Shown here: positions 1 to 64,000 of the stretch, one piece after another
How positions within the stretch are numbered: position 1 is the first letter of the stretch
Layout of the letters: every line of letters starts with the position of its first letter
DNA from: Mytilus trossulus
Taxonomy: Eukaryota
DNA: 64,000 nt
Assembly: GCF_036588685.1 (NCBI RefSeq)
Contig: NC_086384.1
Span: forward strand, 44,330,001 to 44,394,000
Direction of reading: 5' to 3'
Position numbers and translations under genes: made by a program
The notes under the pieces: model-generated
Seen by the model: only the letters and a program-made list of their open reading frames with translations
Told to the model about the DNA's origin: nothing
The model's database searches: none

Positions 1-665
1 TGACATGCCTTCTAGATTGTTCATCAACAGTTCTTATGATTTAAGCTCTTTTAAACTGATTTATATAGTTTGTTCTTCTATCTGCTATGCTGTACATGTA
101 ACATTACTGTCCCAGGTTGGGGGAGGGGAGCGCTCACAAACATGTTTTACCCCGACACATTCCTTATGTGTCTGTCCCAAGTCAGGAGCCTGAACTTCAG
201 TGGTTGTCGTTAGTTCATGTCTGTCATATTTGTTTTCGTAAATTTGTTTGTTATACATTAGGCCGTTAGTTTTCTTATGATTGAATTATTCATATTTTTC
301 ATGTCGGGTCGTTTTGAGCCGACCTTACGGAATGGATTTTCCTCATTGTTGAAGGTCGTACGGTTGACTATAACTGCTTACATCCACTTCACTTAAAATT
401 TGGTTGATAGTTGTCTTATTGGCAATCATATCACATCTCTTTATTTTATATTATAAATAAGTAGCATCCATCTGTCCCTTGTCCAGCAAAGAAGGGCAAA
501 TACACGTGGATTTATATATTTTCGTGGGTATCAGTTTTCGTGAATTGAGGTAAAGTTGCATTTTAGTGTATATTTGATTTCGTTGATTTGACAACGTCTG
601 CATACAAGCCTATAGAAAAATTGCAATTCATTTAACATTGAAATTCGTGGTTCGCCTGTATCCTA

Positions 666-1023
666 TATAATGCGTATTTGAAGTGAACACTTATTGCCAA
701 AAAAATAATGACAAGTATGCTGTAAACAACAAAAATGTCATGTTCATATGAAGTACTTATTAAAGAAAATGAAGATGCTGATATTATTACTGTCACCATG
801 GAGACAACTCGTATAAATAAACATCAAAGTGACATCTTTATCAAGATCTTGCAGCTGTAATATATAATTGTTCTTTGTCAGTAACGGTGACACCGACTAA
901 TTATAAGTATCTGGAAATCGGTATAACATCATCAGTATAAAAAACGGCAAACTCTTTGCTTGGCAAGATTTATTTATTATACATTTATACAAATTTAGAT
1001 AAAAGATTCTCGAAAAAGAGCAG
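666..1023 (+). repeat. Dispersed repeat, copy 1, truncated by the Harbinger-like insertion
   Basis: Colinear with 47817-48168 up to aaaaagagcag. Confidence 0.85.
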
Positions 1024-4000
1024 GGCCCGTATGCATAAAGCTACTTAAGTTAAGATTTTCCTTAGTAAACACTTAAGTTAAGGAAACTCCGCCCTTTTTA
1101 TCTAAGTGGTATGCATAAAAAATCTTAAACTAAGTATTTCCTAAGTAAAATCTTAGTTGCTTTAAGTCACGCCCACAAAACTTAAGTGGTATGCATAAAA
1201 CTCCTTATACTAAGGAAACGCCTAAGATAACACTTAAGTCTAAGGTACCTATAGAGCTTCCTTAAATTTTCCAAATTAGTTAAAAATCAATTGAGAGTAT
1301 GCGTCTTTTGCAGAACATTAATAGGTAACCTACAATTAAATTCATTAAAAACTATATAAGGAATAAAATACTAATTATTCGTTTATTTTATTGCTAAATA
1401 TTAACGATCATCGTAATTTTCTTCAAATCACGTATACGCAACAAATCAAGAGATAACAGTGACAGTGGGTAGTTATATACTATTTCCCATATCTCGTGTG
1501 TATACCGAAAAGTACTCAGTTTTCATACTCATGTAATTCATGGTTCTATTTTTCTTTCGTTTACTCTGTTCGTGCACGTTTTTTAAATTGTTTAAATACA
1601 CCGTGCGGGTATCATTTGTAACCGTAGGTTAAAACAGAATCAAGGAATGAAGAGAGGGCATGAACAGCCACATTTTTTTTATATCATGTGTGTGTGGGTT
1701 TATTTTTGTTGTTGTTGTTTGGTTTGTTTTGGGGTTTTTTTGTTTTTTTTTTGGGGGGGGGGGGGGGGGGGTGTCATTTGAATTTTCAATTTAGTTTTAT
1801 TTTAAAGATGTAGGGCATACCCTACATTTTTTTCATTTACAGGAGCAAAATCAAATTATTTTTAAGACCTACCCAGAGGTGGATTTCTTTCATAAAAGGG
1901 GTTGGGTGTGGACATGGACCTCCATTGTGTTGAAACAATTATAAGTTGATTGTTTATGAAATCACTGTTACGGCAGTCCCAAGTCCCCACTGCTTCACCT
2001 CATGGAATTTCTTTATTTATGTAAGATCATATATATATATATATAAAAGGTATTTATGATACCTAACTCGTATCAATATTTTTTTCATATTTCCTGATAT
2101 ATTCAATGAGATATTTTGCGGTTTCGAAAAAAATGCTAAGTACCTTAAGATGTTGAGAATATGCTTCCTGTATTAATTTGTTTAAGTACTGATTGTTTGA
2201 CTTTTGAAAAATGCCCTAGTTTGTTTATAGATTCATGGGGAAAATTTCTACCCTTCCCCCTGTTTTTTTTGTTGTAAAAGGGAAGTGATAAAAATGTTAA
2301 TTTCACATCACAATAGATTTTTTTCAAATGTAAGCAATGGGTCTGGTAAGGGAGATGTCAGCGCATAATAAGCTGAACTATTAGTAAACATTTTATTGAA
2401 AAAAGTGTTTTGTAAAATGATTTGCCTACAATGCTACCCTTAGTCTTGTGCTACGCCACTGAAACCTTGATCATGTTTTGTTGGAGTTTTAAATATATGG
2501 TTGAATCCAGAAAATATTACACCCATTAAAACATGATTAAAGATTAAGTAGAGGAAAGTCTTGGATTACCGAAATATTTTCCTCCAATGCTCATCCGTCG
2601 AAACATCTTATTTCAGTAAGTACAATTATATCTATCATGAACTTTGCCCATTAGTAACAGAGAACTATATTTGGTAAAAATTTACATAAATTTACCAAAT
2701 TAATGAAAATTGTTAAAAATTTACTATAAAGGGCAATAACTCCTTAAGGGGTCAATTGACCATTTAGGTCATGTTGACTTATTTGTAGATCTTACTTTGC
2801 TGAACATTATTGCTGTTTACAGTTTATCGCTATCTATAATAGTATTCAAGATAACCAAAAACGGCAAAATTTCTTTAAAAATTACCAATTGGAGGGCAGC
2901 AACCCAACAACCAGTTGTCCAATTCATCTGAAAAATTCAGGGCAGATAGATATTGACTTGATTAACAATTTAACTTCTTGTCAGATTTGCTCTAGATGCT
3001 TTGGTTTCATAATTATAAGCAAAAAACTGCATTTTACCCCTATGTTCTATTTTTAGCCGTGGCGGCCATCTTGGTTGAATGGCCAGGTAATCGGACACAT
3101 TTTTCAAACTAGATACCCCAAAGATGATTGTGGCCTAGTAGTTTCAGTGGAGATTTTGTAAAAGATTACTTAGATTTATGAAAAATGGTTAAAGATTGCC
3201 TATAAAGGGCAATAACTCCTAAAGGGGTAAACTGACCATTTTGGTCATGTTGACTTATTTGTAGATCTTACTTTGCTGAACATTATTGCTGTTTACAATT
3301 TATCTCTATCTATAATAATATTCAAGATAATAACCAAAAACAGCAAAATTTCCTCAAAGTTAAACTAGATACCCCAAAGATGATTGTGGCCAAGTTTGGA
3401 TTAATTTGGCCAAGTAGTTTCAGAGGAGAAGATTTTTGTAAAAGATTACTTTTATTTACGAAAAATGGTTAAAAATTGACTATAAAGGGCAATAACTCCT
3501 AAACGGGTCGACTGACCATTTTGGTCATGTTTGACTTATTTGTAGATCTTACTTTGCTGAACATTATTGCTGTTTACAGTTTATCTCTATCTATAATAAT
3601 ATTCAAGATTATAACCAAAAACAGCAAAATTTCCTCAAAATTACCAATTCAGGGGCAGCAACCCAACAACCGATTGACCGATTCATCTGAAAATTTTAGG
3701 GCAGATAGATCTTGACCTAATAAACATTTTTATCCCATGTCAAATTTCCTCAAAATGCTTTGGTTTTTGAGTTATAAGCCAAAAACTGCATTTTACCCCT
3801 TTGTTCTATTTTTAGCCGTGGTGGCCATCTTGGTTGGTTGACCAGGTCACGCCACACATTTTTTAAACTAGATACCCCAAAGATGATTGTGGCCAAGTTT
3901 GGATTAATTTGGCCAAGTAGTTTCAGAGGAGAAGATTTTTGTAAAAGATTACTTTAATTAACGAAAAATGATTAAAAATTGACTATAAAGGGCAATAACT

Positions 4001-4572
4001 CCTAAACGGGTCAACTGACCATTTTGGTCATGTTGACTTATTTGTAGATCTTACTTTCGACGGACAACGGACGCCAAGTGATGAGAAAAGCTCACTTGGC
4101 CCTTCGGACCAGGTGAGCTAAAAAAAAGAAAAAAAACCATGAATAACATGAGTATAAAAACTGAGTAATTTTCGGTATACACACGAGATATGGGAATACT
4201 ATATAACTACCCACTGTTATCTCTTGGTTTGTTGATTATGCGAGATTTGAAGAAAATTACGATGATTGTTTATATTAATTAAGCAATAAATAAACGAATG
4301 ATTAATATTTTATTACTGATAAAGTTATTAATCAATTTGATTGTAGATTAACTATTATTGTTTTCCAAAAAAACGCATACTTTCGATTGATTTTAAACTA
4401 TTTTTGAAAATTTAAGGAAGCTCTATAGGTACCTTAGACTTAAGTGTTATCTTAGGCGATTCCTTAGTATAAGTTTTATGCATACCACTTAAGTTTTGTG
4501 GGCGTGACTAAAAACAACTAAGATTTTACTGAGGAAATACTTAGTTTAAGATTTTTTATGCATACCACTTAG
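1024..4572. mobile_element. PIF/Harbinger-like element with about 450-bp inverted repeats, right tip missing
   Basis: Left terminus GGCCCGTATGCATAAAG follows CAG. 1102-1555 is the reverse complement of about 4125-4572. It interrupts a repeat whose uninterrupted copy lies at 47817-48280. Superfamily inferred from the terminus and the CWG target. Confidence 0.65.
2630..4125 (-). mobile_element. Helentron-associated (HINE/pearl-like) element with internal tandem repeats
   Basis: Terminus ...ggacgccaagtgatgagaaaagctcacttggcccttcggaccaggtgagctaaaaa (hairpin, GGAC microsatellite). Internal units beginning ctataaagggcaataactcct recur at about 2724, 3200, 3480 and 3983. Confidence 0.7.
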
Positions 4573-4606
4573 TGAAGCATTGTTAGACTAATCTTATTAG
4601 CATGTC

Positions 4607-4725
4607 CATAGGCGATTCCAACGGGGGTTTTGGTTGATTATATTGGGAATCACTGAAGCATGACTGCCCTCTCCTTTATGTCAGTCAGCGCGTCCACTCT
4701 TATGAAAAGTCTGTGTCCGCCACTG
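4607..4725. mobile_element. hAT5-like MITE, 5-bp TSD ATGTC
   Basis: CATAGGCGATTCC...GTCCGCCACTG. Same family as 6115, 46749, 50935 and 59989. Confidence 0.7.
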
Positions 4726-6114
4726 ATGTCTGTAAGATTAAAATGATTCAATCCACACTAGATAGACGCAATGGAGTATTTGAAGTAGCATTTCATAAAA
4801 TAAAGAAATAAAAATGGGGGGGGGGGATCTTCCCTCGATATGTGGCCGGTTGATTTTTTTCTAGAAATGTCCCAGTTATTTTTAGGAAACTAAATCAATA
4901 TTAATAGATAAACATCTTACAGGTTTAGCCTGTGAATAATTGCGTCTATTATATCATCCATGAAATCTTTAATTGTGTTTGTATTTCAAGATGTATATAT
5001 ACAAAATAAGTACTGTTTTATGATGTTTTTTGTTGTGTGCAAATATAATAGCATTCTTTTATGCAACCATCTTTATACGTAGAATTTGAAGCAGTCGATA
5101 GCAAAACAACAAGTGCGCATTTCAAACGGGACTGTCGTACGACTATTAGAAAAATAGATAGATTGATATTTTTCTAGTTTTTGTTTATTTTGAAGATTTC
5201 GTTGTAAACTTTTGTATATATAGATATACCAATAACGAAATGTGGTACATGTATCATCGGCTTGCAAAAAAGACAACTATCCACAACAGGACGAACTGAT
5301 CTAAAGGATGTAAACAACTACATTTGTATTTATGACGAATGGTAAACTTTTAAAGACCCCCCCCCCCCATGGAGAACAAAAAGTGACATTGAAAAAACAA
5401 TTACAGGAGAAAAGTATATATCAAATCAAAGACGTTGTACAACTGGCAATACTAATTTGAACAGTAACTGCGTCAATTCAAACTAAACAAATAAATATAG
5501 CCTGATCTCTGAGTTTCAGTGTACGAGTACGAGTACAGCAAAAGACGATAAAAATGCATGTTGTGTACAACAATAATACTGCGTATTATGCCATACTTGA
5601 AAAATCTATATATCATATGCATTGTTTTCCATTAACAAAATACTCAATGAAAATACAACATTTAAAAATTTGAAAAATAAGGCTTCGGATTTAAGTTACA
5701 CAGTGTCACAAATTTTGAATTTTGGTTTATAAACTGATTTTTTTTCGGATTTTAGGCGATAATTAATCAATCTGTAGTGTATATACTATTATATTGCTAT
5801 GTGCAATGTACAAGGCTATGCAAGTTTGTTAATTGTTATATAACATTCATAAACACCCTCTCACTGCCAACACCGCTGTGCGATTATGAAAAAAGTTGCA
5901 TTATTTCGTTCATTCATTTTATTGTCCATCTGTCTGTTCATTAAATGCTGTCAACAAAATTCCCCAAAACATATATAGTCCCTGTATTTCTGTGTGTATC
6001 TTTAACATTAATGCCCTTGGGCATACAATTTTTTTTATCTTATCTTACAAATGTTTTTTGGGATTTTAACTAAAAAAAAACCCGTAGATTTGGCAAACTT
6101 CCAAAGTCGAGTAG

Positions 6115-6291
6115 GAGTGGCGGATTCAGAAATTTTCATAAGGGGGAGAGCGAGCTGGCTCGGCTCAGTGAATGTCTAAGAGGGAGCCGCTCAAGTCATG
6201 GTTCAGTGCTTGCATATATAATTATCCAAGTTTTTTCCAAAAAAAAAGGGGGGGGGCAGGTCTCCTGAAAACCCCTCTAAATCCGCATCTG
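6115..6291. mobile_element. hAT5-like MITE
   Basis: GAGTGGCGGATTC...AATCCGCATCTG, flanks AGTAG/TGTAG. Confidence 0.6.
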
Positions 6292-6787
6292 TGTAGACAT
6301 CTTGTATCATTAATGCCCGTTAAAAAAACAGTGACTGTATTTGAATGAAATGTTCAGTATTTACGTGATTTATAGACTTGACTGTCGCGCATAAACGGGA
6401 GCAAATCTGGTTAATGCATGAACCATGCTTTTTTGCTATATTAATTAATTCGGTTTTTTTGCTTGACATTCTAAAGTACGACTACTTTTTAATCACGGGA
6501 CAACCTGATTGTGAAATCCTGAAAAAAAAATATTCCCGTAGGAAATCTATGTTTATCTTTACAAAGTGGTAGTAGATGGGTGCAGCTTTTCTGAACATAC
6601 CCTTAAAATAACAAATATCTATATTTATCACCAATACTAAAGCAAAATTCTCGCAAAAGCAACATCACTGACAAGACAAGTGTATCATTCGGAAGAACTT
6701 ATACCACTAATAACTCTCCACCAGCTATAATAATATATCGAACCCTTTCAAGAAAAATTCGTCCAGTAGTTACTCGTGCAAATATGA

Positions 6788-7546
6788 AACAAGAGGCTCT
6801 CAAGAGCCTGAATCTCTCACCTGCATTTTAAGGAGATAAAACTTGCATGATGAATAAATTGTTTAAAATTGTCTTTCAAGGGCAATAACTCCTTAAGGGG
6901 TAAATTGACAATTTTGATCATGTTAACTTTTTTGTAGATTTTTGCTGAACATTATTCACGAACCCCACCAAAAACTATGGATGATCACAGGTGCTCCGCA
7001 AGGGTAAGCAGATCCTGCTCCACATGTGGCACCCGTCGTGTTGCTTATGTGATATCAAATCCGGTACTTGTACGATTCGCTCCTGTATGTAACAACGTAT
7101 TAGATTTTAGCGCAGTTTATATCTATGTATAATGATATTCAAAATGATAACAAAAAAACTGCAAAATTTCGTTAAAACTACCAATTCAATTTTCAGGGCT
7201 GATAGATCTTTACCAATTCAATTAAACAATTTTATCCATGTCGATTTGCTCTTATAGCTTTAGTTTTTGAGATATAAGCCTAACACTGCATTTGACCCTA
7301 TGTTCTATTTTTAGCCATGGCGGCCATCTTTGTCAATGGATCACATCTTTGGATACAATCTATAAACTAGATACTAAGGAACATTAAGTTAAAGCTTGAA
7401 GGTATTTTGCTCAGTAGTTTCAGAGGAGAAGTTTTTTGAAATAGTTTAGAACGACAGACGACGACGACGACAGACGACGGACGACAACGGACGCCCAGTG
7501 ATGGCATAAGCCGACATGGGCCTTTCGGACCCGGAGAGCTTAAAAT
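6788..7546 (-). mobile_element. Helentron-associated (HINE/pearl-like) element, same family as 2630-4125
   Basis: aacaagaggctctcaagagcctg palindromic end, (GAC)n microsatellite at about 7455-7490, terminal hairpin, insertion in an A/T run. Contains a SINE-like fragment at about 6957-7066. Confidence 0.7.
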
Positions 7547-8409
7547 CGAAATTAAAACATTGATTTCAATGACAATAAATTTCTAGGAAATCACGAAGAA
7601 AATATTTCTGTCTGAAACATCGAAACCAGTCAGCGGAACGAAAAAAGAGAAGAAAAAAGGAAAACTTCTGTGTCAACAACAACTGTCACATATGCTATTG
7701 TTTTTCTTTCTTATTTTTTAAGATGATTGAATCAAAAACTGTTGATGAAAAGCTCTTTTCAGCGTAATCAATTTGAATTGTTTTACTTAAAATAATTCAC
7801 GATGAATTCTTGCATTGGAATACACGTGTTTTGTGTGTTTATGACAATTGTTATTGTTCAAACAATGGCAAATTGTAAGTTTAAAATTTATCATCTAATT
7901 TGAATCTAAATAAAACATATTCATGGTAATTTTAGATCGGACTGCTTATTTTTACTTAACTTCTTTTTATAGTTGAATGAACTTTAGGTTATAGTATCCA
8001 AATGTTCAAGTTGGATGAATTCATCCTATAAATGGCTACAACATTGTCAAGTCCGACCTGGATGAAAAATAAAAAAGGGGGAGGGCTGCAAAATATATCA
8101 TTATATAGGTCCATCAGTTTGTTAAGGGCTATTAGTGCATTTCTTCCGTTTCTAACATACGTTTGAAAAGTTCGCTGAAAATGCGTCTACAGTTTGTCGT
8201 TCGTCGTTTTGTTAGTTCAAACACTGCATTTCGTTTTAAATTTAACTGTTTGAATCAACTATCTACACATATTTTCCGCATTCAAAATATTTTATTTTGA
8301 CGAAAGAAAAAGAGGTATAATCTGATTGTCATAATTCAAAACAATTTCGAAAGTTACTCAAATTTAGGAATTGGACTACTTTTTTCATTGCTGCTATTTT
8401 CAATAATAC

Positions 8410-8668
8410 TAGATTATCGTTGATCATCTCAACGAGATTAATTTCCTCGTTTGAGGGTACGGCGAAAGTGAGAAAAGCGATCGAGTTGAGATTAATAATG
8501 ATAATCTGTTTATCGCTATTTCACCGATGACGACGGTTATTAATTTCATTGACAATAGCACGCGTGCTCTTAGTTTCTACCGGTAATTTTTCATATCACT
8601 CTACTGTGATGAAAAAAGAAATGATCAGTCAGTAAGATCAATGTAAAATTTCGTAATATAGCAATAAA
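8410..8668 (+). repeat. Dispersed element with ~95-bp terminal hairpin, copy 1
   Basis: agattatcgttgatcatctcaac...gttgagat...tgataatct hairpin. Homologous to 39246-39526. Confidence 0.75.
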
Positions 8669-9642
8669 AAGGTTTTATCATCACTATCTTCATACATTCA
8701 TCTGATGACGATGATGAACTGACAATAAAATTATATATTCACAGAAAAACATGTTCTGTGTGTCTAAAACACTCGTTCTACAAAAGCTATTTTCCGGCGT
8801 AATAAGTTTGAATACAAAAACATGTGCATGCATTTCTAATAGTTCATACATGGTCATTATGCCATTATTTAACGATGCATGTGTTTATTCTTTTGTTACG
8901 TTTAACAAACTATAACAAACGGCATTATTTCCCAATCCACTATCAATAAATATGTTGAAACTAAACTTCCTATAATTGACTTAAATGGTGTTTCGATCCT
9001 TTCTAACAAGGAAAACAGGCCGATTGAGTGGATAAAGAGGGAATGAAAAAAATCCACTCTGTTTATCTTTTATTTATTTTTTACTATTTTATTTTTAGTA
9101 CTGTCGCAAATTGAGTTTACCTTGTTAACTAAAAAGAAGATTATGAGACTCAAAATGTGACTTTTTTGTTTATTTTGTGAGAAATGCAACCCCCAAAAAA
9201 ATCGGAATTCATAATTGGGGCTTTCTTTGTTACGGACTGGTAGAACGTGGATTTTAACACTTCAAAATATTTTCAACGTCCAATATTTTTTTTGGTTATA
9301 AAAGAATTGCATTTGTCTAGAATTAAAGACTATAACTTACCCAGTTCATGTTGTAATCGGCCGATTCTTTGTTTCCCCTCAAAAATGACTATTGTAATTT
9401 GGCTTTAGAACTTAGCCATATGCGTAAAGATACAAGTATTTCAAATAGTATTTGAATACTAACATAATTTGTCCTAAATCTAGAATGTGACTTTAGGACA
9501 GATAATAGATTTCTATTATCATATGTGATAAATTCAAGATCATGTACAATGATGTAGCTTTTGGTGTTTAAATAAATTAACACAATCTTTATTGGTTAAC
9601 TTTATGATAAAGATTACACAGATTCGCCTTATTATTTACAAA

Positions 9643-9985
9643 ACTGGGTCGATGACTGATGGTGGAGTTTTTATTCCCCGAGGGTATCACCAGCCTAGTA
9701 GTCAGCACTTCTATGTTGAGATGAATTATCATTGATATAGTCATAATTTTAAATGAACTTTTGATATTTTGAATATTAATGCTTTTCTACTTCAGGAATA
9801 GTTCACCTTGGTTATAATTGGCAAAACGTTTAGGAATTTTCGGTCCTCAATGCTCTTCAACTTCGTACTTCATTTGACATTTTTAACTGTTTTTGATTTT
9901 AGCGTCACTGATGAGTTTTTTGTAGCCGAAACGTGCGTTTGGCGCCAATATAAAATTTCAATCCTGGTAGTTATGATAAGTTTAT
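9643..9985 (+). mobile_element. Retrozyme monomer with degenerate hammerhead
   Basis: Same unit as 22385-22735 (ggtatcaccagc.tagtagtcagcactt...cctcaatgctcttcaacttcgtact...gcgtcactgatgag...gaaacg). Core at 9908. Confidence 0.75.
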
Positions 9986-10504
9986 CTTTTGGTTGAAATT
10001 GCTAATCAAATAAGTACCAAAATATTTTTGTATTTATACCGCTTCTGGCTGTAAATAAAACCAATTCATCTTCGGATTCATGTACCAATTTTCAATACTT
10101 TGTTTATGTTTTGAGATTTTTATCCTTGTATTATGGTCTTATTTTATAAACCAACACTACTTAGGGTGTATTTTGATTGCCTCCCCCTTTTATGTATTAT
10201 ATTTTTTTTTTGTTATTTTTTTTTTTTAGTTTTAAAAACACTAAATCATGACGCCTTCTTCTAACATAAAGAAACCTCACACCCCTTTTCCTGGTTCCAT
10301 TTGTTTCGGACCCACTCTTTATTTTGTAACTCCCTGGAGATATAGACCAGCTTTACTATCCATAACTTGTTTAACTGTATTAAAACAAATGTAATGATAG
10401 AATAACACAATATACATCTTTCTTTAAAATATGCAACAAATTTATAAAAAATAAGAGAAGGATATATGCAAATCAACTTTAATTTCTTAAGTAGATAGAG
10501 GCAC

Positions 10505-10850
10505 ATTTACTGGTGGAAATTTAATTGCCCGAGGGTATCACCAGCCCAGTAGTCAGCACTTCCCTGCTGACATGAATTATCATTGATATGGTCATATTTA
10601 TAAAATAACTGTTTACAAAACTTTTTAACTTTTGAAAAAACTAAGGCTTGTCTACTTCAGGAATAGATTACCTTATATGTATTTGGCAAAACATTTTGGA
10701 ATTTTGCTCCTCAATGCTCTTCCAATTCGTTCTTTATTTGGCTTTAAAAAAAATTATTTTGGATTCGAGCGACACTGATGAGTTTTTTGTAGACGAAACG
10801 AGTTTCTGGTTTAAATACACAATTTAATCCTGGTATCTATGATGAGTTTA
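10505..10850 (+). mobile_element. Retrozyme monomer with degenerate hammerhead
   Basis: Same family. Core CTGATGA at 10775 and GAAAC at 10795; stem III and stem I are eroded. Confidence 0.75.
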
Positions 10851-11062
10851 TTTTAAATAAACAAGATGACAACTTTCTGACTTGGAAAAGCCACATGAAT
10901 ATATAAGAGTCTTAATTAGATTAAGATTAGGTCAAGCTTGTTTAGGAAGCAAATGATCGGTTTTTAAACATTCACATTTGAAACTTGCTTTTTAACGTGT
11001 CAAATGGTTTTTTAAGAGGTGTATATAATATACTAGTGATGCTGTATTTTATTTCGTTTCAG

Positions 11063-12209
11063 CACAGACTGTTGACAACAAGCGAGAGATTATTCATGAA
11101 TGGGTGACTCTAGATTAATATTATCCACCACGTATGAAAACTATGTTAAAAGACTCAAAATTGCTTATTTCAGAAAATATTGCAATATCAAATCTTGATG
11201 TATTAAACGGACAAATATTTATACCTATAGATAGAACATCTAAGCCTGGAATTCCAGCATCTCTTAATACTGTAATAAAGAAAACCGGGAATTTCCTTCT
11301 TAAACCATTTCCTAACCTACGCATGAATAGAATTGGCGATTGTAACAGCATTCAATCTGCAATCAGCGTGAACATTGACCCTAATACGAATCTAATATGG
11401 ATTATAGACGAAGGAGTTGTAAATAAGGTCCGTTTTTTGCGTCGAAAACTAATAACTTTTGATATCAGAACGAGACGAGAAGTATTTCGGCATATATTTC
11501 CCGAATCCGTTATATCTGAATCATTAAAGCTCTTTGATCTAACTTTGGATAGAGAGCAAGATTTAACTAGGTATGCCTATATTGTTGATTCTCTTTCATT
11601 TAAACTGATTGTTTTAGATACAATAACAAACAAATCTAGGTGGTTTTCACATCCTTCAATGGAGGCCGAAGAAAGTGCTGGAAATATTACTATAAACGGT
11701 GAAACTATCTTTAGCAGAGGAGGAATAAACAGCATTTCTATTTCATCGGACTTCAAATTCGTTTATTATTTCTCTGTTGCTAGTTTCAAAACATGGCAAA
11801 TTCCTACAAGTATACTGAGAGATTGTTCATCCGACAATAACACATTTGCTGCAAATGTCAGAATGGTTGGTATTCGTCAACACCATGCGGTAAGTTTGAC
11901 TTCCGGAACAAGAAGCTTCTTTTTCCCTGCTCAAGAAATCGATGATATATTGAAATAGGACCGTGAACAAGACATCAATTACTACGGGAGCAAAAAAGGA
12001 GTAAACCTTCGATCATTACAGAGGCTGTTCCAACCACTGCCTTGAATTGGGTTTTTGGGATGCATATAGATAACGGATATTTATTCTTCATCACAAATAA
12101 GTTATATAAAATCCGTCTCGAAACCATGGACTTTTCAGGCAACGATGGACCAAATTTTTCCCTTCAGAAGATCTTTGTTGGGGAAGGTAGCTATTTGCTA
12201 GGAAAATAA
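11063..12209 (+). pseudogene. Yellow/MRJP paralog pseudogene (exon 2 only)
   Basis: Same phase-1 acceptor (tttcAG|CACAG at 11062/3) and colinear with 29935-31103. Lesions: TAA at 11116-11118 replacing Tyr of TL(D/E)Y, TAG at 11956-11958 replacing Trp of WDR, and a 1-bp deletion near 12029. Homology resumes to SYLLGK* at 12209. No signal-peptide exon was found upstream. Confidence 0.88.
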
Positions 12210-12239
12210 TATGAAAAACAAAGTGTGTGATATCTAGTA

Positions 12240-13435
12240 TACTGAGTGCCAATGAAAACTCAACACATGGTTTTTCAAAAATAAAATTTATATTAGAAAT
12301 GATAATCTTTCAGAATAAATTGTTCTTGGAAATTAACAATTGTAACAATAGATCGATATGAAACAAAAATGTTTCATTGACATCTTTCAGACGCTATAGG
12401 TAAACGAAACATCCTATGTCGAATAATCAACTCACAGTCCTAACAAAACATGTTACAACCCCGTTGTGCAGCGCAATCTCGACAACGCCGTGGAACTAAT
12501 CAAATCGGACGTTTAATGTGATCTCAAGGAATGTTGTTCCACTAATCCCGCATATCAAACTCAAGCTGACTTTATGATATTGGTGGTGGTTTTCATCGTC
12601 TAAACCATGTCCAATCTGATGCAAAATTTGCTCGTTCGGCCCAAAATCGGGCGAAACACATGACTTTTGGCCAAGATGGGTGCCAAATGTCTATGTTACC
12701 ACCACTGACGGTTTTTGGTACACAATGAATGATTTTTGGTCTACAGAATTCGATATTTACGCTTTACGACCGTTTAGATGTCACTAAAGAAAGACTTTGG
12801 TGCTCTTTAACAATTTCTGCGGAAATGGTGCTTTACTGAAATTGCTCCAAAGGATCTACCATGACCACCATTAAACTCTCGTGACCTTTGTTCACCCATC
12901 AGAATCATTATCGAATATGTTTAAGACCGAATGTATCGGTCTGGCTGAGCGTTTCTTGCTTTGTGTACCCCGGGATGTCGCGTATCATTACATAATCCAT
13001 TTTGGTTGAATTTGTGGATGATTTGGGTTATTGTAGAGGCTACAACTTCAGTCTTCTCGTAGTTGTATGCAGTGAAAGGCTTCATTGGATCATGCCAAAA
13101 CTGCATGTCGCTGGTTGTCAGAAAGTCCTGGCATTTACTCAAATGTTTATTGCAGTTTCCTTACAATAAGGGCGGGACAATTCATGACATTAGTCAAGCT
13201 TTAAATGACAATCGTGAAAATGGTGCGTAGGTTGAAAAGCGGTGAACTCGGTTTATTTCCGTTCAAAATAACCCTTACTTCGCATTTGTTCCAAAAATCA
13301 CTCAACCGTAAAGTTGTCGTCAATTGTCTTAAAAGTCATTTTAAACCAACTATACAAAGTTCTAATATAGATAAAATAAAAATTATAAGATTTTTTGAAA
13401 AAACAAAAGTGTTGCGTTTTCATTGGCACTCAGTA
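12240..13435 (-). mobile_element. Internally deleted Tc1 transposon
   Basis: TIRs TACTGAGTGCCAATGAAAAC with TA TSD. Minus-strand transposase relics: N-terminal STITQIIHKFNQNGLCND.R.G....AQ.DRYIR and C-terminal WNNIP.DHIKR...PRRCRDC.AQRG. Confidence 0.85.
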
Positions 13436-13862
13436 TATTTTGTTTCTGTGTATTAATATGATCAACTGTTTATTGATGATCTTTGTTCTCAAATTTTGAG
13501 AAAATAACCAAAGTTCCTAATTTCTACGGTTGCAAAATATTAAAAAATTCTGACACATATGACATATTGATGTTTTATCCATTTGTTTTCTGTTACACGT
13601 ATTAACGATTTTCTCGCCCAAAATTTGTCATAGGATAAAGCAAATTTTTTAGTGTTTTCGACCTGCTAGCCACACATGTTTCTCGACCAAAATGTAAAGT
13701 GCAAAAAATTCATGTAAATAAAAGCTCCACCATGAGCGCACGAGACGCCCGTCACCAAAAGGAAAGATTTCACCTAATGAAGTTCCATAACTCCGTACAG
13801 TTTCATGATATCTGCAAAAAGCTTTTTTAAGTTATAATCCAAAATACTGTAAAACTTTCCCG

Positions 13863-14318
13863 TTTTTATGCCCCAACTACGATTGTAGTGGGGCATTATG
13901 TTTTCTTGTCTGTGCGTCTGTTCGTCCGTCCGTTCATTCGTTCGTCTGTCCCGCTTCAGGTAAAAGTGTTTGGTCAAGGTAGTTTTTGAGGAAGCTGCAG
14001 TCAAATCAACTTGAAACTGAATACACATGTGCCTTATTATATGATCTTTCTAGTTTTAAAGCCAAATTAAACTTTTGACCACAATTTCACGGTCCACTGA
14101 ACATAGAAAATGAAAGTGCGAATTTCAGGTTAAAGGTTTTGGTCAAGGTAGTTTTTGATGAAGTCCAATCGACTTGAAACTTAGTACACATTTTCCCTAT
14201 GATATAATCTTTCTAATTTTAATGCCAAATTAGAGATTTTCTCCCATTTCACGGTCCACTGAACATAGAAAATGATAGTGTTGATGGGGCATCCCTGTAC
14301 TGGGGACATATTCTTGTT
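13863..14318 (+). mobile_element. HINE-like element (atgcccca...ggggcat subterminal IR family)
   Basis: ttttatgccccaactacg...gtagtggggcatt hairpin, (GTCC/GTTC) microsatellite, about 168-bp internal repeat, ends ggggcatcc...cttgtt. A second copy lies at 52806-55593. Confidence 0.7.
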
Positions 14319-14586
14319 TAATGTTCAAAATTCCAACACTCAAATATATAAAAATCTGAAGGAAGCTAACATCAATAGATATAAACAATTTTTTTGTACT
14401 TAAAATTCATGAAAATTAGTGAAATCCTTTTTGAGTTTTGTTCGACATTAACGACGGACGGACAACGGTATACCATAACATGTCTCATAAATGGGTGACA
14501 GAAACCATCAAAAACACATTAGTTTGGTGATCTCGTTAAAAATCATACCTAGGCTAGGTGTCCATATGTATATTGACCGCTATAAA

Positions 14587-14670
14587 CAGATATAGGAAGA
14601 TGTGGTGTGAGTGCCAATGAGACAACTCTCCATCCAAATAACAATTTAAAAATTAAACCATTATAGGTTA
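14587..14670 (-). repeat. SINE-like 3' end (second near-identical copy at 33685-33810)
   Basis: agatataggaagatgtggtgtgagtgccaatgagacaactctccatccaaataacaatt occurs at both positions. Confidence 0.75.
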
Positions 14671-17246
14671 AAGATAAACAGTTCATTAACATACAAGTCA
14701 CCAAAAAGGAAATAAGCTATGATGAGGGTGCATATAACATCGAACAAACATTGGTGTAACTCTAAAAAAAAAATAGTTGAAATTTGCAAATATCAGCAGA
14801 GTCGTCAAGGAAACAAATCGACAAACAATAAACCCTTACCAACATTGACAAATACAAAAAATGATTCAACAAATATACAAAAATACTCTGCCAAAAAAAA
14901 GAAAGCCAAAATGTTTCTTCTTTTATGTGTACTTCACATCGATCATTCAAGGTATATTGAGCTAAAACTTCACACACTTATGTAATATATGCATGATTCA
15001 AAACAAAGATTAAAAAAAAAGAATACAATTTTGTCAAAACCATGCAGGTACCGGTAAAGGTCTACATTTGATGTAACCACTATGCGCAGCTAACATTGTT
15101 CAAATCTTCTTGGTATGGATCGAATCAAATTGTGTATTCGAATATGTGGTACTAGTATTATTTGAAAATTATTTTACAACGTTTAATTGAGTTGTTCCAT
15201 TGACTGAGGCGACTTGGTGTTGTTTGTTACGTATATCAAGTTTGTCCTAAGGATGTTCTATGGTATTGAAATCTAGCGACATTTAAGGAATACACTCATA
15301 CTAGATACCAGGATAAAAAAAAGATATTTGCGCAAGACAAAATTTTGCCAAATACAGTTAAGGTAATATAAACATGAGGTAGAAACCCTTTAGTATTTCA
15401 AAAGGTTCTAACAGTTAATTCATCATTACATCTATTACCATATTAATTATAATTCATGCCATCAAAAACGTGCTAAATCCAGGGTTACTTTTGGTTTATG
15501 GAGTCGGATATTGTCCTGACAGAAACATTCTTTCTGTCGACCAAAAATATTGAGTAAGTGTGGCTAAACAAATTCGTTTCTTTAAGTTTCTTCAGTTAAA
15601 TATCATTGGTTATTATCCGTAAACCTAGGATACCAACAAAAATTATAGGATCCTGGCATGGGACATGTACATAACGGATGTTGTGGGCTTAAACATGTGT
15701 GTGAGCGTGCAACAATCCCCAAACCCGAGAGAGATATAAACGCACAATATAAGGAATTAACTGTAATAATCTGTTGGAAACATAAAAAAAGCATTTGCTA
15801 TAAATCAAAAGAAACAAAGTATTAATAGAATTTATTTGCTTTCTCCCTCAATCTTGCTGAACATTTCAAATTCATGAGGAACAAAATATATCTTGTTGTT
15901 TCACTATAACAACTCATCAAAGGTGTATGGCTTTCAGTTTAAAATACTAGATGCGCGTTTAAGGTAGCACACTACAAATATTTTTCATCCCCAATCAGAC
16001 ATCTTTAAACGGATGTAGTTCCATTCATTCACCTGTAAATTTTATAAATGAGGTACCAAAAGAAAGAAGAATTTTTCAAATTGTGATAATTTCATTATGA
16101 CATAATTAATTGTTATGTAATAAGTTGCTATATTGTGATGTCCATACTTTAATGAATTAGGCTTCTTTCTTATTCTTTATTATTCATAGCATCCCAAAGT
16201 ATTTTATAGATTCTTGTACAACACAGTTTGACCTCCAAAACTGTGTTTCAGATTTTTCTTATTGTATTTCATTCTCCCTGAAATCTTCAATGAAGTGCAA
16301 CATCAATTCATAAGAGATCACTAAATTCAATTGGGTATAAAATTTGTTCTATGGGTGTTTTTGGAAATCTGAGACACGGTTTCATTCGTTTAGTCAGGAA
16401 AATGACATTTTTTAAGATAAAAAGGTTACTTTGTTTGTTTGTTATGTCAAAATTGTAATACCAAGAACAAAAAATGTACAGCAATGTAAAACAATACACG
16501 ACCATTTTTATGTGTATATTTTCATTCAGGACGTTTGTGAAAAAACTGTGACGTTTGACTCACCATTTTGTCTTAAAATTTCTAGTACCAAGTCATGAAA
16601 ATGGCGGCTGTTATCATGGTTATTATATAGTTCGTGTTTGGGTGTGTTGCATTGTCGTTTGTTTTTTGTCCACTTCAGTGTCTCTGTTGTTTTGATATTT
16701 TCTTCTTATTGTTTGTGTGTTTCCCGTGGATTTAGTTTGATACCGCCTACTGTTGCTTTTATTTGAACTTGTCTTGTTTGTTAGTTTGATGTTTGTCTCG
16801 TTGATAGTTACTAGCATGTAATCTTTTTCATAAATCATTCAGTGAAAGCTACTCCGGACTTGTTAAAAGGATTATCATGATTATATTTGTAGGTTCATTA
16901 CAAACATTATTGCAGCATTTTTGCTACGAGTTCAAGAAAAGTGTTGTACATCTGCTTTGATTTATCATTAGTTCATTTAGAAATTTTGTGTCTTGAACAA
17001 ATATGTTTTATCTTATATTTTATTTGTTTAAAAGTAAAGTAAATCACAACGTAAGGGAACATTTAACGAACAGTAACCGTGAATAGAATAGTGCACGGAA
17101 GGTTGTGAGACTAAATACTTTGGAAATAAAAGCCCATTGTCAAGTCAGGTTCTCCAAAAGGTTAAGCATCCATAGCTCACCATATATTGTACAGTAAGCT
17201 ATACAAGATTACTGCATGACATTTGGTTCATACAACACACAGGTTT

Positions 17247-17406
17247 AAAAGAGGGACGAAAGATACCAAAGGGACAAACTCATAAATCTAAAATAAACTG
17301 ACAACGCCATAGCTAAAAAATGAAAAAGACAAACAGACAGACAATAGTACACATGAGGCAACATAGAAAACTAAAGAATAAACAACACGAACTCCAACAA
17401 AAACTA
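17247..17406 (-). repeat. Abundant SINE-like repeat (other fragments at about 6957-7066, 41820-42292 and 48717-48960)
   Basis: Shared aagagggacgaaagataccaaagggaca...aacatagaaaactaaa...cacgaaccccaccaaaaa...ggtgctccg.aagggt...ctgctccacatgtg.cacccgtcgtgtt sequence. Confidence 0.7.
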
Positions 17407-17488
17407 TAAACTTTAATTTATGTACACTTATTTATATAGTGTATTTAAATATAACTCAGACAACAAAAATATCGATCTATCAGGTGAC

Positions 17489-17522
17489 ACGGAAGTTTAA
17501 AGTCTACGTTTTTAAAATGGCG
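17489..17522 (+). promoter_or_regulatory. ETS (CGGAAGT) and YY1-like (AAAATGGCG) motifs at the TRIM start
   Basis: Motifs directly upstream of and overlapping the ATG. Motif match only. Confidence 0.3.
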
Positions 17523-19445
17523 ACTACAAAGGACAGCACTGATAATTTTGAGGATTTATTGACTTGTACCATTTGTTTAGAGACATTTACAGAACCCAAA
17601 TATTTACCTTGTCTCCATACATTCTGTCAGACATGCATAAACACTTACATTCTGTCTACCGTGGACAAGGGGAAAACTGAAACAACTTTTAAGTGTCCGA
17701 TTTGTCGACAGGATGTTTTGATGGAAGAGTCACCAGGTAACACAGAGACCTGGGCTAAAAAATTACCAGGAAATCATTTTGTTGCTTCAATGATGGATAG
17801 ACACGAAATAAGAAAAAGGGAAAAAATGTGTGATTCATGTAAGGTGAATAATAAATCTAAAAAAGCGAGGTCTTTGTGCACAGTATGTGATGAGGCATTT
17901 TGCAGTTCTTGCGAAACATACCACAAATCATTTAAAATTTCTGCAAAACACCCGATTATATCTCTAGAGGACGTTGGAACTAATAAAGAAACAGTGATTG
18001 TTTCTTCGTTGATATTTTCTGAAGAACATTCAGGGGAGATCATCAAGGCCTACTGTGTTGACCATTCTAAACCAATATGTACATTATGTGCCACTTTATC
18101 GCACAGGAAATGTGATGACGTAACCACAATCGAGAAGGCAGTTTCAGGCATAAAAAAATCCCAGAAATCGATGGAAATGTCTACAGAACTTAGAGATACG
18201 AGTAAACAGCTGTCCGATTTAATACAAAACAGAAAAACCCATTTGACAGATTTCGAAAGTGAAGTTGGCGCTATTCTAACAAAGGTCAGTACCATGAAGG
18301 ATAACATTATCGAGCATCTGAACAAAATTGAAGGACAAATCAAGGACGAAATAATCAAATCGAAGAAAGAAACAGTCCTGAAACTTTCCGAAGAGTCAAC
18401 AGATCTTGAAAGTCTGAAGAGTACGGTTGATAACTGGATTGCTATATATGATACTTGTTTACATCATGGATCCGAACTGCAATATTTACTGGAAATTAAT
18501 AGAATTAGCGAAAATAAGGAAAAATTTGGTGATGCATTTATCAAAAGTATGAGCAAAATAAAGAATATTTCGATGCATTTAGAAGCTAATGATATAGCAG
18601 AAAATTTTGCAAAACGAGTTCCAGTTATGGGACAGATTAAACTAGTTGAAACCGACACAAGTTGTCCGAAACTGTCGCTGGACAAAACAATAAACTTTCA
18701 CAATGGAAATATCAATGTTATAAAATGTATTGACTTAAACGCAAATTCTGTATTTCTGAGTGGTCTTTTTATGAAAGATGAATTTATCTTTACAAACAGT
18801 CAGTCATATGAAGTATTGAAATTTAGTCACAACGGAGACATTCTCGCAAAACTTAAGCTATCAGACGAACCATGTGATATAGATCTAATAAATGGCACGA
18901 AAGCTGCAGTTTCAAGTAGTTCGAAAACAATATATATTATCAACACGCAGGATATGACGCTGTGTCATATCGTGGCTACCACATATCCAGTTCATGGATT
19001 CTGTCATGTAAACGGGGAATTTATTCTTGCAAGTTGCTCAACTTTGACATGGATTAATGCAACCACTGGCGTCCAAACTGATCAGGCGTCAACAATCGGG
19101 GACAGCTTTCTTCTATATGCTAAAAACAGGAGTGATTACATTTGTGGTGATGGATCAAATACGGTGTCTAGAACAGTAAATAATACAAAAGTGTTTTCTT
19201 ACACAAATGAGAAACTTTCACACGCAAGAGGTATATACGTAGACTACGACGAAAATTTTTATATTTGTGCATACAATTCAGGAAACATACATCAAATAAC
19301 AAAAGATGGTAAGCTGATAAGAATTATTCCAGCTGAAAGTATTGGAATAAAACAACCGTGGGTTATACGTTTCAAGAAAAATAGCAACCAATTCTTTGTC
19401 ACTTGCTATCAAACGGGAAAAGTTGTCGTGTGCGAAATAATTTGA
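17517..19445 (+). CDS. TRIM-family E3 ubiquitin ligase (RING, B-box1, B-box2, coiled coil, NHL-like beta-propeller; TRIM2/3/56/71-like), 642 aa, intronless CDS
   Basis: RING CTIC..LPCLHTFCQTC..CPICR; B-box1 CDSC..CTVC..CSSC..H..H; B-box2 H..YCVDH..ICTLC..H; helical region; C-terminal repeats such as ARGIYVDYDENFYICAYNSGNIHQITKDG. The ATG at 17517 has an aaaATGG context and is preferred over the GTG at 17439. Confidence 0.9.
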   Translation: MATTKDSTDNFEDLLTCTICLETFTEPKYLPCLHTFCQTCINTYILSTVDKGKTETTFKCPICRQDVLMEESPGNTETWAKKLPGNHFVASMMDRHEIRKREKMCDSCKVNNKSKKARSLCTVCDEAFCSSCETYHKSFKISAKHPIISLEDVGTNKETVIVSSLIFSEEHSGEIIKAYCVDHSKPICTLCATLSHRKCDDVTTIEKAVSGIKKSQKSMEMSTELRDTSKQLSDLIQNRKTHLTDFESEVGAILTKVSTMKDNIIEHLNKIEGQIKDEIIKSKKETVLKLSEESTDLESLKSTVDNWIAIYDTCLHHGSELQYLLEINRISENKEKFGDAFIKSMSKIKNISMHLEANDIAENFAKRVPVMGQIKLVETDTSCPKLSLDKTINFHNGNINVIKCIDLNANSVFLSGLFMKDEFIFTNSQSYEVLKFSHNGDILAKLKLSDEPCDIDLINGTKAAVSSSSKTIYIINTQDMTLCHIVATTYPVHGFCHVNGEFILASCSTLTWINATTGVQTDQASTIGDSFLLYAKNRSDYICGDGSNTVSRTVNNTKVFSYTNEKLSHARGIYVDYDENFYICAYNSGNIHQITKDGKLIRIIPAESIGIKQPWVIRFKKNSNQFFVTCYQTGKVVVCEII

Positions 19446-20249
19446 AATTTTAGTATTGTATTTTTATCTCTCATTATTCGAATGAAGAAGTATCGTGCAA
19501 TGTTTTTATTTTATTTTGAAAAAATAAGTAAGTTAGCAAATAAGTGAATAGCTATTTACAAATGTAACAGAATGTAATTAAGACAGGTATTTTGTACATC
19601 TCTCCGAACACATTTGTATGTGACTAATTTCCTAAGAAATGATTTATTTAATAAGAAATTGTTCATTAGCTCATATTGGTAAATGATAACGCTATTGGTT
19701 ATGCATGAGCCGGAAGTATTCTAAAAATAAAGCAATATAGTTTGGAATATTTTCTCGTTTGACTTATTTTATTTAAATACATTGGGTCATAACGGGTCTT
19801 TTGTAGAGTATATGGGTTTTTTGCTCATTGTTGGTGATCATAAAGTGACCTGTCATAAATGCTTTGGTTTATATCATTTGGTGTCTGGTAGACATTGATT
19901 CTCATTGGAAGTCATGCCAGATCTTTTGTTTACATGTATAACAGATGAAAAAAGGACTCAGAGTGAAAATATAAATCAAATTTGTACTCGCTACGAAACA
20001 GGAGAAAAGCTCGGTGAGTCTCGCTTGTCGTCTTGCTTCAAAAGCTTATACAAATAATTTTTACATTTTTTGACAATGAACATATTATGTATATGTACAT
20101 CAAATACAGATCGCGATTGTATTCCTTCTATTATGAATTACAATATACGTTGAACCACAAAAGTCAAAATTTTTCAATCGCGTAGTGGAATCAACTATTT
20201 GTAGATAACTTTTGGACAAGTTTAAATCTCGGTCTTTTTCTGCAATTTA

Positions 20250-20899
20250 TTCTTACATACTTATGATTTTTTTAACCCTGTATGCTAACATTGCCAATGT
20301 TAATTTTAAAACTGTTTGAATGCTCATTGAACGACAAATCTATTTGACGTATAAAATTTTCTGACGTCAGACTCAAAAATCAATGTATGTGTTTGTAGTT
20401 AGATGTTTTTGTGTTTTGTTAAATTGTTCCTTTTAAAATTGTTATACGATGATGACTGATGTACCATATGTTGACAATTTTATTTATTGTGTCTGTTTAG
20501 TTAACGCATCAATGTAAATATAACGGAATTTGATGAGACTGTCATCAAAGAGAGAGAGGGTTAGTGCTTTAAAACAAGGTTCAATCCACCATTTTCTACA
20601 TTTGAAAATGTCTGTACCAAGTCAGGAATATGACAGTTCTTGTCCATTCGTTTTTGATATATTTTGTTATTTGATTTTGCCATGTGATTATGGACTTTCC
20701 TAATTGATTTTCCTCTGAGTTCAGTATTTTTGTGATTTTACTTTTTTCTACATTTGAAAATGCCTGTATCAAGTCAGGAATGTGACAGTTCTTGTCCATT
20801 CGTTTTTTATGCGTTTTATTTTTTGATTTTCGAATGTGATTATGAACTTTCCGAATTGATTTTCCTCTAAGTTCAGTATTCTTGTGATTTTACTTTTTT
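20250..20899 (+). repeat. Abundant 'tgtaccaagtcagg' repeat with a tandemly duplicated ~151-bp tail
   Basis: 20596-20746 is repeated at 20747-20899. Related fragments lie near 170, 16585, 23150 and, reversed, at 28500. Confidence 0.7.
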
Positions 20900-22174
20900 G
20901 TAACAATATTTTTAATTGCTACAAAAATATCAAGCTTATATATACTATTTGACACCAGTGGATAAACTTGAATTAATTTTTTCACAAATAACTGTGAATA
21001 ATTCTTGCTGTACTTCAACTTTCTCGGTGTGAAAGACAAGTAAACACAATGTCTTTAACCTGATCTAATTAATATTGATTATAAACCATACATTCAACTA
21101 CAAAAAGAACTTTATAGATGTACATTGTGAAGTTATTAATGACCTTGGTGTTTTTTTTAATGTAAAAAGATTCGAATACTAGTAAGCAGCCGTTTTTTTC
21201 AAAGAATAGTATCAGATTATTGCATTGCATTTGTTATATCTCATGTATTATCAGCCCTTGGTTCAATATCAGCCCAAGAACCGCATGGCTCGAGGGCTGG
21301 TATTGTCAGAGGGCTGAGAATACATGCGATATGAAAAATGCCATGCGATAACGCTACGGAAAGGCATGTGATAATTTTCAAAGCATGTGATAAACTTTTC
21401 ATATCAACCCGCTTAGCACCAATTCGAATATGGAATTTACTTTAATTTTGTGCTGTTATGATACGATAAAAATCATATGTGATTTAGTCTAAGTATAATT
21501 TAATTTATTTTTCATTGTTTTTCTAATATTTCAATACTTATTTGTATTCCGAACCTGATTATGATATAGTTGTCGGGAAATTGTCCCTCCTCACAAATGT
21601 ATGTTGAACTTTTAACTGAAAAATAAACTAATAGATATCACAATACTGAAAACTGACCTGATTGTTTTAACTCATATTTGTTATATACAACTACAACCAC
21701 TGGAGAACTTTATTTCGTAGTTTGTAAAACTGCTTGACCCTTCAAATAATCTTACGGTAAACACACAGAGGTATTGTGTGAGTGTCTATTAATCAGAAAG
21801 GTGTTTTACTTTTAATTTTTGTAGTTAGTTTACATCTTTATTTTAGGTTATCTTATTCTTACATAAAAGCAACAAATTAAAATTGCAAATAATTTTAATT
21901 GCTAAAACAAATCAAACTGATATATTGTTTGACACTAGTGGATGAACGTGAATTATTTATTTCACAAATGTTAAAGGACTGTGAATAAACCCTGCTGTAC
22001 ATAAGATTACCCGTTGGAAGACAAGTATAAAATGCCTTTAACCCATTGTAATCAATATTCATTATAAACCGTACATTCAACTACACAACTTACCTCATAG
22101 ATGTCGAAAAGTACATTATGAAGGTGATACCTTGATTTATTATTTTAAAAATACAAGGCAGCCGTTATTCACAA

Positions 22175-22930
22175 AACTTTTTGTTATACTAAGGCTTATC
22201 TCAGCATAGATCTCCTTAGCCGTATTTGGCACCACTTTTTGGAATTAAATCCTAATTGCTCTTCTACTTTGTACGTGTTTGGCTTTATAACTATTTTGAT
22301 ATGAGCGTCACTGATGAGTCTTATGTAGACGAAACGCGCGTCTGGCGTACTAAATTATAATCCTGGTACCTTTTATAACTATTTACACCACTGGGTCGTA
22401 CCACTGCTGGTGGATGTTTCGTCCCCCACGGTATCACCAGCCCAGTAGTCAACACTTCAGTGTTGACATGAATATCAATAATGTGGTCATTTTTACAAAT
22501 TTTCTGTTAACAAAACGTTTAATTTTTCAAAAAAACAAAGGATTTTTCTATCCCAAGCATAGATTTCCTTACCCGTATTTGATACAACATTTTGGGTTTT
22601 TGGATACTCAATGCTCGTCTACTTTGTACTTGTTTGGCTTTATAACTATTTTGATATGCACGTCACTGATGAGTCTAGTGTAGGCGAAACGCACATCGGC
22701 GTATAAAATCATTATCCTGTTACCTTTGATAACTATTATCTTCCTTAGGAATAGATTTTTTTAGGAAAACTTTTAGGAATTTTGGTCCTCAATGCTCTTC
22801 AACTTCGTACTTTTTTCGGCCTTTTAAACCTTTTTTGGATTCAAGTCACTGATGAGCCTTTTGTAGACTAAACACACGCCTGGCGTAATTCACATACAAA
22901 ATTTAATCCTGGTATCTATGATGAGTTTGT
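22175..22930 (+). mobile_element. Non-LTR retrozyme tandem array (about 355-nt monomer, 3 hammerhead motifs)
   Basis: CTGATGA cores at 22311, 22666 (355 bp apart) and 22849 within repeated units. The second and third cores are degenerate (stem III mismatch; GAAA changed to TAAA). Confidence 0.8.
22305..22348 (+). ncRNA. Minimal type I hammerhead ribozyme, structurally intact
   Basis: Stem I GCGTCA/TGGCGT; core CTGATGA (22311-17); stem II GTCT-tatgt-AGAC; GAAA; two-pair stem III with GCGC loop (ACGCGCGT is palindromic); GTC cleavage triplet, predicted cut after 22342. Confidence 0.85.
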
Positions 22931-24381
22931 TTTCAATGAACAGTATATTTATCTCTTATTGTTTTAACATACCTTTTGATGGCTATTATTCGTTTGTTTC
23001 TCTTTCCTATATTTTCTCCTATTTATCTGTTTATTTATTGTAACCCTGTCGTGTAATGTTGTCATTGAAATGTTATAATTAACACTGCCATTAAAGCGGG
23101 AGGTTAGGCATACCACAAAACCACGTTCAACCAACCAATCATAAAATGCCCTGTACCAAGTCAGGAAAATGGCCATTGTTATATTATAGTTCGTTTCTGT
23201 GTGTGTTACGTTTCGGTGTTGTGTCTCTGTTGTGTCATAGTTCTCTTATTTTTGATACATTTCCCTCAGTTTTAGTTTATAACCCGGATATGTTTTTCTC
23301 TATCGATTTATGAATTTTGAATAGCGGTATACTAATGTTGCCTTAAATTAATGCTTACGTGTATTTCGAGCTTGTTTGTCATATAGTTATCGGGATTTGT
23401 TCCAACTCACAGAGATATTTTGGCCCTCTGATCTTTATCCTAAAAAGGGCAAATATATATATAAAAAAACTGAATACTGACCGGATTGATTTTGTCTCAT
23501 ATTCGTTATACTTCCACAACCACTGACGAATTTTATTTCGATGTTTGTAAAACTTTTTGGCCCTTCAAATACTAATAATCTCAGGATAAACAAACCGCGG
23601 TATTGAGAGGTTGTCAATTTAAGAACAATCCATAATTCTGTTGATTTTTTTAGCTGATTTACAATTTTTTTCGAGGAAGTGCTAATAAGGTCTTCTGATT
23701 CTTACATAAAAACACATCTTAAATTGCATATCAGGAAACATGGTTATTATAGTGTGTTTTGTTACTAACACAGCTCTTCCTCATTTTTAGAAAAAAAGCA
23801 TCATTTGTTTAAAGTGTTTCTTACGATAAAAAAAAAGTATTGACAGCGTGTTATAACACATCACATATAACTATGTACAAAATGATCGCCCCCTTAAAAT
23901 TTAAAACAAATATTGACCGACTTCATATCAATAATTTCAACCCGAAAATGACCAATGACGAGAGACAGTATAAATGCAAATACCGAACTTCAAGGCAATT
24001 TGAAGAAAGAGAAGTCTAGAAAACCGACAAACGATAAATGACGTCCAAGGTATAGATAAGCAAATCGAAGAAAGAGGGAGTCCTGAACTTTCCGAAAATT
24101 CAACAGATCATGAAAGTATGATGAGTACGATTGGTTACCTAATTGCTATACACGAACCTTGCTTACATAATGGATTCGACCGGCAGTGTTTGCTGAAAAT
24201 TAAAAGAATTAACGATATAAAACAAAATGTTGGGGATGCATTTTTCAAAAGTATGAGCGAAATTGAGAATATTTACATGCGTTTAGAGACTTATTATATA
24301 GGTAAAAAGTTTGAAAAACGAGTCACAATTATAGGAGAGGTAAAACTAGGTGAAACCAACACAAGTTATTCGAAACCTTAA

Positions 24382-24655
24382 ATAGGGAAAACCATTAACA
24401 TTTACACTCAGTCTGTTAATATCACGATAGGAAAAACCATTAACTTTCATACTGGTAATATCACGATAGGAAAAACCATTAACTTTCACACTGGTAATAT
24501 CACTATATGAAAAACCATTAACGTTCACATTGGTAATATCACGATAGGAAAAACATTAACTTTTACACTGGTAATATCACGATAAAAAAGCCATTAACTT
24601 TCACACTGGTAATATCACAATAGGAAAAAGCATTAATTTTCACACTGGTAATATC
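24382..24655 (+). repeat. 39-bp minisatellite, about 7 copies, derived from TRIM coding sequence
   Basis: Unit ACGATAGGAAAAACCATTAACTTTCACACTGGTAATATC starts at 24424, 24463, 24502, 24541, 24579 and 24617, plus a degenerate first copy. It is single-copy in the intact gene (18675-18713, LDKTINFHNGNI). Confidence 0.9.
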
Positions 24656-24803
24656 AATGTAATAAATAGTATGGACTTAAATCGAAAGGTTTTCTATCTA
24701 AATGGTCTTTTTATGATTGATGTTCTTATTTTCACGACCGGCGAGTTATTGAAAGTCCTAAAATACAGCCACACCGGGGACTGTATCAGTGAAAAGATAT
24801 ATA

Positions 24804-25590
24804 TACTAGCCAACAAAAGAAACGATACATGACTTTGAAATAAAATTTATCAAAAACTATTTAATATGAAACAAAATGAGATACAAAATTCTAAAGAGCT
24901 TTCATTTGCAAAGTATCTACATTCCGTGTAAATGATCAAAGGGTGCAAATTAGTTTTGCGGAAAGTTGAAAAAAATCGACACATAATTTCTTAAGCACAA
25001 AATTAAATTTCGAATGTGTTTAAAAAATATTCAATATGATAATCCAGTTATGTTCATGATGTAACTAATGGGTTGAAATATTGATTTTTCAAATTTTAGG
25101 GAAAAAAGTGTTTTTTGAAATCTCAAAAAATGCAAAAAAATTTTTTTTTATTTTCGTCTTAAATCAATGCTTTAGATATGAAAACAACACACACAAAATT
25201 TGGAAATTTCGGATTAGTTTTAAGATTTCTACCACTTTTTGAATATCACTTTACACATACTGTCTGTGGTAAATCAGTTGAAAATGTATACATTTTAACG
25301 ATTTCTCGTCGGACCGAACTTTGCTTAACAGATAAACAAAGAAACTGTAGGATTTTTAAAAACAACTTGATGGCAAACACTGTCTTTACCTCTAAATGAG
25401 AGGTTGGCATCATTAGTTGGAACTTCTGTTTGTAAAATTGTCGTTTTATGTAAATTTTGTAAAAAAAAAAAATTACGGATTTATATTTCCATAATAATTA
25501 AGTTTTACTACCTTCAATATTGGTCTAATGAACGGAAAACTTTATCTTTAATTCGAATAAAGTCTTGTATCGTTCTCCTGTTGACTAGTA
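24804..25590. mobile_element. Non-autonomous Tc1/mariner-type TIR element inside the TRIM pseudogene
   Basis: TIRs TACTAGCCAACAAAAGAAACGATAC and GTATCGTTCTCCTGTTGACTAGTA, TA on both sides, TRIM homology on both flanks. Confidence 0.75.
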
Positions 25591-28500
25591 TATGATATAG
25601 CAGAAAGGTTGAAAAAAAGGTGTACAAAGGTACCAGGATACTTACTATATCAAGATCACCAAACGATAAAGATAAAATATAATGCACAAGAGCTGTCGTT
25701 TTTAAGTAGTTCAAAAACATTTTTTGTCATCCAACCCATGATATGACGTTGTGGCATAGAGTTGCTAACACATATCCAGTTATAGTCGAAGGGGAATTTA
25801 TTCTAATCCATAGCCACACTATTACATTGATTAACGCCACCTCAAGAGTAAAAAATGAAGATGCTAAAACAAATGGGGTCATCTTTTATCAATATGCAGA
25901 CGACCTGAATGATTAAAATTGTGCGTCTGTGAAAAAAAAGCAGTGCCAAGAACTGTCAATGAAACAAAATTGATCATACACATATAAAAAACTTTCTCAT
26001 AGAAGTATAGATGTAGACAGTGATGACGTAATGAGAATGTGTATATTTGCACGTGATATACATCAAATAAAGAAGATTGTACGCTGGTAAAAAGTATTTC
26101 AGCGTAAAGCTTCGGGATTAAACAAACCACGGGTTAACCGTTTCCTGAAAAATAGCAACTATTTTTTGGTCCTGTGTTTTGTAATAGGGAAAATTGTTGT
26201 GTGCGAAATTAGTTATTTTTCAGTGATATATACAAGTATCTATTTTATGAATATTTGACTAGTTTTGATTTTGAATATATAAGACATCATAAGCTTGATT
26301 TACTGGTGTATCATCCCATATGCGTTTGTAAGCAAATAAAATAAAAAATAAAAACTGTTGTTGCAGCCATAAAATGTACATATAAACGAAGAATGTAGTT
26401 AAGCAATGTTTTAAAACCAAAGCGTAGGTGTTAATAATCCGATTTTTTTAAAGTTGTGATTAGGCCTGGAATGTTTGAATAATTCTATATTGGTTATTAA
26501 TATGGGGACGATACTTGTCCCTATTACAGTAGAAAATTCAATATTTTTTTTTTTTAAATCGGCAAAATTTCCTGAATTTTATATTGTACTCATGAACTCA
26601 AAATCGTTGAAAAAAAATTTTGTCGCGCTTTTGAATTTCCGGATCTGCGCAGAAATCTACTTCCGTTTCCGGTCTTGTTTGCATGAGACTTTGAATAAAA
26701 TGTATATTTATCAGTCTAAGAAAGAAACTCAATACCAAATCATTTTTAATAATTGTTTGAATTGAAAAAAAACAAAGTTACCTGATGAAAGCGTTTCTTT
26801 GTTTTCATTGAATGTGACGTCATAACGACATAAACATCACAACTAAATCCCTAACAACAGAACCAACATTGGAAACGTAACGGTATTTCCGTTTCTTTTA
26901 TTAACGTGTTTGAATTAAAAAAAAATGCATACAGACTTCGTTCCCATTTACAGGTTCTAGTAATGACTGCCTCATATTAAGTCATATTACTTAGTAGAAA
27001 AAATGATACAGCTAAGAGCATAACCAATAAATAGGAGTCCCTTTTGTAGATTTTTCAACGAAATCAGACGGAGGTGATCTTCTGTCATAAAAAGGGCAGA
27101 AGAAAAGTTAAACCTTCGTCATGACAGACGCGATAACCAACAATTGCGTTGCATGTTGTATTTGGAATGCATCTTAATATATATTTTTTTATCACAAAAT
27201 AAATTACATGAAGTTTTTAAGAACAATTGATTTGTCATTCAAAGATAGAAATGTTTTTTATTGTACGAAGACATTTTTTTTTTTTATAAGTTTCTAAGCA
27301 ATGTGGTTTTCATTAGGATACTACTCCACACAACCAACTTCACATGTTTGGTAGTGTTATTGAAGACTCTTCCCAGATTTCCATCTACTTCTAGGACTTG
27401 GCCAATTTAATAGTTCATAAACATACAACACAAATAAGGAGAACTAGCGTTATATAGGATGAACACAGCATTAAACACAAATTTATGTAAATCTGCAACA
27501 AATCTGAGTTCGCAAGTGTATACAGAATCGACAAAGATAAAATCCTTTCAAATTGGTCAACATTGGGAAATAAATCGATGAAAAACGAACACTCTATCAA
27601 TTCACATATAAACAAAAATGTAGACACTGATAAAAAAATAGGTAAAGCATTCTATCCAAAAAAAAAACCAGAAGGATATAATCAAATTGTGTATTCGAAG
27701 CTGCGGTATTCTTTGTCAAATATATAACAACGTTTGACTGAGTTGTTCAAATAAACGAGGTTGTGGTTTGATGTGTTTGACCTGTGAATCAGATTAGTAT
27801 CAAGATATCATAGATGGTACAAATCTGGCGATTTTTAGGGACTAGACAACACATGGATGTTGTTTGGAGTTAGGAAATCCATGGTTGCTTTTGCTTTTAG
27901 AGGCGGATATTGTCTTGAAGAAAAAAAAATCGTTTTTATACTTAAATTTTTGACGGATTAATATCATTGTTTAATCTCAGTAAACCTGTGACACCAGGTT
28001 CCATGCGAAGGAATGGTGCACAAAGAATGTTATGGACTTTAAAAATGTGTGAGCGTTCATCCATCCTCCAACCTGGGACACTGGTAATCAAACAATATAA
28101 AAACAAACCATAAACAAATTTGATTGGAAATGATATATATCAAAAGATTGGTACGAAGCAAACGAGAAATCAATATAAAAAGACACAAAGCATTATTGTT
28201 TAACACCTCCCATGAGCTCAGTATAGATTATTATACACACCCTTTTTAAAATGAACATAGAGCTTGACATAAAGGAAGTATTCCTTAATTTCTGAACTAT
28301 TGAAATAAGTTAAAAAAAAACACATCATATTAAGGAAACAGGTATCTTGTATTCTAAATTATTAAAATTATCAAAATATAAGACTTTAGGTTAAATATGC
28401 CAGACACGCCTGGTGTTAGTTAGGTCATCTAAGCCTACAGTAAAACAAATAACTTTAACATTTCGAATAAAATGAAGTTTTATAAACAGTAAGTTTAATA

Positions 28501-29366
28501 AAAAGTAAAATCACAAAAATACTAAACTCCAAGGAAAATTCCAAAAGAAAAGTCCTTAATCAAATGGCAACATCAAAAAGCTTAAACACAACTTTTTCAT
28601 AAAATGATGTATCAATTATATTTCATGTAATGGCTGGCGATATGTCATCGATCCACTGATAAATACTAACCTGTACCTCTTCCTCTACCCAATGTACCGC
28701 AAGCATAATATTAAAAGTCTGTTTTATAAATATGCAGACCAAAAACATATTCAAACGATAAAAGTACTATGGAATTATTTACAGTTGCATGCAGAAGTTA
28801 TTTTCAGTTCTTTTCATCAAACTAGAAAAAAAAAGGTTTTAACGATTGTTATATAATTTTCGAATACAAAAATCAGTGATATTAAAATCAAATTATATAT
28901 TTTCCTTTTGTTCAAGTCTAGAATAGAAATAAACACATGTTGTCATCAAAGACTTGTTAAAAGTCTAAGCTAAAACTAGAAGAATTAAGAAGAGAGAAAA
29001 AAATGACTTTTCCTAAAGCTGTCATTTCGGAGGGTCTAGAACGGGTTTACAGATTAGAGAATAAAGTACAAAAAGTGCAGATTATTCGGTAAAAAATGAT
29101 AATAATAATAAAGCAATACAGGCAAGAAAAATGAAAATTAAATATCATGGGACTTTTAATTTAGAAGACAAGGAAACAAGAGAAAAAATATATAAAGAAG
29201 AGATAATGATTTGAAAATGAAAGAATAAAGGAATGAAGGAATCCCCCATGAAGACCCTTGTGCCATTTTGTTGGATGTTTGTCTTGTTCAGTGTTCGCCA
29301 CGTCCATAAACTCACGAGCTATTTTTATATATTTAGTGAAATTCATCATTATTTTTATTTGTTTTA

Positions 29367-29376
29367 CATATATAAG
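29367..29376 (+). promoter_or_regulatory. Candidate TATA box of the yellow gene
   Basis: CATATATAAG about 40 bp upstream of the exon 1 ATG. Motif match only, in AT-rich DNA. Confidence 0.35.
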
Positions 29377-29412
29377 AAGTTAGAGTTGCACTAACAAGAC
29401 GTGTTGTTTTAC

Positions 29413-31103
29413 ATGTCTAAGATGATGACCGAACACATTGTACTATCCGTCTTTGGTTTCTGTGTTATAATAGCCATTGCACATGCAAACAGATACAGTA
29501 AGTATTAAAACAATATTTAAAGGATTTTTTTTCATTGTCAAATTATTCAAAATATCTAATTACTGATTGGCAAAAAGTGCAAAGAAATGAAAATGAATAA
29601 GGAAAAGGGTCAAATTGGAAAAACATAAAAATAAGATCCCCTTCTTCTGAACTTAGGTGCAAAGTAATATTAATCCCAGCTCTTTATTTATATGATATAA
29701 ATTGATAAGGTGCTGAAATATAAAGAATATAGAATAATGGTGAAAATAGATTAAGAATATAGGAAATATCTTCTGATTAAAACAATAACATCATTTTACA
29801 TGTGCATGAATTCAAATTGTTATCATTGCAGAAGGTAAGTGCTTGCAATCAGCCTAATTGCATGCAGTTAATGCATTTACAATGATTATTTTGTTTTAGC
29901 TCTTTAATGAATTGTTGTTTATTTTATTTTTCAGCACAGAACATTGATGGCAAAACAACAATTATACATGAATGGGTGACACTTGAGTATGATTTTCCTT
30001 CGCCAATGAAAAGATCGTTAATAGACCAGAAGTTGCTCATTTCTGAAAACCTCGCGCTTGTTAATATGGATGTGATAAGAGGACGCATCTTTACAACTAT
30101 AGGTAGGACGTCTAAGCCTGGAATTCCAGCAACTCTGACCACAGTTATTAAAAGAAACGGAAAATCCCTGTTAAAACCATTCCCTAGCCTAAGATTGAAT
30201 AGAGCTGGAGATTGCAATAGCATTCAAAGTGCCCAAAGCATTAAGATAGATCCAAATACGAATTATAAATGGGTACTGGACGAAGGCAAAGTAAATAACA
30301 TAAGATTCTGTCGTAGAAAACTTGTAGTATATTGCATAAAAACGGGAAAAGAAGTGTTCCGGTATATATTTCCAGACTCGGTTTTGTCTGAATCATCAAT
30401 GCTGTTTGATTTGACTTTGGATAGAGATCAAGGTATAACTAGGTATGTCTATGTTGCCGATTCTATAGCTAATAAGCTTATTGTTGTTGATGCAGTTACA
30501 AACGCATCTTGGTTGTTTTCACATCCGTCAATGGTAGGCGAAGCTAGTGCGGGTAATATAACTGTAAATGGAGAAACGATCTTCAGTAGGGGAGGTATAA
30601 ATGGTATTTCAACCACATCAGTTTTCAAATTTGTTTACTATTTCTGTGTTGCTAGTTTCAAAACGTGGCAAATACCTACAAGTATACTACGAAACCCTTC
30701 CGCTGACAGTATCGCATTTGATGAAAACGTTAGAATGATTGGTATTCGTCAACACCATGCTGTTAGTCTGACTTCCGGAACAAGAAGCTTCTTTTTTCCT
30801 GCTCTGGAAATCAATGATATATCAACATGGGATCGCAAACAAGACATTCTTATAGACGGGAGTGAAGAAAAAGTAAACCTTCGGTCAATACAGAGACTAT
30901 CACCAACCACTGCCTTGAATTTTGCAGATGGAATGCATGTAGATAACGGATATCTATATTTTGTTACAAATAAATTCCACAAAGTCCGCTTAGAAAATTT
31001 GGATTTTTCTGGCGATGATGGGCCAAATTTTACCATAGGAAAAATATTTGTTGGAGAAGAAAGCTACTTGCTAGGTACACGTCCGAAATCATACAAGAAA
31101 TAA
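29413..31103 (+). CDS. Secreted yellow/major royal jelly protein (MRJP) family protein, about 417 aa, two coding exons: 29413-29497 and 29935-31103
   Basis: Exon 2 carries yellow-family motifs: HEWVTLEYDFP, GIPATL, LKPFPS..N..GDC..IQS, WVLDEG, C..KLVV, YVADS...LIVVD, SW..SHPSM. Exon 1 (MSKMMTEHIVLSVFGFCVIIAIAHANRY) is a hydrophobic signal peptide ending at a donor A|GTAAGT (29497/8). The acceptor ttttttcAG|CA at 29934/5 joins in matching phase 1. The ORF-track start at 29907 is intronic. Confidence 0.88.
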
Positions 31104-31840
31104 AATTAAATCGATTAACAAAGTTATTGTTTCACTTATTACATATACATTACGTGTACGATATAACATAATACATAAATTTGGCCGTGTATTTACTGCC
31201 TTCTGATTGGTTAAAAGTATTATTTCAGTGTCATTTTTTATGGCGACACGTTGTATATTAGCATACGCCAAAATGTGTGTACGTTTTTATTATTAATATA
31301 AATAATGTTAAAAGGTTTTTGTGCCTTAGTTTTGATAGACATTTATTTATAATGAATGGCAATAATTTATTTTCAGTTTATTGAACCATAAATTATTCAA
31401 TGTGAAGACTCAAAAATTTATTTTAATGTTCGATAAATTCAAAATAATAATAGCCATTCATTTGATAAATTTTTAACTAAATACGGGTCAAGGTTAATAA
31501 GAATCCCACACAGTAATGCACATATATGCAATAGATTAAAAACTGGAAAGTATTTCAAATCCCTAGTTTAAACCCAAAGATAGTAAACTAATTACACTGG
31601 ATATGAATGCAGGGAGATGTGGGAATACGTCAATGAGACACCAACACGACGAAAGAAAAATGACTCATGTAGGAAGATCTGGAGAGGGCGGCTTCATTTC
31701 TATATTCTTTAATTTTTATACCATTTCTCTCTATTCTTATGTTTTTCAATTGAACACTATTCTGACTGTTTAAGCCCCCATTATTATATATTCATTATTT
31801 TTGTGTATTTTGTGTATTCTTTTTCTTTCTATATTGTGCA

Positions 31841-32263
31841 CAATCTAATTAAAAAACCTATCTCTCATCGCTCCCGTTTTCTGATATAAAAATCACAATC
31901 TCTCATCGCTCCCGTTTTCTGATATGTCGCGTGGGAGATCTAACGAAACCCGCTTTGATGTCACATGTCAGTGAACTAGAAGTTGTGAATTTATAACGAT
32001 ATGCACATGAGTTGACGACCTATTTATAAGCCAATCAAAAAAGTTTATGAATTAATTTGACTGACGATTTCGTCGTAAATAAAATGAGTTACATCCCTTG
32101 ACCTTACAATAAACTTTCATGATCGTGAAGACTCAATTTCATTGATCTAAAAAGACACACCTACGAGGTCACTCACATGCGACATCAAAGCGGGTTTCGT
32201 TAGATCTCCCACGTGACATATAAAAAAACTGGAGCGATGAGAGATCGGTTTTTAATTAGATTG
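31841..32263. mobile_element. MITE with about 100-bp TIRs
   Basis: CAATCTAATTAAAAA...gtgggagatctaacgaaacccgctttgatgtc is mirrored at 32170-32263. Flanks are CA and TA. Confidence 0.8.
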
Positions 32264-32990
32264 TATTCTGCACTTTTTCTCTTTTCTGTAAACCTATTTA
32301 AGACCCTAATACAGGTAGGGCAACATGAAATTGAATGCATAAAAAAATCAGTCTTTAAAACACAATTCTCTAAATAACAGAAAACTTCATGATATTACAT
32401 TCAATACAGACAATAAAACCCCACTTGTCTCATATTTTACTGTATAATATGTTATAACACTGAAAAAAAGGCAACAAAACATAAAATACGTAACTAAATA
32501 AATTTTTTGAAAGAAATTCAATGGTTAGAGTTACTGAAAGCAGAATCAAAGTTCTGCTGTCTGCTAGGGAAAATCATGCGTGTTTGATGTTTATGTCATT
32601 TTAACCCATATCAAAGAATGACAAGACCACATAAAAGAATGACAAAACCACACTAAAGAATGAAACATACATATCATGTAGTGTAAAATTGTCAAATTTT
32701 GAAACATCATTACGTAAGTTCAAGTAAATATAGGTCAAAATCATAACAGCACATTATTTTTGGTATTTTATGGTTTTTTTAAGATGAAGACTTAGTAGAT
32801 TACATCCCAGCTCCTTTGTTCTACCAGTGGTGATCTGAGCCGGAGCATCCCTACCGGATCACGCCAGCTTGAGTATCTTTGTTTTGCATGCTTTCCTTTG
32901 TTCTGTGAAATTTTGGCGGGAATATCAAATCCACAATAAAACTTTTAATTAATTGCAAAGAGAAGACTATCTATTTAAATTTACGTAGAA

Positions 32991-33072
32991 AAAATTCAGT
33001 GTGTATGCTGGGATTCGAACTCAAGACCTTCAGCACACCAACCAACGACACATACCACTACACCAGGAAGAC
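32991..33072 (-). repeat. tRNA-derived Pol III head (SINE head or tRNA pseudogene)
   Basis: Minus strand has TGGTGTAGTGG (A box), GAGTTCGAATCC (B box) and a T-run. Acceptor and anticodon stems do not pair well. Confidence 0.6.
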
Positions 33073-33904
33073 TGGACAACAATTTCAGTAATTTAACACA
33101 CTTAAAGGAAGCAACATAGTTTTGATAGGTGGGGCGAGATGGCAGACCATTATTCAGTTGGGTTATATCCTTTTTCGTAAATAAGTGAGTTGTCTGACTT
33201 GTTGATCTAGTGTGGGCCGATTGGCAAGTGGGGCGAGTTGACATTATTTCATATAAATTAATCATCGTGTTTTGGGGTCTTAAAGGGTATACATTTTATA
33301 GTAATATATTAAGTATATTATAATGGTTGTGTGGCGTTCTAAACTAAATTTTATGAATTGTAAATGTTTTTTCGTCTAAGCAAAACCAGCTGGAATGTAA
33401 AATAGTTATCCCATTAGGACTTGGTGTGTCAGTGTTAGATCACCCTCTGGCCTCATTGTCTATGTCTTTTTTAACAAAAAAATCTTACAATAAAAATAAT
33501 AATATTAGTATTGATGAAGGTATACTGAAATGTGAATGAGTAATGACTATTTTTTTTACTCTTAAGACTTTTTGTAAAATCTTTTTTTTTTCAAGTCAAA
33601 TGAACTATTATAATATTGCACTATGAAATACTTTCAGCATCATTCAACAACATAAATAAACAAATCTACTGAGAAATTGTTAATAGATATAGGAAGATGT
33701 GGTGTGAGTGCCAATGAGACAACTCTCCATCCAAATAACAATTAAAAAAGGTAAACCATTATAGGTCAATGTACGGCCTTCAACACGGAGCTATGGCTCA
33801 CACCGAACAACACCGAAATCCATTTCAAGTTATTTATTCAAATAGTACTATTAAATTGTTTTTAATTTTGATTATGTGATCATTTAGTCGGATTGCTGTC
33901 TCAA

Positions 33905-35730
33905 CAACATATGAATATCCAAAGACAAACATGGATGCACAAACCGTAGCCAAAATTCTTGTCGAGGAAGTAATTGCTCGATTCGGTTCACCATATTCAA
34001 TACACTCTGATGAAGGAGTGCAATTTAAAAGTGTCCATTTTCAAGAGCTCTGTAAGCTCTTACAAATCAATAAAACACGAACCACTCCCTTCCATCTAAA
34101 ATCGGACGGAATGGTTGAAGATTTAACAAAACGTGATTTACTATGCTCAACTTATATGTTAACAAATACCAAAATGATTGGGACGAACATTTTCATTATG
34201 TTCTCAAGGCGTACAGATCTTCAGAACAGGAGACTACAGGCAATACCCCAAATTATCTAATGTCAGTTAGGTTGGAGACAACGCCTTTAGATATTCAGTA
34301 TACAATGCTAAGAAATATTGCAACTATTACCCAGAACAAATGGGCGTGGGAGATAAAAGAGAGAATGGAAGAGGCACATTCGGAAGTAAGAGAAAAATAG
34401 CAAAGGGAATATGATGAGACAAAAGAAATATCATGATCAAAGTTATCATGGCAAACCTTTAAACAAGGGGATCAAGTTTTTGTGTTTTTTACAAAAGTAA
34501 CAAGAGTGCACACGCTGAAATGTCTCGCCTTCTTTACTAATCATTGATAGTATGTTGATAGACCTAAATATAAAGCTTTATTACATCTGTCACATAAACT
34601 CAAAATAAACCAAGAAAACAAAACATTGATCAATGAACCATGAAAATGAGGTCAAGGTCAGATGAACCATGCCAGGCAGACATGTACAGCTAACAATTCT
34701 TCAATACAAAATATAGTTGTCTTATTGCTTATAAATTAAGAAAAACAGACCAAAACACAAACACTTAACACTAAGCAATGGACCATGAAAATGAGGTCAA
34801 GGTCAAATAAAACCTGCGTAACAGACATATAGATCATAAAATATTTCCATACACCAAATAAAGTTGACCTAATGTATAAAGTATTTGAAAAATAGACCAA
34901 ACTCAAAAACTTAACTTTGACCACTAAACCATGAAAATGAGGTCAAGGTCAGATGACACCTGTCAGTTAGATATGTACACTTTACAATCATTCCATACAC
35001 CAAATATAGAAGACCTATTGCAAAAAATATAAGAAAAACAGACTAAAACACAAAAACTTAACTATAACCACTGAACCAAGAAAATGGGGTCAAGGTCAAA
35101 TGACACCTGCCAGTTGGACATGTACACCTTACAGTCCTTCCATACACCGAATATACTAGCCCTATTGTTTATAGTATCTGAGATATGGACTTGACCACCA
35201 AAACTTAACCTTGTTCACTGATCTATGAAATGAGGTCGAGGTCAAGTGAAAATCGTCTGACGGGCATGAGGACCTTGCAAGGTATGCACATACCAAATAT
35301 AGTTATCCAATCACTTATAATAAGAGAGAAATTAACATTACAAACATCTTAACTTTTTTCAAGTAGTCACTGAACCATGAAAATGAGATCAAGGACATTT
35401 GACATGTGACTGACGGAAAGTTCGTAACATGAGGCATCTATATACAAAGTATGAAGCATACAGGTCTTCTAACTTCTAAAATATAAAGCTTTTAAGAAGT
35501 TAACTAACGCCGCCGCCGTAGCCGCCATAGCCGGGTCACTATCCCTATGTCGAGCTTTCTGCAACAAAAGTTGTAGGCTCGACAAAAACTGGCACAACGT
35601 CAAAATTAACCAGTTAATAGAGAGGACAGTTTAAGGTTAATCAAAAATGTGAGATGTCACATGTATACGAGGTTAATTGTGGGCGACAAAAACGTCCACA
35701 AGTTAAACATGTGGATCGCATACGTAGCGA
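33905..35730 (+). mobile_element. Decayed Ty3/Gypsy integrase region, interrupted by a HINE-like element
   Basis: AQTVAKILVEEVIARFGSP..IHSDEG..F, RTTPFH..SDGMVE, DWDEH...VL.AYR, and after the insertion SKLTS..RGQFKV...VKHVDRIR (GPY/F region). Multiple frameshifts. Confidence 0.85.
34499..35588 (-). mobile_element. Helentron-associated element with six ~147-bp tandem units
   Basis: aacaagagtg... left end, units accatgaaaatgaggtcaaggtc at about 34636, 34781, 34927, 35074, 35221 and 35373, (GCC)n microsatellite, gtcgagc...gctcgacaaaaa terminal hairpin. Inserted in an A-run of the integrase with no clear TSD. Confidence 0.75.
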
Positions 35731-36828
35731 TCAGTACAGGTGTTAACGGGTGAAAATCATGAAGACATTCCGGTTATAGAAACGTAGGACTAGAAAATTT
35801 ACCGTTTGAAACTTATGATAATCTATATGACATAGGAGACAATATTGATTAAATATCGAACAAAGATACAATGAGTAGAAAGTTAAGTAAACCCGAAGAG
35901 TTTTCAAATCCTGTACCAAGTTCGGTCTCACGGAGGCTAAGAAGGAAGCCACAATGGATGAACGATTATGTGAAATAGTAGACAAGCTAGTAGACCTTTC
36001 AGAGTGAAAGAGGGAACATAGCTAGATGTTTTAGTATAATGTATATTGCTGTAGATATGTTATAGTATAAGTTTATATATATAGTTTTAAATTAAGTGTA
36101 GCATAACTTTTATCCTATTGTTTTATTTTTTCAGACAAGGGAGAAGAAAAAAAACGAAATATGCCAAAAATAAAAACTACACCTATAGGAGCCAACATCA
36201 AAAGTGTCCGTGGTGTCCTTATAAATGTATTTTATAATTTCGTTTGAAATAGGGTTTTTCCCGTTTGCTATTTGTAGTTAATATTTACAGATGGGAACTA
36301 GTATAACTAGTTCGGATACTGGTTTTGTAACAGTATGTACTATTTATAAATTTGATGTTAGGTGCAGGAGGCACGAGGAAAGTTTTGGCGGTTTTTATGG
36401 GTGGTGTTTAAAGGTACTATATAAAGTTTGGGATTTAAATGTATTAGTATCGAAGGTGCTCGCAGTTACGTCGGATTGAAGTTGGTCACATAGGTATATG
36501 TGCAGTTGCTGCTATGTTTATTGTACGTACAGGCGTTGGAGGCATTAGCCGATGGGGAAAGAAACGATGCGAAAGAGGAACAATGTTATATGTCATGTGT
36601 TTATATAATGTTTCGATTGAAGAAATATGTACAATTCAGTAAAATAAAATATCGTATCGCAAGAGAAAATAAGATGTTACCGCGAGCAACTAATCCTGTA
36701 TCTGTGTTTGTCTTGTTTATAGCCTATTGAATTAGAGATTAAATACTTTAAATTCGGACGAGCAGGGCGAGGGAGAATTTAAAACACTGGATACAGATTA
36801 CCTATAGGAGCATTTAGTAGAATGTGGT

Positions 36829-37510
36829 ATGAGTGTCGTTAATAAACGTTATTCATGCACAGAAATGGGGTGTTCATATATAAGCAACAAAGTGAGTAAT
36901 GTTAAAAGACAGAAGAAAGTACATGTCAAAGATGAACCAATAAGTAAAGTTATAATACCTGACATAGACTTGTCGTCAGACACAGATAAATGCCTCAGGA
37001 AAGATCCGGTACAGATTATTGGTCCCATTAGTACAGAGGAAGAAACAAATTCCGATGAAAATAACAATGAAGATGAGACCATTAAGATTGATAATATTAT
37101 TTAAGCAACTCAGAAAGTTAAGGAAGATATCAAGCATGATAAAGTAGATCAGTTAATAGAAGGAATTAAACAGGCTGCATGTCAGTGTAGCTGTACAAGA
37201 AAAACAATAAGGAAGTAAAGTCTTCTCCTATAGTTAGGAAGAATGTAAAAATTGGTAGAATGGTAAGAAAGCCAATCATTATTGCAACAAAGAAGAGGCC
37301 TTTTCATGCTATTACATCTACCTAAACACATGATCTGAGTCCTAAGGATTTAAGACATATTATCATACCAAGAGCCCCTACAAAAGTGATTAGCGATATT
37401 AGAAAAAGAGTAGAGACTGGAACACAGGAATCTGCGTTAACAACTGTCAAAAGAACAGTAACCACTGCACTACATACGAAGAAAGTGCAAGACATGTTGA
37501 AATAATTGAG
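36829..37510 (+). pseudogene. Decayed accessory ORF of the Gypsy element (C2H2-like finger plus acidic tract)
   Basis: YSCTEMGCSY.SNK.SNVKR.KKVH followed by an acidic stretch, downstream of pol. Broken by stops. Confidence 0.4.
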
Positions 37511-38348
37511 GTAGTTTAACAGATCCTATAAGCGACCAAGACACTGGTATCCTCAAATCTTAATTGAAGTAATGAATGCTTAAATGATAAAGAGTTGTGA
37601 TAATCTTAAAATTGAAATTTCTAGACAGTTTTAGATATGTGTATAATATATACCAAAATGATTCAAATAACGGGAATCTGAAATGACCCGGTTGTGTTGA
37701 ATAAATAGGATAAAATAACGGAGTTTGCAGATAATATTGTATAAGGAAGGACTTTATCATTTTGATACTTTTGGAAAATGAATAAATATATCAAAATATA
37801 TATTAACTTTATTTTATAAATATGTATGTGTCCGGTCGGATTGGGAACGTTCACTCCAAGGCTGGTGTACATTAAATGTCACAAGTTGTGCACCTTAAAG
37901 ACCCTTTTGTAGCAGCAATGTCTGTAGGCAAAATCATTTCAAATCGGTTATTTGGTTAGATCAGTACTTCGTGTGGTAAATAAAATTATTGTGTCTTTGT
38001 ATCATCATTTGATCATTATCCCTAAGTTTGTCGGGCAATACATGTGTCGCTATCTTGTTAAAGTAGGAAAATGTAATTCTGCGAGTTCAGTAGGTAATTC
38101 CTGTTATAGGAATGATTCTGTCTTTGAAAGAGTAAATTTTCCAACTAACAAACAAATGCGAGGACACATTTCTCGGAGGCGTGGTTAATGTGACGAATGG
38201 CTTTTGAAGGACTATGCATTAAAAAGGGAGAATTCAAGAGTTACTGTACCCTTTCGTATTTGAACTCAAAGCAGATAAACATTGGAATTAAAAGGATCAG
38301 TAACAATTTCCTTATCTGATTTAATACTATCCTTGAACTTCATTATAT

Positions 38349-38704
38349 TGTAACCGGAGAGCACGTATCTACTCTACAAATTCCTATCGTCACCACCGGG
38401 ATTCGAACCCCGGTCGTCTGCGTGACAGTCAGTGCGTTTTTTTTTATCTTTATTATAATCAAACTTCGTATTTACATATCACAGTTCATAATTACACATC
38501 AATGAAAACAATATTATCAATTACTGTCCTTTCTCTGAAAAGAAACATTCAATATTCTACTTTTACAATTCAAATGCGTGAAATATTTTTCACGATACAG
38601 TCAGTGCGTTAATCCACTAAGCCAAAGAATCGATTCCCTAGCTCAGTTGATTAAGACTGGCTATATATGTTCTACCTGTACTAAGGGGAAGCAACCCCGC
38701 TACA
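38349..38704 (-). mobile_element. Short solo LTR (about 184 bp) containing a tRNA-Asp-derived Pol III cassette (Helenus/TRIMp3-like)
   Basis: TGTAACCGG...CCCGCTACA termini and 4-bp flanks ATAT/CTAT. Minus strand has TATATA, A-box TGGCTTAGTGG (38614-24), anticodon loop CTGTCAC and B-box GGTTCGAATCC (38399-409). Confidence 0.6.
38437..38596 (-). mobile_element. 5'-truncated polyA retroposon (L1/Tx1-type 3' end) inserted in the tRNA-like sequence
   Basis: Direct repeats ACAGTCAGTGCG(TT) at 38425 and 38597. Minus-strand AATAAA followed by an A9 tail. Confidence 0.75.
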
Positions 38705-38818
38705 CTATTCCCCCACCACAAGAGTCATCATACAAGTTACAGCGAGGTAATCATTTGATAGTTATAGATTATGAAAATGAATCTTCACTTTTTCATGTTT
38801 TTAATTGTATAAACATAC

Positions 38819-39243
38819 CTTTGTTTAGGTCTTTCTCCATTAGTTTTGCTGTTGTGTTCTTTTCCTCCATTTATACAGCTATATCGGATTTGATAAAACT
38901 GGAGGTCCTCGCTCAATTCCCTTTTAATTCCCCTTTTCCTTGCGGATTCAATTGTTCTTGAATCCCTTTTATAGAATTCGATATTGTTTTGTACTTCATA
39001 CTGTCGAATTCGCGTGTTAAGAGCTGAAAAACTGGAAAATTTATCCCCGACATTAATTCCGCCGTGTTCAGTCATTATCCCAGCATTTCGGTGATCGGGT
39101 TTCACGCTGACCCCTGCTGCTGCTGCAGATAATATTACGTCATACGCGCAAGTATATGATGAATTTGTGACATGCGCATTGAAATGGCCGGACAAATAGT
39201 CTCAGCACTATTTGTCCGGCTAGCCGGACAAATAGCCACTCCG
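38819..39243 (-). mobile_element. MULE/Mutator-like element end with first transposase exon (ZSWIM3/FAR1-like N-terminal domain, 39075-38819)
   Basis: INVGDKFSSFSALNTRIRQYEVQNNIEFYKRDSRTI...LQFYQIRYSCINGG..H.SK..GERPKQR ends at donor AG|GTATGT. The terminus is built of GCCGGACAAATAG direct and inverted subrepeats. Confidence 0.65.
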
Positions 39244-39245
39244 TA

Positions 39246-39526
39246 TAGATTATCGTTGATCATCTCAACGAGATTGATTTTCTCGCTTGAGCTGGTACAG
39301 CGAAAGTGAGAAAAACAATCGAGTTGAGATGACCAATGATAATCTATTTATCGCTATTTTACCTATGACGACGTTGTCAATTTCATCATGTTCATGTTAA
39401 TTTCGTTAGCAACGCCTCGTGGCCTCCTTAGTTTCTAGTGATAATTATTCCATCTCAAGCGAGTATAATGATATGAAAATTATCACAAAAAAAGATCAAA
39501 CGAAAAATGCACAAAATAGCGATAAT
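39246..39526 (+). repeat. Dispersed element with ~95-bp terminal hairpin, copy 2
   Basis: As 8410-8668, plus an inner ttatcgctatttt / aaaatagcgataa inverted repeat. Confidence 0.75.
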
Positions 39527-40104
39527 TAAAATTATTGCGGACCATGTTCTACTTTTTTAATGCGAGTGCTTATGGAAATCTCTGGCTATTTCATAAACTG
39601 GCAAATGAGTGAATGTGTATGAAGAATCCTCGGCTTGAGCTGCATTTAGAATATAATTGGTATGTTAATGGTCATCGAGTACCACAATATCAACCTTGAG
39701 AAAAGGTATTATTGTTTAATAACTTGACATCCCTTGTTTCTATGATATGCGCTATATGGCACAGTCTAATAAAGGTGGACTCGTACAGGGTTGAAACACC
39801 CTCGTTACAAAGCAATACATGGTAACGGTACTGTCCAATAGTGGTATATCCCAATCATCGAGAGGTATATAACCCGCCGTCAGCAGTCTGTCAGGGTCAT
39901 AACCGTGCAAGGGCTGTATAGACAGTCAAGGTCGTTAAAAACTTCCATTTGTTGTTTTCAGGGTCACATTCATCATTGTAATCTGGATCCTTCAACAGTC
40001 ACGTCTCAGTGATTACAGCTGAACGGACGTGCTGGGCCAGCTCTCCCTTACCTGCTATCTTCGATGAGGGTTTACAGTTAGATGATCAACGACATACTAC
40101 TTAA

Positions 40105-40623
40105 GGTAGCAATACACAGTTAGAAGTTTAGTTTCGCATTATGGCCCTGTGAATATCTATCCGTACCGTTCATAGGTCCTTAAATTATTGTAGTGTTTAT
40201 CAACAAAGATTTTGCGCTCGATCTTTTCAATTCAATTTTATGGAAAAACGAGCAGGAAAGCATATGATTTTTTTTGGACCACTTGATAGATATGAACCTA
40301 TGGATTCAGGAAAGGTATCACTGTAATTCATTGAAATTTTCCTTTAGATCAAATTTTGGAGACTTTTGTAACATGTTTACCCCCCTTTTTTGCTATATTT
40401 TGTATCTAAGAAATGCAGATTGTTGCCATGGTTACACCCAAAAGGGATCATATTTCACCCTTATGACCATTAGAAATCAAATATATGGAAGATTTTTTTT
40501 CTACAAGTATATACATGCATAACACACATATAAAGCCTTCTTTGTTAGACAGGAGGGGAAAGAGGGTGTTTAAAAATTATGAGTGTCAATTTTAAGTTTT
40601 TTTCCTAACTGTGTATTGCTACC
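40105..40623. mobile_element. Kolobok/piggyBac-type MITE at a TTAA site
   Basis: TIR GGTAGCAATACACAGTTAG / CTAACTGTGTATTGCTACC, flanks TTAA and TTAT. Confidence 0.75.
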
Positions 40624-41995
40624 TTATGGCATTTGAAAAAGTAAATAATTGACTTTATTTTTAGACATAAATACCACAAAACTATTGATATTTATGTTAT
40701 AGGTACAATTCTAAGGGAGAAACAACCTTTAGTATGACAATATATGTTAGTTTTGTTGTTTATTGTCCTTAGCAACCAATATAGACATTTTGACACAAAG
40801 ATTTGGTTCCGTTATTAATTGATACTTTATTGGCTACCCCTTGGAAAAGAAGATTGCGCGTTATGTACGTATAGAAACCTTAGAAGGGAACGCTTTATAT
40901 TTTTTCATGCGACTGAACTATTTGAGATAGTATTATTGTGAGCCAGTGGGTCTGTTGAGCTAGGAGCTACAGATATATTAGAAAGGGACGTAAACACTAA
41001 CAAACAGTCAAACAAACCGCGGATGGTACTAATTTTGCGTTTAAAAAACTAAACGTACGTAATTGTTGATTTACTTGTTATGGAAAAATATTTTTGGAGT
41101 GATATCCCTTTAAAATCCATGGATGACAAAACTAATTTTTTTTCAAAGTACATTGTGTTAAATCTTAAATTATATATATGTACACCTACATTATAAGATA
41201 TTTTACTTCATAAGAAAATTGCATATTGCTATAATTGTATTTTTAAGAAAAAAAATGTAGTTAGAATTTCAGTTACAAACCTAAGAATCATTATCTTGTC
41301 TGGAACCTTTTATATAGAATTGTCCAGGACATCAATAAAAAGGGCCTTTACAATGTACCATGTGTGGAACTCAAAGTCTAACGAGTTTGGGCGGAATCAC
41401 TATCAGGAGATTTCGGAGGCATAATTTCTTTACTTGGTGGCAGTTGGTACTCATTAGGTCCGGCGCCCCATCAAACCAAAATCATTCAGATATATCCTGC
41501 GGATGGTTACTTTTGGACATTCAGTCACGTTACAAGAGGACGCAAATATTATTTATTTTATTTCAATAAATATTTTAACATGTAAAAATTCGTTAACTGT
41601 TCATTTATTCTTGCATCAAGTTTACTTCAAACTCAACACAGTTATTCTATTTGTAATTGCGATAAAAAATACAAAACTAAACATTTTTTTATGTATGAAG
41701 GCAGGTCGTAAAACTACGACGTTACTTTAGCGGACAGAGTTATATCAGAGTTCCACATAAGACAGATGTTGCGTTCCATAAGACCCGCCCACTGACATCC
41801 GTTTAGAGTAGGCTTATTTGCAACACGACGAGTCCTTCATGTGGAGCAGGATTTACTTTTCCTTCAGCAGTACAGGAGATCACACCTGAGTGGGATTGTG
41901 TTCGAGAGGCTCAGTATTTAGTTTTGTGATTTGTGGACTAATGTTCGACTTATGATCGTTTTTTGTCATTGCTTTGTCCGATTGTTTACTAGTCG

Positions 41996-42249
41996 CATAC
42001 ATGCCAACTGTCACTATTTGCGGGGGATTTCTCCCATGGAGACACAAAATTTTGAAGAAAAAAAAAATTTAGTCCACAATTTTAAACAAAACAAATAATT
42101 TTACAATGGCTATCGGCTTATAATAGTATGAAGAAGCCAAAAAACAACATTAAAATATACTTGAAGGCCCCCTTGAAAGTTTTATAGGACTATAAGATCA
42201 ATCTTGCATGTAAAACCCCCATGGGCATTTTGAAAAGTTGGCAGGTATG
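41996..42249. mobile_element. hAT-like MITE with 6-bp TSD
   Basis: TIR CATACATGCCAAC / GTTGGCAGGTATG with TSD TAGTCG. It interrupts a SINE-like repeat (about 41820-42292). Confidence 0.8.
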
Positions 42250-43414
42250 TAGTCGAAGTTTGAATATCCCATTTGTATCTTTCGCCTCTTTTCTACGTTA
42301 CTCTTTATCAGCTGTATACATATTTGTTGGCCTTATCGTGTTATTTTGGAATGTTTGTTGCTCATATGTGACCAAATGTAATTTAAATGCAAGATACAAC
42401 AAGGGAAAATAACTTTTGATGGTATATATGAGGCAGCTCGAAACAATTTTAGTTACTTCCCTTTCTACGAATTTATAAATTGAAGTAGTATTGCAATAAA
42501 ACTTTGCTCTTTTTCCGTCGAAGTAAATACTGTTCTTCCAGTTGAAATTATATTCCGTAATATTTTTTCTGTGAAAAATATTTAAAAAACCCCAACCAAA
42601 TAAAGGTTTACATTATGAAATCTGATAGTCATGTTATAGTGCAAGTCTTTTGTGAATCAGTTTTCAACATGAGGTTCCCACTTTGTGCTCACAATATGGG
42701 TGTCATAATCCATATTTCTCTTATACGAATATGGGTAAGGTTTGTAAGAACATGGGTAAGGTGTATCAATGTGAAAATGACTCGCAGTTGTATTTCAAAT
42801 AAATTTTACGGTTGCGCGTTTATGCTTTGTTTCAGTTCATCGACGAATACTTTCTTTTTTTCACAAATTATATATATGATTGTCAATCAATCGAAAAAAA
42901 CCTTTTGAAAATATTTTTGAATGGGTGAAACTTTACATAATTTTTATTATTAATATCATTGTAGAGTAATAATCAGTTATTTCAAAGAATTTTTATATTT
43001 TTGAACTACTTCTGTTATAAATTTCAATAAAATTTCAGTAAAGTAGGGGCCGTGTCACAAAATAAAAGTTCCTTCATAATATAAGTTCCAAATGGTAAAT
43101 ATATATTCTGGAATATCATTTTCACTGGAATAAATATTACAGTAAATGTTCCTAACGAAATAAATGGTACAGAGTATTTGTTCCAACAGGAACAACTATT
43201 ATAGCATTGTTTATAACAAAGTTTCCAGTGGAACTTCTGTTAGGCAGGACAAATATACGTTGACAGACGTATTTTCGATCCTAAATTCCTTAAAAAAAAT
43301 CAAAGGGTAGAAAAACCATAACACGTGTCAATCGAAATTTAAAAAAAAAAATCACTTACATCAAGTTTTTTGTTCTTCACGTATACATTAAAACAAAAAC
43401 TAAAATTAATGATA

Positions 43415-43839
43415 CACATCTACTTTTGCATAGGTACTATTTCTGTACTGAAAAAATGAAGTACTGGAAATTTACTTTTAATATTTAGTACTATTTCTTT
43501 ACTTTAAAACGTATTGTAATATTTAGGTACTTGTATTTTACAGTACTTGATTTGTACTAAATATTTTGGTACAGAAATAATACAATATTCCAAGTTTGCA
43601 TAAAAATCATAACTTTAAGAGATTTGAAATAGATAAACTTTTAAAATGCTGAAAATGTAATGGTAGTAACCAAAAATCTGTAGTACCTAAATTTCAAGTA
43701 CAAATAAAGTACTGTAAAATACAGGTACCTAAATATTACAATAATTCTAGGGTAACAAAATAGTACTGAATATCAAAAGTAGATTTCCAGTACTACAATC
43801 TTTTAGTACAGAAATAGTACCCATGCAAAAGTAGCTGTG
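43415..43839. mobile_element. Foldback MITE with CAC..GTG ends and TA TSD (CMC/EnSpm-like)
   Basis: About 160-bp imperfect inverted arms rich in AGTACT/GGTACT subrepeats. Confidence 0.75.
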
Positions 43840-45296
43840 TATGCAAATCCGGTAGCTATATTGAGCTAATTATTACCAGAAAATATGGCCCTGCTGAAAT
43901 TTACACTGCAACAAGGAAAGGGGTATTTTAGTTAGGGAGTTTTCACTTGTAAGAGACTGAACTTTCAATTAACAAAACAAACAAAACAGAATGAATGAAT
44001 GAATAAATATAACTAAATAAATGAATAGATAAATATTGAAGTAAACACGTACTTTCTAGTGATTGCTACGGAGAATCTTAATTGTGCTCTTTATTTTTTT
44101 ATGTCTTTGTCTGCCGTTATATGCACGTGGGAATGTCAAAAGCATTCCTTATACAATTAGTCTTAAAGAACATCAAGAAGAACAGAAGAAAAACACGGCA
44201 TAACATTTGTACCTTGCACAAACAGAGTATTATAAATATTTACCGTTATATACATCTCAATTATCAACCACTAATTATCTTGTCTCTAGTGCTGTTCACG
44301 CTTGACTTGTGCCAAACATATCATATGTACAAACAAAGCATAATCTAATATATAATTTATCGTTATGGATTATTGAGTATTTTATTCAACACATTTGTTC
44401 GATATGACACGATCCAATACATTCGATATGAACTGTACAAGCCATATGTTACCTAATTACATCAATCTCGTGACGTCTTCATCAGATTCGTTTGTGTATT
44501 GAAGTGATAACAGTGAAATCTACATCATAATCATTTTCAGTGAAATCTACATGATAATCAGTTTCTGTCTTTACTTGCCGTACTTATTGAATCTAAATAG
44601 GTGAGTACGTTACTAAATTTATAAATATATTTATAACTATACAAATCCTTGGTTTTAAGAACTCTTGACCTACGTTATATTTTGTCAATCAGAAAGAAAA
44701 TGTTATACAATTTGTCAAATGAAATGTATATCCCAATTTATTAACAAAATATTAATCGTGTTCCTTGAATTTGCACTAGTTATTTAAAGATTAGCAGTAC
44801 GCTGTGAGTATATATTCCGTTACTGTATATTATTTGTCTTCTAAGAAAACTATACGTTGGTATAATTTATAACTTATTTCAATTTATTGATCTGTTGTTA
44901 CAAATTAATGTAAATAAGAAGTTATGTTTATTGATATATCGTAAATACAAGACAAATTTATATAAAAAAGTTTTTTTTTATTTTTATTATTTTTTACTTT
45001 TACAATTAAATGGAAAAAGGGGAAAAAATTCGAAGAATGGCAAGATTTTATTAAAAGGGATACATAGTTATATAATAACTATATCATTTATTTTGCTTGT
45101 TGGCTATCATGTATAAAGATTTATTTCCAACAATTGTTTAAATTATAAAAAGACAACAGGGTTTTCTTTTACCCTGCTTCTTCGATGGGCAATCGGCTTT
45201 TATCAAAATTTGTATTACGTAGTAACATTTTCGGTATAATTTTTTTCTGCGTCAGATGCTCTTTTCGACAATTGTTTTTTTTTTTACATTGATGCT

Positions 45297-46114
45297 CACA
45301 GGCACTTGTCTCAAAAAAAATAATTCCTATATACCTTAATATAACACAAGGTACTTAACTAAATTTTTTGAAAAATGACACCCAGTCCCGAATTCACGTT
45401 ATTTTTTTATTTCTCGGTTGTCAAACCTACTTAAAGTTAATATGCCGTAAATCTAAATTGATTTATCTACACAATGGTATATGACACGACTATCATTGTT
45501 GTCGGGATCATTGGTAGCAGGCCTCAGAAGTCGGTCAACGGGATGTTTTTTGCATTCGTCTCAATTTTTGGCAACACCCAGCCCGCAGTGATTGAATTAT
45601 TATAAAAAAATATTAAAATAAAAACTGTTAGCTTCCCTCTGACTATGAATTATTACCTTTATTGTAAATTCTTTACAGATTATGTGAAACAAACCCAAAT
45701 AACTTTGTTATGAAACACACGTGTACACAACGACACTAATGTAGAGTTATAAATTGACCAAAATTTCCCACATTTATTTTTAGCCAGACGATTGACCAAT
45801 GAGAAACCAGTATAAAATTACATGCGGACCGGGTGTTGCCAAAAATTGAGACGAATGCAAAAAAACATCCCGTTGACCGACTTCTGAGGTCTGCTCCTAA
45901 TGATCCCGACAACAGTGATAGTCGTGTCATATACCATTGTGTAGATAAATCAATTTAGATTTACGGCATATTATGTTTAAGTAGGTTTGAAAACCGAGAA
46001 ATAAAAAAAATGACGTGAATTCGGGACTGGGTGTCTCTTTCTAAAAATTTAGATAAGTACCTTGTGTTATATTAAGGTATATAGGATTTTTTTTTTTTGA
46101 GACAAGTGCCTGTG
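45297..46114. mobile_element. 818-bp MITE with about 283-bp TIRs and 8-bp TSD (hAT or P superfamily)
   Basis: 45297-45579 is the near-perfect reverse complement of 45831-46114. TSD TTGATGCT at 45289 and 46115. Confidence 0.9.
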
Positions 46115-46748
46115 TTGATGCTCGATGCCAAAATAACTGTTACATTGAATTTAAGGGTCTTCGTCGCGGTCCGCGTTGACGTCGTTATGAATTTTATAAA
46201 GATAGACAAACGTTAGGACTTAAAAAAACCCGTTGAAGCACCAAAACAAAACCAAAATATGTGTGTATGTTCGATCCTGATATGCAGTTACATGTGCTAT
46301 GCATAGCCGTAATATAATTTCAGCTTTAAAGTCTATTTGTTTCAAAAATCAGCACCCGGTAAGTAAGATATATTCTGTCTAAAATTAATACTGACATAAA
46401 GGCATTTGTAATCTACATCTGTATGATATGCTAATTAGACGGATAGAGGGAAGGTAAATGCATCATATAGTCAATCATAGAACTTACTATTCAGCATCAA
46501 AGCAACGACATTGTTTACACTCACACACAGCATAAACGCATGTCTATTACATGTACATGCAATAACAAAGATGTACAATGGAGGAAAACGGAGATAATAT
46601 ATAATTAGTGATTATAATCATCTGTACGGGGTGAGCATGTGAAATATCAGTTTGCGAAATAATTAGTTATGGATTAATATCAAGTATAAACTTCTGTTCA
46701 AGCAAATGACAAACCACGGTTTTTAAAAATTGTCGCAAATTTAAAATC

Positions 46749-46858
46749 CAGTGGCGGATCCAAGGGGGGGGGGGGGGGGATTTTTGGGTCGATCAATGCA
46801 TTTGAATGGGGACATGTAGCTGGAACCCCCCGTTTTAAAATGGCTGGATCCGCCCCTG
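46749..46858. mobile_element. hAT5-like MITE, 5-bp TSD AAATC
   Basis: CAGTGGCGGATCC...GGATCCGCCCCTG. Confidence 0.8.
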
Positions 46859-47816
46859 AAATCTATGAATATATAAGAAAAACATTTACGGAAAATGAAC
46901 TGTGACTTACTGAGATGACGTAAGATATCAGAAACAACTACATAGACGCAAATAAAAAAAAAAACCCAAATCAAAATCGCAAGGTAAAGCACAATTTTTT
47001 TAGAATAAAGGCCTTTTGTGTACCCAAGACACGTGAAGGAAGTCAACTTAGGGGGGATGTGATTGGATGTAAGGGTACAATATATTTTTTTATTCATCTA
47101 TGAATAACTGCAGTGTGTAAATTTACAATATAAATTTTAAAACCTATTGAAAATATTTGTGATATTTTCTGGAGAAATATTCGAAAAGGCTTCCAAAATT
47201 TCATAAATTTGGTGCAAAATGACGGTGGGCATGGATAACATAAACAAGCGCCGTTGGAAATTGGTCATGATACTATTTGTCTTCAATTTTTAAAATAGAG
47301 TAATAAAGTACTAACACCACACATAACTGTTTTATCCAGGTTTTTATTATAAAAACTGGTAAATTTAGAAAATGTTAGTATTGTCGCCTATGGCAGAATA
47401 AATAGTACCGTTTTCCCTAAGTACAACCACTGCGGTTTAATTCCAGTGCAGTTAAGTACCAAACTCCGTACAGTCATCGTTTCCGTTCCGGAATTATTTT
47501 CCTTTACTCCATTATTGAAGAGCAGTATGCAGATCCAGCTTTATCTGTCGGGGAGTTTGGTTAAGTACTTAGAGCTAGTCTCAAGTAAAGGCAACCCAAG
47601 GAAATAACGCTTTTTGACACTTTTCTCAAAAGTCTTACAACTAAAGTTAATCTAAAGTTTTGTTGACTTATGAGTATATTTCTGCTTCTAATTTCTTTTG
47701 TAAAACGACAAAAAAGAGTAGTTTAGCATAGTTGTATGAAGGGTTATTTATCGTTCAGAAAGCGTGACACTCCAGTGCATGTTAGTCATGACAGAAAGTC
47801 GCTAAGTTCTATCTTT

Positions 47817-48280
47817 ATGTAATGCGTATATATGAAGTGAACACTTATTGCCAAAAAAATTAGTGACAAGAATGCTGTAAACAACAAAAATGTCATGTGC
47901 ATATGATGTAAAGAAAATGAAGATGTTGATACTTTTTCTGTCACCATGGAGACAACTTATATAAATAAACACCAAAGTGACATCTTAATCAACATCTTGC
48001 AGATGTATTATATAAATGTTCTTTGTCGGTAATGGTGACACCGACTAATTATTAAGTATCTGGAAATCGGTATAACATGAGCATTTTAAGACACGCTAAA
48101 CTCTTTTCTTGGCAAGATCTATTTTCAATATATAAAAATTTAAATCAAAGATTCTCAAAAAAGAGCAGGCTAATGCCGCTACAAGGCAGCACTCGCACTC
48201 GCAAAGTGGAAAGGGATTAATATAAGTTGCAATAACTTGTTTCCAAATCCACTATAAATAAATATAAATATGTTTAAATT
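47817..48280 (+). repeat. Dispersed repeat, copy 2, with a LINE/SINE-like 3' end
   Basis: Homologous to 666-1023 and continues to a gtggaaaggga...tttccaaatccac stem and an A/T-rich tail. Confidence 0.75.
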
Positions 48281-49154
48281 AAGAAAGAAAGAAAAATAAA
48301 CACATAATCATATGAACAACATTAAAGCGGAAAGAGCCTGGACAAGTCGTTTTACAGCGGTGCAGCTCTAGGTTTTCCTTTTGAAAGATCAAAACGTATG
48401 TAAAATCATAGATCAAGTAGTCATCCTAATGCTGTTATTTCTATGGTTGACAATGGCCATATTTAGAGATTAAACTGATTGTTGTGGCTCTTTTCTTTTG
48501 GTGTTCAGTACAGAATTCTAGTTTCACTGCACTATGATTATTGTCTCCACAAGTCATCAGTTCTGAAAAGTAAACAAACAGAAACTTAATTTATCTATAG
48601 GTTCAAAGAATCCGATCCTCTGTTGTTCTCTTCATAGAATTACAAGGACTTGATGAGGAAAACGGAGATCATTTTAGAAATTCATCAGCTACGTTATATC
48701 CTATCTCATCTTTGTCAAAGAGGAAGACAGATACCAGAGGGACATTCAACCTCATAGATCGAAAATAAACCGACAACGACGGCATGGCTAAAAAAGAAAA
48801 AGACTAACAAACAAATAATAATTAACGAGACACAACATAGAAAACTAAAAACTAAGCAGTAACGAACCCCACCAAAAAATGGGGGTGATCTATAAGGTGC
48901 TCCGCAAGGGTGAACAGTGCCTGCTCCACATGTGACACCCGTCGTGTTTCTCTTGTTCATGTAATATGAAACGTTAGCTAAGTGTTACAACTTTATCCAG
49001 AAATTAAAAAAAGTCATACGTACGCGCCCTTGCCTAAAAACCTCATTAAAGAACAATGCTTAAACATTGTGAAATCCCTACAACTAAGGATATCTTTTCT
49101 TGGGGGTAGAAAATTCTTAGTATTTTGACCATTTCAAAGTTTTCTAAACAGTTA

Positions 49155-49523
49155 CATCAGATTTCAGTGAGTATGTAGCTAATGGTAATGTTATATTTCC
49201 TATTTTGCGAATTCGGAATTTCAAAATATATCTATAACATCTAGATGTTATAGATATATTTTGAAATTCCGAATTCGCAAAATAGGAAATATAACAGTAA
49301 TATCTTTGGTTAGCTTGCTTGTTAGCTGAACCGTGAAGTCATTGTTAGGTTAGGTAAACTATCCTCCTTTAATAGTAGACTAGCCCAACAGATAACCAAT
49401 CTAGGACTAAGCTACTTTAAAAGGAGGGATGTTTACCTTACCTAACAATGACTTCACGGTTCAGATAACAAGCAAGCTAACCAAAGATATTACCATTAGC
49501 TACATACTGACTGAAATCTGCTG
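49155..49523. mobile_element. Foldback MITE with TA TSD, hosting a perfect palindrome
   Basis: CATCAGATTTCAGTGAGTATGTAGCTAATGGTAA...TTACCATTAGCTACATACTGACTGAAATCTGCTG, flanked by TA. Confidence 0.8.
49189..49296. mobile_element. Perfect 108-bp palindrome with TGT..ACA ends and 4-bp TSD GTAA
   Basis: Two exact 54-bp arms centred on TCT|AGA, checked base by base. GTAA at 49185-88 and 49297-300. Confidence 0.85.
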
Positions 49524-49545
49524 TAATTAATAATTATGACTATTA

Positions 49546-49814
49546 GGGACCTACCATTTGATTTTTATGGGGGGGGGGGGGGGGGGGGGGGCTAGGATGA
49601 AATTTGAAAAAAAAGGCAGGACAGGAGTTTTGAGTAAAAAAAAAAGGCAGGATGAGCATCTTGGTAAAAAAAAAAAGGCAGGATGACAATTTGGGTAAAA
49701 AAAGTCAGATAAACTAGTAAAAAAAAAGGCAGGACCGAATAGAGTAAAAAATAAAAAGGCAGGACAGAGATTACAACTCAAAAAAAAAAAGCAGGACAAA
49801 ATTTTTCATCCTAG

Positions 49815-49845
<31 letters not shown>

Positions 49846-49862
49846 ATCAAATGGTAGCTCCC
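49546..49862. mobile_element. PIF/Harbinger-type MITE with TTA TSD and internal ~30-bp repeats
   Basis: TIR GGGACCTACCATTTGATTTTTA(G)nCTAGGATGAAA mirrored at the right end. Internal AAAAAAGGCAGGA repeats. Confidence 0.8.
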
Positions 49863-50934
49863 TTAGTATATCAATGATGATTCGTGCCAATACAGAGGTG
49901 CTATAACTAGCTACTGGCTGAACGATTCAGAATGTTTAGAAACATCAAATAAAATATTCCTATGTTTAGACTGAAGTTCATCTTTATGTCGGATGGAACT
50001 ATAATATAAGAACATTATAATAAACTGATATGGATTAAAATACAACCCAACTGTCACTTAAAAAAATGCTTGTAACGGTATACCGATTACTCCAATTTGA
50101 AGAAATTTTCACATCCCCCACTGTTCTCTATGCGAAATGTCTGAATAGCTGTGTGCTTCATAAATGGCAAAGACATACGATAACAACTCTTATTTCAATG
50201 ATTTTTTTTTTGGAAGAGAACCAGGAGAGCCTTATTTTTTCAAATTTATATACCTTTACATCATGCTTCAAGAAAAGCAAATTATTAAACTATTTTAGAT
50301 AACATCATATAAAGGGCAAAATGGACAAGAACTATACCATTTCAATTTTTCTGTATATATATTATTGCATCTTAAACATGTAGTATTAATTTTGATTTTG
50401 ATTTAAGGAACATGAAAATAGCATGTCTTACGAGCATCTTTAAGACGAAAATTTACATTCTCCAAACCTATATAAGCAGTATGCAGTCATAGGATTTAAC
50501 AGGTGTGATTGCAATATAATATTTAGTCATGTCGACACGTAGTACACAAACAAATAATTAAATATATATATTATTAATAAATCTAATATACAATTAAATC
50601 CGCTTAAGGTATAGTACGTTTTTATATACACCTTTACATATTCATTTAATTTGACATAAGCAATATTGTCGACACAACTTAATACATTGTCAGAAAGGTA
50701 TGTTCATATAATTATTTTTTTTATTTCACAATTGTAAAGGTTATAAGCCTTGAGTGTGAAATCACTTTACACAATATTAAGCCCAAACATGCAGGAATAC
50801 AATAAATGCAATATGTAATAACTAAATGCACAGGTATAAGCCGTATTTATGTCTTCTGCATGCATAGTCAATAAAGATCTATAGTATACGTATAGCTTAA
50901 TATCTGAAACATTTGAGTTTTGTTTTATATAAGT

Positions 50935-51095
50935 CGGGGGCGGATCCAGCCATTTACTGTAAAAGGGGGGTTCTAACCCAGGACAAAAGAGGGGGGGTGG
51001 TTCCAACGACATGTCCCCTTTCAAATGCATTAGTCGTCCAAAAAAATGGGGGTCCAGCCCCCGGACCCCATGCACTTACTGTGAATCCGCCACTG
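50935..51095. mobile_element. hAT5-like MITE, 5-bp TSD TAAGT
   Basis: CGGGGGCGGATCC...GAATCCGCCACTG. Confidence 0.8.
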
Positions 51096-51654
51096 TAAGT
51101 GTAATATTCGGTTGACATTTTGTTTCTTCTATATTCTAAGCTGTGTTTCAAGATGTATTTTAAGGTAAGTTTGTTGACCTTAATATGCTTGCGCCTCGTC
51201 TGCGATTGCGATTGCGACACGCAGAAAGAACACAAATTATGTTTGGATAGGCAGACGACATAGTCGACAAAAGAATATAGGATCACCTTGTCTCGCCTAA
51301 ATAGATTTTTAAGCATTTATATATAGATTACAATTTGGAAATTGAAAATTCCTGAAAAAATAATCTGATAAAAGACTTACAGTTAATCCCTGTGCAGATA
51401 TTGCATATGTTTATGTAATATTTTTGATGGTTGCCAGCCTTTAAATAGTTCAAAATCGAATTGTTAGACAATACAGTTTTTCAGCATACGTGAATATCTA
51501 TAACTGAATTGCAATATTAAAAAGCTTGGTGTATTTATTGAAACTCGTAATCATTCAAATATAATATTTTCTGATCAAAAACTTCATAAGTAGCCCCCTT
51601 TTATTCCCTAGAAAGTTTACATTAAAATTGATTGGTGCTCGTTTCTAAAGCCCA

Positions 51655-51882
51655 AGGGACAACATCAAAAGTTCAATGTAGGATAAAACACTTAATTCAG
51701 ATAGTTTTTTTAATTACCCCTCTACCCCCCTCTTAACTTAACCTGGGAAAAATTGATTAACCCATATGGATATATGTAAAATCGATGTAGGATAAACAAA
51801 ACTTGCAGTAAGTTTAACCCCCCACCCCCAAACTATTTGAATTAAGTTTTTTATCCTTCATTGATCTTTTGATGTCGTTCCT
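51655..51882. mobile_element. Small TIR MITE (Harbinger-like)
   Basis: gggacaacatcaaaagttcaatgtaggataaaacacttaattca is mirrored at 51838-51882. Confidence 0.65.
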
Positions 51883-52805
51883 AAGACAACACCAATGTAT
51901 AAATGCTTAACTTTTAATAGAAAACATACAATGTGATAATATTCGATCAAGTATTCGTTGAAAATTTCCCATTATAACTTACAAATGTTACATTTTATTT
52001 ATTGAAAATTAATATAGAAGTTAATGGGATAATATACTGTTGTTATATTTCAAAACGAGATTATCGCAGATGCCACATGGTTCAATGATTCAAAACGTAA
52101 TTACGAGGACGTGCAAATATTCAATTGAGTTTTGCATTAAACATTTTTGCATGAAATGATATTCAATTTGAAAAATCCATTTGCTTTTACAGAGTTTTCC
52201 ATCGAATTAATTTGGTAGCAATGTATCTGATATTTTTTTAAATGTCCCATAAACAAGCTTCTTTATCACGCCTGCATGATGTTGAGAGGAGTTTTAGTTT
52301 CGTATTTTTAGAATATCATACCAAAGTAAAATAAGTGAACATTTGTGACCATTCGTATCTGTCCTATTTGAGTAAAAAATAAATGAAAGTAAATCCTAAC
52401 AAAAAGACAACAACCTTGCAACCAATTCGTTATAATCAAGGAAAATTCAGTTAAACTGCAATATGTTACATGAACATATATGATAAAATCACGGTGAATT
52501 TGATTCGATTTCTTAGTTTGTGTTGTTACAAATGTCACACGGAAACAAAGAAGCATTATACCTCGGCATTTAGTCGGCTCAACGATTAGAAGAATGATTA
52601 ATAGCTGCATATACAATGGAACAAAGCAACTAGTACTGATGAGGGGAGGGGCGCAGAATAGCTATTTCTAATTTTTCGGTCTACTCCTCATTTTTCCTTC
52701 GCCATATTACTCAATTCTTCCATGCACCCCCTTTTCCACATATTTTCTGACCATTTTTATCTTTAAGTCTTTTTCATCTATCTTATGTAAAGAATTTTGA
52801 AGTTG

Positions 52806-55593
52806 TTATGCCCCACCTACGATACTAGAGGGGCATTATGTTTTCTGGTCTGTGCGTCTGTTCGGTGTTCGTTCGTCCGCTTGTCCCGCTTCAGGTTAAA
52901 GCTTTTGGTCAAGGCAGTTTTTGATGAAGCTGAAGCCCAATCAACTTGAAACTAAGTACAAATGTTCCCTATGTTATGATCTTTCTAAATCCAAAGCCAA
53001 ATTATACCTTCGACCCCAATTTAACGATCCACTGAACATAGAATAGGAAGTAAGTAAGTAAGTATTTACATTTTATTTAGAGTCGGCATATATATACATA
53101 ATAACAGAGAAAACATGAGCTCTGGTGAGCTCTTTAACCGACTATCACATAAAAAAATCATGCAGCATCATGCAAATACTACCAAATAAAACATGCAATA
53201 TAATGAAAGCAAACTTCTATTTGATTAGTGAGCCTCCAGAGTCAAAGCTGATGTGGCAAGCGCCTCTATGTGCATTGAAGCGGGGGAATCAGCAAATCAT
53301 TTGATGATCATAAAATATAACAAACTAAAAGCATACAAATAATAAATAAATAAAAATAAGCACTAGCATTTAATGGCAGATATATTAAAAACAAAAATGC
53401 ATAAAAAGCAGAGCAAAAGGCCATTATAAAAAGAAAGAAAGAAATTTCTGCTTTGAGACAGCACTGGGTGGAAACGACATGAACTGCAGAAGCATTTTTG
53501 CCCCCCACACCAGGAATTTATGTAATTCCTAAACTGGTCAAAAGAAGTCATGAGTCTAGCCTCATTAGGAAGTGAGTTCCATACTTGTTCTGCCTCAAAT
53601 CTAAAAGATCTTTTACCATAACTGGAGGTTCTAGGTCTAGGTACCTCAGCAGTGTTTACATACCTGAAATTATATGAATTGTTTTATATTACAGCTAAAT
53701 CTTGAATAAATAAAGGACATTTTTTATTAATTATTTTAAAGGTCTCCAAGGCAATTGAGCGCATTCTACGAGTTTTTAATGATGGAAGGTTCGAAATCTG
53801 CAGGAGTGTTTCGTATGAGCTCAGATAGTCTTCATAAATAAATCGAAGCGCTCGTTCTTGTATTTTTTCTATTTTTCTAGTATTTTGTTCCCCACAGAAA
53901 TGCCAAGTCAAAGGGCAGTAACTAAAATTAGACATAATAAAAGAGTAGTAAATTGTAAGCTTACTCAGTTTGTTTAGATGTTTCCCAATTCTTTTCAAAA
54001 CATTTACTATTGCCTTGCAGCCTTTTTACAAATATTTGAAATGTGTAAATTAAAGTTTAATTTAAAATCAATCGTAACTCCGAGTAGTTTAACCTCATCC
54101 TCACATGATATAGAAATACCATTTAAATCAAACACAATCTTTTTATCATGTGTTTTTCTGCCAAGAGAGATAGCTTGAAATTTCTCTGGGTTGGCCTGCA
54201 TTTTATTGAAAGAAAACCACTGTATTAAATAATTGCTGTCTTCCTCAAGAGCAGAAATTACATCTTGTAAGGAATTTCCAGACTTTGACAAAGTATTGTC
54301 AACAGCATAGTTATATAAAGAACATTTTTTTACAAAAAGGAACAAATCGTTAATAAAAATTTAAATAGGATGGGTCCAAGGATAGAACCTTGTGGTACTC
54401 CTTTAAATATGTCAAGCATACCACTTAAATTTTGGTTTACTTTCACACATTGTTTTCTTTTTGTTAAATGACTATATAACATATCAAGTGAGGATTTGGA
54501 TAGACCATAAGCATTTAGCTTCAGTAGCAGTAAGTCATGGGGGAGACAGTCAAATGCTTTTGACAAGTCCATAAGGATAGCTGCAAGGTATTAATTTTGA
54601 TCTAAGGCTAATTTCCAATCTTCAATCACTCTTAATAAAGTTGACAGACATCCAAAACCAGATCTAAAAGCTGTCAAAAAAGGACTGAAGATTTTATCAA
54701 AGTACTGTACTAATTGTACTTCTATGGCATTTTTAGAAATAGCCGGTAAAACACTTACCGGTCTATAATTTCCTTTTTCTAAAACACTATTCTTTTTGTG
54801 AATAGGTGCAACTTGAGCTTCCTTAAGACGGTCAGATAAGGTCGGTGATGATAATGACAAATTAACAATATCAGTAAGAGGTTTTACAATAGCAGGTTTA
54901 GCAAAATGCAGTAATTTAGGTGAGATGCCATCTATACCAGTGGCTTTTTTAACATTAATTTTACGTATACGTTTCTCAACAAAGTCTAGATCAATAGGGG
55001 AAAAGGTAAAATTGTTTTGATCAAGATCAGGAATATTATCTTTAATGGCCAAAATACTCGGGTGATCATCATTAACCTTTATTTGACTGCTTCCTATATT
55101 CTTTGCAACATTTACAAAATAATCATTAAATATCTCACACACCTCCTCCTGTTTTGTAATTAAAACATTATTTTCTTAGAGGACAGTTTCCTTTTGGTAC
55201 ATACATTTCCCTTATTTGTAAGAAAAGGTTTCACTGTTGGCCAGAAATCTTTCGACTTCGGGCCTCCAGCACACCTCTCTACAAAATATTGGTTGATGGA
55301 TTTATTTTTTAGTTTTGTAACATAGTTGCGTTGCCGCCTATATGTCTCCCAGTTCTTACTACCACTGTAGAAAGTGCGAGTTTCAGGTTAAATGTTTTGG
55401 TCAGGTAATTTTTGATGAAGTTGAAATCCAATCAACTTGAAACTTAGTACACATGTTCCCTATGGTATTATCCTTCTAATCTTAGTGCCAAATTAGATTT
55501 TTTTTTACCTAATTTACGGTCCATTAAGAATGTAAAATGATAGTGCGAGTGGGGCATCGGTATACTTTGGACACAAAAAAAGTCATTCTTGTT
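52806..55593 (+). mobile_element. HINE-like element split by a LINE insertion
   Basis: 52806-53047 and 55367-55593 reconstitute the 13863-14318 element. Confidence 0.75.
53048..55366 (-). mobile_element. 5'-truncated, frameshifted CR1/L2-type LINE (reverse transcriptase)
   Basis: RT motifs KATGIDGI, NYRPVSVLP, DLSKAFDCLPH, GVPQGSILGPILF, YAVD (YADD eroded), LLGVTID, KIEKIQERALR spread over several frames. (ACTT)n 3' tail at about 53048-53064. Confidence 0.9.
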
Positions 55594-58500
55594 TCTCTAC
55601 TTTTTCATACTTTGCCCTAACTCTAATCCTTATCTAAAATAAAATCAGATACTTTTTTGAAAAATGGTCCGATCTGAATTTCTTAATATACATTTCGTCT
55701 TTAACATGTATGAACTATGTGCCACTGGACGTTAATAACAAAATAGTTGATCTAAATATTGCATGCCGTCTCTGCGTCGTAAAAACTTCAAAATGTATTC
55801 TACAAAATATAACAAAAATACAAGATTTGTTTTAGAAGAGGTGGTATGATTGCAAAATAAATGAGACCACTTTGTACTGTAAAACCAAATGACGTAGAAG
55901 TAAGCAATTTTTGAATTTTGAATTTGTATATTTTTTTTTTTAATTTTTGAATAGATGCTGTTTAAAAAGTTGTATATGGGCGAATATGTTTAACAAAAAT
56001 GACCGTCAATAGTTTTCGCTATTCTCTTATGAACTTACAAGATGTCATTTAAGTTATCATTTACAACCTTTAATTAATCACCAAACATCATGATGGGCAT
56101 GGGGGAGTATCCCGAGATACAGGGATATTACTTTGGCTGTTCCATCTAATAACACAAAAAGGGTCGTTGGTGTTTGGTACTTAGTTACACTCTCGTCTTT
56201 TATTCAACATTTGCCTCGACGCAGTTGAAATATATACCAATTTTACTTTTGCTTGGCCTTATTAACCCGAGGTATTCTACTATTGTATGCATTAATAACA
56301 GAACTAAAATTGTATTCTTTAATTACACTGCATCGATTGATTACGAATATTCTGAAATGGAAATGATAATCTATTTCATCTGAGAGACGCAGTGCTATTA
56401 AGTAATTAGTATGGAGTTTAAATTCTGTAGATACCTAGGGGGTAAACAAAAATAAGTCCAAAATCAATTTTCAAACTTCCGTTTTCCTGACAGGTCCGGT
56501 AATGGAAAATAAAAGTTTTCTTGGTCTCTAAAACGCTTTAAGCTTCCGAACATTAGTCTAGAAGATTACTTCCGAAATATCTAAATTTGATTTTCTTTAA
56601 TGCTGGTTTTGTCAGGAAAATGTCTTCAGTAATTTTCTCCACGATTATTATAGTTTTATTAAATTTCGCTCGATCTAGCTTCATTTAGATGCCGGTAATT
56701 AGTGGCTGCATTATGGGTGTTTATTGAATACAAACGATGGTGACATTGGTATATATATCAAATTTATATACCAAGTGAAAAGAACAGGGTTCTTATAAAA
56801 CAATCTTCAAGCGGCTGAGGAAATCACTGTAGATTAAACCGGTAAAAGGGTGGATAACACCACCATGACCACTTTCCTTAAATTAACCTTGAAACTTGGA
56901 ATCGCGCACGGGACTAGGGACACTTGGTTGCTTTTCCTTGTATCCAATCCGGTTTCGAAGTTTGTTGTTTTGTCCAAAGCTTCTTTGTATAACTAAAAGA
57001 CATTAAAATTAGGCATACTGCAGGGAATAACGAGTAGAGCAAACATTAAAAGACAGGTGTTCATGGTTTAAACCTTGAACACATAAGGTACTCTAACATA
57101 ATTTGTGTGTGGCATTTTAGAATAGTCCCTGATAACTGTGTCATTTTCAATGAACTCCCCTCGGATGTGCGATTGAATGTCGGGTAAAGTGTGCGATGTC
57201 AAGTAAGGTGTAAACGTTCGTTGATAGAAAGAGATAAAATAAAAATCGCAACATGAACCTTTCATTTATAGTTTTGATCAGAATTGACACGTGACCTGCT
57301 GTCGTATATCTTACCACGATCTTAGACTGTTTCTCCGCAGAGAAATAATCACAACTTTAATGATCGTCTCATTATTTCAATATCAGAAGGAAATTACGTT
57401 TTAAATTTGACACTTTTCAAATTTTCCTTCGTTTATTTGGAAACTAATTTTTGTTCGTCACACGCAACGGAACTTGGTGCCAATTTCGCCGTTCCATTAT
57501 GCAATTTTTCATGTAATTAGAGACACGCCAACCACCGCTGTTTTCAATCAAGCTGTGGTAATATCTTGTAACGTTGACAATAACTATGGGTTTTACACGA
57601 TGATTGAATTTTGAACCGAAGCCGATAATTTGATGAACAAATAACGCTATTTCACGACAACAGATTAAATCTGTCAGAATCACTGCATTAAATCATTACC
57701 AGAGTTATAACGAAATAAATGTTCCTTTTATCGGTGCTACTGAAACCGTGAATAAGTTGATGATTTCATTTTGTAAAAGCCTGTCCATCGATTCTTTGGA
57801 ATGAAATCTTTCTTTTTATCAGAATACAATTTGTTTCAATTTGAGAGTCTTAAACTATGTTATGGAATTGTTTAATATCTTTTCTATGGCGTCCGCCTGA
57901 TTCCTAAGTGGTTTCTATAGTGTTTCATTGATACAAGTTATATTAATAGATTTGTTGCATTTATTAAAAGGACTATTGTTCCGTGTAATCCAAGTATTGA
58001 AGTGGAAACAGATGCAATAATTTCTTATCAATGCTTAATCTATTGATGGATTATGTACGAAAAACCAAGAGACTATACGACAGTGTTAACGATTTCAAGC
58101 AGTGATTCAATACAATAAATGCAGAGTTAAAACCTGTTAAAATGATTGAATACAGAGTTAATTAATCGTAGATTAGTTTTACGCCTGTGAGTCTGGCTTC
58201 CAGTTGCATTGTTAACATAGGTTAACACCAATTTGATTAAAGAACAGCTCCTGTGTCTCAGTTTTGCTGTCACAGATCTAATAACACTCTGGTCTACTTT
58301 CTGTGTATATAACTTTCGTGACCCTCTTGTTTTGTCGATTTAAAAAACAACCTTCAAAAAGATGAAAGCTGAAATTTCATTGGCTGATGTATTAATTATT
58401 CGAACAGGAAGTAAAACGGAGTGCTGTCAGATCATTGTCAGCAAATCTTAAGCACATCATATGTATTTCAATCGGAAAATTTATCTCATTAAAACGAAGT

Positions 58501-59988
58501 GATGAAGAAAAGTTAACCTTTGACTCGTCCTTTCGCTCTATCTGTCTTAAAAGTTAATTCTTTCTATAAACTAACACTGGTACGAACATAAAACACGAGG
58601 AGAGACAAAACAATGTTAAAGACATAAATTTACTTATATATCATTGCAATAAGATATATCAGAATACCGTGAAAGAGACCTTATCTGTAGAAAAGGATAT
58701 GTCGAAGAAACAAATACACGACTTCACCAGTACCACCCCCCCCCAAAAAAAAAAAAAATAATAATACCAAAACAAAACAAAAACTAGCTATAGGTCTAAA
58801 ATGTATCTACACTGATTGATCCTCTAAATATCGCCCAGGTCGTGTTCTCAGTCTACACTCTCGTGCAATACGAGGTCTTATTAGAGGACTGCTTCCAATC
58901 ATGTCTGGTCTGCCTTTGACAAGCTACTGTACCAAACTATGTTCTGTACCTTTGATATATTCACAAAAACTAAGATGAAGTACCCAATATTTAATTGACA
59001 TTTCTACAAAGGTAAACAGGCGTTTGATATCTGGGCATATTTAAATAGGATGGACGTATGAAACCATTAACGATGTCAAAACTTGCAGAATTGTTTTTAT
59101 ACATGTCAGAAAAAGGAAGAAAATAATTCAGGCCCTTTTCCGTGTGATACGTATAGATTATTACATGGCATTTTTCATATCAGACCCAGGCTCGAGGGCT
59201 AATATCATGAACGAGGGCCGATAAAGGGTCTGATATGAAAAATGACATGTAATTATCTTTTGATCATAAAATTATTATACTTCAGCAGAAGAAATACAGA
59301 CAAGAACTATTTAAATTTAATTTTGTTTGCCTTTGCACTTTCAGATAATATTTCCAAGCAACCAACAAAAATGTTAACTTTAATTGTTTTGTTTGCCTTT
59401 GCACTTTTAGATAACATTTACAAGCAACCAAAAAATATGTTAACTTTAATTGTTTTTATTGATATTACAAGCAATCTTGTCACAACAATTATCAAGTTTC
59501 CTTAATAATATTGTAACCCTTTTTAAGTCTTTCAAAGCAAATTTTACTTAATTAATTTTTGCTCCGCAACCATTTTGTGAAAAGTCTTATCACTTGCCGT
59601 TTCCTGCGTTCTGTTGTCGTTTTCAAACAAATTTCCGGAAATGCACGAAGTTGCATGTGATAAACGTCACGGAAATTAACGAGAGGGCATGTGATAACAT
59701 TCTGGAAGCAGTCAATAAAGGTACCTTTATCAGCCCGCTATGGAAATTCTAATAGGAATCTGGTTAATAAACCTAGTAATCCTTTCATAGCCTTTTGATA
59801 TTTTCAAATCTTATTGAACTGTAAAATTTCAGTAATATTTTATACAAGTATATGATAAATGTATATATATATAAGGGGGGACCGGGGTGAGGGTGGGGGT
59901 TTTGGGGTGTAAAAACACCAAGAAGTTAAAACATTGAGTTACAATGGAGAATAATTATACAGTTTCGTATGTTGGAGAGAGAGTTGTT

Positions 59989-60156
59989 CAGTGGCGGATC
60001 CAGAACTTTTCATAAAAAGGAGGGAGGGATGCTGACTGACTAAAAAGAGGGGCTCCAGTCATGCATCAGTGATTCCCTATTTAATCAACCAAATTGTTCC
60101 TACGAAAGGGGGGTCGGGCCGGCCCGGGCACTAAGGCCCCCATGGATCTGCCTATT
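59989..60156. mobile_element. hAT5-like MITE, 5-bp TSD TTGTT
   Basis: CAGTGGCGGATCC...GGATCTGCCTATT. Confidence 0.7.
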
Positions 60157-61629
60157 TTGTTGTTGTTGTCAAATTCACGCAGGTGACAAGTCACGGTTTA
60201 TTTATTACTGTATTATGAAATGAATTACAAATTTCTTAATTGATATCGGGTACAAACGACTTATTTTGCATAATCGAACATAATGCATGAGTAATGGACC
60301 GGAGGAAGTGAGGGTTTTCTATAAAATTGTAATTACCACACTGTAACTGAATTGAATTATAAACTAGTTGGTAAACATCATCACATAAAAGATAATAAAA
60401 AAGGGGAACGCTTCAAGCAATTCTTTAATTAAAATCACATCTTTTCAGGTGCAACCACTTTATCTCTACACCCACTAGATTTAACAATGGAGTCATTCTA
60501 TGTGTAATGTTCTTAATGTTCATTCCAAACAGTTTACGTTTATACAAGGAATTTCCAAATCTCGTACCCCGGGTACACAGGTAATTTTTAACCGAAATTA
60601 CATCTAACTTGTAACGTTCGAGCGAACAAAAAAGTCATAAATTTTATCTCGAGTCAAAGGCATGTTATTAAACTGAAATTCTATTCTGTATTTTGTAACT
60701 ATTACGAGATCCATATGTCATTCGAGGACAGTGGGTTAAATGGGTTAAGTCTGTCCTTAACAAAAGGGAAATTGATGAAAATGGTGACTACGTAAAAAAT
60801 ATATCATTAATTTTATCTATACATACTATGTATACTAGTATGTTTATAAATCTCACTATATTTATCTTCCATGCAAAGAATGCTTTTGAGGTGGCATTGG
60901 CAAAATTATTAAGTCAAGTTTAAACTAGGTTTAAAATAGGCTGAATTTTCCCGTTTTTCTATGTTACATGCATATTGTTCGTGCGCTCAATTTTGGGTGA
61001 GTTTGAGTGAGGTTGAAAAGTTACATGGCTACTGCTAATAATTATATTCATTTATTCAATATTTATTTGGAACATATAATACTTGGGTGAATTTCATACG
61101 TAGACTTGTAATAAAAGGGTTATAATATATATTTTTTTTATAATGCACCAATGAATTGATACATAATAATATTTGTAAATAGACGAGATAACAACTCTTG
61201 ACGTTTGTTTATTAGTAAAAAACCAACTTAATGAATACACCTATTTCATTTTGAATTATGTATTCTCATGCATGGTGAATGTGCTTACCCACAAATAGAA
61301 ATGTACTACAATATAAAACACGACTACCGATATAGTGTACTACACTTAAGCCTTTAGTATAAGTACTTTTACACTCTTTTTTTTATCTCCTTTGTTTTAT
61401 CACCGTCATGCCACCTACCTGAGGTAAAAACGTTTTAATATAGCCTCAGATTTTAGCTCGATAGGCTACTTATTGTAGCTCAGTAACTAAGTTATCTATA
61501 TTTTATAAATCCATTATAGTGTCGCCTATAATAAATGTTTTAACATCATTAAATTGCTATTTTCTCTTTTGACAGTATTTCACTCTAAGGGCATCACGAC
61601 AGCTGAGAGAAAAGTGTGTGTATTGACAG

Positions 61630-61639
61630 GTCACGTGAC
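61630..61639. promoter_or_regulatory. Palindromic extended E-box GTCACGTGAC (CLEAR/MITF-TFE/USF type)
   Basis: Exact 10-bp palindrome about 200 bp upstream of the claudin-like ATG. Function inferred only. Confidence 0.3.
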
Positions 61640-61836
61640 TTCATCATACAGATGACAAATTTGGCGATAAACGAGTCCGTTTAAATATTTGGTAAACATT
61701 GGCAGATAAACGAGGATCTCAATATTTGTGTGTGAATTATTAAACAATGTGGACTTTAAAAGATGTAAAATATGAAATTTAAATCTACGAGAGATTAACT
61801 TTTTATCTCTATTTTATTTTCATATTTAATACGAAA

Positions 61837-62128
61837 ATGGCTGAATGTGAAAAACCCAAGAATAAAACTATGGGGAAGATTACACGAATTTTAGGAAGAA
61901 TTTCAAGGATATTCTTTTATGTGCAACCCTTTGTGTGTCTGACCGCTACTGTACTACAGACTGTTGGATTCTCTACAAATGCCTGGGCCATACACAAAAA
62001 CAACTCTAACAATAGACTAACAGCGTTTGGACTCTGGTCCACGACAATTTGCTATGAATTGGACTGTATAACAAGGAGCCATTATGACGAATATAAAGAT
62101 AATATCGCAAAAGGCTTTTCTCACAGAG
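61837..62128 (+). CDS. First coding exon of a claudin/PMP-22/EMP-superfamily tetraspan membrane protein (remaining exons not identified)
   Basis: Hydrophobic TM1 (FFYVQPFVCLTATVLQTVGFST), then W...FGLW...C....C extracellular-loop signature. The exon ends at donor AG|GTATGT (62128/9). Confidence 0.7.
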
Positions 62129-64000
62129 GTATGTATAACAATTGTATATGATACTTTCGTATTTTTAGAAAAAAGGGGGGAGACAGATATTTTCTAGAGA
62201 GATTTCAAGTTAATAATTTCATTGCATGGTTGGATAGAGGTAAGTAAATATTCATTAAGAAGACATTAGTGTTTATATATATTTACACATTCGCAACTAT
62301 TTAAATAATGCATGCACGATTTTATACCTTATTTCATTTTTTTTGTAAACTCTTATATTAAAGTTAAAAAATATATAGAGTTTACATGTTGTACTGTTAA
62401 ATTAATCGTCCTTAATCAGAACGATAGTTGTATGTGTGAGTGTATGCGAGTGGGAGAGAAAGGCTTTTTTATTTTTATTATGTGACTACATGCTTGTTAT
62501 GAGCCTTATGATTAGGAAAGGAAATAAAAAAAATATCTTTATCTTTATCTTTATCTTATAGAGTAATATTTTATGTAAAACGAGGACGTACTATGTCCAA
62601 GTTTGATATAAAAAAATATCCTAATTGAAGTAACGTCCCAAATTGTTGGTGCAGGGGAGTCGGTTTTACAACAAAAAAATCGACCAAGATTTATCGCAAG
62701 TATATTGAATTGTTCATGACTTGTAATCAATCTTAGTCGATTTTTTTGGGGTGTGAAACCGACTCCCGTGGCTCATAAATACATTATTTCATGACGAAAG
62801 ATTATAAGACAAGACATGCACCCTTAATATTTTACCTTAGCTCGACAAAAAATGTTGAATCACAAACCCCCCCAAAAAAAACAATTTTTACACTGATGAT
62901 TTTCAAACATATATAATGAAAAACCTTTTTTATTTAATATACTATACCGTTTTAAATGTTTTTTTTTCTATAAAAATACCATTAGCAGTGACATATAAAT
63001 ATTGTTTGTATCAATTTCAAAACGGGAAGAAATTAGTAAATGTTGACAAATTTCTGTGAATCAAACAATGAGATGACTGCTGTTTTGACAAAGTTTTGAC
63101 AAAGTTTTGACGTTGTTTATATAATATACACTGCCCCATCATGTATATTTCATAACCCGTTCCTGGTTAATTGAATATGGTCATGATAAGGGGTGGTATG
63201 TACAAAGCTCCAACACGTTCGTGGGAAAACATATAGCGAAGAATTTGTTTAATGGGATGTCAACTTCAAATTGATTGAAGAGTTTTGAATTTAGAAATTA
63301 GCCGCACATTAATCACCAAAAAAAACCTATACACGTGCGTGTATTTTCCGTATGATTAACAATTTTTGCAGCATTCTCCTTTTCATGTTTTATTCTGGTT
63401 GAAGGTCAAACACCACTCAATATTTTTTCAACAAATTTTATAGATAGTGGCTCCGTTAGGAGACATTTTTACAGAACTATGAAATTTGATATCCAAACGT
63501 TAAAATGCACCCCTGTAAGAAAGTAAGTAAGTAAGTAATGACTTTATTTAAAGAGGGTGACTCAATTAGCTTTCGCTAATCTGGAAAGCTTTAGAAAAGG
63601 CAACGACCATTAATCTTTTCAACGGTCGAGAAGGTGTGGGCGAGTTAAGTTGTTTGATTCCAAATTTCGTGAAGAAAATAGTTTGTTTCAGAATGAAAGG
63701 AAATTGGAAGATTTATTGCATCTGAAAACAAAATCATAGTCAGCGTACACAAAATTATAAACCTCTCGTACATGGAGAGTGTCACGCCCCCTGCATTTTA
63801 GTGTACCCTTGCAATAACTCTTGTCTTTTGGGTTCTATGAATTGTCTGATACAAGGCTGACTGCCTATACCCATTTGAAACCTACCCTTATCCGCTTTTC
63901 CCTTGGACACATATATATATATAGATTTTTCTAGTGTATTTAAGTCGTCCTTTGGCTCAGATCCTACTTAATAGATTTTTTACATTTCAGTTCCTGCCTT

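Follow-up and report, generated by a model that had tools for sequence, protein, structure and literature searches.

Why should a polyA-tailed retroposon come to lie inside a mobile element that imitates a tRNA gene? This question is raised by a unit that runs on the minus strand from a TGT at 38704 to an ACA at 38349 of the 64-kb stretch of Mytilus trossulus DNA analysed here (the window, positions 1 to 64,000), as read from the sequence. Wherever a protein match in the analysis carried a species name, that name was Mytilus, in keeping with a mussel source. A preliminary description of the locus had taken the unit for a tRNA-like LTR, and had proposed that a tRNA-specific retrotransposon uses it as a decoy or safe harbour. 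We considered in turn the host unit, the insert, the family to which the insert belongs, and the places where that family and its relatives land.

When the insert and one copy of its target site duplication (TSD) are removed, 356 − 160 − 12 = 184 bp remain. The reconstructed TGT..ACA unit is thus as long as had been described, and uninterrupted natural Helenus-3 LTRs are also 184 bp. Its assignment as the LTR of a Helenus-type TRIM holds as well, the window LTR being near-identical to the published Helenus-3_MyGa-LTR (Kojima 2024 supplement, PMC10886601). The 5' portion (38597-38704, minus strand) contains the TGT end, a TATA-like element (TATATA, 38662-38667), an A-box-like motif of a tRNA-derived promoter (38614-38624) and the 5' copy of the TSD; TATATA and A box had both been correctly noted. 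The 3' junction register of the retroposon comes just after the A box, as in the tRNA cases below. The 3' portion (38349-38436, minus strand) contains an anticodon-like loop, a B box (38399-38409) and the ACA end, and tRNA-derived A and B boxes are carried by the Helenus LTR. The sequence resembles tRNA-Asp, yet ARAGORN recognises no tRNA either in the window or in any of the 8 Helenus loci tested.

Immediately upstream of the TGT, the 28 bp at 38705-38732 (minus strand) match the end of Helenus-3_MyGa-I, including its polypurine tract (PPT), and fall within an alignment (97% over 136 bp) to a complete natural copy, positions 265-400. Since these 28 bp are the end of the internal region, the unit in the window is the 3' LTR of a truncated element. 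The flanking tetranucleotides, ATAG and ATAT, had been proposed as a 4-bp TSD; they are not one, because one side is the PPT, and a solo LTR with a 4-bp TSD is ruled out on the same ground. A search of the 64-kb window and the next ~6 kb did not find the 5' part of the truncated copy. From these alignments we identify the host unit as the 3' LTR of a 5'-truncated copy of Helenus-3_MyGa, a tRNA-derived TRIM that has already been published; Helenus-3 itself is already known. The window copy differs from Helenus-3_MyGa (PMC10886601) in being 5'-truncated and interrupted, whereas the 184-bp LTR, the ~108-bp internal region, the PPT and, in other copies, the 4-bp TSDs are common to both. Neither 'Tx1' nor 'nested' occurs in the available main text of Kojima 2024 (PMC10886601).

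An LTR half used as query gave 244 candidates in the same genome, of which 40 were scored, many as pairs 292 bp apart. LTRs were paired in 15 of the 22 distinct Helenus copies read, and perfect 4-bp TSDs were found in all 15 of these (19/22 overall), as expected if the unit is an LTR. Most paired-LTR copies span ~476 bp, with a short internal region (element under 1 kb). Elsewhere in the window, tandem units of 147-163 bp occur at 13955-14280, 20592-20899 and 34615-35249; we take these to be, probably, internal repeats of common mussel transposons.

The insert itself occupies 38437-38596 (minus strand, 160 bp), runs in the same sense as the tRNA-like part, contains AATAAA and ends in AATAAAGAT followed by nine A, all of which agrees with the preliminary description. 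It is flanked by an upstream (38597-38608) and a downstream (38425-38436) copy of a 12-bp TSD on the minus strand, or 14 bp when 38609-38610 are counted, a figure that includes two A merging with the tail. The far end of the duplication falls inside the GTC anticodon, as had been stated. The insert is 95.6% identical to positions 1597-1756, the final 160 nt, of a full 1.76-kb copy that sits in a tRNA-Leu gene (L064) with a TSD of 13-15 bp, and hence we regard it as the 5'-truncated 3' end of a ~1.75-kb single-ORF polyA retroposon, family A. As a genome query it returned 144 candidates, 40 of them scored; it folds no better than its shuffles (z −0.48). Longer copies had been expected to encode a Tx1/L1-type APE-RT. 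No RT is encoded in the longer copies of this family, which carry a single orphan ORF instead, and this rules out the insert as the tail of an RT-coding LINE.

Full copies of the retroposon measure 1.5-1.8 kb and have a common 5' start motif, one ORF of about 280-325 aa, an A-tail and TSDs. Two of the ORF proteins (P0001, P0002) have no Pfam match above cut-off, and across 41 ORF members Pfam finds no family common to more than 1 and no transposase. There was no usable Atlas match. The protein is predicted to consist of two ordered domains joined by a disordered linker; a search with the model gave Foldseek E values above 0.3 and VIA Z scores of at most 4.5 for the whole model and at most 3.4 for the N-domain alone, so that the fold searches indicate neither a new nor a known fold. 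Between subfamilies within a lineage, dN/dS is 0.05-0.12 for the N-domain, mostly 0.3-0.7 for the C-domain and 0.6-1.1 for the linker; between the deepest lineages the measure is saturated. By these substitution ratios, the N-domain is under purifying selection. A profile search with the ORF recovered 88 clusters at 50% identity, the longest ≤364 aa. Of 20 such relatives looked up, one was from Mytilus and the other 19 were on contigs of about 1.1-3.2 kb.

HAL1, the 'half-L1' that Bao and Jurka are said to have described in 2010, is reportedly protein-coding, RT-less, polyA-tailed and LINE-dependent, and carries a LINE ORF1. The mussel element resembles it in being protein-coding, RT-less and polyA-tailed, but its ORF has no detected homology to the ORF1s of co-resident LINEs: the family profile against five of these ORF1s gave a best E of 9. 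It is therefore not a half-LINE of those LINEs, which argues against a HAL1 origin of the orphan ORF. Neither is it a SINE, with a length of 1.5-1.8 kb, an intact ORF under selection and no tRNA head after the TSD. In the literature searched, no passenger ORF like this one is described.

Relatives of the ORF differ in where they reside. Those ~50% identical in the N-domain are dispersed, with TSDs of 12-16 bp and no tRNA in their loci by Rfam, and the most distant lineage (~20% identical) targets tRNA and shares the final ~168 nt at 80%. Because distant members are dispersed and the most divergent one is tRNA-linked with a common 3' end, targeting appears to follow the 3' end better than the ORF, although the tree flags long branches. 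The dispersed N-domain relatives also weaken the case for the orphan ORF as targeting factor. The protein would likely aid its own RNP and would be unlikely to set the target alone. The dispersed single-ORF relatives were seen at L250-L257 and L262-L266, several with 12-16 bp TSDs and long A-tails, unlinked to tRNA genes.

The preferred targets emerge from the tail. A 23-nt tail pattern has 65 exact matches in its own genome, compared to none for the reversed control, and all 65 were read. Forty-nine are in tRNA genes, four in 5S genes, four in tRNA-derived repeats and eight in other DNA, where Rfam finds no tRNA. The four in tRNA-derived repeats, one of which is the window insert, have a B box 27-32 nt on. 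Fully 20 anticodon types and 15 amino acids are represented among the 49 tRNA-gene insertions, and real tRNA-Asp(GTC) accounts for one of them, which rules out specificity for tRNA-Asp or for its anticodon. Nor do most copies of family A sit in tRNA-Asp-like sequence, as had been expected: its 15 copies are divided among tRNA genes (10, of Thr, Lys, Leu, Met and Pro), tRNA-derived repeats (3) and other sites (2). Targeting is isotype-blind, neither Asp- nor anticodon-specific. As array duplicates inflate these counts, we collapsed them, obtaining 30 distinct family-by-target pairs. A protein-based search adds a Ser and an Asn-type tRNA target in the same register, in which several SINE-like repeats have also been entered.

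Position within the gene is nearly constant. For 46 of the 49 tRNA cases the junction is at the A right after the D-loop GG; off-register are one Thr copy (+2 nt) and two His copies, representing one duplicated event (−12 nt). All 57 copies in tRNA genes, 5S genes or tRNA-like repeats are in sense orientation. In 5S, the insertion site is at +27/28, and three different families use it. TSD lengths fall mostly between 9 and 20 bp, and at some 5' junctions 28-45 bp of the gene are repeated. Across copies the TSD is anchored at the base that follows the D-loop GG and its anticodon-side end varies, so 'hit in the anticodon arm', as the window site had been characterised, names the variable end. 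Off-target sites often end in TAA, CTA or GAA.

At L261 (G000:C9:15439718-15467673), ~15 head-to-tail single-ORF copies with a period of ~1879 bp alternate with a 3' portion of tRNA-Leu(CAG); here the junction falls ~2 nt ahead of the usual register. tRNA-Met(CAT) genes at L065, L089 and L197 have an intron-like insert after the anticodon, and one of the 5' junctions there repeats the gene through this insert to the acceptor stem.

Looser patterns are less informative. A 19-nt tail, with 384 matches versus 36 in the control, lacks diagnostic value: among 41 junctions in 40 loci, taken from the first listed, four were in tRNA genes and three in tRNA-like repeats, as scored by eye. None of 28 U6 matches read was interrupted by the tail, a comparison of low power. 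In public contigs, the element is present in DNA runs of three organisms, and one loose end has a tRNA-Thr-type flank. One public RNA run contains two short element pieces only, which does not demonstrate expression. No relative turned up in a metagenome scan.

Intact two-ORF LINEs (L066, L117, L132, L133) also occur in the arrays entered by the retroposon, at the same sites as the single-ORF elements. Their ORF2 (1301-1320 aa) contains RVT_1, Exo_endo_phos and zf-RVT by Pfam and is closest among PDB structures to human L1 ORF2p (E 2.7e-85, versus 6.7e-19 for R2); ORF1 has CCHC-like knuckles, as identified by eye. With ORF1 and ORF2, a polyA tail and TSDs, these elements belong to the L1 group. 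PDB chain LTX, which we take to carry the Tx1L loop, outscores plain L1 endonucleases (85 versus 69 bits). Membership of the Tx1 clade is likely. Some oyster Tx1 entries in Repbase are, we assume, annotated as tRNA-targeting and may be close relatives of the mussel LINEs.

The last 35-42 nt of the insert are matched at 88-91% by L117, L132 and L133, and over only 28 nt by L066. With LINEs at the same sites and a common tail, the suggestion that the insert derives from a tRNA-targeting retrotransposon system with APE-RT partners is borne out. A 9-nt tail, however, is common to families with other targets, and this would weaken any assignment of the LINE that mobilises family A. One LINE family has copies in genes for Val, Gly and Thr. 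A second, also found in His, has a copy in tRNA-Lys(TTT) and a copy in 5S that are 99.8% identical over 480 nt, and these two sites are unlike in sequence.

Is Helenus, then, a refuge? A search for polyA junctions in Helenus found three places, compared to one in the control. The three LTRs entered (in the window, at C5:61602266 and at C3:55469024) belong to two Helenus families and are hit at the same base, the latter two containing ~20-nt remnants of the same tail type, one of them in a Helenus-1-type LTR with a TSD of 13-14 bp. Such repeated entry is what one would expect of a co-evolved decoy or safe harbour, with a retroposon kept by, or specialised on, a tRNA-mimicking LTR, and section 15 of PMC4494074, in the portion available, describes Tx1 families with a preference for transposons, among them LTR elements. 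But just one of the 15 family-A copies, and one of the 65 tail matches, is in Helenus, and all three inserts are tiny fragments (160 bp or about 20 bp), unable to propagate. Among Helenus-3 sites, two are interrupted versus 162 uninterrupted (~1%); in nine loci of one Thr/Gly tRNA array, by a rough count, there are 12 junctions beside about 95 intact-looking units, or roughly 11%. Hits that are so few, and only dead fragments, point to a bystander rather than a refuge. We conclude that Helenus is likely a collateral bystander with a tRNA-type promoter. Repeated entry of Helenus thus stands, whereas the decoy reading is largely refuted, and we hold it the least probable of those considered.

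The combination of polyA, variable TSDs and 5' truncation implies target-primed reverse transcription, which is established LINE biology. The template strand would be nicked opposite the conserved A, and its T would pair with the polyA and prime reverse transcription. Mobilisation may be provided in trans by L1/Tx1-type LINEs through the common 3' end. Tethering to TFIIIC/TFIIIB or to initiating Pol III, as suggested by position, could put the nick some 27-33 nt downstream of the start site: ~+27 in 5S and ~+21 of the mature tRNA plus a short leader (~10 nt, a value from a review of yeast and amoeba elements) lie at a similar distance from it. Because the Helenus LTR carries a tRNA-type promoter, it would occasionally be entered too. 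Insertion would inactivate the gene by pushing the A and B boxes apart, a loss that tandem arrays might tolerate. On balance we think it probable that the insert is a clipped RT-less polyA retroposon, likely LINE-mobilised in trans, at a site likely set by the Pol III complex, with Helenus an occasional target. In favour of such tethering are the single register of nearly all tRNA cases, the three families at the 5S site, the 99.8% identical tRNA-Lys/5S pair, the Helenus and SINE-like copies in register, and the precedent of TRE5-A described below; against it are the 8/65 copies outside any Pol III gene and the off-register His and Thr copies.

The chief competitor is that the LINE endonuclease reads DNA directly, through a relaxed A-box motif in tRNA genes and similar sequences, with a further motif accepted in 5S; the same is assumed of other Tx1-clade elements. 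The tRNA sites share A-box sequence, and a relaxed endonuclease could therefore explain them. A G-rich stretch recurs in the 20 tRNA-type sites, with an invariant A immediately ahead of the junction; precision to one base is what a nuclease would give; copies elsewhere have the recurrent ends given above; and for old Helenus and SINE copies no transcription need be assumed. Available text of PMC4494074 also has target choice mainly set by the endonuclease. Yet flanks vary widely among isotypes, and the 5S site is unlike the tRNA sites even though three families are found there, including one whose copy is 99.8% identical to a copy in a tRNA gene. In an ungapped matrix built from the 20 tRNA-type sites, the 5S site does not rise above background (its score is reached by 29-59% of window positions), and better A-box-like positions within 5S go unused. 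The matrix also misjudges some true tRNA-type sites (leave-one-out minimum −20.5; window site −10.2); being ungapped and poor on true sites, it weakens the 5S contrast, which is suggestive only. We consider direct reading unlikely, and the Pol III tether is favoured over it. Further down in probability, and doubtful indeed, is the idea that the state of the DNA sets the site, with the endonuclease nicking a template strand unwound or distorted by initiating or paused Pol III, so that every active Pol III gene would be cut about equally far from its start. This view accounts for the same positions, for the uniformly sense orientation and for the long 5' duplications (28-45 bp) seen now and then, but no U6 copy was entered among the 28 matches read (low power), although U6 is Pol III-transcribed. 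Animal U6 uses an external promoter.

Extending the preferred reading, tethering to Pol III complexes, we offer a broader proposal tentatively, as one that may well be wrong. A mussel LINE lineage would be tethered to the TFIIIC-dependent Pol III complex and cut tRNA, 5S and tRNA-derived promoters at a fixed position; its rider would be an undescribed class of non-autonomous retroposon, with its own conserved two-domain protein unrelated to LINE ORF1 or ORF2, that changes partner and target by exchange of 3' tails.

How do these elements compare with known systems? In the available text of PMC4494074 and PMC3706591, target-specific LINEs of the Tx1 clade include Keno (U2), Mutsu (5S), Dewa (tRNA-Leu spacer) and Tx1-Mar, and the targets known for Tx1 elements are U2, 5S, microsatellites, the tRNA-Leu spacer and transposons. 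The mussel LINEs resemble those accounts in having an APE-RT ORF2 that includes zf-RVT, an ORF1 that bears CCHC-like knuckles, polyA, TSDs of some 10-20 bp, multicopy RNA-gene or transposon targets, and non-autonomous followers (SINEU). In contrast, Tx1 families as described there have one target kind each, and single mussel families use many tRNA isotypes plus 5S. A bivalve survey, in the part available, lists 14 L1-Tx1 Repbase entries for oyster and names no targets for them there (PMC10294476), and RLE elements target single tRNA types according to accessible portions of PMC4640811. Animal target-specific LINEs are generally explained by sequence recognition by the endonuclease, and the review, as far as available, names only yeasts and social amoebae as hosts of Pol III-guided targeting. 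Available sections of PMC5911963 describe Dictyostelium TRE5-A as targeting tRNA and 5S genes, with an ORF1 that binds TFIIIB, and place the Pol III-guided tRNA and 5S targeting of TRE5-A and Ty elements outside the gene. Like TRE5-A and TRE3, the mussel LINEs are non-LTR elements of the L1 group whose insertions are placed with reference to Pol III genes, both tRNA and 5S. TREs, however, insert 40-54 bp upstream or 40-150 bp downstream, sparing the gene (PMC5911963, same sections), whereas the mussel elements, related to Pol III genes here by position, lie within the gene at a single base; the genome of this animal measures 1.3 Gb. Dada DNA transposons do enter the body of tRNA and 5S genes, frequently at the A box; they have a DDE transposase, a 6-7 bp TSD, no polyA, and family-specific tRNA targets recognised by sequence (available text of PMC3706591 and PMC8869645). 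The polyA tail, TSDs of mostly 9-20 bp and lack of a Pfam transposase match exclude Dada here. Isotype-blind intragenic targeting of tRNA and 5S genes was not found reported in the literature searched, which lay outside Repbase and most subscription papers.

With a single family on unlike tRNA and 5S sites, and with intact elements available, host-factor tethering can be tested directly in an animal. The orphan protein of the RT-less elements has an N-domain conserved across deep lineages, and such a passenger gene is absent from the literature searched. The insertions also flag Helenus LTRs and SINEs as sites that Pol III likely recognises and, as they break tRNA genes in arrays, they matter for tRNA annotation.

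Several other features were noted among the loci read. At L130:3091-3134 (minus strand) there is a type I hammerhead ribozyme match barely above the Rfam gathering score. At L075 (G000:C442:13500-23499), a ~2.4-kb repeat carries 5S genes and histone H1-like ORFs in alternation. A U6 snRNA array of ~26 copies (G000:C10:26478938-26510871; L164, L165, L166) includes two copies split at nt 15-18 by a ~4.2-kb TIR element with a 4-bp duplication, and one cut at nt 70, the Dada-U6 site given in the available text of PMC3706591. Finally, at L178, L183, L184, L188, L191, L195, L196, L208, L209 and L214, an abundant polyA family with a related tail occupies one site of a different, non-tRNA repeat, in what looks like a second target-specific system.
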